From: Octopus vulgaris
Lineage: Eukaryota
Assembly (NCBI GenBank): GCA_951406725.2
Contig: OX597817.1
Coordinates: 118,668,001 to 118,732,000, forward strand
Direction of reading: 5' to 3'
Length of the DNA: 64,000 bases
Part shown: piece after piece, positions 1 through 64,000 of the stretch
Layout: the number at the start of each line of letters is the position of its first letter
Numbering within the stretch: the stretch's first letter is position 1
The notes under the pieces: generated by a model
Database searches by the model: none
Seen by the model: the letters and a program-made list of their open reading frames with translations, nothing else
Told to the model about the DNA's origin: nothing
Position numbers and translations under genes: made by a program

Positions 1-36
1 CGAGTTCTTTGCTGGTGTACATAAATACACACATAA

Positions 37-87
37 GTATATACATGTATATGTGTGCGTGTGTATATATGTATGTATGTATATATA

Positions 88-123
<36 letters not shown>

Positions 124-405
124 TGTATGTATGTATGTATGTATGTATTATTGCCAGTGTGCGTGAGCGGGTGTATTTCATTATACTAATGTGCTTCTTG
201 ATACTGGTTGTCGCTTTTAAAGACTACGCTTCTAGTGTTATGTCATTTCCCATTAGTTTATAAATGTCATTTTTGATGTCTATATATTAGATACACGTTT
301 TTATACTGTCACCCATATACACACGCAGGCAGTTATACATATATATGTGTGTGTGTGTGTGTGTTCACACACATATATATACATACATATATACACACAC
401 ACATG

Positions 406-442
<37 letters not shown>
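37..442. repeat. Two compound microsatellite blocks (TA)n/(TATG)n/(TG)n
   Basis: Direct: simple repeats at about 37-147 and 336-442; they explain the IYIY/VCMY ORFs. Confidence 0.95.
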
Positions 443-445
<3 letters not shown>

Positions 446-914
446 CAGATTCTTCTTTCTGAAAGGACCTGTCTTGTCTGATTTGATTTTAATTTGCACT
501 GCTGTCGGTTGTTTTCTCAGAGTAAAAAAATTTCCTATATTATTACTACATAAATGTTATCTGTGATTATTTCTTTACTTCCAGAAAGGTATTTTTGATG
601 TTAAGGATTTGACCAAGATTTGGTTGCTGTTAAAGAAGCGGCCAACTCTGAAATATCAGCAAATTCAAATGACCAGCTAGAGTCTGGCTCCCTCTTGTTG
701 GCTTGTATGCTTGTTTTAATATTTTTGTGGAGGCGGCGGTGGTTCTGGTGGCGGTGGTTGCGGGAGGTGGTGGTTGGTGGTGGTAGTGTTTATGATATTG
801 GTGGTGATAGAAGTGAGATTGCTACATTACCACGCATGTACATTTAATACAATCAGCAAAGCAATGAAATTTCCAGGCAAAACTAGCTTGTATAAAAATA
901 TGATATTCAAACCA

Positions 915-1102
915 GCCATGTCAGGCCCAAATATTGTTCCTGTTCTATGTTGAAACTGGACAGATCAGGCCTCTCACACTAACCCTGCAATATCATTCTA
1001 AAAATTAACAATCATATCATTGAAACTACACAGTTACAAGATAATGTATGGCAAATTCGAAACAGTGTGAATAAATAAGCATTACATTTGCTAAAGGGTT
1101 AA
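915..1102. mobile_element. Non-autonomous DNA element fragment with piggyBac-like end
   Basis: Ends in ...GCTAAAGGG-TTAA (reverse: TTAA-CCCTTTAGC), the CCC + TTAA terminus typical of piggyBac-like elements; other end not seen. Confidence 0.35.
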
Positions 1103-1675
1103 GGATAAGTTACAAACTTATTTTCCGTAATTATCATGTACGTATATCAATTTCTATTAATGAACTGTAAGACTAGTTCCGTTTCTATAGAAAAAAATTA
1201 ACTTTTATAATCTATTTCATTATTTTTTCTACGATCGAGTATTCAGATAAATTTTTATTCAATGAATTCCAATTCATTGTATTCGATATACGAACTTTGT
1301 TGCGCAAAACACAATGCAATTAATAAGGCTTGAGACTTTTCCTCCTATGTGTTACAGCAGGCCAAACATGGATAGCATTATAAAGTAGTATGTTATTTAG
1401 ACCTAGTGCAAAAACTATAATAAACCGATAAACGTGTTATTGATATTCAAGTTTTCTAGTTGAAGTAAAGAAGCCTGCATACTATTAAAACTCATATATC
1501 AGTGTTTATTTTCAATTAACACAGATATTGGCCAATAGATCGGTGATATATTGTGTATTGATAAAACAAAAAAGAAAATGGTTTATCTATTTGTTTATAT
1601 TCTTACAAATTTCTTTTCGCAACTTAATATAAGATTACTACTACAACCACCACCCACTACTACTACTACACACAG

Positions 1676-1707
<32 letters not shown>

Positions 1708-1899
1708 GCGCGCACATATATGTATTATACAATTAAGAAAAGGTAGAATCTATTTAACACGTCTATGTTATTAGTTAGAATTGCTTCGCTGGCATTCCAT
1801 TTCTAACGCTATTGCACCTAAACGATTTGATGTTGCTTTTGAAGGGAGGAAACAATGTGTATAAAATAAGTGCAGAAATAGCAAAAATAAAGTGGAATA

Positions 1900-1953
1900 G
1901 AAGAAGAAGAAGAAGAAGAAGAAGAAGAAGAAGAAGAAGAAGAAGAAGAAGAA
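1900..1953. repeat. (GAA)18 trinucleotide repeat
   Basis: Direct: perfect GAA run. Confidence 0.98.
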
Positions 1954-2390
1954 GCCATACAATAATAATACGAAAGGAGTGATCTAAGCGTTACGAATTG
2001 TATATATAAAGTGCGTTGGTCGATCACGTCTTCACATTTTCCCAATGTCCTAGTGCAAGGATGCAGAGATCCAGAAGTTCAGGACCTACACTCAGTGTGC
2101 GTGTGTGTGCTACAGAACCTCCCAAAACTAGACCCCATTATCTACGCGTTATCTTAGTACAATAAGGTTATCTATGAAGAAAAACAGCCAATAGTAATGT
2201 AAGTAATGTCCACAAACTATGAATCCACAAATACTTTCCACTTAACTAGAATGAATGACAGATCTGAATAACAAGACTAAGACATAAGAATTCACAAACA
2301 AGCATAACAAATGCGCATTCCCAGCGTCAGCTGCCAAATGGAAATCACTGTGGTTTCGTTTCGATATTTATATATATATATATATATATA

Positions 2391-2690
2391 TTAGTGGTTA
2401 GTCGCATTCGGCTCATGATCGTAAGGTCGTGAGTTCAATTCCCGGCGGCGCGTTGTGTCCTTGAGCAAGACACTTTATTTCACGTTGCTCCAGTCCACTC
2501 TTCTGGCAAAAATGAGTAGTATCTGTATTTCAAAGGGCAATCCTTGTCACACACTGTGTCAATGCTGAATCTCCCCGAGAACTACGTTAAGGGTACACGT
2601 GTTTGTGGAGTGCTCAGCCACTTCCACGTTAATTTCATGAGCAGGCTGTTCATCTGGACCCTCGTCGTCGCAACCGACGGACTGCTCCTA
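2391..2690 (+). mobile_element. tRNA-derived SINE, family C (related copies about 18060-18290 and 18915-19260)
   Basis: A-box-like TAGTGGTTAG, B-box-like GAGTTCAATTCCC, then conserved body TTGAGCAAGACACTTTATTTCACGTTGCTCCAGTCCACTC shared with the other two copies. Confidence 0.8.
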
Positions 2691-4589
2691 TATATGTAGA
2701 ATACTCTATGATGTTACAACATCACCAAGCCTTTAATACGGACAGAATTCATATAATTAATCTCTCTCAATTGCATTCCTTCAAAAGAGGTTTAACAGCG
2801 TATGCTATGCTGCTACTACGATATCTTCCTGTAAAGTTAAAAGTGGACGGGTAACAGGCTTCAGCGATTTCTTTTAATAGCGTTCAAAGAACCAATCTTA
2901 ATGAGCCACTTACACTTTTGAAAATTTATTTATTTCAAAACAAATTGATGAGGGTTAAATTTATTCTCACTTAAAATATTTCTTTCTCAATGAAAATTTT
3001 GATGTAAGTTTTCATCCTATGGCTAACAATCACCAAATCAACTTTGCTGTGAAAAAAATCAATTAATCAATATGTTAACCAAACAATCAATATTTTACTT
3101 ATTTCTCTAAAATGTGATGAATTAGAGTCAATTGACTGACATTTCGTAATCGTAGGTTTATCTCAAATTACTGCTTAGCTTTATTGGTTATTGTAAATAT
3201 CAAAAGAGGAAGAAACAGAGTATTTATGCTTTTCCGGAATTATAAACAAGTGACGCAGCAGAAGATGAAGCAGGTTATTTTTGTTGCGTTTTTAAAGTCC
3301 AGTTAATCTGATATAATAACAAGTGTTGTTGGAATTTTGTTATGAAGGACATTTTTTTGTTGCTGCGTTGTCATTGAGTTATATTATTTCTAAATTTATA
3401 TAGAGGAAAAATTGTGAAATTTGGTTGTGTTTTGCCTGTACATATGTCTATACCTTCCCTGAACCCTATTTGTTTGTATTTCTGCATTTCGTTTTGCAAT
3501 CTAGCCAGAGTCGTATGTCGTAAAATGTTTCCCGTTTGTCCAATGTAATTTTCCCCATACTCTGACCATGTTATCGCATAAATTAAGTTTCCAGACGCAC
3601 TGGTGAAGCTATATTTTTAGTGTGAAAAGTTGTCTTGGCATGAAGTGTATCGCTGACTCTCCGCCTTTTCCGGATACAGTAGTATATAGCACAAAATATT
3701 CAGTGTAGTATTAGATGTATTTTAAAAACAGAAATGGGGTTTAAGGAAATATTTGGTTACGCTTTCCACCAAGTAGAGCAATAACGCACAGAGGTTTCCC
3801 GGTTAGCAGGTTTTTAGATAGCTAATGTTGATAGTGCAAAGTGTCGGTAGTAGGTTTGAATTTCTTGCTTGGACAAAACTTATATTCTATTTTATGGCAG
3901 TATTCTACTCCGGAGTGCATGCAAGCCTAATGATCGCAGTAAAAGAGTAAATTACACAGTCGCAGCTTCAAAGATTAAATTTCAGAATAAATTTGCTTTC
4001 AGTGAAAACTAACTGAATCAAATAGTTGAGTCGATAAGATGACGTGAAATCGACGATCGTTATTCCTTTACGCAGTTTTTTCTTTAAAATGACTGATGCT
4101 TAATTGTCGAGACTAAATAGATATGAATGAGCATGTACAAAGTTTGAAAAAGATCTCGGCCATATTTGAACTGTAGGCAACCTTTCAGACTGCTAATAAT
4201 CGTTTTAGTATTCAGTACGAAATACATACGTTAAAGTGTATATTTGTATGCGATATATTTGAAGACAAAAGAAAAAATTACACGAACTACAGCGATTTTT
4301 AACTTCTTGATTCTCTGCTAAAATATATAGCCATTGTCTTCAAAACACACTTCACAATTGTACAAACCCATTAAATACTCTGTTGTTATCTCAAAGAACT
4401 ACCATGGCTTACTGGTGAGAAACTCCGACAATTCAAAAGGTATTAAATTTATACATACATAATTCATAATGCTTCACATATGCGTGTTGTGCATAGAATA
4501 AACCATGACGAAAGTGTTTAAGCGGACTCACAATTATCGATTACACTTTTCATTTTCAGATTTCTACCACCCACTTCTTCATTCTAAAT

Positions 4590-6680
4590 CAGTGGTTATT
4601 AACCTTTTCACTACCACGCTTCGCCTAGGAATTTGTCCTTCTCTCCATTCCACGCCCCTCCCCTTGTATCTATGAATAAATTTCTTCCCAGATTTTAAAT
4701 AAAATCTAAAATATGTACTCAGTCTTTTTATTAAATATGAATTAGTCACTTAATACAAAATATAAATAATTTTATATATAATCACAATATACAAAAAGTG
4801 ATATACTTGACACTGCTTCTTAGTAAAAAAAAGTTTTTTTTATTGAATATGAATTAATCACATTATTAGTGAGATACATAAAGCCGCTTCTTAGCTACAG
4901 AATCTTGAATGCATGTTTGAATGCCAGAGAGTGCACAACGTAAGTCCATTTCAACGTTCAGCTTGTTTCTGTACTTATTCTTGACAGCAACGAGCGTGGA
5001 AAATGTAGCTTCACAAAGATACATGGAACCAAACAGCTAAAATCCGAAGAGCCTGATGTGAGATCAGCGGTTAAACAGGAAGGTACCTGATTCAGTTCTT
5101 TGAAGTCTTCCTTAACTTGGGAGTTGAACTTCAGCTCAATAAACTCCTCTTGTACTTCATCTAAACCATCAGTCAAAAAGGTTCCTGATGAATTTCCAAG
5201 ATTCACGCTTTTCATCCATATCTGGGAAGTATCTGATGAATTCTGTTTTCAAGTCAGTTGGATGACTGATTATTTGTTTCTTTAATTCAGAATCAAGGTT
5301 ACCGTGAATGAGAGCAGAAACTAAGTAACTAAAACTGGCTGTATTCCTTCCTGAATTCGACATTTCCAGAGGTCGAGTTTGGCCATGAAGGTTCGAATAG
5401 CGTCGTGATGCTTTTGATGTTGATGGTTTTCCCTTGTAGTTTAAGGTCGAGAGCATTCAACACTTCGAAGATGTCCACCGGGCAAGCTAGAGATAGCCGA
5501 AAACCTTCTGACTGGAACTTGTCATGGAAATCTACTTTCTACTGCAAATCTAGAAATATTGCTACTTCTTGTACGTTCGTGTGAAAAAAGCAATATTTCA
5601 TTGTCAGATTCCGTATCTTTACACAACAGTTTGAAAAGACGTCTGTTTAAGGCTCTACCTTTAACAAAGTTGACAACCTTGACAGCCATGATCAGGATAT
5701 TTTCCATTTCAGTAGGTAAGGTTCGGATGTTAAGGCTTCATGATGAAGTAGGCAGTGTGCACCTAAAACAGATGGATTTTTTTTTCTACCTTAGTAATGA
5801 ATCTAGATTGCAGACCAAGCATAGATGGAGCTCCATCAGTGCACACACATACCAGCAAATCCCACGAAAGTTGATTTCCTGAAAGAAGTTTGATACATCA
5901 CGAAAAATAGCAGCTGCTGTTCTACAACTATTCATAGGGTGACACAACACTTCTTTTACACAGTTGCCTAATACAAAACGAGCATATACCAGTAGCTGAG
6001 AACACTAGACGATGAGTGTCGTTTCGTCACACTGGATGGTAAAAACAGGAGAATTACTTGGTCGAGAATTTGATATTTGATGTCTTCAGACAAGTCGATT
6101 TTTCATTTGACTGTATTGTTTGATAGTAAAATCTGGGAAAGCTTGTTTGCGCTATCTTTCCCCAGAACTAGTTCTGCTTCACGGAGTGGACTTGGTCTTA
6201 CGAAATACTCTCCTATGTTATAGTTCTTCTTGCTCTTTGCATTCAACATGGCGATCTCATCTCATTGAAGTTTGTTACCGAAATACCCCACTACTTAGTT
6301 TGATTCTAGGAATGTCTTTTTGTTTCAAAGAATGCCTTGGGCTTGTCTGCGAGAGCTAGATGTGTCGTCTTCAAATGTCGTCTTAAGCGTGAGGGTCGCA
6401 TTTCATTACTGCTCAAAGTTCTGTAACATATCACACACTGGGGGATTTCTGTCTCACCCATTTGGAGGGACACGAATCCAAATCGGATATATTCGTCAAG
6501 TTACTTCCGTTTCTTTGCACTCATTGCGAATTGTTTGATGTGCAGTAGACAACACAAACATGTGAACAAAGGATAAGGGACGTGAAAGGTAATGTCAAGG
6601 CTCAAATTAGAACACTAGCCCTAGTTAGAACACTTGGAGTAAAATGTTCTGAAAAAAATTAAAACAAAAAAAATTGGAAT
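4590..6680 (-). mobile_element. Degenerate hAT (Buster/SCAND3-ZBED8-like) transposon, 3' portion with one TIR
   Basis: TIR CAGTGGTTATTAACCTT at 4590 beside an NNNTANNN-type flank (TTCTAAAT); minus-strand remnants VKVVNFVKGRALNRRLFKLLC, LKTEFIRYFPD, VQEEFIELKFNS and a CTDGAPSMLG motif; many stops and frameshifts. Confidence 0.85.
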
Positions 6681-6684
6681 ATCA

Positions 6685-6895
6685 ATGTGAGTGTCTTTTT
6701 GTCTGTGTTTTTCTCACCATCACCGCTTGACGGTATTGGTGTGTTTACATCTCCGTAACCTTAGCAGTTCAGCAAAAGAGACTGATAGAATAAGTACTGG
6801 GGTCGATTTGTTCGACACCCCCCCCCCCCACCAAGTTGGTGCTCCAGCATGGCAGCATTCAAATGACTGAAACAAGTAAAAAAAATAAAAGAATA
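6685..6895 (+). mobile_element. SINE family A, 3' half
   Basis: TGGTGTGTTTACATCTCCGTAACC...GATAGAATAAGTACT...GCTCCAGCATGGC, repeated at 11290, 22260 and 26000. Confidence 0.85.
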
Positions 6896-9184
6896 TATTC
6901 ACTATCAGAGAAGGTAAAACAATCGTCGCTGGTGACAGGGAGAAACTCCAAATAAAGAGAGGAGATAATCTCAAAAATCAATATTCTCCAGAACTGACAT
7001 GCCATAAAAAATGAAACAATTTTGTTTGATCTTCTGAAGATATGAGAACTTTTGTGCGCATGTGTTTTTGCTTCATTAAACATCATATTTCCCTATGTAT
7101 TCCATTGGAAATTATGATTGATGATACTGATTAATATATCTGTACCAGTACCAACAGTGTTGAATTTAGATAACTATGAATAAGAACAGCAGCAAGAGTC
7201 GGATAAATTTCTGATAGTTTCAAATACAAGCTATGCCTTAAATTTCAGGTTTCTGTTTTCACGGCATACTAACTTATTTTACTAGATCCATAAAATACCT
7301 CTTGCTGCTAAAGTCTAAAACAAGGTCGTATACTAGACAGATCAGTTGCATTCCTTTATTGAGTAACATTTTCCTTTCATGTCGAAACATTAATTTGACA
7401 CATATGGACTAGAAACAAGATATTAAGAAGTTAGAGCATTTTCAAATAATTGTTGTTGTTAGCCACGCGCTAGAACCGATTAACCAAATGCATTCTATTA
7501 CCAAATGTATTCAAGCCTTACCCAAATGCATTCAAGCCACGACAATATTGTAAAATGGGTCCCTGTTTGTAAAACAGGAGGTAGAGTTCCGTTTGAGTGT
7601 AAATTGTTTGCTATTTCCTTTTGATCGAATGATTAAGTAAAAATTCATGCCTTGCTGGTTACATGGACTTTGCTAGCGTATATGTACAGAGATGCTATCA
7701 AGATAGGAATACTGAGGTTAGATATAAATTTTAGCTGCAGATCAGAAATAAATTTAACGTATATCCCTCCCAGAATTTAGAGAATATGTGGGTTGGTCGT
7801 TGTGGTGGTGTGAAGCATACTTACATGTTCTAATCAAACCAAGTAAATTTCATGATGTAAAAAGAAAATCTTCGTGATATTTCGTAAATTGCAATTTAAT
7901 CCCATCTAGTCTTGCAGCACGTGTGGAGGCTTATGCCTTGGCTATTGCATTTAATACGTTAAAACGCCGACTAATCTTTTAAAACCGGATGTCCTATTTC
8001 TTAGATATTGCTAGCTCGCCCCCACTCTTATTCCAACTCTCTTCTTCTTTCTCTATACCATTTTGGCCCCTCTTAAACGCACACAAAATATACAGACATA
8101 TGCATGTACACGCATTCACAGATGCAACATTCACTGACGCACATTCTCTTCCCTGTGCAGCTTCTTTTTCCTTTCTTTTAATATGATTTCTCTTTCACGC
8201 ACATTCAGAAATACAAGCATACACATATATATACACACATGCAGTTACACACGCACATAGATATATACACGTTCGTATACTCTCTCTGTCGCTGACTTTG
8301 TATATTTCTCTTTCCCCTTCTCCATCTTAAGTATTTCTCTTTCTCTTTTCTTATTTTGATTCTCTCTCTCTTTTCTTCTCTCTCCCAACAGATTTTGGCA
8401 AGAGTTTTTACAGATACGTCTGTTTGTGAATTTAGCATTGCGGATATCTCCTTTATCTTTTTCAAAGTTTGCTTCCTGAAAAGATAAATGTTCGAAACAC
8501 AACATCGTTTGGCAAAAATCAAATACGACATGAACACATCAATCAAGCAAAAGCAAATATGCATATGAACAACATAACACAGGCAGGCGCACAGACACGC
8601 GCGCATTAAAATTTATATGTTCTTGAAAAAATGTCTCCCCTCAGTTTTCAAACGCGAGTTCAGAATGTAAGGCTCGAATCAATAATTTATGTTATGATCG
8701 TTGTTTAACCCTGAGTCATCACTGAGTGGGAAGACATGATCGCCAAACCAGTGGAGTAGAATGAAATGCCAAATGCATTTTAACCGTGACGCTAAATCAT
8801 TTTGTCATTTAGTTAGTGCAACGTATTGCTGAATGGTGTTTTGGCAGTGATTTTTAGTATGTCAGACGACAACGCAGAGGCGGATTCGTTGTTTTGTTGG
8901 GTTTTTAAGAATTCTAGTTTTAGTTTAAATTGTTAAATCGCTTATGGATTAATCTGTCTACATAACTGCATTTATATGTGCGTGGTGTGTGTGTGTGTAT
9001 GTAATGTGTAGAGATGGATATATAAATAGTATGTCTCTCTATATACACGCCAAAACGAATACACATGCACACACACACACATATATATACACACACACAC
9101 AAATAGATGCGTGCATATATGTGTGTGGGGGGGGTACGTGCGTGCGTGTGTTTGTGTGTGCACACATACATAAACACATATATC

Positions 9185-9580
9185 TTTTATTTATATTTGT
9201 TTCAATCATTAGACTGAAGCAATGCTGGGGAATTATTTTAAAGAATTTAGGCGAACAAATCGATACCAGTACTGTTTTTGAGTCTAGTACTTAGTCTATC
9301 AGTTTCTTTTACCGCACCGCTAAGTTAGATGGACGTAAACAAATAAAGAGCGTTGTCAAAGAGCAAATAAAAAACACAATGCCAGCCAAAACAAACACGA
9401 TAACATACATACATTGACAACAGGAATTTCACAAATTTTCCAAATTTACTCATAAAGCAATGGTCTGTCCGAGACTATAAGAGAAAACACTTGCCCCTTG
9501 TGCTACGCAGTGGGACTGAAACCGAAAATCACGTGGTTGTAAAGTGAGGTTCTTAAACATATTGTTTTTGCCTGCGTCTA
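9185..9580 (-). mobile_element. SINE family A, diverged copy
   Basis: Reverse-complement match to the family A head (GCAGTGGGACTGAAACC) and tail. Confidence 0.7.
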
Positions 9581-9997
9581 TACATGTATATATATATCAA
9601 TGTTTATTTTTATGTTATTATAAAAACAATTTTACATTAAATTTAATGGTTACTCAATACATTTGGTATGTGTACGTGTGTATGTAAGTGTACTTATAAA
9701 CGTATATTTATAAATATGGTCGTGCACGAGCGTTCTCGCATAAGATTATTAGGGAATTAATTTATGGGGAAAGCAATTTTTTGCAAAAGTCCAGGGTTAA
9801 AGCTTAGTTAATAACAATTAGGATATCTCTTATGATCTGTGTTTGTATTTCGAAATCGCTTTCAGTCTTGTTTAACTTCGTGTATTCTCATCCAAAATGG
9901 AGACGAGTACAATCACTTCTATGTAGATCATTTGAACAATTGCGAATATCCTTTTACATGAAACAATTGTTTGCCTTGTTAATGCACAAATAACGAA

Positions 9998-10293
9998 TAT
10001 TTAGCGCACATGGCGGAGACGTAAACTGACCCCACCCCACCAAACTTAATTTTTTTTTTTTAACGGAATCGCACGTTTTCGGCTATGGAGATTCCCATTC
10101 TGAAAAAGAATTTTCAAATATCTCAACTTCAAAATTCCATCACACCCGCTCCCCTCCTTGAAATTTTGAAGTTGCGATTTTTGAAAATTCTTTTTCAGAA
10201 CTGGAATCTCCGTAGCCGAAAACGTGGGATTCAGTAAAGAAAAAATTAAGGTGGGGAGGGTTCTATTTACGTCTCCTTCATGTGCGCCAAATA
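9998..10293. mobile_element. About 296-bp near-perfect palindrome (foldback/MITE-like, probably Merlin-related)
   Basis: Left arm TATTTAGCGCACATGGCGGAGACGTAAA...CACGTTTTCGGCTATGGAGATTCC...CTTCAAAATT mirrors right arm AATTTTGAAG...GGAATCTCCGTAGCCGAAAACGTG...TTTACGTCTCCTTCATGTGCGCCAAATA. Confidence 0.85.
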
Positions 10294-10550
10294 CAAAGGG
10301 TAGGAGGATATGACAACGTAGGGAAGATAGGCCATCAAACGTGGGTTGTCGGGTGTTATAACACCACTGTGAAGAAAGGATTTTTACAGCACGTACCTGA
10401 CAGAAGCACAGCAACACTGGAAACTATAATAATAGAAAATGCGTTGCCCGCTACTGTAATTCATACCGGTAAATGGGCAAGTTATAGAAATTTACAGCAA
10501 CTTGGCTATATTCACCGAACGATAAGCCATTCACAGAACTTCGTTGACAC
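10285..10550 (+). pseudogene. Merlin / ISXO2 (IS1595-like) DDE transposase fragment
   Basis: WVVGCYNTTVKKGFLQHVPDRSTATLETIIIENALPATVIHTGKWASYRNLQQLGYIHRTISHSQNFVD matches the ISXO2 pattern WV.G...V.DR...TL..II...PG..I.TD.W.SY..L...H..VNH..FVD; catalytic TD reads TG. Confidence 0.9.
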
Positions 10551-10551
10551 T

Positions 10552-11036
10552 TGCGGGGGAGGGTGTCACTCAAGAATCACCGGATACCTTAGCCTGGACC
10601 GAAAACCCGAATTGGTCTTCGCAGTCTCCTGCGAAGGTCATATCGGAGGTCAACATGTCCAGGGTGTTGGGCTCCTTTACGAAGGACTTGTTTAGAGTCA
10701 ATTTTTGAGACCCCGACCGGGATCCGGAGCAGTACCTATAGGCAGCTCACAGCCTGGTCGGGGGCGAAGAAGAATAGGCTTAGCGCCGAAACATGTATAT
10801 ATTTGTAATGATTAATATTGTAGTCATTTTACACGAATTGTAAGAGGTTCATTGCCTCATGTAATGTATTGTTAAAAGACAATGTTATAGAGAAGCAGAG
10901 GGTCGTCGGGCGCTTTCTGTCTTCTCTCATCCTTATCCTCCTTGTATTATTATCATTCATTTCATTAATGTCTTGTCCAGCCCGCAAAGCTACCCAATCT
11001 ATGTACTGTCTTCATGACAAATTTAATGAAATAAAG
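10552..11036 (+). mobile_element. 3' part of a Tx1/L1-like retroelement (3' UTR and tail)
   Basis: Last 40 nt (ATCTATGTACTGTCTTCATGACAAATTTAATGAAATAAAG) closely match the tail of the Tx1/L1-like element ending at 13185. Confidence 0.65.
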
Positions 11037-11400
11037 TAGCTTGCTTACCAACCACATGGTTCTGGGTTCAGTCCTACTGCGTGGCACCTTGGGCAAGTGC
11101 TTTCTACTAGCCTCGGGCCGACCAAAGCCTTCTGAGTGGATTTGGTAGACGGAAACTGCAAGAAGCCCGTCGTATATATGTTTATGTATATATTAATGTG
11201 TATATATATATATAAATATATATGTATATATATATGTGTGTGTGTGTGTCTGTCTGTCTGTCTGTCCCCCCAACATCGCTTGACAACCGATGCTGGTGTG
11301 TTTACGTCCCCGTAACTTAGTGTTCCGGCAAAAGTACTAGGCTTACAAAGAATAAGTCCTGGGGTCAATTTGCTCGAAACAATTAAAGGAGTAAAAGAGT
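11037..11400 (+). mobile_element. SINE family A lacking its A-box (interrupted by the upstream LINE tail)
   Basis: TAGCTTGCTTACCAACCACATGGTTCTGGGTTCAGTCC...GGATTTGGTAGACGGAAACTG, internal microsatellite, 3' half. Confidence 0.9.
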
Positions 11401-11899
11401 ATTTGTTTTCATTCATCTCATTTTTGTATATTGTCAAGCCCGCAAATGCTTTTGCGTAAAGCCCTTGAGACTAATTTTATGAAATAAAGAAGCTTGTTTT
11501 TTCTCTGAAAGGAATTTTATCGTTTAATATTGGATTTGTTACTGTTGGACTTGTTATTGTATTTTTGGATTGTTATTATTGTTCAACTTTGTGCTGTTGC
11601 CGGGTGACAGAAATTGTTATTTCCTTTTGTAGCCATTGTGGCAATTTTTAAACAAAATACTGCGAAAAAACTGGACTTGTTAAAGTCATTTTAGACTTAA
11701 ATTTCGTTCACCTTCGGGGGCGGGATTTGAACTATCGTCGAAAAGTTTATAAACTATTTTTGCGAAAAATTATTATAGATTTTCCTTATGGAAAACCGGT
11801 TTTTGTGTTATATTTTCTTCTGTAATTAATTTCGACCGAGTATGTCGGTCGAATTATACATGAAAAATGCACTCCCGAAGAGGGTAAGAAGGATCTTTG

Positions 11900-13185
11900 C
11901 TTTTTATATAATGGCCTTACCTAACCTTCGTTGTTTGAATGTGTGTTGTGTGAGTTCGAAGTGGCAGCAGGCTTGTTTCCTCGACGACCTCAGATCACAC
12001 GATATACATGTGATGGTTGCTACAGAGACCAAGTTGGACAGTCTACAAACCTTCTCGCCTTTTCCGCTTTTTGTGGAAGGGAGGAAAGCCGCTTGTGAAG
12101 CGCTCTATCTGCTGCCAGAAACCGCTAAAGGGTGGGTTACGGATGCCTTGGCTGAAGATGTGAAAACTCTTTACCTGGATGGGGGGCAGGTGTGTTACCG
12201 CACGTCTGGTTCTACCTTCCGTGTTTAACGTCCTTAACGGATATTGGGGCATGGATCAAGCAGAGACTTAGGCTGGGAGACTGGCAATTGGAGTGCCGTC
12301 AGGCACTTCAGCGACTCTCTCGGGCGGGCAATGCCGGCAGCAGGAGTACCACCGCGGATTTTTATAGCGAGTTAGTGGGTTTTATGTCCGAAGACGCCTT
12401 GGAGGAGACCCTGGGCTACGATCAAAATCAGTTGATCAACCTGTTCAGAAGAACGTTCAGGCCGGGGTATCTGGATAATTACCAGAAATCCCTGGCGCGA
12501 CAGTGCTTCCGTGCGGCGTTACCTGTTCGAGACAAATTGTAAAGCACGGGAGTGCCGTCTCGCCGACATGTCCAAGGTGCGGGCATAACAGGGAAACCGT
12601 TTTGCACGCATTTGTGGAGTGTCCGATAGTTTCCACAGAACAACTGTTGTCATTGATGGGAAGAGTACAGCTATCATTTGAGTCTATCATCGTGATTGTG
12701 TCACCTCCCTCCCTTAACAGGAAAAGGAAGGCTTGTTTTTTCTACGTAGTAGCCATACTGAAAGAAACAGTATAGAAGACGCGTGTAAGAGGGATATTGG
12801 CAGATTCTTTCGTCTCCGGCCAGGGGTTCGTAAACTTTTTTAGTTACCACATCATAAGTAAGATCAGGCTGGAGAAGAGGTATCTGTCGCTGAGTAGGTT
12901 TGTAAAAGGATGGAAGCAAGTTGAGAGTGACCAGCACCAAGTAAGTGCGATCAGTGGTAGAAAGTAAAGGTTCCACCCAGATGGCTAGATTCCTTTCCCT
13001 CAGATGCAAATTGTTGCTTTTTGCAACAATATTTATGTAAATAATTTTTTAAATTACATCCGTAATCATATCGTTCATACGAACACTAATTTTTAACTAA
13101 AAGCAACTTCTTCACCCTTTGTGTTTGTCTGTCCTTGTTCGTCCCATCTGTGTACTGCCTTTATGGCAAATTTCATGAATTAAAG
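11900..13185 (+). mobile_element. Internally deleted Tx1/L1-clade non-LTR retrotransposon (APE endonuclease start and C-terminal zf-RVT/CCHC)
   Basis: N-terminal LRCLNV...DIHVMVATETKL (APE motifs); C-terminal ALPVRDKL...CPRCGHNRETVLHAFVECP; RT core absent; 3' tail ends ATTAAAG at 13185. Confidence 0.85.
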
Positions 13186-13550
13186 AAGCTTGCTTCCCAA
13201 CCACGTTTCCGGGTTCAGTCCCACTGCGTGGCACCTTGGGCAGAGTGTCTTCTGCTATAACCCTTGTAAGTAGATTTAGTAGACAGAAAACGGAAGAAGC
13301 AAGTTGTATGTGTGTGTATGTGTGTATGTATGCATGTGTATCTTTCTTTCCCCCCCACGACTGCCAGCTTCGCTTAAATCCAATGTTGTTGTGTTCACTC
13401 CCCGTAAATTTGTGGTTTGACAAAGAAACCGATAGAATAAGTACTAGGCTTAAAAAATAAGTACACGGGTTGATTTTTTTCCACTAAAAATTCAAGACGG
13501 TATCGCAGCATGTCCGCAGTTTCATGGCTCAAAGAAGTCAAAGATAACAG
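13186..13550 (+). mobile_element. SINE family A lacking its A-box
   Basis: AAGCTTGCTTCCCAACCACGTTTCCGGGTTCAGTCCCACTGCGTGGCACCTTGGGC and family A 3' half. Confidence 0.9.
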
Positions 13551-13870
13551 ATAACAAACAAACACACACACCCCACACATTGGCTGTTCATAAGTTACGT
13601 TTAGATACAACTACAATTTCCTGTATAGTACCGCCGATATATGCTATGTGCAGCCAATGAAGCCCTCTTGGATCTGCTGAATTATCCTTCTTTTTCACAT
13701 CTTTTCTTGAAATTTTTCAGTTGCGAATGAAATTCATGGACACCCTATATGTACACACACACACAAACACATATTTACATGCATGAGCGCGTATGTGCGC
13801 ATTTGTGTGTGTGTGTGTATGCCTTCTGGATGGTGAGACGATGATAGGAACATGGTTAAACTGTTTAGAA

Positions 13871-15665
13871 TAGTGGTTTTTAACCTGGAGGCCGTCAGTA
13901 ATTTCCAAGGGGCTCGCGAGCCCTTGAGAAAATTCAGGAATTCTGTAAATATATTTGTTATTCTCTTAACAATAGCATGGTCAAATAATGAGAAGCTTAC
14001 GAAAAACTGCAAAAGTATCCCCTTATACCTTTAGTTTTCTTATTCTATTATGTTAGCACGCTTACGCTTTACTGTACTTAGTGACCCCTTCATATCCCTC
14101 AAAACCCTCACTAATTCTGAATTTGCCTTTATTTATTTATTTATTTTTTGTTACAAGACTCAGGTTAAGAGTATAAAGCTTAGATATTATTATCGTGTGA
14201 AGACAAAAGTATTTTTCAGTTAATAGATGTACAACAAGTTTGATCCAGTTTTTATATGCATGAAATAATGCGATTCTCTAAAATCAAGACTCATGCTGAA
14301 ACATTATCAAATCATTATCATAACCTACTAAGAAATATTAACTTTATTTAAAAAATTGAAAATTATTTTAAAATTTTAGCAAAATGAAATGTATGATATA
14401 TTTGAAAATAGGAAATAAAACAAAGAGTATGAAATAAGTTCTAGTACGCTCAATTTAATAAATTCGCAAAAAAATTTTAAATACAGATTGGAAAAATAAA
14501 AAATTGTAACAATAAAACCAAAATTTTTTATATTAAATATTTATGCTAAAAATATGGTAAAATTTTGTAAGAAAAAAGTTATAATATAAAGCCAAATATT
14601 AAACTAAAATTCCGATTTAAATATAACAGAAAGTATTAGGTACAACAAAAAGTTATACAAAATCTTTTGTTTTTAAAGAATTTTTTTAATATTTTCGTAC
14701 AAATAAATACAATATTTCATTGTACAAATTTTAAGCATAACTTTCCTTTTAATTTAAGTTTTATTCCAATATTTTTGTTTTAATTTTTTTCTCAGAACAT
14801 TTTACTCCAAGTGTTCTAACTAGGGTTAGCGTTCTAATTTGAGCCTTGACATTACCTTACCCGTCCCTTATCTTTTGTTCACATGTTTGTGTTGTCCACT
14901 GCACAGCAAATAAGTTGAAATGAGTGCAAAGAAACGGAAGTAACTTGACGAACATATCCTATTTGGATTTGTGTCCCTTCAAATGGGTGAGACAGAAGTC
15001 CCCCAGTGAGTGATATGTTACAGAAGTTTGAACAGTGATGAAATGCGACCCTAACGTTTGGAACGACACTTCTTGCTCTCGCAGACAAGACCAAGGCATT
15101 CTTGGAAGCAAAGAGACATTCCTTGAAGTAAACTAAGTAGTTGGGCATTTAGGTAACAAACTTCAATGGTTTTTGAGGCTTCCTATGAGATCGCCATGTT
15201 GAATGTAAAGAGCAAGAAGAGCCATAACATAGGCGAGTCTCTTGTAAAACCAAGTCCACTCCGTGAAGCAGAACTAGTTCTGGGGAAAGATAGCGCAAAC
15301 AAGCTTTCCCAGATTTCACTATCAAACAATACAGTCAAATGAAAAGTCGACCACTTGTCTGAAGACATCAAAGATCAAATTCTCGACCAGTGTGACGAAA
15401 CGACTGACATCGTTCAGTGTTCTTGGCTACTGGTATATGCTCGTTTTGATTCAGGCAACTGTGCAAAAGAGGAAATATTGTTGTGTCACTCTATGGATAG
15501 TTGTAGAACAGCAGCGTCTATTTTTCGTGATGTATCAAACTTCTTTCAGGGAAACAAGCTTTCCTGGGATTCGCTGGAATGGGTGTGCACTGATGGAGCT
15601 CCATCCATGCTTGGTCTGTAATCTAGATTCATTACTAGGGTGCATTCGAATCATACCATCTGTGG
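13871..15665 (+). mobile_element. Degenerate hAT (Buster/SCAND3-like) transposon, 5' portion with one TIR
   Basis: TIR TAGTGGTTTTTAACCTGG after GTTTAGAA; remnants KSKKSHNIGESLVKP, QISLSNNTVK, QCDETTDIVQCSWLLVYARF, VCTDGAPSMLG; 14760-15660 is an inverted homologue of 5780-6680. Confidence 0.88.
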
Positions 15666-15724
15666 AATGCTCTATTTTGCATGAAATTTCAAGCCTTTAT
15701 AAAATGATTGTATTACTTACATAA

Positions 15725-15940
15725 TGTAAGGCTGCAAGTTGGCAGAATCATTAGCGCACCGGGCAAAATTGTTAGCGGTATTTCTCCCGTGTTCTGAGTT
15801 CAAATTCCCCGAAAGTCAACTTTACCTTTCAACCTATCGGATTCGATAAAATAAATACCAGCTGATTACTATGGTCAATGTAATCGTCATAAACCCACTC
15901 CCGAAATTGCTAGACTTTTACCAAAATTTGATATCAATAT
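15725..15940 (+). mobile_element. SINE family B (other copies about 16685-16850, 17040-17215 minus, 29915-30140, 32085-32360, 42160-42290 minus, 50430-50625)
   Basis: GGCAGAATCATTAGC...GTTCTGAGTTCAAATTCC...GATAAAATAAATACCAG; tRNA-like head with B box. Confidence 0.8.
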
Positions 15941-16008
15941 TTATAAATTATATTCTAACGCACACACACACACACCCACACATATACGTACTCACATATA
16001 TACATATA

Positions 16009-16515
16009 TCAGTTCATCCCATAAGTGCTGTCCGAATTTTAAATAAAGAAAACAAGTGATCAAATGTTATATTAAATAGAAATTTAATCATCAATGTACT
16101 TTCCCGGACTATCTATGACTTCCTTCCATCTATTTACAAACTTTTTGAACTTATCAATGTAAAACTCTTTTGGTTTCAAAGCGAAGAACTCTGAAATGTC
16201 AGTTTCTACCTCCTCCTGGCTTACGAAAGTTATGTCCCCCAAATGATTCTGTAAGCTACGAAACAAATGATAGTCTGAAGGAGCAAAGTAGGGAGAATAA
16301 GTGGATGAGGAATTTTTTTCCCAACCAAGCTCTTCGATCGTCTGTGATGTGATCTTTGCAGTGTGGGGTCGCACATTGTCCCGATGAAACATCACTCCTT
16401 TCCGATTCACTAAATCTTCAAAGCTAGTTCAAATGCTCTAATTGCTGACAGTAGACTTGAGCATTGATTGTTGCATTAGGTGGTAACAATTCAAAGTGAA
16501 TTACTCCTTTCAATC
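16009..16515 (-). mobile_element. mariner (DD34D) transposon, 3' fragment with TIR
   Basis: RKGVMFHRDNVRPH...YSPYFAPSDYHLFRSLQNHL...RWKEVIDSPGKYID; terminal TA-TCAGTTCATCCCATAAG. Confidence 0.92.
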
Positions 16516-16519
16516 ATAC

Positions 16520-16684
16520 CAGATAGAGAGAAGAATCGTTTTTCCCATGAAGTTCCCTACTCGGTTGTGGTTGAGCTTTTTCCCTTTTACCAAGCCAGTT
16601 TCCGACGTTTAACATCCGATAGAAGACCCATCTGTCCTTATTTGTCTCCTCTGTGTTTATCCCCTTGTGGGTAATGAAGAAATA
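16520..16684 (+). mobile_element. LINE-like 3' UTR/tail fused into a family B SINE
   Basis: Tail TCTGTCCTTATTTGTCTCCTCTGTGTTTATCCCCTTGTGGGTAATGAAGAAATA resembles tails at 13125-13185 and 50105-50158; the sequence upstream of it is not SINE body. Confidence 0.6.
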
Positions 16685-18294
16685 GGTATTTCGTCTGTCT
16701 TTATGTTCGGAGCTCAAATTTCTCTACGGTCGACTTTGCCTTTCATTCTTTCGGGGTCGATAAATTAAGTACCAGTTGCGTACTGGGTTCGATCTAATCG
16801 ACTGGTCCCATCCCCCAAAATGTTGGGCCTTGTGCCTAGAGTAGAAAAGAAGGAAAAAAAAGATGCTCTAGTACATTCAGTCGAAAATAAGCGCCAGTCA
16901 CACCTGAAAGATAACCATGCATAAGTACAAGAGTTGCTGTATGGTAAGAAGGCGGCTTCCCCTCTACTTGTTTCCGGGTTCAATCCCACAGCGAACTCAT
17001 TTCACCCTTTTTGGTTAGACTTGTGTCTGCTGACAAAAACGGATTAAGTCGATTATATTGACCCCAGTGCGTAACTGGTACTTAATCTATCGACCCCGAA
17101 AGGATGAAAGGCAATGTCGACCTCGGCGGAATTTGAACTCAGAACGTAACGGCAGACGAAATACCGCTAAACATTTCGCCTGGTGAGCTAACGTTTCTGC
17201 CAGCTCGCCACCGTAATGTACTAGCGCATCGTGAAATGAGATTCGTTGCTGTAGAAGATAACGCGCTGTCCATTTCAAAGAATCGAACCCATGCCCTGAC
17301 GATTCAAACTATTAAACTGTGTAGTTTCATGTAAAACACGAAACACTGTACTAATTAGAAATATAAGTATCTTTAGATTACAATTGATTAATTTTCCTAT
17401 CCGAGCTGAAGGATTACGGAGTATAATTTTATTTTCAACAATTACTTTTTATTTTAATTCGAGTATTATCTGAACGTTCTAAATGTGTCTTTTCTATCTT
17501 GATTAAAATCATCTCTTCTGGATAAAGAGAGACGACTGATTGTCTATTCATTCAGATGTCGATGATATTTTCAAAATGTATAATCATTCCGACATATGTT
17601 GGATTTTCAGCTTCGTACATCAGGTAAATTCGGTTACCGGGGAAAATATCCGTATGATTGTGTGTGTCGCTATGTGAGTGCGTGCGTGTGTGTGTATGTG
17701 TCACTATGTATATGTGTGTGTTGTGTGTGTGTGTGCGTGCACCAAGCGTGTATATATTTGCATGGTACAGTAGCCTAAACCAATGTCATCTACCAAAGCT
17801 TTAGTTTGGCTAAATTTGGTAGACTAAAATTATGTGAGAGTCTGCTACAAATACAATGTGTGTGTGTGTGTGTCTCTGTGTGTGTGTGTGTCTGTGTCTG
17901 TGTGTGTGTGTGCATTTGCATTGGGCAGCACCTTGAACTAATGTTAGCTACTAACGACGGAGGTTGACTAATATTATGTGGCTCGAAATTTGGTTGACTA
18001 AAACTGTACACAAGACCGTCATATATATATACATGTATGTGGGAGAGGGCGGACGGCGACGCAAAACATGTGGCTTAGCGGTTAAAGCGTAGCACTCATT
18101 GTCGTAAAATTGCGATTTCAATTTCTGGTCGGGTGATGTATTGCGTTTTTGAGAGAAACAATTTTTTCACATCAGTCCACATAGCTGACAAAAATGAGGA
18201 CGAATAATCCTGCGACTGGCCAACATCTCATCCCGGGATGTGGTGGGAGGATATATACGAGCACCATCAGCCAATGGCTAAGGGAAGGAGCTTT

Positions 18295-18358
<64 letters not shown>

Positions 18359-18484
18359 GCATGTTTGTATGCTGGAGAGGGGATAGCACGTTCTTTGTCT
18401 ATCTCCTTAACTTCTTAGAGATTTTAGGTATAATTATACTAATATTTCAATATGTTCTAATTTAATTAAATTCTATGTCTTCGT

Positions 18485-18570
18485 GCAGCTGAGGATTGCT
18501 CTGCATTTTAAATTGATGTAATGATTGCATTGTTCACTTAAATGGAGTTGCATGAAACGATCGTACTCTG
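18485..18570 (+). ncRNA. Type I hammerhead ribozyme, degenerate copy of the 22665 family
   Basis: CTGAGGA (18489-95), long imperfect stem II, GAAA (18554-57), palindromic ACGATCGT, GUA triplet; weak stem I and U-U at 10.1/11.1; downstream CTTGTTGCTTATTTTGATTATA identical to the 22665 copy. Confidence 0.7.
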
Positions 18571-18592
18571 GATATCCTTGTTGCTTATTTTG

Positions 18593-18643
<51 letters not shown>

Positions 18644-18647
<4 letters not shown>

Positions 18648-18830
18648 CAAACTTACAGAAAGCAAAAGACGAAGGCAAATGAAGGAACAACAAGCAGGTG
18701 TATTAGATTAACATTCGGGAAGAATCGAAAAGTCTTTGACGTTTCGAGCCTACGCTTTTCAGCAGAAAGGACTGAGAGTGGAAAAAACGGAGATCGAACG
18801 AAAAAGAACGAAGAGGGTGAATAAATGGGG
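18644..18830 (-). mobile_element. Short Penelope-associated-type element with variant minimal hammerhead (18734-18769)
   Basis: Minus strand: CTTT-CTGCTGA-A-AAGC-GTAG-GCTC-GAAAC-GTC-AAAG; homologous to 59806-59990 and 47305-47503; abuts (TA)n. Confidence 0.7.
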
Positions 18831-19309
18831 GGGGGGGGGCTAACTATTGACCATGAAGAAATAGTCGGAAGAAAGAGGCTGATATATGTGTATATTCATG
18901 CTATATGTGAAGGTGCATGACACAGTGTTTAGAGCGTCGGGCTCGCTATCATGAGGCAGTGAGTTCTATTCCCGGACCGGCTGTGTATTGTGTTCATGAG
19001 CAAGACACTTAATTTTACGTTTCTCCAGTTCACTCAGTTGTAGAAATGACGTCACTTTGTATCAGCTTTGGTAACAAATTTTGTGTCAATGCGTAACAGC
19101 TTTTACCTTTCTCTTAGATATCATCGGTGGCGTGAAGAGGTAAGGCTAGTATGCATGGGTGACTGCTGCTCCTTTATAAGCAACCCTGCCCGGACTTGTG
19201 CCTCGGAGGATAATTTTCTAGACCCACTCTCATGGTCATTCTAGACCGAAAAAATTCTTTTCATGTATGTATGCGCATATATGAATACATGTGCATATAT
19301 ATTTGTAAG

Positions 19310-19384
<75 letters not shown>

Positions 19385-19408
19385 TTATTGATGTATATAT
19401 GTATGCAT

Positions 19409-20010
19409 GATATGTCAGGTCACTTTCGAGTGTTACTCGTAACATGTAACCCAGTACAACCTGTTGCATGGTCGGGTCGTCGGCGACTAAATCGGCAACC
19501 CCACCAAGATTGCTTGGGAGGAGGGTGTTTATTGGACACCCTGCAGGATGAAAAACAAAACCCGTCAAAGGGCGGAGGAACTCTTGAGAGTCAAAGGCCA
19601 TCCAATAAATGTCTTAAGGCTGTATCATGCGCGGGGACATAGAAATAATCAGACTGACTACCCGATCGCGCGGTTAAACCATTGGGAGTGAAGGACTCCT
19701 AGCCTTTGTTAGGGCATCCTTCTAGGAGAAGGTAACTCAGGTAACTGGGATAACTCCGACATAAAACCTGCGGCTCAGTGGTTACCGATGATGTTGAGTT
19801 CTGCTTCTTTTGGGATTATGGCTGCTGTTGCCTAGTGAGTGGGATTGACTCAGTGCGCAGCCTTTCCTCACTTTCAAAAAAATATTCTTGCACAGGCATT
19901 GCACGATAACAACATTTATTAAGCTTCGTGCAATGGCCATACTCGATAACGAGGGGGCAGCCACCATGTATGTATGTATGTATGTATGTATGTATGTATG
20001 TATGTATGTA
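19409..20010 (+). mobile_element. Non-autonomous RTE-like element (structured 5' UTR, 3' hairpin, (TATG)n tail)
   Basis: GC-rich insert in a microsatellite; GGGCATCCTTCTAGGAGAAGGTAACTC resembles the CTAGGAGAAGG-AAACTC motif of RTE 5' UTRs; 3' hairpin GGCATTGCACGA...TCGTGCAATGGCC; ends in a short tandem repeat tail as RTEs do. Confidence 0.55.
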
Positions 20011-21114
20011 TCTTTGTGTGTGTGTCTTATTTTACTCATATCAGTCATTAAATTGCATTCTTACCTTCCGGAGATTAACCGAGGGATCTCCATTTTTGCT
20101 CCGTTCGAAATTTCAAAAGCATTCGACTCCCAGCAATCCATTAGTGTACAAATTAATACTGAAAATTCATAAATTTCAATAATATGAGGTACATTAAATT
20201 TAACTGAAAAACAAAACCTAACTTGAGATGAAACGTTAATTATAACACTTAGTTAAAATAAAATATTTCAGTTGATAATTTACAACTTCAATTTTACAAA
20301 AACTTAAATTAATCAAAAATATAACTTTAAATTAATACTTTTATATAGATAGGACCAAATTCTAAGTTTCTTAGTCCTTGAGCTTGATATCTGTTGGAAA
20401 TGCTTTTTATTTCAGTCTCTAACTTAACCAGAGACCGTCTAAATTTTCCTTGTTTCGACGTATCCAGTAGGTTCCTTTTCCACTGCAGTAAATTATTTAC
20501 ACCTCTGAAACCATTTTCCACTGTGAAAAATGGAATTGTAATATTAACTCACTAACCAAGTTAGTAGTATTCAATCGGTAACAAATCGCACCACAATTTC
20601 TTGTACTATCCATATATTTTTAACAAAGACGTCATTTATATTTTAGTCATTCTTTTTGGTACTTCATTAACCAAATAAAATAGTCCTGCTAGCAATGTTT
20701 ATGTTAGCAAAAGTGGAATCCTCATTTCTTTTAAATCAGGAAATCTGTGATTTAATCACTGGCTACTATTTCCTAATGATCGACAGTCCGAATGATCGTC
20801 AGTAAAGCATCATCAGTTACATCCAACTTTATCTTTTAACGTTTACGTTTCAGTCTTTGGACGATTGCCATGTTGAGGAAATGCCTTGAGGGGTTTAGTT
20901 AAGGAAATTGACACCAGTTCTTATTTTTAAAACTCCAAAACTTTTTTATATGCTACTGAACTCTATTTGTCGAACCGCTACTTTTGGGGGAGAAAAACAA
21001 AATCAAAAATGACACACGTACAAACACACTCATCACGCATTTAGAATCACACACGCACATATACACACATCTACACACATACGCACACACACATATATAT
21101 ATATACATATATAC

Positions 21115-21149
<35 letters not shown>

Positions 21150-21378
21150 ATTTCAACAATATTAAGGAATGGCCCTGATAGGCCATTCGACTCACTAGAA
21201 AGAGCAGTCAAACTCAAACCGCTAAATAGTAGTAATTTAGAAATCAAAGGAAAATTAAAAACATTTACCCTAATCATCCTTGGACAATGCATTGTTTCTA
21301 AACGATAATACTTATCGTTTTGTTTACCATGTAGGCAGTCATCGAAATTTTTGTTTGTCTTGTTGTCGAGATAGGCTC

Positions 21379-21471
21379 CCTTTCTTTCCTGATGAGAAGA
21401 TTGCATAATGCACCCTTTATTCCTTTGGAATGAAACCATGTTGTCTTCGAAACATATGTCGAGAGTAAAGG
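21379..21471 (+). ncRNA. Type I hammerhead ribozyme, apparently intact (predicted cleavage after C21460)
   Basis: Stem I CCTTT-CTTTC / GAGAG-T-AAAGG; core CTGATGA 21389-95; stem II GAAGA/TCTTC with internal hairpin TTTATTCC/GGAATGAA; GAAA 21449-52; palindromic stem III ACATATGT; GUC triplet. Confidence 0.9.
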
Positions 21472-21510
21472 AATTTTGTTAACATCTTCGTTCGACTCCA
21501 TTCTTTCATT

Positions 21511-21512
<2 letters not shown>

Positions 21513-21555
<43 letters not shown>

Positions 21556-21642
21556 TATACATATATATTCATATATATACATATATATAATATATATACA
21601 TATATATACATATATATTCATATATATAATATATATATATAA

Positions 21643-21687
<45 letters not shown>

Positions 21688-21790
21688 GTATATTTACATA
21701 TATAATAGATATAAACAATAAATATATACATATAATAAATATATATATAACCAATATATATATATATATATATATATTATATTATATTAA
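21513..21790. repeat. Degenerate (TA)n array (similar arrays about 22420-22530, 23395-23625, 27420-27557, 47181-47303, 61595-61659)
   Basis: Direct. Confidence 0.95.
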
Positions 21791-21921
21791 ATTAGAGACA
21801 AAACCACTAGTAGGCCTTTAAGCCATATAATATTTTACTATAAAATTGGATTCAATCCTAAATCAGATTTTTCCCTGTAAGTTTGGATTGATTCACTAAT
21901 ATTTATTATATATATATATAT

Positions 21922-21964
<43 letters not shown>

Positions 21965-22002
21965 GATAGATAGATAGATATAGATATATATACACACACA
22001 AT

Positions 22003-22415
22003 ATGAGTGGTTGTGTGGTAAGTAGCTTGCTTACCAACCACATAATTCCGGGTTCAATCCCACTTCATTGCACCTTGGGCAGGTGTCCTCTAATATAGCT
22101 ACGAACCGACCAAAACCTTGTGAGTAGATTTGGTAGACAGAAACTGAAAGAAGGCCGTCATAATATATATATGTGCGCGCGTGCGTGTGTGTGTGTATGT
22201 GTGTGTTTGTGTGTCTGTGTTTGTTCCCGGCTCCCTAACATTGCTTTACACTCCATGCTGATGTGTTTACGTCCGCGTAACCTAGCAGTTCGACAAAAAG
22301 ATACCGATAGAATAAGTACTAGGCTTACAAAGAACAAGTCCAGGGGTCGATTTGCTCGACTAAAAGGCGGTGCTCCTGCATGGCCGCAGTCAAATGACTC
22401 AAACAAGTAAAAGAA
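22003..22415 (+). mobile_element. SINE family A, near full length
   Basis: Intact tRNA-like head GAGTGGTTGTGTGGTAAGTAGCTTGCTTACCAACC...GGGTTCAATCCC, central microsatellite, tail ...AAACAAGTAAAAG. Confidence 0.92.
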
Positions 22416-22664
22416 CAGAATATATAATATATATACATATATAATATATTTACATATATATATATAGAGATTATATATATTTATATATATATATATATAT
22501 ATATACATATATATATACATATATATATATAAGTTCAGCAAAAATTTAGATTCAAAAGAATATGGTACTTTATTTAGATGCACCAGAATTTTGTATGGTG
22601 TTATCCATAAAAATATGTGGGGTGATTATAATCAAAATAAGCAACAAGAATGAATGACTCCGGT

Positions 22665-22750
22665 AATTTGGTACGATCGTTTCGTAATACATCATTAAAT
22701 GTTGTAAGCATTACAACAGATTTAAGATGCTGAGTACTCATCAGCCAATT
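22665..22750 (-). ncRNA. Type I hammerhead ribozyme with long stem II, apparently intact (predicted cleavage between 22672 and 22671)
   Basis: Minus strand: AATTGG-CTGATGA-GTA...GCATC-TTAAA-TC-TGTTGTAA-TGC-TTACAACA-TTTAA-T-GATGT...TAC-GAAA-CGATCG-TA-CCAAATT; all core nucleotides present, G10.1-C11.1 pair, GUA triplet. Confidence 0.9.
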
Positions 22751-23393
22751 ATGGAGGTTTTCCATTAATAAAAACATTTTCAAATCAAGTGGCAACATTA
22801 TAGAGAAGGTAGATATACAGACAAAGATGTGGATTTAAATTTTAAGAACATATGAGTTAGTGAAGTCCTTCTACTTACTGACTAAGATATGGTTGTTCCT
22901 AACTGCTGTAAGGCTAGAAGCAATAAAGATTTTTTAATTATAGAAATGGGGTAAAGGTGGTTTCAGAACTCCATAAAAGGATTTCATGTTGAAGACAGCA
23001 ATTGCCACTAAGAAATCCCAATTACTGCTATTTGAAGAGAGAAACTAGGTCAATGTCAAATGGTCCTGATCCCATTCACAGAGAGTGTAATTTAGAGAAA
23101 AAAGGGGGAAAAAAACCTATTATTTATTATTATGAGTAGGTATAGTATTTTTTAACTGGGGGGAAAGACTTATTAATTTTAAAGCTAGATTAATTTTAGA
23201 AAAAAATTCCAATTTCAAGTTTGTAGTGAAGTTTCTTTAGTCATCTATGAATGTTAAATTGAAAGCTAGTATAGTATATTTCTTCTTATTTCATTATAAA
23301 TAATTAAAATTTGAAAAATATAGGAATACTCACAAAATTATTATTTAAAGTATATAAACGTTCGGGTTGTGCAATGTATACAAGATACTCCTA

Positions 23394-23506
<113 letters not shown>

Positions 23507-23560
23507 ATATATATATACATATATACATATATAATATTTAGATATACAATATATATATAC

Positions 23561-23610
<50 letters not shown>

Positions 23611-23742
23611 ATTTATACATATATAACACATATCACATTATATCACATTATAGCTGTTACATGAGAAAAGCCATTGCCAAGAATGTAATATACCTTTACA
23701 TACACACATACATACACAAACATGTGTGTGCATGCTTTTGTG

Positions 23743-23774
<32 letters not shown>

Positions 23775-23808
23775 CAATATATATACATATAGTATATATA
23801 CACACGCA

Positions 23809-24026
23809 CGAGGGGTGCTGAAAGTACCTGGCTTTGTTTAAGAGAAAATACAGTAGGATCAGTTAATTATGATTTTATCCAACATATTCCATTCTCAGAT
23901 TATTCATACACTTATTGCTGCGGTCTTTCAGCTTTTCTAACCACTATAAATGAAATCGAAAGTTTGAACCTCCAACCAGGCCTTTCACGATTGCCTTAAA
24001 ACCAAGAACTTTTCAGTACCCCCTCA
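23809..24026. mobile_element. mariner-type MITE
   Basis: TIRs CGAGGGGTGCTGAAAGTACCTGG / CCAAGAACTTTTCAGTACCCCCTCA followed by TA. Confidence 0.8.
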
Positions 24027-24061
24027 TATATGTCTGTGTTTGTGTGTGTGTGCGTGTATAA

Positions 24062-24115
<54 letters not shown>

Positions 24116-24369
24116 GATGGGTGTATTTGTGTTTCCGTCAACCAAATCCCCGAGAAGGATCTGGTTGGCCTGAGTCTGCAGTAGAAAACACTTGAACAAG
24201 GTGCCACGAATGAGACTGAGTCCAAGAGCACATGATCGAGAAACAAGCTTCTTATATACAACAGTCATATATACACACACAAAAGCACACACACACGCAC
24301 ACACACACATACAAAAGCCTGCATACACACAGACATATGTCTGTGTATGTATGTGTGTATGTAAAGGTA

Positions 24370-25690
24370 TATTACATCTTCTTGCAAAGAGAATCTTTTC
24401 ATGCTCTTCTAGATATATAATGAGGCCAAATATTTTTCACACTGAATCAACGATTTTTATTTGCCTCTTGTAATTACTTATTTCATACATCCAATTTTTC
24501 TAATAAATTGTGCCAAATAATCTTTTGCTCATCAACTGTTCACAGGATCTTCTTTTCAAGTTTTACCTTTAAATCTTCATTTGATATATCAAATATTTCC
24601 ATAAACCTTTTGAAGCATTGCTCTTCGAACAACCACTTTACATCAGTTTAAAGCAATAATCTTCCATTATCTGCTTTTATATCCTCACAAAACTCTTTAA
24701 AAGGAGCTCATATTTAGAATTAGCTTTCACAGAGTTATTACATTTTATTATGACCTTAAAACGAGTGTAATATTTTGGGCGAAACTTTCAACAAAGTTTT
24801 CCTGATGAATACTACAGAACACGAGGAACATTTCTGAATTCTTATTCTTCATTAATTTTAAACACCCATTTTTTTCTTATCAGTCAGAGTAGAGATGCCA
24901 TTTGCTGTACAAGATACAATATTTCCTCTTAATATTCTATATCCATTTAAATAGTTTTTAATTGTATTAAAAAGACTAAAGCAGCAGTGGTCTTTTATAA
25001 TTACACGCAGAACAACATTTCAAAGAAACTTTTTCATATTCGCTATATCTGATATATGCTCATAACAGGGCTTAACTCTCTCTATATATGTGTGTGTTTG
25101 TGTGTGTGTGTGTGTGAGTGTATCTTTCTCTCTTTCCTTCTTTCTCTCCGAACCGCATTCTCTCTCATCCCTCTTTCTCACACATACACTATAGATTCAT
25201 TTACATTGTGCTTCGGCACCTCTGCCAATCTCATCTACTCTGCTATAAAGTGTATAGTTCCACAGCTGCATGTCTTTCACATCGATGTCACCCTTTTCCA
25301 GGCTTATGTTCACCGAGTGTACATGGTTGTCTTAACAAAACTCCCATAAATAGCTTGAATCTTTTTTTGCAAGCTTTTCCTCTCAGCAGAGATACATTTT
25401 ATCTCTCTTTAAACATACAATATTTGCAGTTTGTACAAAGAACAATGATTCGATTATTGATCTATTTTCAAAATTCTCTTTTACTGATTTATAATATTTC
25501 CCCTTTAAATTTACATGAATGCTATGTTTAGCCTTCAAATACGCCACGAGACGCCCACATTTCATTGATTCATTGGTATAATAATAACTGACGTAATAAC
25601 AGAATGATGCTTGTTCACCATGCACAACTATAAAACCAAGTATAAAGTGCTCTACTGAATGCTGATGAACTCTTGTTTGTAATCTACAAT
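24370..25690 (-). pseudogene. Highly decayed hAT (ZBED5/SCAND3-like) transposase
   Basis: Minus strand QHSVEHFILGFI...NESMKCGRLVAYLKAKH resembles the N-terminal zinc finger RQY..EY..FGF...NE.MKP..L..HL...H; further weak remnants to about 24370, split by a microsatellite. Confidence 0.5.
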
Positions 25691-25709
25691 TTAGTTATAA
25701 AGTCCATGA

Positions 25710-26165
25710 CTAACCTTGTGAGTGGATTTGGTAGACGGAAACTGAAAGAAGCCCGTCGTATATGTGTATATATATATATATGTGTGTGTATGATGTTTGG
25801 TTCCGGGCTCAGTCCCACTGCGTGGCACCTTGGGTAAGTGTCTTCTACTATAGCCTCAGAACGATCAAAGCTTTGTAAGTAGATTTGGTAGACGGAAACT
25901 GAAAGAAGCCCGTCGTATATATGTATATATATATATGTGTTTGTGTGTATGATGTTTGTGTGTCTGTGTTTGTATCCCAACATCGCTTGGCAACCGATGC
26001 TGGTGTGTTTATGTCCCCGTAACCTAGCGGTTCGACAAAAGAGTCCGATAGAATAAGTACTAGGCTTACAAAGAATAAGTCCTGTGGTCGATTTCTTTGA
26101 CTAAAGGCGGTGCTCCATCATGGCGCGCATTCAAATGATTGGAACTAGTAAAAGAGTAAAAGAGT
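25710..26165 (+). mobile_element. SINE family A with internal partial duplication
   Basis: GATTTGGTAGACGGAAACTGAAAGAAGCCCGTCGTATAT occurs twice (about 25725 and 25882). Confidence 0.9.
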
Positions 26166-26371
26166 ATCATTTTATACATGTGTGCGCGCATGCGCATGCG
26201 AGTGTCATTTTTGCGCTTGATCATTCAGTTAGTTCGGTGGCATTCTTGAGACTGAAGGGCACTGATGGACTAAAGGTCACGGCAAATATCACTTTCTTCG
26301 TCGTCCCCAAAAACTTCAATCCTTCAGCAACCAAAGCCAATGCCTCGGCAATTTCCAGATATTTCTCATAG

Positions 26372-26447
26372 ATGTTCGACTCACTCCTGCACAATCAGTT
26401 GATACAGACTGTATCATCGAGTATTTGCGAAAGCAATATATGGAACG
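26372..26447 (+). other. Candidate 76-nt internal exon inside an unexplained coding-like island
   Basis: TTTCTCATAG acceptor, CG|GTAAGT donor, open frame DVRLTPAQSVDTDCIIEYLRKQYMER; no homology recognised. Confidence 0.2.
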
Positions 26448-26616
26448 GTAAGTATATATATTTATTTCGCAAAGTTCAACGAGAACATGAAACCTGCAAT
26501 CAGTCGCACTCCGACAAGTTTACGGTCGACCTTGTGGCAGTTGAAAGCTCCGGCATTTTGGCTCCCCGGACCATACCCGTGCTCAGCGCTATCGGGACAG
26601 AGATTGCTGTCCGCAA

Positions 26617-26763
<147 letters not shown>

Positions 26764-27480
26764 GCGAGTCAGAGTGGCAGTTCCAACGCATCTCCCTCGC
26801 TATCCTCCGGGTCTTTTTCATTATGTCTACTGGTGCCATGAGAAATGTTGCTATATTGTGAGAGTTAAGATTATCCATTAATCCTCTTGTTTTGACTTCA
26901 ATCATCCTATGTTATATGATATGAACTTCAACAAAAACTAAACCTTCTATGAGTGCTTGTCAAAATGATATATCTGTGTAGAAGACATATAAGTGTAAAG
27001 CATTAGTTTTACCGCGTACTCATACAGATAACTGCTTCGGGGTTCATTTTCTTATTTTAATTTCTTCAAATGGATTACCACTTTAAAAAAATATGTAGAG
27101 AGATGGAAAACTGTGTCATAAAATTAAAGGCCTGTATTGAAATACGAAATATATTCATGTATATGACTTCGGCATGAATTGAAAACTTTATGTTGATGTA
27201 GGAAATACTAACGAAATACATTCATATACACAAACTTATATATATTGAAATACTTTCACACAAAGGCATCTATGTATGCGCGCGTGAACGCGTGTGTATG
27301 TGTGTATGCACACACGCGTGTGTATGCATATATCTATGTATGTATAAATCGACAGAAAGTTTTGCAACCTTTTTGCTAATTAAATGTATATAGTATATTA
27401 TGTTGTATTATTATATATTACATATAATATATATATATGATGTTTCATATATATATATATGTATGTGTGTGTATATATAC

Positions 27481-27560
<80 letters not shown>

Positions 27561-28245
27561 ATATGTATTGATTTCTTTATATATCCTGAGTTTTTCCCCC
27601 ACTAATCCTATATATGTACGTGTCTGCGAGTACACACGTACTTTCGTGTACGCGCACATGGTGGGGATGTAAGATAGGATCGAATATATAAAATTAGTTT
27701 TATATCGTGGAAATAGCGTAAATACAGAATCGAAATTTGGTTTGTCAGATACACAATGTAAGTGTAAACAATGCATACGATCGCAAAAAAAAAAAAAGAA
27801 AAGTCACCCGTACTTTGTTTTTATTTGAGTGTTTTGCTGTTGTTATATTTTGAAATTTATACCAATTTATAGAAGATAAGTACAATTGTATCAATAGCCG
27901 ATGTTTCCCGTATAGAAGAAATCCTTTTTCAAATGGGTTATCAGCTTCGAACATGCTTCTATAGAATATATATTTCATGAGAACTTTTTTACTGCTTAAA
28001 TGCTGTGTAACTCTTTACAAATCATTTTTCAAATTTCATTTGTTAGCTAAGGTTTTCTCTTATTTTCACATATGTCTAAGCGATTTTTCTTATTATTTCT
28101 TGTTATATTTATATCCATATTATTCGGTAGGAATATTATTGTTAGAGTAGATATAGTTTGTGAATGTTGTAATAAAAACCGCAGGTGACTCAAATGATCC
28201 ATGAAAATCTATATAATTCATACCTAGCAAACGTTAACAATAAAG

Positions 28246-28288
<43 letters not shown>

Positions 28289-29619
28289 CAGATCTATAAA
28301 TTATATCTCATGAAAGCATAATCCGATGTTGATATAATGGGATGTTAATCATATTGGATTTTTATTTATTACAAATTAACTTTGAATATTAGATGATTGT
28401 TATTTATTTATATCATTCCAAAGGCAAGAGCTCTCGGCGGCGTAAATAATGATTGAATATATACTCAAAAGATCAAAGTACATACACGGTTGTAATGAAT
28501 TTTAGCAGAGAATCATTACGCTAAATGGTTCCATAGCATCATTAAGCTAAATGATTTTCTCATTTATTATTACAACCAAACATTTCCCTTTTAAAGCATT
28601 AATCGTATATATTGTATTCAAAGTATTTTTTGTTTATTTTTCCTCTTAATATTGCTAAATGAAAATCGTTTTTATCGTTATTAGTTTTGTCATTTTTCCA
28701 AGTATGTTATTCAAATATCACACAGTCATTATATAGTATAGTTATAATTGCTTCTTTTAGTACTAATCAATGTCTACAAATCACGCCGAAATATTCCACG
28801 TAAATGTATAATTTCGTTCGTTATGAGTCTTATTTCCTTTCATTTCCTTGCATATGTGGAGGAGTGTGTAGGTGTTCCAACACTTCAAAGGGTAATAACT
28901 ATATAATTGCGTAGCTTAGTGTATTATATTTGTTTTACCCGGCAATCCAGTCATTCCACATAAATGCAAAAATTTACTTCCTTTTAACATTAAAGATGAG
29001 GAGCAATAGCACTAACTCCGCCCGAGTGGACAATGATCCGTTTAATAAAGAGCATCTAGGGCCTCAAAGCGACATGTTACATATATATATATATATAAAC
29101 ATTTGCATACAATCTACCATTTGGACTCATTGACGACAGGGTCGGTGAGAGAGATTTATTGAAAATTGTAACAAGCAAAAAATTAGAAGAGTGAATCGTC
29201 AGACAGTGAATTTATGGTATCGCAGGACAAGGCAACATATACACACAACAAATACACGAGAATATGCTGGAAAAAAAAAGCAAAACGTTATGTACGACAA
29301 ATGTTGGAATTTTGTGTGCGTGTGCATACATACATACAGTAGTCTGTTAATAACAAGGACAACTGTTAAGCAATAACACTTTAGATTTAAAAAAATAATG
29401 ATTGTTACTGTTACACAGGCCAGTTTACAAAATAGAAAGCTGTGATTCGTCGTCACTCTCCATTGCACTAATCACAACCCGTCTTAAGTTCAAATACCCT
29501 TGTATATGCTTTTTGCTATTTTACGCTTGTTTTGTTGTTCCTAGACTAGGAAGTAATATTTATTATTAATATTTTAATGGATTTAATGAAAAATTTTAGC
29601 CGTTCATATATATATATAT

Positions 29620-29682
29620 ATTTTAAATCCACGAAATCGTGAATACGCGATAGTTGAACCGCGAAGTAGCGAGGGATCACTG
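29620..29682. mobile_element. pogo/Tigger-like terminal fragment
   Basis: ...GAACCGCGAAGTAGCGAGGGATCACTG-TA, i.e. TIR CAGTGATCCCTCGC next to TA. Confidence 0.65.
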
Positions 29683-30436
29683 TATTTTAACTTCTACAAG
29701 GCAAATTCCCAGCAGTTTAACGTGGAGAAAAAATCTCGTTTATGGTAAAAGGTGTAAAACACCTTATCTGATCAGTGTCTTCCCCTAGCGGACACATAGA
29801 TGCATTTCTGTCTCTTTAGCCCTCCTCAGCATGAGATACCGCAGAGAGATACCGCTGGATTGATTATAAAGCCATAGCTTTATCTTAAAGCACTCAATAT
29901 TAGTGATTCAATGTAAGGCGGTGAGGTATCAGAATCGTTAACATGCCGGGCCAAATGCTGTCACGCATTTTGCCTTTCCTTAGGTTCTGAGTTCAAATCC
30001 CACCGAGGTTGTGTTTGCATTTCATCCTTTCGGGGAGTGATAAAATAAATACCTGTTGAGTACTGAGATCGATGTAATCGATGTAATCGAGTCAGCCCCT
30101 CCCCCGAAATTGTTAGCCTTGCGTCAAAGTATGAAATCCATATTAGTGAATCACTTGCGCTTTTGGACTGCCTTGTCAGAGCAAAAACCGTAGTGCTAAA
30201 TAGTGATGAGAAATAAACTAACATTAGATAAACTGTCGTGAATTCGCCTTTAGAAGGTAAGATATGTCCCAAACATACTTGAACTTACCGAAAGTTCGTT
30301 TGCTCTTTATCACAACTTGCACCGCTACTGTTTTATTTGTTCTCGCCCGGTAGTGCATGAACAAAGTGAGTCCCTAATACCAGCTTTAAATTTTGTGACA
30401 AGACCAGCACTTCCGAGGAAGGAGGTAAATCGATTA

Positions 30437-31210
30437 CGAGGGTGACCTGAAAGGTTCATAGGCTAACCAAATTACTCTCATGAGATGTGACCATATGAGG
30501 TTTATTTTTCAACATAGTATCTCCCTCCCCACTGCGGTCAACACATCGGTGTTACAGTGCTTGGAACCTATTATTGAAGAAGCTTTCATTTTGTTGGCGA
30601 AAAGAATCAACAGTACACATATGATGGTATCATCACAGACACTGGTTCCAGGCCAAGTGTATTTTCGTGTTAGAGAACAGATGATAATCAAGTTGGCTGA
30701 TCAGCCAGTTCAAAGCCACAGTCACTCTCAACAGCCATTGAAACAAAAAACTTGTGTACTGGAACACTGTCCTGATGAAACAAGACTCCTTTCGTTAGTT
30801 TTCCTGAGCGTTTGATGTTGATAACCTTTCGTAACTGCCTCAGCAAGTTGGCATAATATTCACCATTAATGTTGTGGCTTATTTGAAGATGTTGAATAAA
30901 CACTATGTTTTACATCCCCAAAAACTTAGGCCATCATTTTCTCTGCAGTTGGAAATATTTTGGCCTTCTTTGGGACGAGTGGGGAGGAGTTTTTTCACTC
31001 CATGGATTATCTTTTTATGTCTGGTTCAAAGGGATGAACCCAAGACACATCTTAAGTTAGGAACCTTTCCGATATCAGTTTCCTGGAAAGAAAAAATGCA
31101 GTTATTTATAAGAGAAGAGTTGAATTTAATGCATGCAAGATTTCACAGCTCACTGTGAAATTACAATACAACCGATTAGTTGGCCCTGAACTACGCAAAT
31201 AACTTTTAAC
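30437..31210 (-). mobile_element. Degenerate mariner element
   Basis: TA-CGAGGGTGACCTGAAAGGTTC end; minus-strand INGEYYANLLRQLRKVINIKRSGKLTKGVLFHQD. Confidence 0.85.
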
Positions 31211-32769
31211 TTTTCACATATCGAATTGTGCTAGAAGTATTTTAATTTTTCCAATATCATTTTCACAGTTTCCTAAAATCTCTTTTAGACGTATCGAGTA
31301 GTTAATCGTGTTTTCAAATCTCATGAACACTTGGGAAAATGCTTTGCAAGATTTCATAAGAAACAATCGTAGGAAAAAGCTTATCCACTTTACAACCTTG
31401 CTCAGCAAATAAGTTGATACGATGACTGTTTCAGGAATTTGATATGGGGAACGTTATCTTTCGTTATACATTGCTGCAGGCTTTATGCTTGCTTTAGATA
31501 TCTGTTTTTATTATTAGCCGATTACCTTTCAATTCTATTCTCCAATTCTTTCACAATGTGATTGTGACATATAGGGCTTTGTATAGAATTAACTTGAAAC
31601 GAAAAATAAATACCTTCGGCCAAAAATGTGTAATTTCGTAATTTTAGCCTCTAGTGCAGAGGAACTAAACTTTACTTTAGAAAAATAAGCTTACTTCATT
31701 TTTACATCAGTTTCCTCAAAGTATTCTAAAACTGCTATCAGTTTCAAAAAAGCGAATCAGTCCTGGACAAGTGGAATAAATATAATTTTTAACAGAGTAT
31801 CACACATTTTGGCAAAGCGAATCATAACTGATTATAAAACGACTCCAATATCATGAATAATATTTTTTCATCCAGGTGATATCGGAAGTGGAGTTGATGA
31901 ATGTTTAGGGCAAATTTAGACATGGTGGAATGTGAGCACAAAACCGAAAGGGGTGAAATTATATATAACGAGTCATGTCGTCGGCTGTTCTTTTCAACCA
32001 CCAGTAACCAATATAAAAGATAGTGAGTTAGCTGAATCTGTGAAATAAAAGCTAAATGACTTGCAATATTTAGATGTGTGCCAAGGCGGCAAGCTGGCAA
32101 ATGACACCGAGGGTTGACTTTGCCTTTCATCCTTTCAGAAACGATAAAATAAGTACCCGTTGAGCAGAGCACTGAGATCGACATAATCGACTTAGCCCTC
32201 CCTCGAACTTGCAGGCCTTGTGCCAAAATTTGAAATCTATATTGAGATGTATACTTTTTAGGTTCTGACTTCAAATCCCACCAAGTTTTGCCTTTCATCC
32301 TTCCAGGGTGATTAATATAAAGTAGCAGTAAATTCTGAACTCGATTTAATCTACTGTACCGCTATAAAAAGTGTCTTTAAGGAACCAATATAGATATTGT
32401 AATATCTTGCGTTTTGCATTTACAACCAAACAAAAGCGCCACCTTCATCGTTTCTCTTGACGTATTCTACATCCGTGTTGACAGGAAGTGCCCATAAAAT
32501 ATATATTATTTTTGGCAGATCTTTTGCTAGTAACTTTATCACGAGCTTCTCTTTAGAAGACGCAAACTGGCTTTCATGGACATTTCACGAAAAACTTGCG
32601 ATTTATAAGCAGCCATATACGGTGATTTAAGCAATTGCATCCACTCTATCATATATCTATTCAATAAATAACTGGACTGTGAAGAAATTTTCATTGAGTT
32701 ACTATGAGTCAATTAATGTTCAAGAAGCTGAGGTAAAAAGATTTACGCTTATAGATTTTTTTAGTGTTC

Positions 32770-34728
32770 AGCCTGGGCAATTTCTGGGCTCCAGCAATAG
32801 TCATATTTACATTCCATCTACCCCGATACCGTTCCTTCATGATTTTCATGTGCAGAGGTAGGAATATAATTTTCATTATGTCAACAAGTGGACCATTTAG
32901 AATGTTGGGATCACCAGGTCAGATCTTAGAAATCCAATTCCTCTCCACTTAATGCTTCTTTAAAGCTCTGCTGTTCCATATGCACAGAAAACAGGGATAT
33001 TTGCTATACCTGCAATGATAACCAAGAAAGGAGCATGCCATTTTCAGGTCAACGCCGATGATCCAATTGTGTTTGTGATATCAGAACTCAATGGTTCTCT
33101 TTATGTCTTCATATCCTTCATGAAGACAAACTAAATGCCAAATTGGGACTACAGAATATAAATTGCCATTGTAGGAGGTGACACGTTTCCATCTCCGCTT
33201 TGAGCCTTCAATAAACAGCTGCGAAAGTACTGCAGAAATATACTTTCTCTGGATCGAAAGTAGGATATATTTGCTCCTTTTTCAAGTAAGTTTTCCTTTT
33301 TCAGATTGATGCTGGGAGCTCTGAAGCCTTTTAGATCGTCCCAACTCTCATGCCAAATCGTGTTGATCAAACCCCTTACAAAGTGATTCGTCTTCAATTT
33401 TATTATCTGCATCACTGTTGTCACCGACTTTTTCATCCTGATTCACTTCAAAAGAGGAATGCTGGAAGAAAAATGGCAAAGGAATTTCAGCTGAATGAAC
33501 AACTGGATGTATATTTGATAGTAGACTAGGGTATTCGATTTTACATTTGCTTCTCTTCTTATATCCTGATGTTTTCACTAAATGAATCTAAAAGCCTGTG
33601 CAGTGACCTCGCCAAATCATAGGCATACGAAATGCCAACTTATCATATGTTCCTTTGGTCCACATCTCTAAACACTCGAAACACTGTTCGCACACCTTGT
33701 GGATGGGGGGGATGGGCTCAAGACTTGTCTTGATCAACTTTTACTTTAAAATATGTAGAGTAGCTTGGCTTCACGAATGCGTGGATGCTTGCTCTTTAAC
33801 TGTGAATTGTGAAACTGCCATAGATATTGCAAAAGGAATCAGGGCTGTTGAAGCACTTACGATGAGAAGAAGCAGAAGAAAACATGATCTGAAAGAAAGG
33901 AAATGAGGTCGGTAATAAAAACTATGTTGAACTATCACAAGCTAAGAAAAACAAAAAAATCCTTAAATAAAGTTTGCTAACCCCTTACATACAGAATTAT
34001 TTGCAAAATACAATAGTAATCACATATATAGAGCGGCTACAGAGTCCTGTAGCAACTATCCCAGATAACTGACTATTCCACATAAATGTGAATGGATATG
34101 CATCCAAAAATGAACAGATACGTTCACACAAATACTCCATTAGAAAAAAGCGGAGGGTAGAAATTTAGGCATCAAACCCCAGGACGGAATCCCTCCACAC
34201 TTCAAACCAACAGTACATTCACTTTTAAAGTGAATGAACGGCCATCTTTCCTTCACTGCACAGATCTGTTTTCTTGCCTTTTAACTTCGAATCATCTGCA
34301 GTATAGTACTAATCACTACCATATCTTGACCTCATTCAGTTAATGTCATACATCTTAGCACCAAGTCAGCTCCCAGCATTCATCTTGAAACAGGAACTTT
34401 GTTCTCAGAAGGGTTGAAGACCAGCTGAGGCAAATGATTGGTCAATAATCGTGACTTATTTTTTAGAGCGAGATTTGAAACTGAGAATTGGCTGCTGTGT
34501 TTTTCACTTCCTATCAATAAAATAATAAAAGAAATCAGTTGACCAGGTCTATTACTCACGGACAAATAATACAATTGTGCTTATTCAGAGAATTAATCCG
34601 TAGAAAAAAAAAAGTTGACGTGATAGAAGAAAACTGGCTGCAGTTTTGAAATCAGCATGCCAGTTTTCGTCTAAAGCAAGTGAAAAATTGAACTCAACGG
34701 AAATTATGTTCACAATTGTTCCCTAGTG
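32770..34728 (-). mobile_element. Chapaev3 (CMC superfamily) DNA transposon, decayed and internally deleted
   Basis: Minus strand from about 33885: RKCFNSPDSFCNIYG, YFKVKVDQDKS, HKVCEQC...MPMIWR, WIIGVDLKMACSFLGYHCRYSKYPCFLCIWNSRA, IIFLPLH, ERYRGRWNVN..DYCW; CAC-starting end (CACTAGGGAAC) at 34728. Confidence 0.82.
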
Positions 34729-35759
34729 CTATATACGACAATGATTAGTATGTTACTTCATATATTTGACTCTCCAACGACTAAGTATTCCAAAAAATAA
34801 GAGCTTGTATTTCTGATCAATTCAATGAGGATATTGCTTATATACGTGATTATAAGCCTGTAAGCATAGGCGTGACGTGACAGTGCCCATATTTGATTAA
34901 TCGAGATATTACCATCACCATATTTGGATTTCTCTTTGCGAGAAAATAATGTATCCGAGGAGTACGTTATTGCTCATTTCTATATTTTTTCTTTCATTTT
35001 TTTTTAATATTCTCGATAGTTCTATCTTCGGAGAATGTTTCCATTTCCCATGACGTGACTTTATTCTATTTTCTGGTGAAGAGATAAACTGTTTTTACTG
35101 TTGTCATTACGTGAACCAAATTAATATTCATAGTACTTCATTTTTCCCCTCACGAAATTTTCAGTGCCAACCAATGAGAAAGATTTTTTTTTTCTTTTTT
35201 AGTGCTATACCTTATTTGCAAATCAATGACTTTCGTTGCTTTTCCTCACATTTCTTATCTCCCTTTGCTTTACTTTTTTTCTCATAATGTCTCCATTCCT
35301 TTTTATTTTTTTTTAGTTTGTGACTTAATTACTATAGTCAATTTATACGTGGCTAAGCCCAGTTGCTTCTCGTTTCTTTTTTAAAGTAATCACCACTCCC
35401 TTATATCAAGTAATGCTTCCTTACAACTTAAAGCTGTATTTTCTGTAATATCCCGTACAGTAAATATTTTCACTTCAAAACTAGTGAGAGAGGAAAAGAA
35501 ATACTTAATCTAACCGCAATTGTGATGTGTAATACAAGCGTGATGGCGCGAATTTTTAGCAGAGGGCCGATTAGTAAGTACTGTTTCATTAGTATGTTCT
35601 TTATTGCAAAATTGACCATAATGAGAAATGAACATGGAATATAAAGATACACAACTGAATATTATAAAGTATGTTTTTTTCCATAAATCTTAACATTTTA
35701 TCTTTTTAATCTAACAAGGACATATTTTCATTTCATGTATATAACCTTGAGATATTCTT

Positions 35760-35950
35760 TTGTTTCAGTCATTTTGAGGCGTCCATGTTGGAGCACCGCG
35801 TTGAAGGGTTTCTAGGCGTAGTAATCGCCCCCCCCCCCCGGACTTATTTCGTAAACTTAGTACTTATTCTATCGATCTCTTTTGTAGAACAGTTAAGTTA
35901 CGGAGACGTAAACACACCAACACTGATTGTCAAACGGCAATGGGGCAAAT
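35760..35950 (-). mobile_element. SINE family A 3' half (others about 20840-21000, 24115-24265, 39935-40060, 45970-46355, 46420-46780, 59690-59790)
   Basis: Reverse-complement matches: CATGTTGGAGCACCGC, AGTACTTATTCTATCG, GTAAACACACCAAC. Confidence 0.85.
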
Positions 35951-35954
35951 ACTG

Positions 35955-35985
<31 letters not shown>

Positions 35986-37445
35986 TATACACGTATATAT
36001 ACACATATATATTTTTATATATATACATCTAAATGAATATAAAACCCTTGATTCAATAGCATTCTGTAGAAACTATACTTGGAATGACTTATTTTAGATA
36101 CTATAGGATTTTACTCACAAGAAATTGGAATCTTATACGTATACCATTTTGCCTAAATAATGTATCTACAAATGCAGTATCTCTGCATATCTCACATCTA
36201 TTTTCATTCCTCCATTTCACTCTCTATTTCGTAATTTATGTCTATTAAGTATTGTTTAACCATTTTCTCACACCATCTCCGATGGAGGGATATAGTAAAT
36301 ATCCTAGAAACAGCTGTAAGACCTATTTATAAATGTTCTAAAATCTTCACAGCCTCTGAAAAAAAAATCCTCTACATACATATATATCAGCTTCTATCAG
36401 TAGTGATAAAAAAAAAAGAAACAAAATGTTGAAATTTGCAGATGGCAGATTAAGACAACGATATTTCTTAAGTGAACATATTCATTGGTGTTAGTTTGTT
36501 ATTTGTATTTCGACCCAGATTTGTATGAGAATTGTCGCTCAATGGGAGTGACAGAGAGGTGACAGAATGCTTTTGAAATGTCTGATGTGAGGCAAGTTTC
36601 TAAGCGCAATTAAAACATCTATTATAAAATTCGAAATCGAAGCTTACAAGGGAGTTTTGACACGAAAGCCACAACGGTCCTTTTGTTGCTTACCGGCATT
36701 TTGTCACAGCTGCCACGTTATATATAATTAACTGTAATGTGTTACCAGGAAAGCGGCTTATCTGCGTAGACGGTTTAGTGTTGCTGTTGTGAAATTACCA
36801 AATATTGCAACATTAGCTAAACTGCGAATGAAAATCTAAACAAAGAAGGAAAATATAAACAATGTCGATCCCAAGGAGATATTTGTTGTATAATCAAATT
36901 TAACTATATCAAAAGAAATGAATACATCTGAATAGGCTACTGCATATTAGTAAATTCTTAAGTTAGTTATTAGGTCATTTGAATCAACTGTTAATATTTT
37001 AGTCTTTTATATGGTATTATCCATCTCCACTGAAATAGATGGTGCAAGAGTTCTCCCCATCACGAGAAGAGTTGAACACGGGACCTAAAATCTTATCGCA
37101 TTTCATAATGTATGTGAATAAGACTGCAGTAATATCTACTACCACTTTCTAAGAATCTGAGGCTCGGTTTAGGGAAGCCCAAGGGAATTAGTTGTTTTTG
37201 GAGACTAATGTATGTCAACATAGAATTTAATTTTGAGTTTTCTTTTCATTTTGCTTTCATGAGCCAATTTACTGCCAACCGATTCAATGAAATTTTAAGT
37301 ATTTTATAGAAATTCGCAACTTTACGTGAAGGTAAAAGAAATCCTAATTTTTCTCCCTTCGGACAGATAAAATACAAATCCAGTTCAGCAGGATATTTTA
37401 AACAGAACATAGTGAGATGAAGCTTAATTACTCATAACATGTAGC

Positions 37446-37698
37446 CACTGTCCTGGGAGTAAGGTTGCAGGGGGTGCAATTGCACCTTCTAAATCCTTTT
37501 TTTGTTGGAGATGAGGTATCAAAATGTGCAGCCCTATTTACTTTCCTCGGGTTTAGAAAACCGCATGTAAAAAGTAGCTTGAAGTTAGGTTTCTTTTCAA
37601 TGAACAAAGATAAATTAAAAAAAGACCTTGTTAGTGAACAAAAAAAGTTTGGGACCTGGGTTTGCATCTCCTAACCAAATTTAGTTCCGGAGCCAGTG
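37446..37698. mobile_element. hAT-type MITE with 8-bp target-site duplication
   Basis: Ends CACTG...CAGTG; flanks CATGTAGC (37438-45) and CATGTAGT (37699-706). Confidence 0.75.
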
Positions 37699-38262
37699 CA
37701 TGTAGTCTGGTACTGTCATGGTCATTTTCGTCATCTTATTATACACACCAGTGACAGATATTTCATAGTATGAATGTGTAGCTATGTTACACATACATAA
37801 TAAAGACGAATGGTTTTAAAATTAGACTATTTCTGACGCTTTATTTTACCGACCCTCGAGAAGGTTGCATAAATTGGAATCCGACTAGTATTGAACGCTG
37901 AACACGAGATAACAATGCAGTGGGATTTGATCTCATTGTATCAATTTGCTATCCTTACCCTCCCACTAAACAGCCGCAAAGCCAAGTGTTTCGTAAACGC
38001 GTGACTATTTATCTCTCTCTTTCTCTCTCTTCTTCTTCTTCTTCACTCAGTACTTATTTATTTATCCTATTGATTTTTTTTTCTACATGAATCTGTCCTA
38101 AAACTTCATAAAAAAATATGTGATTATGATTTCTGAAAAATATAAACTGACAGAATAGCAAGAAATTTTGTTGCATACTTCAGTTCGAATTAAAGAAAAA
38201 CACGTTTTTTCGAGACAGACTTTATATATTTTCATCATAATACGTACACCCACATAAACGCA

Positions 38263-38292
38263 CTAGTTGAGGTACCCGGCGTTGCACGAGTG

Positions 38293-38324
<32 letters not shown>

Positions 38325-39040
38325 GTTACTGATTTGTTTTAATATTTGCATATATATTTTTTTTTACTTGATAATTTTTTTCGGGTTTCTGTTATTTTTT
38401 AGAGAATGCATCTATTGGTAATATTAATTTGTTACTAAAATACTCTTTATATTTTACTTTATGAATTTTATTTGTGATTTTAAATTATTACGCAACACGT
38501 AAAGCAGCAATTCTAACAAAAGTTTCATTCACCAAGAACTCTGCGATAGGCAACATTTCCTCTTCTACGAGCATGATGAAAATATCTTCTTAGAGCAGTA
38601 CCTGAACTTGCAACAGAGAAAGACAGAACATAGACTTGACTGTCCAGCTATGGCAACCTTTAAGTACTATCTTTCGTACATGTTGATGATGCTAGGAAAC
38701 ATAATTCTGGCATATTTTCCTGGGATAAGAGGGAATTCATAAAAATGAAAATATCTGAGCACAAGTGACAATGGTTTTGGCAGCTACCAAATAAAGTTGT
38801 ATGGAATCTTTGATAAACATGAAGAGTACTGCATTTTCAATAAGGATCAATATTTCGTTGTAAATAGCGGAGGTAAATTTTAGGTGCGGGATTTTTACTT
38901 GTTGAGCTTCATGTACTGGCATGCTGTCCTATTGATTAAATCTAAGTTGTAAACGATTTTATGGCAAACGTGTATAGAAAATGATAGCACAGGTGATTTT
39001 CATCTTGCTTGAAAACGTGATTTTGGGGCGTTTTCTAAGA
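38263..39040 (-). mobile_element. Helitron 3' end with decayed PIF1-like helicase C-terminus
   Basis: Minus strand ends in a GC-rich hairpin (CTCGTGCAACGCCGGG) and CTAG|T; upstream remnants MPVH, IPLIP, IIN..YLKVA, NVAYRRVL resemble GMPPH, RIPLIP, TINKSQGQSL and NVVY.EVL. Confidence 0.65.
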
Positions 39041-39146
39041 TATTTATTCCGGTCTGTATAATCTAAAAAGTATCTTAACATTCGGACAATATTGCACAAA
39101 CATATCAATCAACTGTACAACTGCGCGTGTCTGCAAAAAAAAAATA

Positions 39147-39178
<32 letters not shown>

Positions 39179-39271
39179 AATAGCATGGCAACAAAAGAAG
39201 GAATGAGACATCGATATTATGTAAATAGAGGAATTTATCGGTAATATAATGTGACAATTATTCGGTTGCCA

Positions 39272-39334
39272 TAATAAAACTCCGAGTTTCGGATGTCGGG
39301 GCGAAAAACTGCTCCGGCATCTCATCAGTTATTA
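39272..39334 (-). ncRNA. Type I hammerhead ribozyme, near intact (GUU triplet)
   Basis: Minus strand: TAATAA-CTGATGA-GATGCCGG...CCGACATC-C-GAAA-CTCGGAG-TT-TTATTA; 6-bp stem I, stem II shifted by one nucleotide at its base. Confidence 0.78.
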
Positions 39335-40064
39335 AGTCAAACAAAATATGCTATGAAAATGACCGTTAAACAAAGGGAAATTACTATGAAGATGACCGTT
39401 ATTAAGACAAACAAAAGAGCTATGAGAATGACCGTTAAATAAAGGGAATAAACCCCAAGGGGAGAAAGTCAAAAGCGCTCATAGAATTCGCGTATGCGCG
39501 CATGTACATACACATGCGCGCACGCACATCCACGCACATGTGCCTATATGCATAGGCTCACTCACACTCGCGTGAAACACATACATGCACACCCACACAC
39601 ATACGCCTATATGTGCACATATATATGTGACCATACACATGTACACATATAGATATCCGCACACACGCACACATACACGCGTATACATACCCATATGCGC
39701 ACAATTATATTCATATACACGCCTAAATACGCATATGCTATATATGCATATGCCCACTCAAACTCACATGAAACACATGCATGCATACCTGCACACACAC
39801 ACACACGGGTATATATACCCATACACGCTCAAATATGTTCATATATACGTCTATATACGCTCATGCACAAAAACAGTAGGGTGAAAGGTAATATACAGAA
39901 ATATATATATATATATATATATATACACGCATACTCGCGACGGGCTTCTTTCAATTTCCGTCAACCAAATCCACTCATAAGGCTTTGATCGGCCCGAAAA
40001 TATAGTAGAAGTCACTTGCTCAAGGTGCAAGTTTCTTACCACACAGCCACGCCTGCGTCTACAA

Positions 40065-40125
<61 letters not shown>

Positions 40126-40269
40126 ACACATATATTATAGAAATACATATATAATTTCGGTAGTGTATTTGCCAGGCGAGGGATATGATCTGGGACCGTG
40201 AGTTGAAACTAAAATGGTTGCGGTGTGGAAGATACATATTAGCCATTCAAAAACACATTAACTTCATCC

Positions 40270-41950
40270 AAAACCTGATGCCTTACATAAATGTCTCACC
40301 TCTTCAATACGCCCATTTTCCTTTGCTCCTCTTATCTAACTTACTTTTATAATTCTGGTGGGATATATCCATTAAACGTTTAACCCAATCCTGTCTATGG
40401 ATATAATACTGTGCATATCATCTCCTTCATTTCCCTGTTGGTCTTTGTTATTTCTACCGCTTTTACCAAGTTTCATAACTTTTCTATCAATACTCTTGGA
40501 AGGTGGTGGGGTAAATAAGAGGATCCATCCAGTTTCTGTAGTATCATGTGACAGTGAGATTTTGTGACTCTTCTGCTATGGATGTTACAAGTAGCTGGAG
40601 GTTGGTGGTAGTGATTCTCAATCCAACTTTTGTAATGTTTGCCGAGAGATTGTCATTCGCATAGAGGCCTGTTAACACCATTTTCCAGTCCTTCCATTCT
40701 TTTTAATAGCACTTCATGTAAGTAGTACCTCTAAATGATGTCAAGGTTTATAACTGCTCTCGCCTTGAGCGTTGGAATTATCTCCCCTCTAATATCAAAT
40801 TAGAACTCCTTCATCTGACCCAATATTAAACTGATTTATTTTTACTTTGGTGTACAGTCGACATTGCATGAAAAGTTAATCTAAGTTCACCAATAAAGGT
40901 TTTGCTTCCTTATTTTCACTATAGTAGTTATATCGTCCATAGAAGCAGACGGTGGTGACAGAACCAAGTTTCCTCTGGTCTTTACTTTCTCTCTCGGAAT
41001 CTCTTTACGCCTCTCAATACCAATTCCTTATGTATCACAAATAGAAGTGAAGAAAATGTGCATACCATCCTGATGCGCATTTCGTGTATCCACCAACTGC
41101 TCATTTACATTTTGCTGGTAAACCACATGATTACTGTCCCAAAATGCTGAATTGGGAAGTTTCTCACATTTCGGAATGCAAAAGCAATGTTTTATGTATA
41201 CACGTATAACGTACTGACCCATAAGCATTTTCCAGAGAAAGCCAAATAACTTGAAGATATTTTCGTTCCTTTGTGGCATGCTGAGTGAAACTCCAGATCA
41301 TCTACGCATAGACAACTTAGAAATCCCGGGCTGCGGTTTTCTGAACTGATGTGCCAAACAGTATATTCAGTACAAAGGACCCTGATCAACTTACTTTGTC
41401 AATTTTTTATAAAACACCTTTCACTTCACATCGAGGAGGAATACCAGCAACGCTAAAAAAGAGATATTTTTTGCTCCCTAGGCTCTTGCAGGCCTACGAA
41501 GCTCCAGTCCAGTATCTCGGCTCTTTACTCCACGAGTTTTTGCTCCAGTAAGTTCATTAACACACTGAGGGCGCCTGGGCTATGTCCGTAAACCTATTTG
41601 TTAATCTTACCCTCCTCAGGAATGATCCCTCTTGTTTGACTGTGAAATCAGAAAGATTGAACCTGGTCACGGGCTCATGTAGAACAACTCATAGCCGAGC
41701 GCAGGAGAAAGTTAATCTCTGAACGGAGTCCGAGAAACAACTGTAATGATAGCCCTCAAGTTCTTCAGATATATTTAAGGACTCCTGATTTGTTCAAGCA
41801 AGACTTTCATGAGCTTAAAAGGGTTGTGCATAATATATTCGTGAGAATTCCCTCATTTTGCTCTTTTCTGTGCATTTTCCGCTCTTTGGTATTCATAAAA
41901 TTTCATTGTTAACTCGCCCAACAAACATCAGGCAAATTGATTAAATCGTT
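40270..41950 (-). mobile_element. Decayed Hero/R2-group (RLE-type) non-LTR retrotransposon, RT region
   Basis: Minus-strand motifs in order: SVQK..PGFLSCL, VIWLSLENAYGSV, LLFVI, PPSASMDDITT, FDIRGEIIPTLK, matching Hero-type SVQKGG.PGF.GCLEH, VWLDLANAYGSV, PP..AFMDD. Confidence 0.75.
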
Positions 41951-42338
41951 ACGTGGTGAAATTTACTTCTCAATATTCGCTACATTTTTATGTATTTTTC
42001 GGAACTGATCTTTCCACATATACCTTGTATTGTACTCCGCCATCAATAAAGTAGAGTGAATCGTAGTAACACTGCCATGGTATATCATATTTTCAGCGTT
42101 TGAGACCTAACACAAGTGGTTTGACGACAGCTGATTCCTTTCAGAGAGAAAGGATTAGGAAGAAGTAACTAAAGTTCCACACTGGTAATTTATCCATCAA
42201 TCTTGAAAGGATAAAGGTCGAAGCTGATCCCGATGCAATTCGAAATCAGAACACAAATCCATGACAAATGCAACAAATACTGCAAAATATCCTACATGAA
42301 ATAATGACTCAGCTTATTCACTCACATGCACGTATATA

Positions 42339-42373
<35 letters not shown>

Positions 42374-45300
42374 TTCAGTATTTATTGATTTTTGTTTTTG
42401 CATATATTTTTCTTTTCGCTTTCTCGTCTGCAAGACAATGGAAGTGTAGTAATTTTAAGGCAGAAATTGTTATGGCAGTAATAACATTAATTACAAAATA
42501 GGAACTTCACGTTTTATCTGAGATCTAATAGCTGCGATGTTGCTAGTAGTAAGGGAGTTTAAAAAATATTCCTACTGATAAATCTGGCTTTTGTTTTCTA
42601 AAATCATTTTCGTTGATTTTTTTTTTTCCCACTTCTCTTTGAATTCTTCTTGATTCTCTTGCATTTCTGCTCTGCATATTTATTTCATTTTATTTTTCTA
42701 TATATTTATTTATTCGGTTGTTCTTAAGCGAAATAATAGATTCTTTATTTTCGGGGATCGTTTGATGTGGATACCAGCTAGTATTTGTTGCTATTAGAAA
42801 CGAACATAAACTAGGGTGTAATGAACGAAGAATTTTCTTAAAATCAATAGTGATGTGGTATTGATTTCTTACGTAGGTTCAAGGCTTGAGTAATTATAGA
42901 ATATACAAAAGAATGAGTAAGTGACGGGACACACATATCTTCTGAAAGGTCAACTATGAAGTAATTTGGCTTCTACTGTGAACTGAATCAGCTTTATGGA
43001 TTTGATGTACCAACCCACCGATAGAACCGTCACAAAATATAAGTTTAGGTCTCCCAATGAGATGCTGCTACACTTATCAACGGCTGGAGGAATCTGGTCT
43101 GTCATGTTCCAAGTAAGAGATATTTAAATGCTTTTCATTCGTAGAAGCAGTTACAAGTTACAGAACGCGTTAATTTACTAAAGATTGCAAGGGCTCTACT
43201 CGAATTTTGACGCACACCAGGGTTGATAGCATGTCTGATCCTAGTATATTTTGCCAATACACTCTACATGTTTTCAAGAGACTGATAACCTAGGTTAAAA
43301 TGGATTGATACGTTTTCGCGTAGTATGGTAGTGTACAAACAAACAGTGAGGCAGTTTGTAGCAAAAGGGAAGATCAAACTAGTTTGTGTTTTGTTGTGAT
43401 TGAGCACCTTCGAATTCAAAACAAAGTAATGGATAAATATGACGTTTTATCTGCATGTGTGCGGCTCACAGTCATATTTGTTGAGGAATAGTTAGTGAGA
43501 AAATTTGAACAGAAAATTCAATCGTATTCTTGAAGATTGGAGAAATATGTGGACTGCATGATGTGCGAGAAAAGTTTAGACTGCTCGATGTCCCTAGCTG
43601 GTCATCTTGCATACATTCAAAGGGTGAGGAGATGCTTCCTAGTTGATGATTTATCTATATCATAATCAGGTATTGTAGGATGTATTGTCCTGAACAAGTG
43701 TAGCACGAAAGTTGCTCTTCGGCTATTTTAGAATTATAGTTTAGAGGTTCGGTTATAATAAAATATGGAGGATTAAACCAAGATTGTTCAGTTACCGGCT
43801 TAACTGCCTCAAACGTATTTGGGGTGGAAATCATTTGTCAGCAACGTTAGTTGGCGTATAATTCATTCTATCAGTTAGTCAAAGGAAGAGAAGAGGTGAA
43901 GTACCCGTAACTTGTCACAAGCAATGTCCTTTAACTCCTCAAGCAGTTCCCCTAAGTTTTGCTGGCCTTCTCAAAATTGGCGGAGTTTCAGTCAAGTGGA
44001 TTCTTATAGTTCAATGAACGAAGATTGTTGTTCAATACGTTAACTTTGGATGTGCTGCAAAAAGAAACCGTAATGGTGTTGTAAAGCTTGGGTTTAGATA
44101 TATAAAAGAGAGCAAGGGTGTTTAAAATATTAACGTTCTTCAGTTAGCGACGTTTTGGAACAGTTGTTCTGCCTTTGTTGAATTGATGGCCCGGGAAATT
44201 ATATACCTCATCTTTTAGAGATTCTGCAACCCACAATCACTATATTATTTTTTATTAGGAAATCTTACAAAACATGCGGATAACACCATGATTATTTTCA
44301 CTCTTCAGTATCAAGCGTTGCTTTGTGTGACAGTCATTTTATAAAAGTAATGGATGATAAAACATGCTACTCTTAACATCAATAGAGAATTTATGGATGT
44401 GATGTAGATAGTGGTGTCTGATAGGCTACAGAAGATTTAATAGATTTTGAAATATCTAACACTATCCCACAAAAACTGCTGGTTTCACACGCATATATAT
44501 ATATATAGATACTAAGTTTAAAACTAAAACAAAATCTCTCTTTGATTAAAAGTATGCTCCATTATGTTAGAGTATATTCACTATTATAAGAGCGCGTTTG
44601 AAATTCATAAACGCTGCATGAAAAAGCTTTCAAGTAGTTAGCATTAATAGGAATTGAAGAATGTATTCTGCGATATATAATGTTTATGATGAAAATATAC
44701 TCTCCTCCATAAACTCTTGATGCATAAATGACGTTAGTTATAGGATAACCCAATATTTCTTCCCTCGATATGTAAATTGACATAAGTTACATTAAGTGTT
44801 CGTCGAAGGATTTTCAGCCCATTACAGAATGCAACGACCTGAGATCCTGATACATTACGTTTGAAGTAACACCTGTAAGTGGATTGCTACATGATTGTGC
44901 ATGCGATGAAGTCATTGTATATGTATGTACGTACATGTGTGTTTGCGTGCATGCGCACATGCTCATGCTGGTGCTCGCGCATATAAACAAATGTTTTTGC
45001 CATTTAAACAGCATTGTTATTCTTTAACGCGTGCTGAAAGGATATGCATAATTATTGATGATAATTTCAATAATTCAACACTGCATCTGAAATAATCTTT
45101 GTATACATTCTCTCTGGAATATTCAATTAATTTTTATGAAAGAAATATTAGCAAAATGATAATAATACTCATAATAATAAAGCCAAGAAAGTATGTTGAC
45201 TTATTTTTAATCATTTTGTTTTGTTAGGGTTTTTTTTTTTTGTTTTTGTTTGCTCGGGAAAAAATTGATAATCAAATCTACTTTCTTAGAATCATGATCT

Positions 45301-45628
45301 CATGAGAATTGCTTATCACTGGTTTCATTGATTCAATAGTTTCTTTAAAAATATCTTTATCAGAGATCTAGAGAATGGAAAAGGAGAAAAAAGATAATAT
45401 AAATTTAAAAACTAGTTACCAATGATAGATTTATCTAAATGAACCTGGCTGTGGGTACCTAAAAAAAAAAAAACTATGTATCGAAGAAGCGATTATAAAA
45501 CTCGAAGGAAGGAGCGGCATCTTCCTTGCCTTTATAAATCTCACCATAGCAACCTAGATATGTTTGCATGCTTGCGTATGTGTGTATATGTATATATATA
45601 TATATATGTGTTTGTGTGTGTGTATATG

Positions 45629-45674
<46 letters not shown>

Positions 45675-46373
45675 TATAACACTCGTAATAAAGTGGGAAC
45701 TTAACCTTGTGCGTCTATCAAATACGATCATCTATCAAATTTCAAAGACACATATTTGGTGTGGGCGGTGGCTTCTGAGAAGCCTAATGCTGTTGGCTGG
45801 TTGAAAGATTGAGTTGATACAGCTCATTCATAATAATTTTTTCATTTTGTTCGCGAAAACATGGACATGTGTTCATCTAAAAATTTATGTGGGTGTATAT
45901 GCATGTGTAGATATATATATATATATAGATATATATATATATATATATATGCATGAAAATATGTGTATATTCATTTATTCATTTACTTGTTTCAGTCATT
46001 TGACTGTGGCCATGCTGGAGCACCGCCTTTAGTCGAGGAAATCGACCCCAGGACTTATTTTATCAGTCTCTTTTGCCGAACCGCTAAGTTACGGGTACGT
46101 AAACACACCACCATCGGTTGTCAAGCGATGTTGGGGGTAGGGGGGCAAACACAACACACAAACATACACATATATATATACATATATACGACGGGCTTCT
46201 TTCAGTTTCCGTCAGCCAAATCCACTCAGAAGGCTTTGGTCGGCCCGCGGCTAGAGCAGAAGACACTTACCCAAGGTGCCACGCAGTGGGACTGAACCCC
46301 GGAACCATGTAGTTCGTAAGCAAGCTACTTACCATACAGCCACTCCTACGCCATATATATATATGCATAAAAA

Positions 46374-46419
<46 letters not shown>

Positions 46420-47178
46420 TGTCATCGTATTATGGCCACGCTGCAGCACCACCTTGGTGGTTTTAGTCGAACAAAACTATACGAATGCTTAATTTTAAAT
46501 CTGGTACTTATTCTAACGGCTTCTTTTGCTGAACTGCCAAAGTTAGGAGAGCCGAAACAAACCAACAGATGCAGTGGAGTGGTAGCGAGGAGGACCAGTA
46601 CAAAAACATGAGCACAAACACACACACACTTATATAAGCTTAATTTCCGTCTACCAAATTCATTCACAAGACACTAGTCGGTCCTAGTCTACATGAGTTA
46701 CCACGCAGATTGAAACCGAAAGTACAAAGTTCCAACGCGACTTCTTAGCCACACAGCCATGCCTGTGCCTATTTATGCGTGTGTTTGTATCTGTAGGCAT
46801 AGGTACGTATTTCTGTATATATTTCTTTAACTTAGTAGCTAACTTAGTGCTCTGACCATATTTAATCTGAAAAAGCTTCATAAACTCGTTCATATTTCAA
46901 AGTGTTTTAACTGAGGAAGATCTCACGAAACGTATGCATTTTCTATTATGTATTATACGGATCTGAAACGTGTGTATCAAATCATTTCAGAATATCACTA
47001 TTTGATTTGACTTTATTATTAAAATTAATACGACTCGATGCCAGGACAAACAAAATGGCCCAAATCTCACTTGTGTGGATACTCTAACGACGATTTGGAG
47101 TAGTTTATGTTTAACTAGTCGAAAACTCCGGTACCATGCACTACTTCTTAGCATAACACTGTGTGTGCATGTATGTTT

Positions 47179-47306
<128 letters not shown>

Positions 47307-47372
47307 CCGCGTGTGTATCGTTGGCGATTTTCTTTCTCCGACTTCCCTTCCTTGGACCTTTCCTTTTTCTAT

Positions 47373-47407
47373 GTTTCTGACGAAGAGCTCCGCTCGAAAC
47401 GTTAAAT
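47373..47407 (+). ncRNA. Minimal (Penelope-type) hammerhead ribozyme in a short element about 47305-47503
   Basis: GTTT-CTGACGA-A-GAGC-TCC-GCTC-GAAAC-GTT-AAAT; loopless palindromic stem III (AACGTT); element lies between (GT)n and (TA)n. Confidence 0.8.
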
Positions 47408-47500
47408 CCCCCTTCTTTCCTTTCCTGAGCGTCCAATAACACTATATTTGTTCTACGTCCTCGCGTTGTTGTGTTTTCTCCTTGTTCATGTTTGGAGTAG

Positions 47501-47537
<37 letters not shown>

Positions 47538-47541
<4 letters not shown>

Positions 47542-47793
47542 GTTGGTGCATAATTATTGCGGCTTTTTTTCAACAAATTTTATTCAACAAAAACAATAAC
47601 AATATTTAACAAAAACATCTTTAAATGACGGTCTGACCGTCTGCCAAACAAATGGGAAGCAGTAATTGAAGTAGATGGTGAATATGCTCCGGAATAATCG
47701 AAGATATTTTTATTACATGTTGTTATTGTTTTAGTTGAATAAAATTTGTTGAAAAATGCCGCTATAAGTATGTACCAACCAAATATACAACCA
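47538..47793 (+). mobile_element. mariner-derived MITE
   Basis: TIRs TTGGGTTGGTGCATAATT / AAGTATGTACCAACCAAA flanked by TA; internal transposase tail RLPNKWEAVIEVDGEY. Confidence 0.85.
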
Positions 47794-49926
47794 GAAAGTT
47801 TGCGAATATGTTGTGTAAATGTACATAAGAATCTTTAAGCAGGAAACAGATAATTTGATTCTAAGAAAAACTAGATTAGGGGAATATGTATTGTTTTTCT
47901 TTGTAAAAATTATAAAAGTGATACGGATTCAAGTTAAAAATAAGTCGACCGTTAGATAGACAGCGGGAGAGAGATATTTAGATATTATTGCTTAAAGACA
48001 TATAGGAGATAAGTATAGATGATTTTTTTAAAAAATTGATATCTATGAACTAAAATTAGGAATTGCATAAGAAATAAGATCATGACTTGTCAAAGAATTT
48101 TAATTTTTTTCTGTAGAAAATTTTGGCAACTAAAGTTTTTTATTGAATTGATAACTTTGCATATTGCTTCCGCACTTTACTCTTGATTATGAAGATACAG
48201 TTTTAGCAGTCTTTTCCTTAGTTGCTGGTCTTACTTAGATCTAAGTTACCTTCTATCAGGCAGACATGATGAAAACCGTTCTGTCACCTTCCCATATTTT
48301 TTACAAACTTAATAAATTCAGAACTATTAATTCAAGCGACGCCATTAAGGTTACTTTGACGAATTGTTTTCCCTTAGTAGAAACTTATTAAACACTCGAA
48401 TATGCCTGGTGTTATCCATATTTCTTTTATTCTTTCACTTCTTCATAAATTAAATGCAGCACACCTGTGTTTGAACTAAATTAGTTAAAACAAGCAAGTT
48501 TCAGAATACATCATCAAAACTAAAGTCTTAACTTAACTCCAAGCGCCCGTTACAGAATCTACCACTCAAAAGGTAAAGATCATGCCAAAACACCGTGTTT
48601 GGTAGTCTTGTGACGTCCCTTGGATCTATGTTTTTACATACAGTCTACAGAAAGAAATTATTCTCTGACATAAAATCCTACAGCGAATACTTTTCAATTT
48701 CTAGTAAGAAGGGGCATGTAAAAGAAGTTCACATATTTCTTCATAAATGTCCATGATTTGATACCACCAACTCTTAGAGCATAGCGGTTCTTCCAAACCT
48801 TTATATTCGACACTTTAATAACCCTACCAATTCGTGCCTTAAATGTTAATTTGCTTTTAAAATAGAACTCATTATTTTTATTGTTGTTTTATACATCATC
48901 TTTGTTCCTTTGAAAGCATACATCCAGCTTAGTAGAAATAGTTACTTCGTCGTATTTTCAGGTGTAGAATTTCTAGGACAATATTATTGATTTGTATTTC
49001 AAATATATCTCGGACTGTACTATCTGCTGCGCCCATCCATATTTATTATTTTAAAGACAATCGGTTGTGATTGACTACTATTTCTAGTATGATGAGCTAC
49101 CGTGTAGAAATTTCGTTTCCTTTTGATTTTAATGTTAAGCCCCAGATCAACCCTGATCGAGCAAAACTATGAAAGGAATTCCAGCCGTGATCATCCTGTC
49201 TTTTTTCTAATTACAGCTAACGCAGGAGCATATGTACTCTTTTCTGATTCAATTGTCTGAATCAAGGGAGATTTTGATGGTATTTCTAGCATGTAGATCG
49301 ACCGTATAATAGTACCTTTAGAAAACACTTGTTTGTCTTATAATCGACTGTCAGCCATTTGTTTCCAGGTTGTGGTTTTTATGGTTTTATTCGTTTAACT
49401 TTTGCTTTCAAAACAAAAATCAAGAACACAAATTTCTAGATTTCTAATATCGGTCCAACTTAATCATTTGGCTAGTATGGTGCCACAAAATAAATCCCTT
49501 TACTATCTTTGATGTTCATATTGCCACATGTGTATCCGTGCAGTCGATAATAACGGTAAACATATTTATCTTATCTAAATGATAAAATAAACTTAAAATA
49601 TAGAAAACCGTTTTATTTTTAAATACAGTTATTTACATACTGCACCGAACAATTTTGAAAAAAAAAGATATTTTTGCTTCAATATTTTCTTTTATACACA
49701 AACAGGTAATTTAACTAATTATCGAAATTGTCACGCAACACTGCTGAGCAGGCAGAGATTTTGCAGGCGATATATGATCTAATAGTTCTGTTAACACTAG
49801 AGTTTTAGCTAAGAGAAAAATGGAAGAAAAATATCTTGGTTCATAAACAGATTCTCTTAGTTATAATTATTTTCTGCGCTTAATATCAAATCATTTTTAT
49901 TTACATATATATTATTTAATTATATA

Positions 49927-50335
49927 AGGCGGCGAGCTGACAGAAACGTTAGCGCGCCGGGCGAAATGCTTAGCGGTATTTCGTCTGTCGTTACGTTGTG
50001 AGTTCAAATTCCGCCGAGGTCGACTTTACCTTTCATCCTTTCGGGGTCGATAAATTAAGTACCAGTTACGCACTGGGGTCGATGTAATCGACTTAATACC
50101 CATGTATGTCCTTGTTTGTCCCCTCTATGTTTAGCCCCTTGTGGGTAATAAAGAAATAGGTATTTCGTCTGTCGTTACGTTCTGAGTTCAAATCCGCCGA
50201 GGTCGACTTGCCTTTCATCCTCTCGAGATCGATAAAGTACCAGTTACGCACTGGGTCGATGTAATTGACTTAATCCGTTTGTCTGTCCTTGATTGTCCCC
50301 TCTGTGTTTAGCTCCATGTGGGTAGTAAAGAAATA
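49927..50335 (+). mobile_element. SINE family B tandem dimer with a long target-site duplication
   Basis: Full head AGGCGGCGAGCTGACAGAAACGTTAGC; second unit restarts at GGTATTTCGTCTG (50159); TATATATTATTTAATTATATA flanks both sides. Confidence 0.93.
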
Positions 50336-51389
50336 TATATATTATTTAATTATATAGCAACCAAGGGAGATAAACGTTAATAGAATATATTACGGCAATT
50401 ATTATGAGATTTATGATAGACAACGAGTTGGTACATTCCTTAGCAAGTGGTACGACATGCTTAGCGACATTTCCTCCGGCACTTTACGTTCTGGGTTCAT
50501 ATGCAGCCAAGAGTTTTTCATCTTCATCCTTTAGGGGTAGACAAAATTAATAATCGAGTACTGGAGTCGATGTGATCGATTAAACCCTGCCCAAAATTCA
50601 GGCCTTGTGTCTATAGTTGAAAGAATTGTGATTTCGTAAGACAGAAACTGATAAAATCAATAGTGACTTTTGAAACACACTGAGTTAAACCATCCGCGGC
50701 GCACTAAAACATCAAGCTGCATACAAGAGCCACGCAATAGATCCGACTAAGCGAGGTGGAGTCTCTCGACCTCCTAGATACAAGTGCCAAATCTCCTTGA
50801 AATCAAACTCTACCGTCATAGAAACTACATTAGATAATATGATTCAAATTCCTCGCACGAAGGGAAAAAACGCCTTAAGCGGTCAAACATGGGTTTTCTT
50901 TGATCATATTTTTGCTTAATCAAAACTAATCTGAAGTCAAATAACATCTATACAGATTGTATCACTCTTTACTGCCTGCACACAAGTATTTATAACATGC
51001 AAACTCAAATTTTCACACCTCATTTGAGCATAGGCCCTGAAAATATTTCTCAATCATAAGTTTTACCTCCTTCATAAATGCAAAGAACAGTAACTGCGAA
51101 TATCGCTGAAACCACATTATACCGCACCTTTTCTCGACCTGGACAACACGCTACAAATATTAGGCCTTACAATCACTAGTATATATCGTAGTGGTTTAAA
51201 TCTTATAACATTGCAAATATCTCGTCCTAAAGACTGGCCATCTTACACAGACAGAAAACTCTTTTGCAGCTGCTGCTGTCACACACAAAACTTTTTCGAT
51301 CACATCCAAAAGAAAGTCATTCAAACGATTAGTAATGATTCCCCCACGAACACATTTAGCTGTATACATATAGTTTTCTCCCGTATGTA

Positions 51390-52599
51390 CACAAATATGC
51401 AGGAAGTAAATAGACACCTTTAATTTTCAAAATCTTTTATTTAATACGCAAAGCGAACAATTGAAATGTAATGATAGATAGGACTACATACTTTAGTATT
51501 TAGTTAACATTCCCTTTGCAGTTTTTAATGCAGAAACTCTTTTTGGCATTGAACCGATGAGCTTTGTGATTGTCTCTTGTGGAATTTCTGTCCACTTTTT
51601 ACGTAACAATCGAAACAATTCATCTTTAGATTTAGGTTTCTGTGGAGTTTTTCGTATAGCTCTATCTAGTATGCTCCAAAGATTTTCAATTGAGTTCATG
51701 TCAGGAGACTAGCTCGACCAAAGAAGCTTTTTGATCCCATTTTCAGTCAACCATTGTTGATTCCTTTTCACTGTGTGGCAGGGAGCCCCATCTTCCATAA
51801 ATAAAAACTCATTTTTCATTATGTTATCGTAGTCCTTACTTAAGTATTTCGATGTATTTTTCAGAGTTTATGGTTCCAACACATTCGATCAGCTCAGAAC
51901 GACCATTGCTGGTGACAGCTCTCCATACCATTACAGAGATAACACCATGTTTTACAGTTGGTTGGAGTCGTTTCGAATCAAATTCTTGATTGGGAAGCCT
52001 CCAGACCCAAACATGTCCATTGTCTAAAAATAGTACAAATCTGGATTCATCTGAGAAAATCACTCTATCCCAAAATGAACTGGATTTTTCTGACATCTCC
52101 TTAGCTCATTTCTTTCTTTTCATAGCTGCACGTCCATAATACACAAGCTTATGCAAATATGTAACACACGTTCTTGGACTTTGCAATGTCAGAAACCTTC
52201 GAAAGGGGTTCGTTTTCCACAATTCTTTTCAAACAGCGAAACCTCCTTTCCGAGGGCCCAGGTCGGCCGGGACGAGAATCTGTTGATTTTTTTTCCTTGG
52301 CTTTTGAATTGCACTATAATTCTTTTAACAGCAGCAAGTGGAATTTGAAGATTTTCGGCAATTTTTCGCTGGCTAAGATCAGCCTCAGATTGCCCAATGA
52401 CACGACCTCTTTGAAAACCTGACAGTTCTGCTGAATTTTTTGTGCGTGGCATGGTTACTCTTCGCAAATGTTTAATATAATGGCACCTAGAATATAAAAA
52501 AAATAATTACATTGTAAATTCTACACATAGAAAAACATATTAAGATGCTTAGATCAGAAATATTGGAAATTAAAGGTATTTACTTCCTGCATGTCTGTG
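51390..52599 (-). mobile_element. Full-length Tc1-like (DD34E) transposon with disrupted transposase
   Basis: TIRs CACA(A/G)A(T/C)ATGCAGGAAGTAAATA...CCTTTAATTT with TA on both sides; MPRTKNSAELSGFQRGRVIG HTH, VIFSDESRF, MEDGAPCH, SPDMNSIENLW; frameshifts and stops. Confidence 0.95.
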
Positions 52600-54272
52600 T
52601 ATGAGCATTTAACTACAACAGGCAGATCAACCTTGGGACATCTTTGAATTACATAAACACAGTACCTTCCACTTGATGCAGCGTATTCTCCAAGACGAGA
52701 AAAGATGCAGCAGGTGGTTTTCCGGATACGTATAGTGACTCCGGCTAATATTTTCATGGTTTGAGGTTGAATGTTATGACTCTTGTATATGAGCAGCTAA
52801 GGTGCAGGTAATGAAGAATAATATAACATGTACAGGACTAAGTGTTAAATGACATCAAATATCGTAGATGCAATCTATCTATATCTAGCTGTCTGTGCTT
52901 GACTGACCCTATTTTACAATGATAAATGTTGGTTGATTTTAATTTGGTTCAACGACTATGCATTTCAAGAGAAAGAAGAAATGGTTTGCGACGATGTGTG
53001 TAACCCCTGACAAGAGTACTTGCGATGTAAGATAACTAAATATTGCAACCAAGAACAGAAATAACTTTCCTGGCAGCTTCTCAGAAGACTACCCTTGCTC
53101 TCTAATTCAAGTGGCTTATTATAGTTCAAAGAATGCTAAAGAAATTGCAACAATGAACTGCATTATTTCGATTACTGGATACTCCGCTAATTAGCGTTAT
53201 CTAATATCAACCTATAGTAATTATTGTTTTAGTTTAACTTTTTTTTATTTTTGCTTTTGTTTTTCAAAATATTCATCGACATTTTTTCATAGAAAGGCAG
53301 AACAATTCTTTAATTATATTTCTCAGTTTTTGAATAGATTGTGTTATTTCTTCCTTCATTAATATAGTGTAATTTTTTTTCTTTTGTGTCGCAAGCAGCG
53401 GAAAATGAGTTATACATTTTCTCACACCCACACAGACACTCCCCACACGTACACACACACACATGCACACATGTATATATTCATTAATCAACCTTATCAT
53501 GAATCGACTTTTTTTCTAGTATTAGGAACTAATTATTACAGATTCTCTCTCTCTCTCTCTAAAAATTTCATCTGGAATATCTCTTTGTCTGCGTTACACT
53601 GTCACTTTCAGTCACCCTTTATTTATCTGTATATCTATTTAACTATCAGTCTCTCATCTTCTTCTTCGTATGTGTGTATTTCGATATGACTGAATATGTT
53701 CAGGTTGCATCTTTTTAATGATTTCTCGCTGATAGAAAGCAGCTTTCCAATCCAGAAGCTAGTTTTTGGTGGGTTTTCCCATTGAAATTTAGACATAAAA
53801 TATGTAACTATGTGTATATGTATGCTATATGCAAGGGTCTGTATGAACTAACTTAAGCATCCGTAAACATGCTCATTTCTGCATGTATAAACGTGAGGGT
53901 CTATAACTATCACAGACAAATGTTTGCGTGTATGCACACATTTACACATGTGTATGTAATATTTGAATGCATACACACACAACCGCACATGCACACATAC
54001 ACACATTGTTTTCTTTTTCCTTCGCTTTGATGCAAAACTATACAAACTTGTCACACACAGTCACTCTCATTCTGCCTGATTTATGTCTGTGAAATGCTCA
54101 GCTATGTACACGTTAGCTCAGTGACAGGTAACTCGGTTTATCTAACAATTGAATAATCGTAGTCGAGATCCAACACACTGAATTCTCTTCCAAGGCTAAC
54201 GCAAATAAATCCAAATAAATATAGATATAGATATATATATATATATATATATATAGATATATGACAGACATA

Positions 54273-54468
54273 CAGACAGAAACTAATTATCTGTAATTCG
54301 AATGCATTTAAATATTACGCATGAAGTGCTTATGTAACGAGGAGTTACATAGTGACCCCTTTTCCTTAGTATTTGGCTTGAAATAACCGAGAGAAGTGGA
54401 TAATTGTGTAACCACTAGAAACGTGCGTATTAAATGTATTTGAAATACTAATAATTGGTTTCTGTCGC
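54273..54468. mobile_element. MITE-like element with imperfect terminal inverted repeats
   Basis: GACAGAAACTAATTAT...TGCATTTAAATATTACGCATG versus CGTGCGTATTAAATGTA...ATAATTGGTTTCTGTC. Confidence 0.5.
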
Positions 54469-54994
54469 TATTCAAATATTTTAGGATTCATGTCTCTGAC
54501 AACCTAACCAATTTTGCACGCATGAGGTAATTACAACCCAATACTCATACTATTCTGGCGTTTCAAAGGTCCACGGCCCCGCCCTGTATAACAATCGATG
54601 GAAAATATTTCTCAGAGATCGTTTTCTTCTGTTGGCATGCTGCCTACTTCTTCATGAGTGATCTTTTTTACTCATTTCATGGCGATTTTTAAATCATAAC
54701 AACTTATCACAAGCTTCAAAATTCTTGATACTTATGTGTTTAGGTAGCTAAGCAGCACAATTTTAGATATTTCAACATTAGACTTTGATACACTATAATC
54801 CTTAATGGATAATCCATTTCATCACTACGTCCTCAAGAATTGTGTCTTTTTCAGTTCTCATACGCTTATGTGACTAAATGTGACTAGGATGTTAAAAAGA
54901 TTACTCTGCTAGAAATAAGAGCTAAAATGTTCTAATGCTGTAGTTAACATATGGATGAAAACACATACACTAACAGGGACCACAATTGTCAGAA

Positions 54995-55045
54995 AAATAC
55001 CGATTGAGGATTCAGTTTCGCAATTTCCGTTGCCTCATCAGTTAA
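54995..55045 (-). ncRNA. Hammerhead ribozyme motif, weak stem I
   Basis: Minus strand: AA-CTGATGA-G-GCAA-CGGAAA-TTGC-GAA-ACTGA-ATCCTCAA-TCGGT-A-TT; stems II and III pair, GUA triplet, only about 2 bp of stem I; adjacent to (TA)n. Confidence 0.65.
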
Positions 55046-55499
55046 GCCTACAATATATATATATATATATATAAGTTAGAGATAAAACCACTATTATGCA
55101 AATCAAACAGTGAAAAACATAAACCAAAACATAAAAATAAAAATATAATATACAAAATATATAAAATTTTAAAATTTAAATTATTTAAAATTAAAATTAT
55201 TAATTCATATTTATAATTTTTATTTATCAAAAAGTATTAAAAAGTTTAATATAAGATAAAAAGTCAAACCAAAAATGTGTGTGTGTGTGTATTTAAATGT
55301 ATGCATACATTGTGTGAAATTTGTGTGTAGGCATGTATAGGAATATGTTTTGAGCCATCAATTTCATATTTCTCAATTTTGGATCCCAGCAACCATAAAA
55401 AGCTTTAAGCTCATGATTAGATCAGATGGTGAGCTGAATTCTTCCTGTAAAATGAGTTATAAAAAGATCCGAAACTTTCTTATGAAGGTATACAAAATG

Positions 55500-57906
55500 G
55501 TGAGCAAATCTAATTAAAAAGAGGCCACTTTTGGATTCTACAGGAAGAAACGTTTTTCAAATATAACCGCTGAACACACCACACGGAGTTATATTGGTAA
55601 AAACTGGCGACAGGAGATCATGGGCGTTACAGCAATTACGTAGTTCCGAAAAAACCTGCTGACATAAACTTTAAAGATACAATGGACATATTGTGTAAAA
55701 TGTTTAGTGAGAAAAGCTCGTTGTTCAATACACGTTGGAAATGTTTGAACCTAGAAAAGAACAACGAGGGAGACTACATCACATATGCTGGTAGAGTTAA
55801 CAGGGAATGTGAAAAGTTCAAGCTGGACGAATCAACGCCAGGTATGTTCTAGTGCCTGATATTTACTCAAGGACTAATAGCAGATGTAAGGACAGAAATT
55901 CTCGCTAAACTGGGACAAAATCAAGCCGTAACCCTGCAACAAGTGTCAGAAGAATGTGAAAGAATAGTAAATTTAAGACATGACAGAGAAAACTGAACAT
56001 AAAGATTGCTCCCAAGTGAAACAAGTGAGAAATAAGCAGAAAAGAAATGAAGTGTGTACTAAAATACAGCACAAGCAGGACAAGAATGAGAAAAAAAACC
56101 ATGTTTTGCATGTGGAATTCTACACCTGAGGAAAAACTGTCCATTTAAGAAAGCGGAATATTTCCGTTGTAGAAAAATTGGACATGTAAAAGCGCACTGT
56201 AAAACTAAGATGACAAAACGTTGGAACAAAGGAAAGAGTAAACAGTGTGCAATCGAAAGAGAATGGTAATGCAACGAAGAAAAAATTCGTAAACCTGAAA
56301 ATTAGAAATAGAAGATTAAAAATGCAGTTAGACACTGAAAATGATATTACCATTGTAAATGAAAAAACTTGGAAGTATGTCGGTAAACAGAAATTAATGA
56401 AATCTACAAAAGTCGCACATGATTTTACGAGTAATAGATTGTATTTTGTTGGCGAATTTGTTTGTAACGTAATATTTCGTGACCAAATGAAAAAGGCAAA
56501 ACATACGTGCTAAAATATTCAGTTGATCTATTCGGCACAGAATGGGTGGAACTATTCAAATTGTGGGATGCGCCCATAAATGTTTTGAGTGGGATGTTTT
56601 GAGTCGATTCAGTCGAAGATTCGAATGACGCTGAGGGACTGAAATGATAAATAAAATATTTATTTCCAGATGTTTTCTCGGCGGAACTGGGTTATTGCAC
56701 GAAAGTAAAAACAAAAATTGCAGTAAAACAAAGTGCAGTACCTGTATTTAAGCCAAAACAGAATGCACCGTTCGCGAAAAAAATATCCACGATAAAAAGT
56801 GAACCTTGGCCAAAAGTAGATGTTCCGTGGTCAAGATTTTGCTGGTCCTATAAACGATTCATACTACTTAGTGGTAGTTGATAGTTTCTCTAAATGGCCA
56901 GAAATTTGTGTCAAAAACCAACCCCACTCAACAGTGACAAATGTTTACATGAGCTGTTTGCGATATTTGTCACTCCAGACGCGATTGTGTCTAACAAGGG
57001 AACGCTATTTGTGTCTTTTGAATTTAAAAAGTTTTGTAAAACTTTCGTGGAAGAACATGTAACTACGGCGCCTTTCCATCCCAGATCTAATGGACACGCA
57101 GAACGCTTTGTCGATACGTTCAAGAGTGCTCTAAGAAAGTCGAATATAGAAGTTACGGATGAGATAGCTTTACAAAAATTCTTAAGAGTATACCGAGTGA
57201 CACCAAATTAAATACGCCAGCGGAGCTGATGTTTGCGAGGAAAATAAAATCAGTCTTCGACAAATTGTTACTGGGCAAGAAAAGAAAATACAGCAAGATT
57301 TTTCAAAATTTGTGAAAAGGTGTTTGAGAGGGCATATAAGAATGGAAAAGAGAGTTGGCAAGATGGCGTGATTACCAAACGCATAGGGAAAATGCTATAC
57401 TTGGTAAAAAGTAGAAAAAACTTATACAAGACACACACGAACCAACTGAAAAAAAGAGATTCGTTGAGAGCGAACCCAAGAGAATGGAAGAAACAATGGA
57501 ATTGTTATATGATACTTTTCAAGTACCAACGCCAATACTGGTGACTGAATCCCGGCGCATAAGCGTATGAAAAAGAAAATTGAAGTGGATGCCAAGCGAA
57601 AAATATATTGTGTAACTACGAAAAAAATTCAATGCGTGGAGGTGGGTGATATAAATATCATTGCTAATAAAAGAGATAAAATGATATTCGCTAAGAAAAA
57701 AAGAAAACCTTAAAAGGGAATATGTTGTGGGGATAATAGTGCTAATGGTACACCCCTCCCGCGTGATGAGTGGTATATACTAGTCACTATAAATAAAGTG
57801 ATACCGGTCAGTATAGAGGAAGAGTAATGTAGTAGGCGTTCTTAGATAGTCGTATCTTTACAGGTCTAACAACTATACTGCTATACTGACATTAAGGATT
57901 ACAACA
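55500..57906 (+). mobile_element. Ty3/gypsy (Mag-like) LTR retrotransposon, decayed; RT/RNase H deleted; 5' LTR absent
   Basis: gag KSSLFNTRWKCLNL, zinc knuckle CRKIGHVKAHC, protease MQLDT, integrase DFAGP..YLVVVDSFSKWPE, PFHPRSNGHAERFVDTFK, YRVTPN. Confidence 0.92.
57723..57906 (+). repeat. 3' LTR (184 bp)
   Basis: TGTTGT...ACAACA termini, preceded by a polypurine tract TAAAAGGGAA; contains TATAAATAAA. Confidence 0.85.
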
Positions 57907-57978
57907 ATTTATTACTTTATAACCAAATTAATTATTCATATATGTGTGTGTACATAGGAATATATTACTGGGTATGTG

Positions 57979-58024
<46 letters not shown>

Positions 58025-58227
58025 TGACGTCATAAGAATTTACAAACTTCAGGGGTGTGAAGTAATTATTTAATTTCTAGGAACGGTTAATCTTGAAGCA
58101 AATATAGCTGTAAATAAAAGCGTGCAAATATAATTTGTAACCCAATATATATACACGTGTATGTGCATATGTATCTGAATCTCACTCTCTCCCTCTCTAT
58201 CTTTCTATTTATTAATCTCTATCTATC

Positions 58228-58264
<37 letters not shown>

Positions 58265-58289
58265 ATATATATATATGTGTGTGTGTGTA

Positions 58290-58311
58290 TACATAGGAAT
58301 ATATTACTGGG

Positions 58312-58354
<43 letters not shown>

Positions 58355-58436
58355 ACATAGGAATATATTACTGGGTATGTGTTATATATATATATATGTG
58401 TGTGTGTATACATAGGAATATATTACTGGGTATGTG

Positions 58437-58474
<38 letters not shown>

Positions 58475-58558
58475 ACATAGGAATATATTACTGGGTATGT
58501 GTTATATATATATATATATGTGTGTGTGTATACATAGGAATATATTACTGGGTATGTG

Positions 58559-58592
<34 letters not shown>

Positions 58593-58629
58593 ACATAGGA
58601 ATATATTACTGGGTATGTGTTATATATAC

Positions 58630-58665
<36 letters not shown>

Positions 58666-58816
58666 ATACATAGGAATATATTACTGGGTATGTGTTTATA
58701 TATATATATATATATATATATGTATACATAGGAATATATTACTGGGTATGTGTTATATATACATATATATATATATGTGTGTGTGTATACATAGGAATAT
58801 ATTACTGGGTATGTGT

Positions 58817-58850
<34 letters not shown>

Positions 58851-58877
58851 CATAGGAATATATTACTGAGTATGTGT

Positions 58878-58880
<3 letters not shown>
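58290..58880. repeat. Minisatellite: 10 copies of an about 28-bp unit separated by microsatellite spacers
   Basis: ACATAGGAATATATTACTGGGTATGTGT at 58291, 58355, 58410, 58475, 58532, 58593, 58668, 58726, 58789 and 58850, plus an outlying copy at 57952. Confidence 0.97.
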
Positions 58881-58908
<28 letters not shown>

Positions 58909-59614
58909 TTATTGACGTCATAAGAATTTACAAATTTCAAGGGCATGAAGTAATTATTTAATTCTTTTTAGAAACGGTTAATTTTGAAGCAAATAGATAA
59001 AAGTGTGCAAATATAACTTTGTAGCACAATATATATACACGTGTATGCATCTGAATCTCTCTCTCTCTCTCTCTATCTTTCTCTATCTATTTCTCTCTGT
59101 CTATCAACCTATTTCTCTCTCTCTCTCTGTATGTATGTATGTATGTACGTATATATATATCTGTTAAAGTAAGATGAACAAAAAAGTATTCCATCCGATG
59201 AGAGATAAATATTGTTTAATGTAGAGTATGTACTTATGAGCTACTAATAGTTACATACATTACAGACGTGGTCTCGGCAGGTTTATATAACATGTCTATG
59301 AGCATATAGCCTATACAATTTACAAATCAAGACGATAGAACAAGAGAAATCTCGAAAAGAAAAGAGAGGACGATAGATGCAAAAAATGGGAGGGTGAAAA
59401 AATACGGAGAAAGAAGTAGACAAGTGTGTGTGTTGAGTAACGCGCGTCTCGTGTAATCGTGTGTGTGTTTGCGTGTGCACATATACGTGTATACATTTGT
59501 GTGAGGCTCTCGTGTATGTGTGTGTGCGTGCATGTGTAAACGCTTTTGTTTAACAGTTGGTGTGTGCGTGTTCGGGTGGTGTGTGTATGTGCGTGACCTT
59601 ATAGTGTGCATGTG

Positions 59615-59657
<43 letters not shown>

Positions 59658-59805
59658 CATACATTATATTTTGAATTTTTTACGTCTTTGTTATTAGACT
59701 GGGGTATCGCTTTGAATATTTTAATCGAACAAATCGACCCCTGTACGTTTTAAACATGTTATTTACCCTATCCGTATCTTTTTATCAATCCGCTATGTAT
59801 ATATA

Positions 59806-59990
59806 TTTGAAATTCATAGAAAAACAAAAGATGAAGACAGATGTACGAACAACAAATAAGTGTATTAGTTTGACGCTCGGGAAAATGAAAAGTCTTTTAT
59901 GTTTCGAGCCTACGCTCTTCAACAGAAAGAAATAAGAGAAAGTAAACGGAGAGAATGAAAAGCACTTGTAGACTTCAGCGGTTCACATGC
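59806..59990 (-). mobile_element. Short element with degenerate minimal hammerhead (59894-59929)
   Basis: Minus strand: CTTT-CTGTTGA-A-GAGC-GTAG-GCTC-GAAAC-ATA-AAAG; homologous to 18644-18830. Confidence 0.7.
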
Positions 59991-60820
59991 TTTGTGTTGT
60001 TACACATTCATTCTTTTCTGCTAACAACTGAAATTAGAGAAAACTTGAATTTAACTAATGTTTCGATATGGATCTGTTAAAAATACCATTTATAACAGAA
60101 GTTCTGTTTAGTTATAGAAACAAGATTAGAATGGGCAGTGGTAGAGAGCAATAAAGCCTACGAAAAGCACAATATGTTGATGGTTTCACTCTCATTTTAT
60201 AAAAGCCCTGAGCTGTTCTTCGGTGTATTATTCTGTGGTGAATATTTTACCTTTCTCAGCTGAAAGCAAATCTGCGAAATTGTGTTTCCATCTTATCTCA
60301 TGAACTAGTCGTTTTTATTTAAAGATACCCGCGAGACATTCTTGAGCGTTAAAATACAGTGTATTTGAGGTCGAGGTTGAAATACCGTTGCTGTCATTAC
60401 ATTACGATGTTTTTATTCGTCTATTTACCGAAGAATGAATTTTTTTTTGAGATTATAAAACTAGCTTTTTCTATTAAATTTGAAAAAGAAACTCGCAGAT
60501 CAAGCAAATAATTTCGGAAGTCTAATATCCTGTTGAACTACTTTGCCTTTTGGGCAATAACATATAAAACATACATGTGCACTCTGAAACACGCGCACGC
60601 GCGCAACTTTTGTAATGAAGCACTATAGCCTACAGTGTATGTCACGACGAATTTCATTATGTCTATATAGACAATGAGCTCGCACACAAATGCGGAACAA
60701 ATGTCTGCATATTTCGTCAGCAGAAGTGAGCGTTCCTTAACTGTCTATGAACACATTGCTTATAAATTCACTGATGTTAGAGACTAAGGTGAACTGAGCA
60801 AACCAATTTGCACTACATAC

Positions 60821-61410
60821 AGTGGGGTACCTGTATACAAACATAATTCGTTCTAGAGCCCTGTTCGTTAATCAAATTGTTCGTTACATGAGTAGTTGGA
60901 ATACATTAAAAAGGTGTAATCCTTTCCAAGTTACATAAAAGCATGAGATGTTTTACTTGTTCATCCATCAATAGCAAATACATAAATGCTTGTGTGTATG
61001 TGTCTTGATTCTGTCGATCCATAATTTTCTATTTTTTTAAAAGATAATGAGAAATATTTTATATATAAAATATGAATATATATACAATTATACAACCACT
61101 TCTATGCGTGCAGCGTATACTTGTGGTTTGTTGCACAAATCTCAGTTCGTTGGCTTAATATAATTTTTTCTTCGCTATATAATTTATTCGTTTAACGAAA
61201 AGTTTATATATGTTCTCCCAGCAGTTATATGAGTGCGTAGTTTGTATGTGGTTTGTAGTTCAAATTTCAGCTGAATGGACTCACGATTTGTTGATCAAAT
61301 TCGGTGATCAAATTTCAGCTTGCAATGCAAGTTTCATTTTCCTCAAGAAACAGTTTGTTATTCAATTTGCTCGTTTAAAGAATCACTCGTACATAACTAC
61401 CCCGCAGAGA
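60821..61410. mobile_element. Possible old Tigger/pogo-like non-autonomous element
   Basis: TA-CAGTGGGGTACC...AATTCGTTC...TGTTCGT start resembles Tigger-type termini; far end unclear. Confidence 0.3.
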
Positions 61411-61597
61411 TATCTAAATTGAATCTGATTCATAAATCATGAAATATAAGTTATTTAAACCCAACACAAACCTAAATGCTTATGTATAAATTTGTGTCCA
61501 GCATTCGTCACTGTGTATGTATTCATACTTCCATGTGAGTGCTTGTGTGTACATATACTTCTACTGTGTTCTTTACCTTATATGATATAATATATTA

Positions 61598-61662
<65 letters not shown>

Positions 61663-62539
61663 ATTCCGAAAATGGAAATATTTTCTAATGTTTGGAATAA
61701 CAATTAAAATTCTTCAGTTACGAGTCTTCTGGGGTTAGATTATCTTGAAATGTTTTTCCTGCACAAGAGCTTATATCAAAGAATACATAGGTCGAATCAT
61801 TTTACAATCACTATGTACATACATACAGAGAGAACTTGTGTGTGTGCATAGTAATTGTAATATATCCGACGTATAGGCCTCTTGACCAAGACAGAGTTCT
61901 GCTATATATAGGACTATTTATAATGTATCGATAAACTAAGTTTTTGTTTTTTCCGTCTGGTGTATAGATATAAAAATTTTTCATTGCTCCCTGTTTATGC
62001 TTTGTGACGATCTTTCGACTCTGTCGCCCAAGTGATATTTCTTACACACACACACAAACAAATCAAACATACATAAACACACACTGACATACACACACAA
62101 AGACATACACACATACACACGGTAATGGATATACGTATAGAATGTGGTAAATATATATAGAGAGAAGGGGGAAAGTTTACAATGAGACAGGCGTAAATGA
62201 AAGAGTGAGAGAGAGATCTTTTCTGTGTATATTTCGTTATATGTAAAACTTCAACCGATAGAATTATGTCGCTTGAAAAATCCGACACAATCAAAAACTC
62301 AAAATTGTGAGGGATTGAATATTCAGCCTCCTAACAAATGAATATGTAAACGAACTTGCTGAGTGTGAATATCCTAGTGCACTTTTGGGGTGCACAAAGC
62401 AATCACTCACTAGCCGTTGCTTTAATAATCCAGATTCTCTACAAGTCAGAAACAACAAGACGCAGACGTGAAATATACATAAACTACTTTATTCTCTTTC
62501 TTGGTAAACAATAACAATAAGTGTGTTATCTGATGTCCT

Positions 62540-62900
62540 AGGTTCGGGCGCGCACCGCTATAAGTTAATAGATTGTAATATTTACAATGTCCAGCCCTCC
62601 AGATTGGCGTCGAACAATGGAGACGATGTTGGTCTGCAACAATTTGGTAAGGACTGCTAGAAGCTAGTTCCAACGGAGAGAAAATATATCGCGTGACGTC
62701 GCCTTCAATCGCTGGGTCCCAAGTCCTCGATGACTGCTGCTAGTGGTCAAACGTTCTATGATCCCCCTGCCTTGGCCAGGGTCGTGCTTCCGGTGGTTCG
62801 CGCATGCGCGAGAGGGCCCTTCCTTTCTGTGCCTTGGTGAAGGCACCAACACGCGCGAAATACAAATGGACGGCGCGCGCGCGCGCGCCGTTGTAGGATC
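62540..62900. promoter_or_regulatory. CpG-rich island with NRF1-, ETS- and CRE-like motifs (promoter-like, or a solo LTR)
   Basis: GTGACGTC 62693-700, CTTCCGG 62787-93, TCGCGCATGCGCGA 62798-811, CG-repeat palindrome 62870-91, in an otherwise AT-rich context. Confidence 0.4.
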
Positions 62901-64000
62901 ACTACAAATATTACTGTGTTTTGAGAGTTATACTGTGCTACACAATATATCTTTATATTTTTACCTTCTCTCTATGAATAGAGAGATGTAAACAACTTGG
63001 TCTTATATACGATGTACAGAAAAAGAGGGAACTAGCATTTGAGTTCCAATTTTCTGCTGGGTTGTCCCAAGTAATTCAGCCGATCAATCTCAATATGTCT
63101 ATGTGTATAAGTAGATGACTAGAGGTATATATTCATGTATGTACTAATATATATGTGTATACATATGTGTGTATATACATGTGTATGCATATCTATATAT
63201 ATATGTGCCTCTGAATCTTTGTAATTTATACACAGGACTTGAATTTATCCTTATGTATACACATATACGTAAGGAAATATTCAAGTCTTGAACACACAAT
63301 GAACGAATACTTTGTATCAAGAGAGAGAGAGAGGGAGAAAGATTTACTAACGGCTAGATTCGGAAGTGAAAAAGAAATCAGGTGTGATTTATGCAATAGT
63401 GAAACGCTCTAACTCGAAAAGATGACGGTACTATCTGTTACAGACATTTTAAAGTCGCAATTGCTTCCAGGTTTTGAGCTAACAACGTTTGTGTAGGAAG
63501 TTTTGAACATTATGTCCTCGATGTCAGACCTATGTCTGTGATGCTAAATTCCAGATGAGAGGTGGGTGGTAGGAACTCTACCTGTATGCAGATATCCCAC
63601 ACAGTGAATTTGGAATATAGAATATATATATCGTGCATAGAAGAGAGAGACGACCAATATTTGTATCTCAGAATGGAACAGGATGCGTGGGTTGTCTATT
63701 AGCAAATGGCAATGAACAGCATCTAGATTAAAATGAAATCCAAAAGATGCTGGATAATAGATAAAAGCACATTTCAATGATTCGAATTTTATTTGCATCT
63801 CGCTATTCATGTGATATCTTTTTGATGTTCGAGAGTAAAGGAAAGGCAATGACTCATTAGTTACCATTAACTATCAGTATGTAAACAGCTGGGATATTAG
63901 TGACTGAAAGTGGTCCTCTGGAAACCAGTGCTTACTGCGCATTAGTTATAAACTGCAGAGGAGGATACAAAATTATTTGTCAGCTGATAAATTAGCCTCC

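Follow-up and report, generated by a model that had tools for sequence, protein, structure and literature searches.

Within 64 kb of the Octopus vulgaris genome, three retrotransposon tails end directly in front of the same base of an abundant retroposon, SINE A, which raises the question of whether LINEs use this SINE as an insertion target or whether a LINE-SINE chimera has spread as a unit. Here, we analyze these junctions in the window (the whole 64-kb stretch of DNA) and across a genome of 2.8 Gb in 227 contigs. We consider it highly probable that several families of the L1/Tx1 group were inserted separately at one SINE base, between GTGGTAAG and WAGCTTG, likely by means of an APE endonuclease that reads the site and primes there.

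Three LINE tails in a decayed stack

TAAAG followed by WAGCTTG occurs at exactly three sites in the window, all on the forward strand, at 11036/7, 11489/90, and 13185/6. These are the three junctions with (T/A)AGCTTG listed in the original prediction, and no others were found in the window. The junction base was also said to lie directly past the A box of intact SINEs; consistently, the same bases come after GTGGTAAG in the intact copies at 22005 (forward) and 46345 (reverse). In the window, WAGCT comes after 0.16% of all positions and after 0.5% of AAG. The features are as follows:

10588 to 11036, forward: element 1, the last 450 bp of an ORF1-only (non-autonomous) family; 83% identity to the complete 2,040-bp copy L284; 5' part and SINE head lost
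11037 to 11399, forward: SINE A body of the TAGCTTGCTTACC type, without head and A-like box; aligns with the intact copies at 22020 and 46330
11400 to 11489, forward: element 2, the last 90 bp of the 3' UTR of a second family; 90% identity to L130
11490 to 11496, forward: left 7-bp target-site duplication of element 3, AAGCTTG; identical to 13186-13192
11497 to 13185, forward: element 3, an internally deleted and slightly 5'-truncated LINE; 85% DNA identity to L055 and L060
13186 to 13551, forward: SINE A body of the AAGCTTGCTTCCC type, without head; its first 7 bp are the right duplication; aligns with intact 22020-22419
22005 to 22419, forward: intact SINE A, reference for the empty site; target junction 22022/22023
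46000 to 46352, reverse: intact SINE A, reference for the empty site; target junction 46328/46327; far end approximate

Junctions 1 and 3 continue into SINE bodies without an A box, as had been proposed, and 11034-11377 and 13183-13551 align with the intact copies; in the first body, a B-like box read directly from the sequence lies ~25 nt past the junction. At junction 2, only 7 bases of the SINE follow, and these are the left duplication of element 3, which lengthens to 10 bp when the AAG before it is included. Each of the three tails comes from a different family. Homology of element 1 to other copies begins at 10587-10588, and its complete relative L284 has an ORF1 match and no ORF2 match. 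Homologues of element 2 have LINE 3' UTR upstream, not the end of a SINE. A separate reading of 11037-11489, as a Tx1-tailed SINE A, was rejected because none of the 19 homologues of element 2 comes after a SINE 3' end and none of 193 SINE A ends leads straight into the site (in two, whole heads come next).

Element 3 consists of a 5' UTR to ~11887, the end of ORF1, parts of ORF2, and a 3' UTR that terminates in ATGAATTAAAG without poly(A). Using tblastn with the ORF2 protein of an intact copy (P0001), we matched residues 1-51, the start of the endonuclease, at 11911-12063 (84% identity) and residues 822-1123, including the zf-RVT domain, at 12059-12922; the reverse transcriptase is deleted. 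The APE and zf-RVT remnants described earlier for the element ending at 13185 are therefore present, with domains named after the Pfam domains of the intact relative. Large internal deletions with differing breakpoints are frequent in older copies (L051-L060 and element 3 itself).

Two further features lie nearby. At 9998-10293 is a 296-bp self-complementary, MITE-like element with 80% identity between its arms, and at ~10300-10560 (forward), directly upstream of element 1, is a broken frame that we take to resemble a Merlin/IS1595-type transposase and that may have removed the 5' part of element 1.

The region is thus a decayed stack from three families, one of them ORF1-only. Upstream of this stack, the window retains no SINE head, and for this reason targeting and a chimera cannot be told apart from the window by itself.

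Junctions across the genome and independence of the insertions

A 21-base tail pattern without any SINE sequence had 372 exact matches genome-wide, and the reversed control had none. WAGCT directly follows 283 of the 372 tails (76%), compared with 0.6 expected from the base composition of the window. Random 3' flanks, which the original prediction had named as the outcome that would speak against it, were accordingly not observed. We based this count on all matches because a filtered set (344 of the 372) favours SINE flanks. In the first 30 of the 372, unfiltered, the tail was followed by a SINE body in 26 cases and by a stacked element after the site in two, while one was a fold-back and one was off target. 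For the three window families, we examined the best-scoring matches, which are not random samples. The terminus of the element-3 tail was kept at 25 of 29 other loci and was followed by 23 SINE bodies (one lacking 3 bases), one stacked element, and one sequence off target; the element-2 family was on target in 13 of 19 copies (by eye). The ORF1-only family of element 1 has a relaxed specificity, with 13 of 29 copies on target (45%; by eye). Pooling the tails of all collected loci, which stem from biased searches, gave 146 distinct ones, of which 100 precede a SINE body, 24 precede the start of the site and then other sequence, and 22 precede neither.

The target belongs to a short, highly repeated head with A-like and B-like boxes, identified by eye against the consensus, and the target site lies between the two boxes. 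ARAGORN and Rfam gave no tRNA match for SINE A heads, and a parent tRNA was not found. Octopus SINE families OR1, OR2, and OK were reportedly described by Ohshima and Okada in 1994. The octopus OR2 SINE is named in the available part of PMC4758252. The 23-mer that contains the target has 105,157 exact copies genome-wide; lower-bound counts suggest that ~0.3% of SINE sites are filled, and this fraction would perhaps reach 1% with diverged copies.

Two loci have unusual tails. At L059 (G000:C21 14.23-14.24 Mb), the LINE tail has become a short tandem repeat array that replaces the terminus (L010, L013). L080/L081 (G000:C1 111116871-111116988) is a fold-back that reads head, inverted tail with inverted site, 12-nt spacer, tail, site, and body.

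Full-length copies of 5.45 kb sit between a SINE head and a SINE body. The copy L047 is 5,455 bp long including the left duplication and encodes a 467-aa ORF1 before a 1,133-aa ORF2. By Pfam, the P0001 ORF2 has Exo_endo_phos at 10-226, RVT_1 at 509-754, and zf-RVT at 973-1020; in ORF1, a zf-CCHC zinc knuckle at 228-243 scores 20.7 bits, just below the cut-off of 20.8. The best solved relative of ORF2 is human L1 ORF2p (229 bits, compared with 74 for R2), and among named proteins the nearest is one of Argonauta hians (65% over a part of the query; 60.5% over 656 aa). In the family of L047 (family B), we found 92 exact 5' ends. Among the 72 examined, 59 come after a SINE head, 12 after the tail of another element, and one, L246, was counted as unresolved because it matches the 5' pattern but not the element. 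Similarly, among 65 copies with a tail, 61 continue into a SINE body and four are stacked on another element. Both frames are open in 2 of 55 full-length copies. Thereby, the full-length copies with SINE head and duplication upstream that the original prediction had anticipated were looked for and found. At 15 loci of older autonomous copies chosen by endonuclease similarity alone (75-88%), a head lies upstream at seven and a tail at one, the remainder being broken; the matching tail is kept at six, and all six flanks start with the site, five of them with a SINE body. In addition, the same SINE site is occupied by five or more ORF1-only elements whose 5' UTRs are unrelated. The idea that a Tx1 family targets the SINE is thus supported as regards the SINE site itself, while the single family is replaced by several families, autonomous as well as ORF1-only, and in one of them the specificity is relaxed.

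Contigs of four runs, whose RNA nature is only guessed, cover the element and reveal no start, end, or strand, and they were left out as evidence. In Logan contigs from four DNA or unlabelled runs compared with L047, the unique flank was linked to neither allele (two runs had no coverage of the flank), and any intact SINE could yield the joints that skip the LINE; no filled locus was thus seen with an empty allele. A search of ten loci for a ribozyme at the LINE 5' end gave no Rfam match at the gathering score.

SINE sequence would also lie behind LINE tails if one or a few LINE-SINE chimeras had spread as single units, or if SINE bodies had been carried along by 3' transduction. We therefore compared the LINEs with the bodies that follow them in 54 young copies (those of the 61 aligned copies with a scorable body, over the first 135 nt of the body only). 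The mean pairwise difference was 1.8% for the LINE and 7.9% for the SINE body; between nearest neighbours, these values were 1.1% and 6.3%, in L047/L214 0.28% and 8.2%, and in L257/L259 0.17% and 3.0%. Divergence of the bodies is thus four to six times that of the LINEs, and the shared downstream SINE that the original prediction had named as a refuting outcome was not found. LINE and body did not co-vary significantly (Mantel rho 0.155, p 0.089); however, this is not zero signal, and it counts against separate insertions, as does the enrichment of one SINE subfamily behind family B. Amplification as a unit is also favoured by two loci. At L041, a near full-length copy adjoins one of three clustered tRNA genes, and its upstream SINE body is matched by the downstream one, giving a duplication of at least 170 bp. 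L254-L256 (G000:C9 2.66-2.68 Mb) are three family B copies in tandem, of one clade and with the same joint, possibly reflecting a local duplication rather than three insertions.

The truncated copies point in the opposite direction. Truncated copies were used as a test against hitch-hiking by Kojima 2015 (PMC4494074). Here, eight short, independently truncated copies are located between a head and a body, each flanked by a duplication of its own (6, 6, 7, 10, 11, 11, 12, and 13 bp); further duplications measure 4 bp (L097), 5 bp (L060), 7 bp (L045), and 12 bp (L044), and L034 and L103 have none. In L077, L142, L147, and L260, private variants are present on both sides of the insertion, which argues that the duplication was copied from each target. 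Moreover, the site is common to many families with unrelated 5' UTRs. Altogether, amplification of one or a few chimeras is largely refuted, and we leave it only a very slight probability. The preferred reading, separate insertion, rests on several observations: the 3' junction is fixed, the SINE head stays in place on the left, 5' truncation varies and comes with duplications of 4-13 bp, different families form stacks, and young copies occupy SINE copies that are unrelated to one another.

Target reading and the two LINE ends

Insertions outside SINE A give a view of what is read at the target. Six of 21 off-SINE tails (one microsatellite left out) have a 9-13-bp duplication; all six come after AAG and five of them after TAAG, and AAG is not part of the query. 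Two observations count against the reading of a motif: L280, an off-SINE insertion with a 13-bp duplication, comes after AAA, not AAG, and 15 of the 21 tails have no duplication in the DNA examined. The SINE target site is nearly palindromic, and L269 has inserted on the opposite strand at GGTAAG, the counterpart of the site within the palindrome, leaving an 11-bp duplication. We considered a symmetric cut of constant 7-bp length across the palindrome but dropped it because of the 9-13-bp duplications. From these sites, we infer that the endonuclease probably reads a short motif. Because tail and target both end in AAG, sequence places the nick either at the junction or 3 nt upstream of it and cannot fix it further. 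In the available text of PMC1950540, the Tx1L endonuclease nicks almost only its own target, before AGTT, and L1 cuts TTTT/AA; for this reason, we favour a nick at CTT/A.

A sister LINE family has 62-68% identity in the endonuclease and a hairpin tip that reads NDGS rather than GDGK or GDGR. Among its five loci (L319 and L321, also L320, L322, and L323), two have intact 3' ends, and both of this small number are off the site, in non-SINE DNA. This family is likely the partner of a second SINE, SINE B (window 49928-50333, forward, and 17037-17212, reverse), which has ~30 nt of its 3' tail in common with the LINEs and an end that resembles the sister family. SINE B has 49,130 exact tails; none of the first 100 is at the SINE A site, and ~60 of them (by eye) lead into internal SINE B sequence as tandem units. 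At L049, one SINE B copy lies inside the SINE A site.

The position of the site between the A-like and B-like boxes would also fit ORF proteins that are tethered to Pol III factors on the SINE and whose insertions fall at a set distance from the boxes; position-specific retrotransposons of dictyostelid and yeast tRNA genes are known (PMC5006619, in its available part). However, the junctions are exact to the base, and the same motif is used outside SINEs. Insertions also occur at joints without an A-like box (12 of 72) or far from the B-like box. In a stack on G000:C1 at around 99.59 Mb, a head is followed by a young family B copy (99.4% identity to L047), an ORF1-only element, an older family B copy (92.8%), and a body; with the youngest copy at the left end, the last element to arrive likely inserted at a joint >7 kb away from the B-like box. 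Finally, the flanks inspected did not include a second abundant SINE family as a target. Tethering is therefore a very improbable account of the site.

The choice of SINE subfamily and the 5' ends bear on a role of the RNA. Family B is followed by a CTAAC-type body in 38 of 61 copies, compared with at least 26% genome-wide (27,820 of 105,157), and by an A-type body in none of 61, compared with 13 of the first 100 target matches listed. Endonuclease reading alone may fail to explain this bias. In all 71 resolved 5' ends of family B, TAAC precedes the element proper regardless of the body sequence, and it is likely that the 5' end carries target-like bases that aid joining and rebuilding of the site. 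An extra T at this joint is frequent, occurs in scattered parts of the tree, and is found more often on targets that do not match; CTAAC bodies account for 28 of 35 seamless joints and for 10 of 26 joints with the extra T (p 0.001).

These data could be taken to mean that the target is set mainly by RNA-DNA pairing, with read-through past AATAAA into the SINE body and a target-like 5' end annealing at a loosely specific nick. Besides the bias of family B toward the SINE subfamily whose sequence is copied in its own 5' end and the seamless joints on matching targets, this model is consistent with the absence of poly(A) at every junction despite AATAAA in the tail and with the TA that begins 11 of 15 off-SINE flanks of the ORF1-only family (by eye). 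On the other hand, the off-SINE sites L271, L273, and L123 have only AAG in common, the T before AAG at off-SINE sites is absent from the RNA tail, the sequence downstream of the opposite-strand insertion is unlike the SINE body, and the subfamily bias may instead reflect the age and intactness of targets. We regard pairing as the main determinant as improbable, and continue to favour reading by the endonuclease. A weaker version, in which the target is partly set by the RNA and the LINE clade tracks a moving target through bits of SINE at both of its ends, with successive families matching A-type, then CTTAC, then CTAAC subfamilies through pairing of target-derived RNA ends with the cut DNA, is in our opinion still unlikely, though less so.

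At L048 (3828-3872, oriented on the forward strand), the SINE head is duplicated directly before a full-length copy; this could be due to an RNA begun at the SINE start or to a template switch. RNA starting at the SINE head was not adopted as a general explanation: such a head duplication occurs in 1 of 72 copies, no second body follows the duplicated head, and left joints vary around position 6-8 with variants scattered over the tree.

We propose that the endonuclease would nick the bottom strand at the junction or within 3 nt of it, most likely at CTT/A, similarly to the pyrimidine/A step of L1. The terminal AAG of the RNA would then pair with the primer, which would leave poly(A) uncopied and make the real duplication 3 bp longer than counted. 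The top strand would be cut ~11-13 nt downstream and the ends often trimmed at microhomology. With target-like bases starting full-length 5' ends and AAG ending the tails, each insertion would leave two usable sites, which would explain the stacks. ORF1-only relatives would borrow the enzyme. A SINE that is struck would have its A-like and B-like boxes separated and may thereby lose Pol III activity; this predicted promoter knock-out would touch only ~0.3-1% of SINE copies.

Relation to known target-specific LINEs

An ORF2 with APE, RT, and a C-terminal Cys-rich zinc domain, a separate upstream ORF1, a fixed 3' end, variable 5' truncation, target-site duplications, and the lack of LTRs place these elements in the L1/Tx1 group. 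Within this group, membership of the Tx1 clade is likely. A CCHC zinc knuckle in ORF1 is a feature of this clade, and its families Dewa and Mutsu target tRNA arrays and 5S, respectively. A coral protein automatically named 'Transposon TX1' scored 284 bits compared with 229 for human L1; these values come from different searches and regions, and the name is transferred. Kojima 2015 takes >20% of flanks in one repeat as target preference (PMC4494074), and the values here are 76% overall and 45% in the most relaxed family.

Targets of the Tx1 clade described in the available text of PMC4494074 include Tx1D, U2 genes, microsatellites, Mariner, Harbinger, and LTR elements. The closest parallel is Tx1L of Xenopus laevis, which, as here, is an APE-type LINE at one site of another mobile element, the non-autonomous piggyBac Tx1D (PMC1950540 and PMC4494074, both in part); the hairpin tips are also alike, RDGH in Tx1L and GDGK here. 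Unlike in the accounts of Tx1L given there, the octopus target is an interspersed retroposon with >105,000 exact sites, the site lies inside a predicted Pol III promoter, and several families with ORF1-only relatives share it. Crocodilian Tx1-Mar, SINEU-3, and others similarly prefer another transposon, have tandem insertions around the duplication, and include truncated copies that demonstrate independence; however, the available part of PMC4494074 describes hits to regions of Mariner, Harbinger, LTR, or microsatellite targets, while here one base is hit, copies are young (with divergence as low as 0.17%), and the SINE serves as target rather than being carried along as a passenger. Keno, in U2 snRNA genes, and other Tx1 families of small-RNA genes share the base-exact insertion into a multicopy small-RNA-like sequence, but their targets as described there are host genes and not a selfish repeat. 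Dada also inserts at the A box of tRNA-type Pol III promoters or close to it; however, from what is accessible of PMC8869645, it is a DNA transposon with an unrelated enzyme that enters real tRNA genes with a 6-7-bp duplication. The octopus LINEs have been active recently and probably work like Tx1L, and the SINE landing site would be a new target for LINEs of a known, target-specific kind. A 2026 annotation of O. vulgaris counts 13 recently active L1-Tx1 families with 421 insertions (2.29 Mb, ~5.4 kb each), the same length as the LINEs here, and its available text contains no target analysis (PMC13282606). In the literature searched, we found no report of a LINE aimed at a fixed SINE base; an earlier notice in subscription journals, Repbase, or Dfam is possible.

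For octopus repeat libraries, the nested arrangement means that these LINEs can become fused with SINE halves. Because well under a few percent of copies are struck, the LINEs do not appear to hold the SINE in check. RNA pairing may also have a part in steering the first step; the system is young and offers copies that are intact, off-target sites of natural origin, one insertion on the opposite strand, and a sister family, so that the shares of the APE endonuclease and the RNA ends in target choice are directly testable. If the RNA co-determines the target, this would be an APE-type element that rebuilds its own landing sites inside the promoter of another parasite. Altogether, our findings add a target class for sequence-specific LINEs: a retroposon whose own copying supplies fresh, presumably harmless, and base-exact sites.

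Follow-up and report, generated by a model that had tools for sequence, protein, structure and literature searches.

The most probable reading of the cassette described here, to which we give a probability of about 0.62, is that of a dispersed non-autonomous passenger of Penelope-like elements (PLEs), of the retrozyme type, copied into the TA microsatellites of octopus. It lies in the stretch of 64,000 nucleotides of Octopus vulgaris DNA that we analyzed as a whole (hereafter, the window), and its features are collected in Table 1. Passengers of (TA)n-inserting PLEs are an already known kind of element, and we saw no sign of a host function or of a new kind of system.

Table 1. Positions in the window of the cassette, its parts, and other hammerhead-like motifs.
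Feature	Position	Strand	Remarks
Cassette, a member of a non-coding, high-copy repeat family	21150..21513	+	364 bp, 35% GC
5' (TA)n array, with (CA)n ahead of it; putative insertion target	21093..21149
3' (TA)n array	21514..21787
8-bp hairpin at the 5' end	21167..21188	+	probability 0.99; no listed variant in its 8 pairs
Junction where this copy departs from the family	21298..21312	+	putative internal deletion
Segment with predicted pairing to the core of the ribozyme	21338..21347	+	possible blocker, short enough for chance
Stem I, 5' strand	21379..21388	+
Catalytic core CUGAUGA	21389..21395	+	no variant among those listed
Domain II, 53 nt	21396..21448	+	stem of 11 positions (one U.U, the others paired), then an internal loop and the apical hairpin 21419-21431
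GAAA core (21449-21452), palindromic helix III, GUC triplet	21449..21460	+	predicted cut after C21460
Stem I, 3' strand	21461..21471	+	bulged U21466
3' tail, from ribozyme to TA array; putative start region of reverse transcription	21472..21513	+	by analogy with PMC11167929 (available part)
Hammerhead-like motif, second family	18489-18565	+	helix III ACGATCGT; within ~240 bp between two TA arrays
Hammerhead-like motif, second family	22744-22672	-	helix III ACGATCGT
Hammerhead-like motif, 6-bp stem I	39328-39277	-	cut followed by a TA array at 98 nt
197-bp element between (TG)n and (TA)n	47305-47501	+
Minimal PLE-type hammerhead in the 197-bp element	47377-47403	+	stem II preceded by one extra nucleotide; ACGT as helix III

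As judged from its sequence, the cassette carries a complete type I hammerhead motif, for which cleavage is predicted. We took as criteria the CUGANGA, GAAA, and UH core, the pairs G10.1-C11.1 and A15.1-U16.1, and three helices with an open stem I. The original prediction, made from the sequence alone, had announced every core nucleotide, and all of them are present (21389-21396 and 21448-21460), with G10.1-C11.1 closing stem II at 21396/21448. The 8-nt palindrome described as stem III is ACATATGT (21452-21459), and C17 follows at 21460. Stem I has indeed about 10 bp and one bulge: 5 bp (21384-88/21461-65), the bulged U21466, and 5 further bp (21379-83/21467-71). In stem II, the GAAGA/TCTTC pairing continues with a U.G pair and, past a U.U mismatch, with four further pairs, and the second hairpin is the apical one, where 21419-23 pair with 21427-31. 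From the predicted cut to the 3' TA array there are 53 nt, close to the 50 nt first estimated. A loop 1-loop 2 tertiary contact is a feature of fast natural hammerheads, and the absence of a short loop 2 from the 53-nt domain II bears on this contact.

Such a motif is rarely matched by chance. With a strict type I descriptor, the cassette site is the sole match in the window. Block-shuffling the window 500 times gave 31 loose matches, one of which was as good as the cassette hammerhead. Searches of metagenome contigs with the core letters alone, a looser pattern that served as control only, resulted in 14 matches, none of them with both stem I and stem II of at least 4 bp. A family-specific pattern had no match in viral contigs or in metagenome contigs. 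Rfam (release 15) reported no hammerhead in the window at gathering score, and none among the 23 matches obtained with E values up to 10, probably because of the long domain II. Hence, the word canonical, used in the original prediction, suits the core of this hammerhead but not its 53-nt domain II or its lack of an Rfam hammerhead match.

The predicted folding depends on the context of the motif. For the isolated 101 nt, the pairing probability is 0.97 for stem I, 0.68 for stem II, and 0.01 for helix III, which stays at 0.01-0.03 in the monomer. When two copies are folded together, the minimum is a double hammerhead with an 8-bp helix III (-50.4 versus 2 x -21.5 kcal/mol). For the entire cassette, prediction makes the active fold rare (0.07 for stem I, 0.19 for stem II) and places it 3.2 kcal/mol above the minimum, partly because the possible blocker pairs with the core. 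Cleavage through a dimer, as first proposed, is thus plausible from these models, but it is not obligatory, since comparable invertebrate monomers with a 2-bp helix III are active according to the available part of PMC7229834. The same part describes the 2-bp helix III with a tetraloop as typical of invertebrate hammerheads, gives monomer cleavage of ~0.8 per minute in coral and ~0.1 per minute in mussel, and reports that axolotl hammerheads work much better as dimers. Dimer cleavage is also covered by a review (PMC6765202, in the section available). The two ends of the cassette had been described as near-complementary, and AAGGAATGG (21164-72) and CCATTCTTT (21498-506) could indeed form 9 pairs, one of them G.U. 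Yet the end-to-end helix has a predicted probability of 0.00, because its 5' arm is held in the local hairpin, and we rejected it.

The (TA)n arrays reported on both sides of the cassette are there. Taken alone, they are weak evidence for an element, since TA arrays are common throughout the window: we counted 37 arrays of (TA)8 or longer, with neighbors at most 600 bp apart in 17 of the 36 gaps. The cassette occurs once in the window, with neither a tandem unit nor a pseudo-LTR at the locus; a 15-nt match at 63829-63843 is not preceded by a core, and no second copy was found. There is no frame for a reverse transcriptase (RT) or GIY-YIG endonuclease inside the cassette, so that it does not qualify as an autonomous PLE. 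We also considered and discarded a coding role: the AUG within the hammerhead core opens only 13 codons, and a 109-codon frame on the minus strand has no Pfam match and a low Atlas score. No tRNA genes were found. As for a helper, no PLE reading frame was recognized by eye in the window's list of open reading frames. This copy has the size, composition, and content expected of a non-LTR retrozyme (150-450 bp, GC below 50%, non-coding), and it also has what is expected of an element mobilized by PLEs, i.e., a sense hammerhead near its 3' end and a 3' end at (TA)n.

To the single copy of the window can be added those of the sequencing runs. The cassette is partly present in 20 of the 24 runs listed, and the share of its words is 0.38 and 0.25 in organisms D and E. 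Alignment of contigs to the cassette at 80% likeness in four runs gave 2265 matching contigs in X1 (organism A), 1343 in X3 (organism B), 1951 in X4 (organism C), and 299 in X7 (organism A). These contigs fall in all four identity bands and cover all 29 bins in each of the four runs, which indicates a diverged multi-copy family; none of the best 32 of 5895 pieces spans the whole cassette. The contigs of X7, perhaps an RNA run, are not informative on expression. The contig counts in organisms A, B, and C agree with the many copies typical of metazoan non-LTR retrozymes, and copies per genome would number in the thousands, the summed contig depth not being a copy number. Three runs (X1, X3, and X4) have, among the best 24 of 397 rows, TA-rich loose ends ahead of position 21163, supported by 10-20 contigs per run with an agreement of 0.70-0.80. 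Hence, other copies of the family also seem to begin at TA tracts. These TA-rich family flanks concern the 5' side, and TA at the 3' flank is known from the copy in the window. One contig of X1 skips 46 nt within 21391-21438, i.e., most of domain II.

The cassette had been called a retrozyme-like monomer. It is indeed a solo copy of 364 bp and 35% GC from a high-copy family, but no head-to-tail joint was found among the four joints listed in the four runs, where contigs can show presence only. Three of these four joints change strand, with 1-2 contigs each at 80% likeness. The proposed search for tandem copies thus yielded many copies in the runs, one copy in the window, and no tandem joint among those listed. 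Arrays and RNA circles define the retrozyme class, and the element is known here from a solo copy and contigs, so that filing it under this class would be premature. One might consider a classical tandem retrozyme, in which head-to-tail source arrays, perhaps with TA spacers, would cut themselves into unit RNAs that circularize, this copy being a monomer offspring. The size and GC content fit the mussel units of 350-390 bp (PMC7229834, available part), monomers are common offspring of retrozyme families (10.64898/2026.07.22.740005, available part), contigs would break at a TA spacer and thereby fail to reveal head-to-tail joints, and the favored dimer fold is one that tandem transcripts would permit. 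We nevertheless regard this explanation as unlikely: besides the lack of head-to-tail among the listed joints and of a tandem unit at the locus, the 5' loose ends carry TA-rich letters and not the 3' end of the element.

This copy differs from its family around 21298-21312, a departure that is absent from the original prediction. Contigs end at 21298 with a loose end shared by three runs and resume at 21310-21315; a loose end before 21312 is seen in one run and one contig, and the depth dips at 21293-21305. None of the contigs listed bridges 21298-21312. Within the 13-nt filler at the junction, the right-hand flank recurs in inverted orientation, and this copy of the cassette appears to have suffered an internal deletion with a templated insert. 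It is likely a weak or silent offspring that probably lost an internal piece. The cassette might instead be the remnant of an autonomous PLE, either its 5' and 3' untranslated ends brought together when the reading frame was lost at the junction or its truncated 3' end. The unbridged junction would allow this, and Hydra-1 of Octopus bimaculoides is an element of 2507 bp lying in (TA)n without pseudo-LTR (PMC8557442, available part). The 3' end is also the deepest part of the family, the summed contig depth of the last 65 nt being 1.8-9.3 times that of the 5' part. However, immediately right of the junction the summed depth amounts to 0.71-1.39 times the value for the 5' part, and such a ratio of 0.7-1.4, although a rough measure, is unexpected if at least 2 kb of sequence prone to 5' truncation intervened. 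Similar depths on both sides of the junction together with a deeper 3' end favor a short element over a long coding one, and the depth profile favors many 5'-truncated copies or relatives sharing the 3' end. We therefore consider a PLE remnant improbable, a little more so than tandem arrays.

Judged by their letters, four further hammerhead-like motifs occur in the window, each shortly upstream of (TA)n, an arrangement known from published 3' ends of PLEs. They were absent from the original prediction, as were the TA inserts that bear them. After noticing further motifs, we wrote a looser descriptor (core, self-complementary helix III, and 2 bp of stem I), which has six matches in the window; 300 shuffles yielded 0.34 matches on average and never more than 4. 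A TA array follows the cut at 29-166 nt in five of the six (18489, 21389, 22744, 39328, and 47377), while 9.6% of background positions have one within 170 nt downstream. The P value of this enrichment is about 4e-5 with the 170-nt limit, which we chose post hoc, and about 2e-4 with 100 nt, where four of the six matches remain. The sixth motif (29829) lacks a stem II and probably arose by chance. The motifs at 18489 and 22744 align over 120 columns with 68% identity, share a common 3' end, and have a domain II of 54-58 nt, in which the stem II bases pair so poorly that both look decayed. Together with the one at 21389, they have a domain II of 53-58 nt, an 8-nt palindrome, and GCAT at positions 8-11 of domain II; three sequences are nevertheless too few to conclude on homology. 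Short tandem repeats of ~33-36 nt lie upstream of the 39328 motif, and a decayed hammerhead core is also found at 46911.

These motifs raise the idea of an overlooked subclass of octopus hammerheads, with a domain II of 53-58 nt and an 8-nt palindrome and at least two families in the window. Its members would be dispersed, non-tandem PLE passengers whose long arm docks the PLE protein and whose transcripts, made at separate loci, would cut one another as dimers in trans. This is a speculative proposal, on which we would place a small bet only. If true, the subclass has been missed by Rfam and by descriptors with short spacers, and thousands of solo copies would make up an RNA cutter that depends on concentration.

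The window contains other remains of transposons, among which we presume transposase-like frames and several SINE-like families. An inverted pair of ~900 bp (5788-6681 and 14762-15641) is 85% identical, and an endonuclease-like frame and an integrase fragment are among the remains at 10216-10695, 11830-12542, 16084-16428, and 56894-57211. The best match of the integrase fragment is an Octopus bimaculoides protein with 75% identity (two matches among seven candidates in one search).

The variation between copies can tell if the ribozyme matters to the family. Of the 41 variants that reach at least 5%, our table lists 40. Between 21366 and 21483, 25 of the 118 positions are listed as variable, and none of these is among the 15 core positions (P about 0.02); with a wider set of 29 positions, picked after seeing the data, P is 0.0003. 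Pairing is kept or gained in seven of the nine listed variants in helices I-III, including all three of stem II. In stem I, three of the five keep the pair and two, at 21465 (22-40% of depth) and 21470, break it as listed. The sole palindrome variant listed turns the pair into G.U and so still allows dimer pairing. Since the listed variants might reflect a handful of subfamilies and not separate events, they lend moderate support, at the level of sequence, to a hammerhead under selection in the source copies. A single-copy locus devoid of conserved structure, which would have spoken against the original prediction, is not what we observed: the family is multi-copy and its core has no listed variants. 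An identical 8-mer is found at 21364-21371 and 21457-21464, and the cytosine of its CpG is listed as variable at 21367 (~22-39% of depth) and not at the cut site 21460. That the family is real but its hammerhead a dead passenger or a chance motif, with mobility by other means, e.g., a LINE, is very improbable: it agrees with the rare active fold predicted for this copy, with lizard PLE catalytic mutants that inserted unchanged in vitro (PMC11167929, available part), and with the eight of nine Xenopus retrozyme dimers that were not cleaved (10.64898/2026.07.22.740005, available part), but shuffling gave one equal match per 500 windows and the core has no listed variants while its surroundings vary.

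We thus return to the passenger of PLEs, which could be copied as follows. A source copy would first be transcribed. A PLE that targets (TA)n would then, through its RT and GIY-YIG endonuclease, nick a TA array and start copying ~50 nt downstream of the ribozyme; if so, this start explains why the ends of the element's DNA do not match the cut site. Many copies would be left 5'-truncated, some with inverted pieces. The ribozyme would trim the precursor RNA, best when two copies pair via the 8-nt palindrome, and would be under selection in source copies. Parts of this scheme have precedents. In the available part of PMC8557442, Hydra and Naiad PLEs, some of them from octopus, are listed with (TA)n as their target, and Hydra elements have a sense hammerhead near their 3' end. 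The available part of PMC11167929 describes a lizard PLE that cuts AT-rich DNA, begins reverse transcription within the RNA downstream of the hammerhead, and has a hammerhead that needs the PLE's protein. In that of 10.64898/2026.07.22.740005, Xenopus retrozymes match PLE ends and include many monomers, and one of the nine dimers tested was cleaved.

The cassette adds a high-copy cephalopod family, invisible to standard RNA annotation, to the hammerhead elements tied to PLEs. It bears on the question of why such elements keep a catalytic core although the cut site does not coincide with the ends of their DNA, a question sharpened by the normal insertion in vitro of the lizard PLE without cleavage (PMC11167929, available part). 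The thousands of copies permit a covariation study, and the 8-nt palindrome permits an assay of monomers versus dimers.

Hammerheads in cephalopods have already been published, since the giant squid has 235 hammerhead 1 loci (PMC6962438, available part). We found no description of this family in the literature on hammerheads, retrozymes, and PLEs in octopus and other cephalopods; Repbase or Dfam may hold one. The published octopus Hydra-1 hammerhead and the last ~600 bases of four cephalopod Naiad entries gave no match by eye, and the exact look-up of nine motifs in published PLE ends gave one, the coral helix III. We thus rejected identity with the cephalopod Naiad or Hydra-1 ends present in the available part of these sources. 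That coral helix III, from a Hydra-clade PLE, is identical to the one of the 39328 motif, and the corresponding distance in the coral consensus is 97 nt (PMC8557442, available part). In the cassette, 21461-21497 has, by eye, 9- and 8-nt matches in the same order to the post-cut region of the coral Hydra-2 consensus in the same source, a resemblance that could reflect a common 3' signal or coincidence.

Compared with known systems, the cassette has the core letters and the three-helix layout of the Rfam hammerhead families and differs from them by matching no model. Like metazoan non-LTR retrozymes, it is short, GC-poor, non-coding, and present in many copies (PMC7229834 and 10.64898/2026.07.22.740005, available parts), and it has a sense type I hammerhead with a 2-bp helix III and a palindromic loop. 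The mussel units likewise have no usual nucleotides for the loop 1-loop 2 contact (PMC7229834). Unlike the retrozymes in these parts, it stands solo between TA arrays and has a branched domain II of 53 nt. With the minimal hammerheads of metazoan PLEs it shares dispersed single motifs, a palindromic helix III, and predicted dimer activity (PMC4209133, available part), and palindromic helices III are common (PMC4209133 and PMC3088659, available parts). Unlike the Hydra PLEs listed in the available part of PMC8557442, whose hammerheads have short domains II, it has no RT or endonuclease frame, and its hammerhead differs in sequence from that of O. bimaculoides Hydra-1. Yet, like the 3' ends of Hydra-clade PLEs, it has a sense hammerhead with a self-complementary helix III located ~50-100 nt before the end, the distance from cut to end being 47 and 97 nt, by eye, in two coral consensus ends. 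Its long domain II has a precedent in the same source, where the table includes a spike-moss PLE with a domain II of similar length.

Follow-up and report, generated by a model that had tools for sequence, protein, structure and literature searches.

A recurrent internal junction in an octopus SINE family and its possible origin in repeat-directed insertion

The closest described precedent for a SINE that favours a repeat as its landing place is SINEU-3 of crocodilians. According to the available text of PMC4494074, it is presumably moved by a Tx1-type LINE, prefers another transposon as the LINE Tx1-Mar does, in its case a mariner MITE (313 of 347 copies), and forms tandems by successive insertion that sandwich a visible target-site duplication. 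The same text takes >20% of flanks in one repeat as its criterion of target specificity, and describes the Tx1 clade as target-preferring, with Tx1 inserting in Tx1D, Keno in U2, and Kibi and Koshi in microsatellites. Three further systems are comparable in form or habit. Complex SINEs, in the part of PMC3531059 at hand, consist of two units of <1 kb in one duplication that likely moved together. U6/LINE-1 chimeras fuse a full-length 5' partner in the same sense to a variably truncated LINE within one duplication (available excerpt of 10.1101/2025.02.02.635956). The L1-clade elements TRE5/TRE3 of Dictyostelium insert in windows beside tRNA genes via TFIIIB/TFIIIC (available text of PMC5911963). 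For octopus, the accessible parts of PMC13282606, PMC8967140 and PMC9115989 list tRNA-Deu and tRNA-CORE SINEs and L1-Tx1 LINEs, 80 L1-Tx1 families being listed for O. vulgaris (PMC8967140, PMC13282606), and mention neither a target preference nor a dimer; SINEs make up about 12% of an octopus genome, and most families are unclassified (PMC13282606, same parts). As far as their available text goes, PMC3747384, PMC4824008, PMC5786205, PMC4758252 and PMC5322556 provide background without bearing on the junction described here. No published description of that junction was found; Repbase, Dfam, Ohshima and Okada 1994 and the SINEBase supplements may hold it.

The window, meaning the whole stretch of DNA that was analysed, comprises 64,000 nucleotides of one strand of Octopus vulgaris (GCA_951406725.2 OX597817.1:118668001-118732000). 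It is AT-rich animal DNA, rich in simple repeats and SINEs, and a profile search returned ten pieces of SINE family B at E under 1e-6. Going by their motifs, family B is probably tRNA-Deu and family A, the other family considered, probably tRNA-CORE. At 49905-50356, a full SINE B and a head-less second unit are enclosed by one 22-bp target-site duplication:

49905..49926, plus strand: left copy of the target-site duplication, 22 bp, an exact match to the right copy
49926..49974, plus strand: SINE B head, likely the tRNA-derived Pol III promoter part, and 5' arm and loop of an RNA rod; normal 5' end at 49926
49975..50096, plus strand: body of unit 1, with a core in common with SINEs of another animal
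50097..50158, plus strand: tail A of unit 1, an L1-clade-like 3' end that ends in GAAATA and is joined to 50159
50159..50335, plus strand: unit 2, a head-less SINE B from the junction base on, with its own tail A
50335..50356, plus strand: right copy of the target-site duplication, 22 bp, an exact match to the left copy

A match as long as the 22-bp repeat was present in 9 of 5000 random place pairs at equal spacing. The original prediction held that one tail is fused to GGTATTTC at two loci, and this is exact: the joint AAGAAATA/GGTATTTC (slash marking the joint) is found in the window at precisely two places, 50158/9 and 16684/5, while the intact context CTTAGC/GGTATTTC is located at 49974/5. 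The donor at 50158 is indeed a SINE, as had been claimed, with unit 49929-50158 preceding the head-less 50159-50335. The proposed comparison of units within the dimer gave 87.5% likeness over 184 nt, with six substitutions in 116 body positions and two tails that differ at many places, some of these being common variants. Two private changes fall in unit 1 and seven in unit 2, a difference that is not significant (p 0.18); taken at face value, the direction is that expected if the 5' unit were the younger. A single insertion of a dimer and two successive insertions fit the element alike. With two units, about 410 bp and one 22-bp duplication, the element has the form of a complex SINE. It contains no run of four T. 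The insertion site is plain AT-rich DNA, so that targeting by tail A cannot be strict.

ARAGORN found 0 genes, and no tRNA row appeared at E up to 1, where a complex SINE would have a head with at least 60% identity to a tRNA over 60 nt; the A and B boxes of the SINE B head are read by eye only. Among 133 Rfam rows, there was no ribozyme, hammerhead or other, at the places of the dimer; the matches in the window were low-scoring and mostly simple repeats, and the SINE had none. A retrozyme or rolling-circle RNA repeat was rejected on the lack of a ribozyme match, the 87.5% likeness of the units and the different second unit at 16685. SINE B may belong to the Deu/Nin-domain superfamily, which is defined by a central domain homologous to the Deu/Nin consensus. 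Its 24-nt core is exact in 121 metagenome loci; the core-sharing loci that were printed are unrelated SINE-like repeats of another organism, with other heads and several different 3' parts. By BLAST, none of the 121 loci matched the head, SINE A or tail A, and the LINE end described below drew only two matches, both at chance level (E 0.56). The core pattern gave 0 matches in viral and prokaryote collections, and the tail pattern gave 0 in these two and in the metagenome collection.

Four of the 24 public runs listed, X1 and X15 (organism A), X2 (organism B) and X14 (organism E), supplied contigs that were compared with 49800-50158. That X15 is RNA is a guess, and no evidence of expression is drawn from it. 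The figures count contigs, not loci, and are lower bounds; 15 joints are listed of 712, and 24 loose ends of 1544. Among the 15 joints listed, nine of nine that start from the tail end lead to 49975-77 or 49942-44. The former site is reached in at least 31 (X1), 51 (X2), 3 (X14) and 22 (X15) contigs, at least 107 together, and the latter in at least 5, 16, 14 and 3, respectively, at least 38 together. Loose ends before 49975 that carry the tail-A consensus amount to at least 437 (X1), 639 (X2) and 314 (X15) contigs, and are not among the six rows listed for X14. Loose-end contigs at the normal 5' end number at least 644 (X1), 863 (X2) and 53 (X15), which, as lower-bound contig counts, is the same order of magnitude. 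Junction-bearing contigs run to hundreds per run, to be set beside the at least 100 copies moved as dimers that define a dimeric SINE; the count says nothing on whether the units move as dimers. Within the window, two of the three complete tail-A ends meet the site. Collectively, the junction is common and fixed, not scattered, among the rows listed; it is a genome-wide feature and no local accident. On these contigs, the junction positions, whose count was suggested at the outset, favour a fixed site among the rows listed. Joints from 50158 to 50051 and from 50158 to 49960 exist beyond the 15 listed.

Several details accompany this recurrence. The positions 49942-44 form a second tail-A junction site inside the head; for organism E, the rows listed show it more often than the 49975 site. 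Upstream tail variants differ, being GTAAT in the window and GTAGT in the contig consensus. Copies with tail B, too, insert at the 49975 site or close by. Separately, joints from 50093-50095 to 49925-49926, in which tail-B-type copies are followed by a complete head, recur in all three DNA runs. An X14 contig tracks the left flank of the dimer up to 49926 (7 substitutions, 2 gaps) and then departs from the reference for 159 letters, whereas the left flank in X1 and X2 contigs continues into the SINE head; the X14 contig is likely an empty site in organism E.

The second place with the exact joint differs in what lies on either side of it:

16430..16630, minus strand: mariner transposase remnant (Pfam Transposase_1, E 3.7e-11), which likely continues 16087-16428
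16631..16684, plus strand: 54-nt, 5'-truncated piece of tail A
16685..16860, plus strand: head-less SINE B of another subfamily, with tail B (end approximate)
17043..17214, minus strand: SINE B of the tail-A subfamily with an intact head, broken off where the tail starts; used as third copy

The donor at 16684 had been read as a non-SINE UTR. This reading fails: only 16631-16684 is tail, and the sequence upstream is the antisense mariner remnant, which rules out a LINE UTR or a LINE insertion at 16684. No SINE head was found upstream of 16631, and no duplication around the insert, the best candidate being 6 nt. Nor did the other half of the mariner turn up downstream, where the six frames of 16850-18600 yielded 0 families, and every reading of this locus therefore requires a deletion. 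Copies at 16800, 30090 and 50580 were said to carry a different tail, and tail B is seen on all three. Unit 16685 differs by 13-16% from three tail-A copies, which differ by 5-6% among themselves, and columns 97 and 100, near its 3' end, are the only ones at which it groups with every one of the three tail-B copies. On these comparisons, a separate event would be a simpler origin of the 16684/5 junction than a crossover from the tail-A dimer, which is possible.

Further remnants lie elsewhere in the window. A piece of an IS1595/Merlin-like transposase lies at 10216-10575 (PF12762, E 2.7e-7). Two 85%-alike copies of a broken element, likely a hAT-type transposase, stand in opposite directions at 14762-15641 and 5788-6681. 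An integrase-core piece at 56894-57208, below the Pfam cut-off, is likely an LTR-element remnant, and a minisatellite of about 61-63 bp occupies 58312-58912 inside a TA-rich tract.

Tail A resembles the 3' end of a LINE within the same window:

11487..11496, plus strand: left half of a 10-bp duplication that flanks the LINE, its partner lying at 13183-13192; an earlier LINE-type end, at 11486, directly precedes it
11911..12982, plus strand: internally deleted L1-clade ORF2 remnant, with the endonuclease start followed by the C-terminal part with zf-RVT
13123..13182, plus strand: 3' end of the LINE, akin to tail A; SINE family A comes next

Tail A (50277-50307) and this LINE end (13123-13153) are identical at 28 of 31 nt. 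No shuffle of the tail or of the LINE, 2000 of each, and none of 3146 window segments reached the score, which bears out the resemblance noticed originally. For the tail piece at 16631, the score against the LINE end was reached in 1 of 2000 tail shuffles. The likeness covers the 5' half of tail A only, and the last 30 nt differ. LINE-type ends at 11033 and 11486 close with GAAATA, as tail A does, and the one at 13182 with GAATTA. A similar small hairpin appears in tail A and the LINE end by eye alignment only, and tail A folds no better than shuffles (z -1.04 to 0.31). Relatives of the LINE, the named ones being from Argonauta hians, contain endonuclease, RT and zf-RVT domains, and the best solved-structure match is human L1 ORF2p (E 1e-50; R2, 4e-22). 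By its domains and this match, the LINE belongs to the L1 clade in the wide sense. A search of viral contigs with a relative of the LINE returned nothing.

Three LINE-type 3' ends, at 11033, 11486 and 13182, meet SINE A at one position, and no SINE A head was seen by eye upstream of any of them. The sequence upstream of 11033 contains no Pfam family and does not match LINE proteins, so that this end is LINE-type by its last 45 nt only. The 10-bp duplication is read from a 12-nt exact match at 11485/13181, the first 2 nt of which belong to the LINE ends. The duplication in SINE A and the three ends at one position indicate that SINE-preferring L1-clade insertion exists in this genome, and they make a clearer case of it than the tail-A dimer does. 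The original prediction had gone further and proposed that a SINE subfamily captured the tail of the very LINE that targets it. An L1-clade-type tail is there, but a LINE carrying the exact tail A was not found: the window LINE has only the first half of the tail and lies in SINE A, and the listed loose ends at the 5' edge of the tail (24 of 1544) are SINE body. The true partner LINE of tail A is one that we infer.

A third locus shows the same site taken in another way:

32016..32345, plus strand: old SINE B split at the junction site by a younger tail-B-type SINE B (32083-32238), the head of the old copy being kept
32066-82 and 32239-55: probable 17-bp duplication of the nested insertion, 13 of 17 positions matching

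None of 5436 null segments scored as high as the head upstream of the nested copy. The duplication is matched as well by 46 of 1500 random pairs and starts at the equivalent of 49975-76. The locus is a DNA-level insertion at the same site and favours a hotspot at the level of DNA. The insert ends at 32238 with a tail whose last bases, ATATT, could pair with the site, no special enzyme being needed. The joint from 50093 to 49991, found in at least 7, 4 and 5 contigs, may be the genome-wide form of this nesting.

On balance, the reading we prefer, and by a narrow measure think probable, is that an L1/Tx1-type enzyme preferentially inserts the tail-A SINE at the SINE B site, making dimers that likely also move as units. 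A SINE B subfamily would first have acquired its 3' tail from an L1-clade LINE, as the likeness of the two suggests. The endonuclease of such a LINE would then nick SINE B DNA at CTTAGC/GGTATTTC, where the loop of its hairpin has its base, and less often at 49942-44, and reverse transcription of the tail-A SINE RNA would begin at the last bases of the tail, GAAATA. The 5' side of the new DNA might pair with the homologous head of the resident copy, which would make the left junction invisible and leave a clean tandem of head, body, tail, body and tail. Since the dimer lacks a four-T run, Pol III would presumably read through it, and the dimer RNA could re-insert via its last tail, either whole (perhaps 49905-50356) or 5'-truncated (perhaps 16631). 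The fixed junction in four runs, the headed nest at 32016-32345 and the LINE duplication in SINE A count for preferential insertion. A downstream unit of either subfamily, with tail A at 50159 and tail B at 16685, is expected if any SINE B is a target. One concern is that no joint of a head plus duplication followed by a new head is among the 15 listed of 712. As for the self-targeted tandem arrays that were originally envisaged, the self-targeting agrees with the fixed junction in SINE B, whereas arrays of more than two units were not seen within the window.

The hotspot may also be an illusion of descent. One or a few founder dimers could have arisen by chance and been amplified as dimeric SINE subfamilies, the junction simply being inherited, an account that seems to us rather unlikely but that several observations suit well. 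The duplication flanks the whole dimer, which has no Pol III stop, and organism E appears to lack the element here, so that both units arrived after that split, most simply together. The 49975 junction is also scarce in organism E, with at least 3 contigs against 31 and 51 among the rows listed, as in a lineage-specific burst. Further, complex SINEs make up 13% of SINEBase families in the available part of PMC3531059. However, several founders at one base would be needed, covering the A-A and A-B combinations, two upstream tail variants and the headed nest at 32016-32345, and several founders at the same base already amount to a hotspot.

Whether DNA or RNA defines the site is brought into question by the structure in which the junction lies:

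49958..49987, plus strand: 13-pair RNA hairpin, loop 49971-49974, z -2.85

The SINE B head folds as a long rod (z -2.85; 2 of 200 shuffles), and its apical loop is followed on the 3' side directly by the junction base 49975. Read from the sequence, the 13-pair stem holds four G-U pairs. The variants 49970G and 49975C occur at 8.9/7.8, 9.5/9.4, 0.2/0.4 and 17.4/15.0% across the four runs; the two halves track each other and represent a compensatory change of the loop-closing pair. The variant, at 8-17% in organisms A and B and <0.5% in organism E, marks a lineage-specific subfamily that keeps the hairpin. The last 6 nt of tail A have their complement at a single place in the monomer, 49977, which is two bases beyond the junction. 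As a speculation, the loop may be likened to an anticodon loop cut at the tRNA intron position.

A DNA enzyme does not account for a junction at the edge of an RNA loop, so that an origin at the level of RNA stays in play. The SINE RNA could be cut in the loop and its head-less 3' piece joined to tail-A RNA by template jumping or ligation, aided by base-pairing between GAAAUA of the tail and the UAUUUC immediately beyond the cut. We regard this as decidedly unlikely, even with the position of 49975, the four G-U pairs that suit an RNA rather than a DNA structure, the compensatory variant and the single complement of the tail end all in its favour. The account also expects the single duplication round the whole dimer and the headless 16631, and U6/L1-type chimeras do arise by ligation or template switching, according to the available excerpt of 10.1101/2025.02.02.635956. 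It leaves the headed, duplicated nest at 32016-32345 unexplained, likewise the 10-bp duplication around the LINE in SINE A. Further, the tail end resembles the 5' arm of the hairpin, which ties the loop position and the complementarity to one another.

A related and very doubtful idea is that the RNA itself picks the site, the last six bases of the tail pairing with the TATTTC past the loop, either on nicked DNA or on loop-cut RNA. If this were true, octopod SINE multimers would be built by RNA-guided priming or ligation, beyond the sequence preference of an enzyme alone, and sister L1/Tx1 families would split the two main SINE families between them as landing pads. Local tandem duplication or rolling-circle copying of one monomer is highly improbable and largely refuted, since the junction recurs in four runs and also at an unlinked locus, where the second unit is another one, the tails differ at many places, and no ribozyme matched there. 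In its favour, the 6 body substitutions in 116 are close to the 7 in 127 by which the flank differs from organism E.

The preferred reading, enzyme-directed insertion of the tail-A SINE into SINE B, would have consequences beyond this locus. By landing in itself at a fixed base, the SINE would acquire, with every insertion, a promoter for Pol III and a place where it does no harm. Analyses of repeat number and age would be distorted wherever they count the pieces as separate copies. Natural events at the one site would number in the thousands, which would open the 5'-joining step of LINE insertion, as well as DNA versus RNA targeting, to testing in existing assemblies. As far as seen, there is no bearing on a host gene.

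Compared with the systems introduced above, the octopus element stands closest to SINEU-3, with which it would share movement by a Tx1-type enzyme, preference for a repeat and tandems made by successive insertion. The target here is the element's own SINE family at an internal site instead of a mariner MITE, the second unit is head-less, any duplication would be hidden by homology, and insertion in plain DNA occurs as well (SINEU-3 by the available text of PMC4494074). The window LINE resembles the Tx1 clade described there in the L1-like domains of its relatives, the repeated hits on one repeat position and the short duplication, the latter two seen for SINE A; SINEs are not named as Tx1 targets in that text. 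Complex SINEs, as the part of PMC3531059 at hand presents them, match the dimer in overall build, but here the second unit starts at a fixed internal base, second units come from different subfamilies and the site takes nested insertions. The same-sense fusion of a full-length 5' partner to a shortened 3' partner within one duplication recalls the U6/LINE-1 chimeras, except that here a SINE, cut at one base, takes the 3' place (available excerpt of 10.1101/2025.02.02.635956). TRE5/TRE3 likewise represent the L1 clade aimed at Pol III units; here, the joint is base-exact and inside the unit rather than beside it (available text of PMC5911963). These chimeras and TRE5/TRE3 serve as models for the rival readings. 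Most likely, the nesting of an octopod SINE in itself is a self-directed variant of the habit of Tx1-type LINEs of aiming at repeats.
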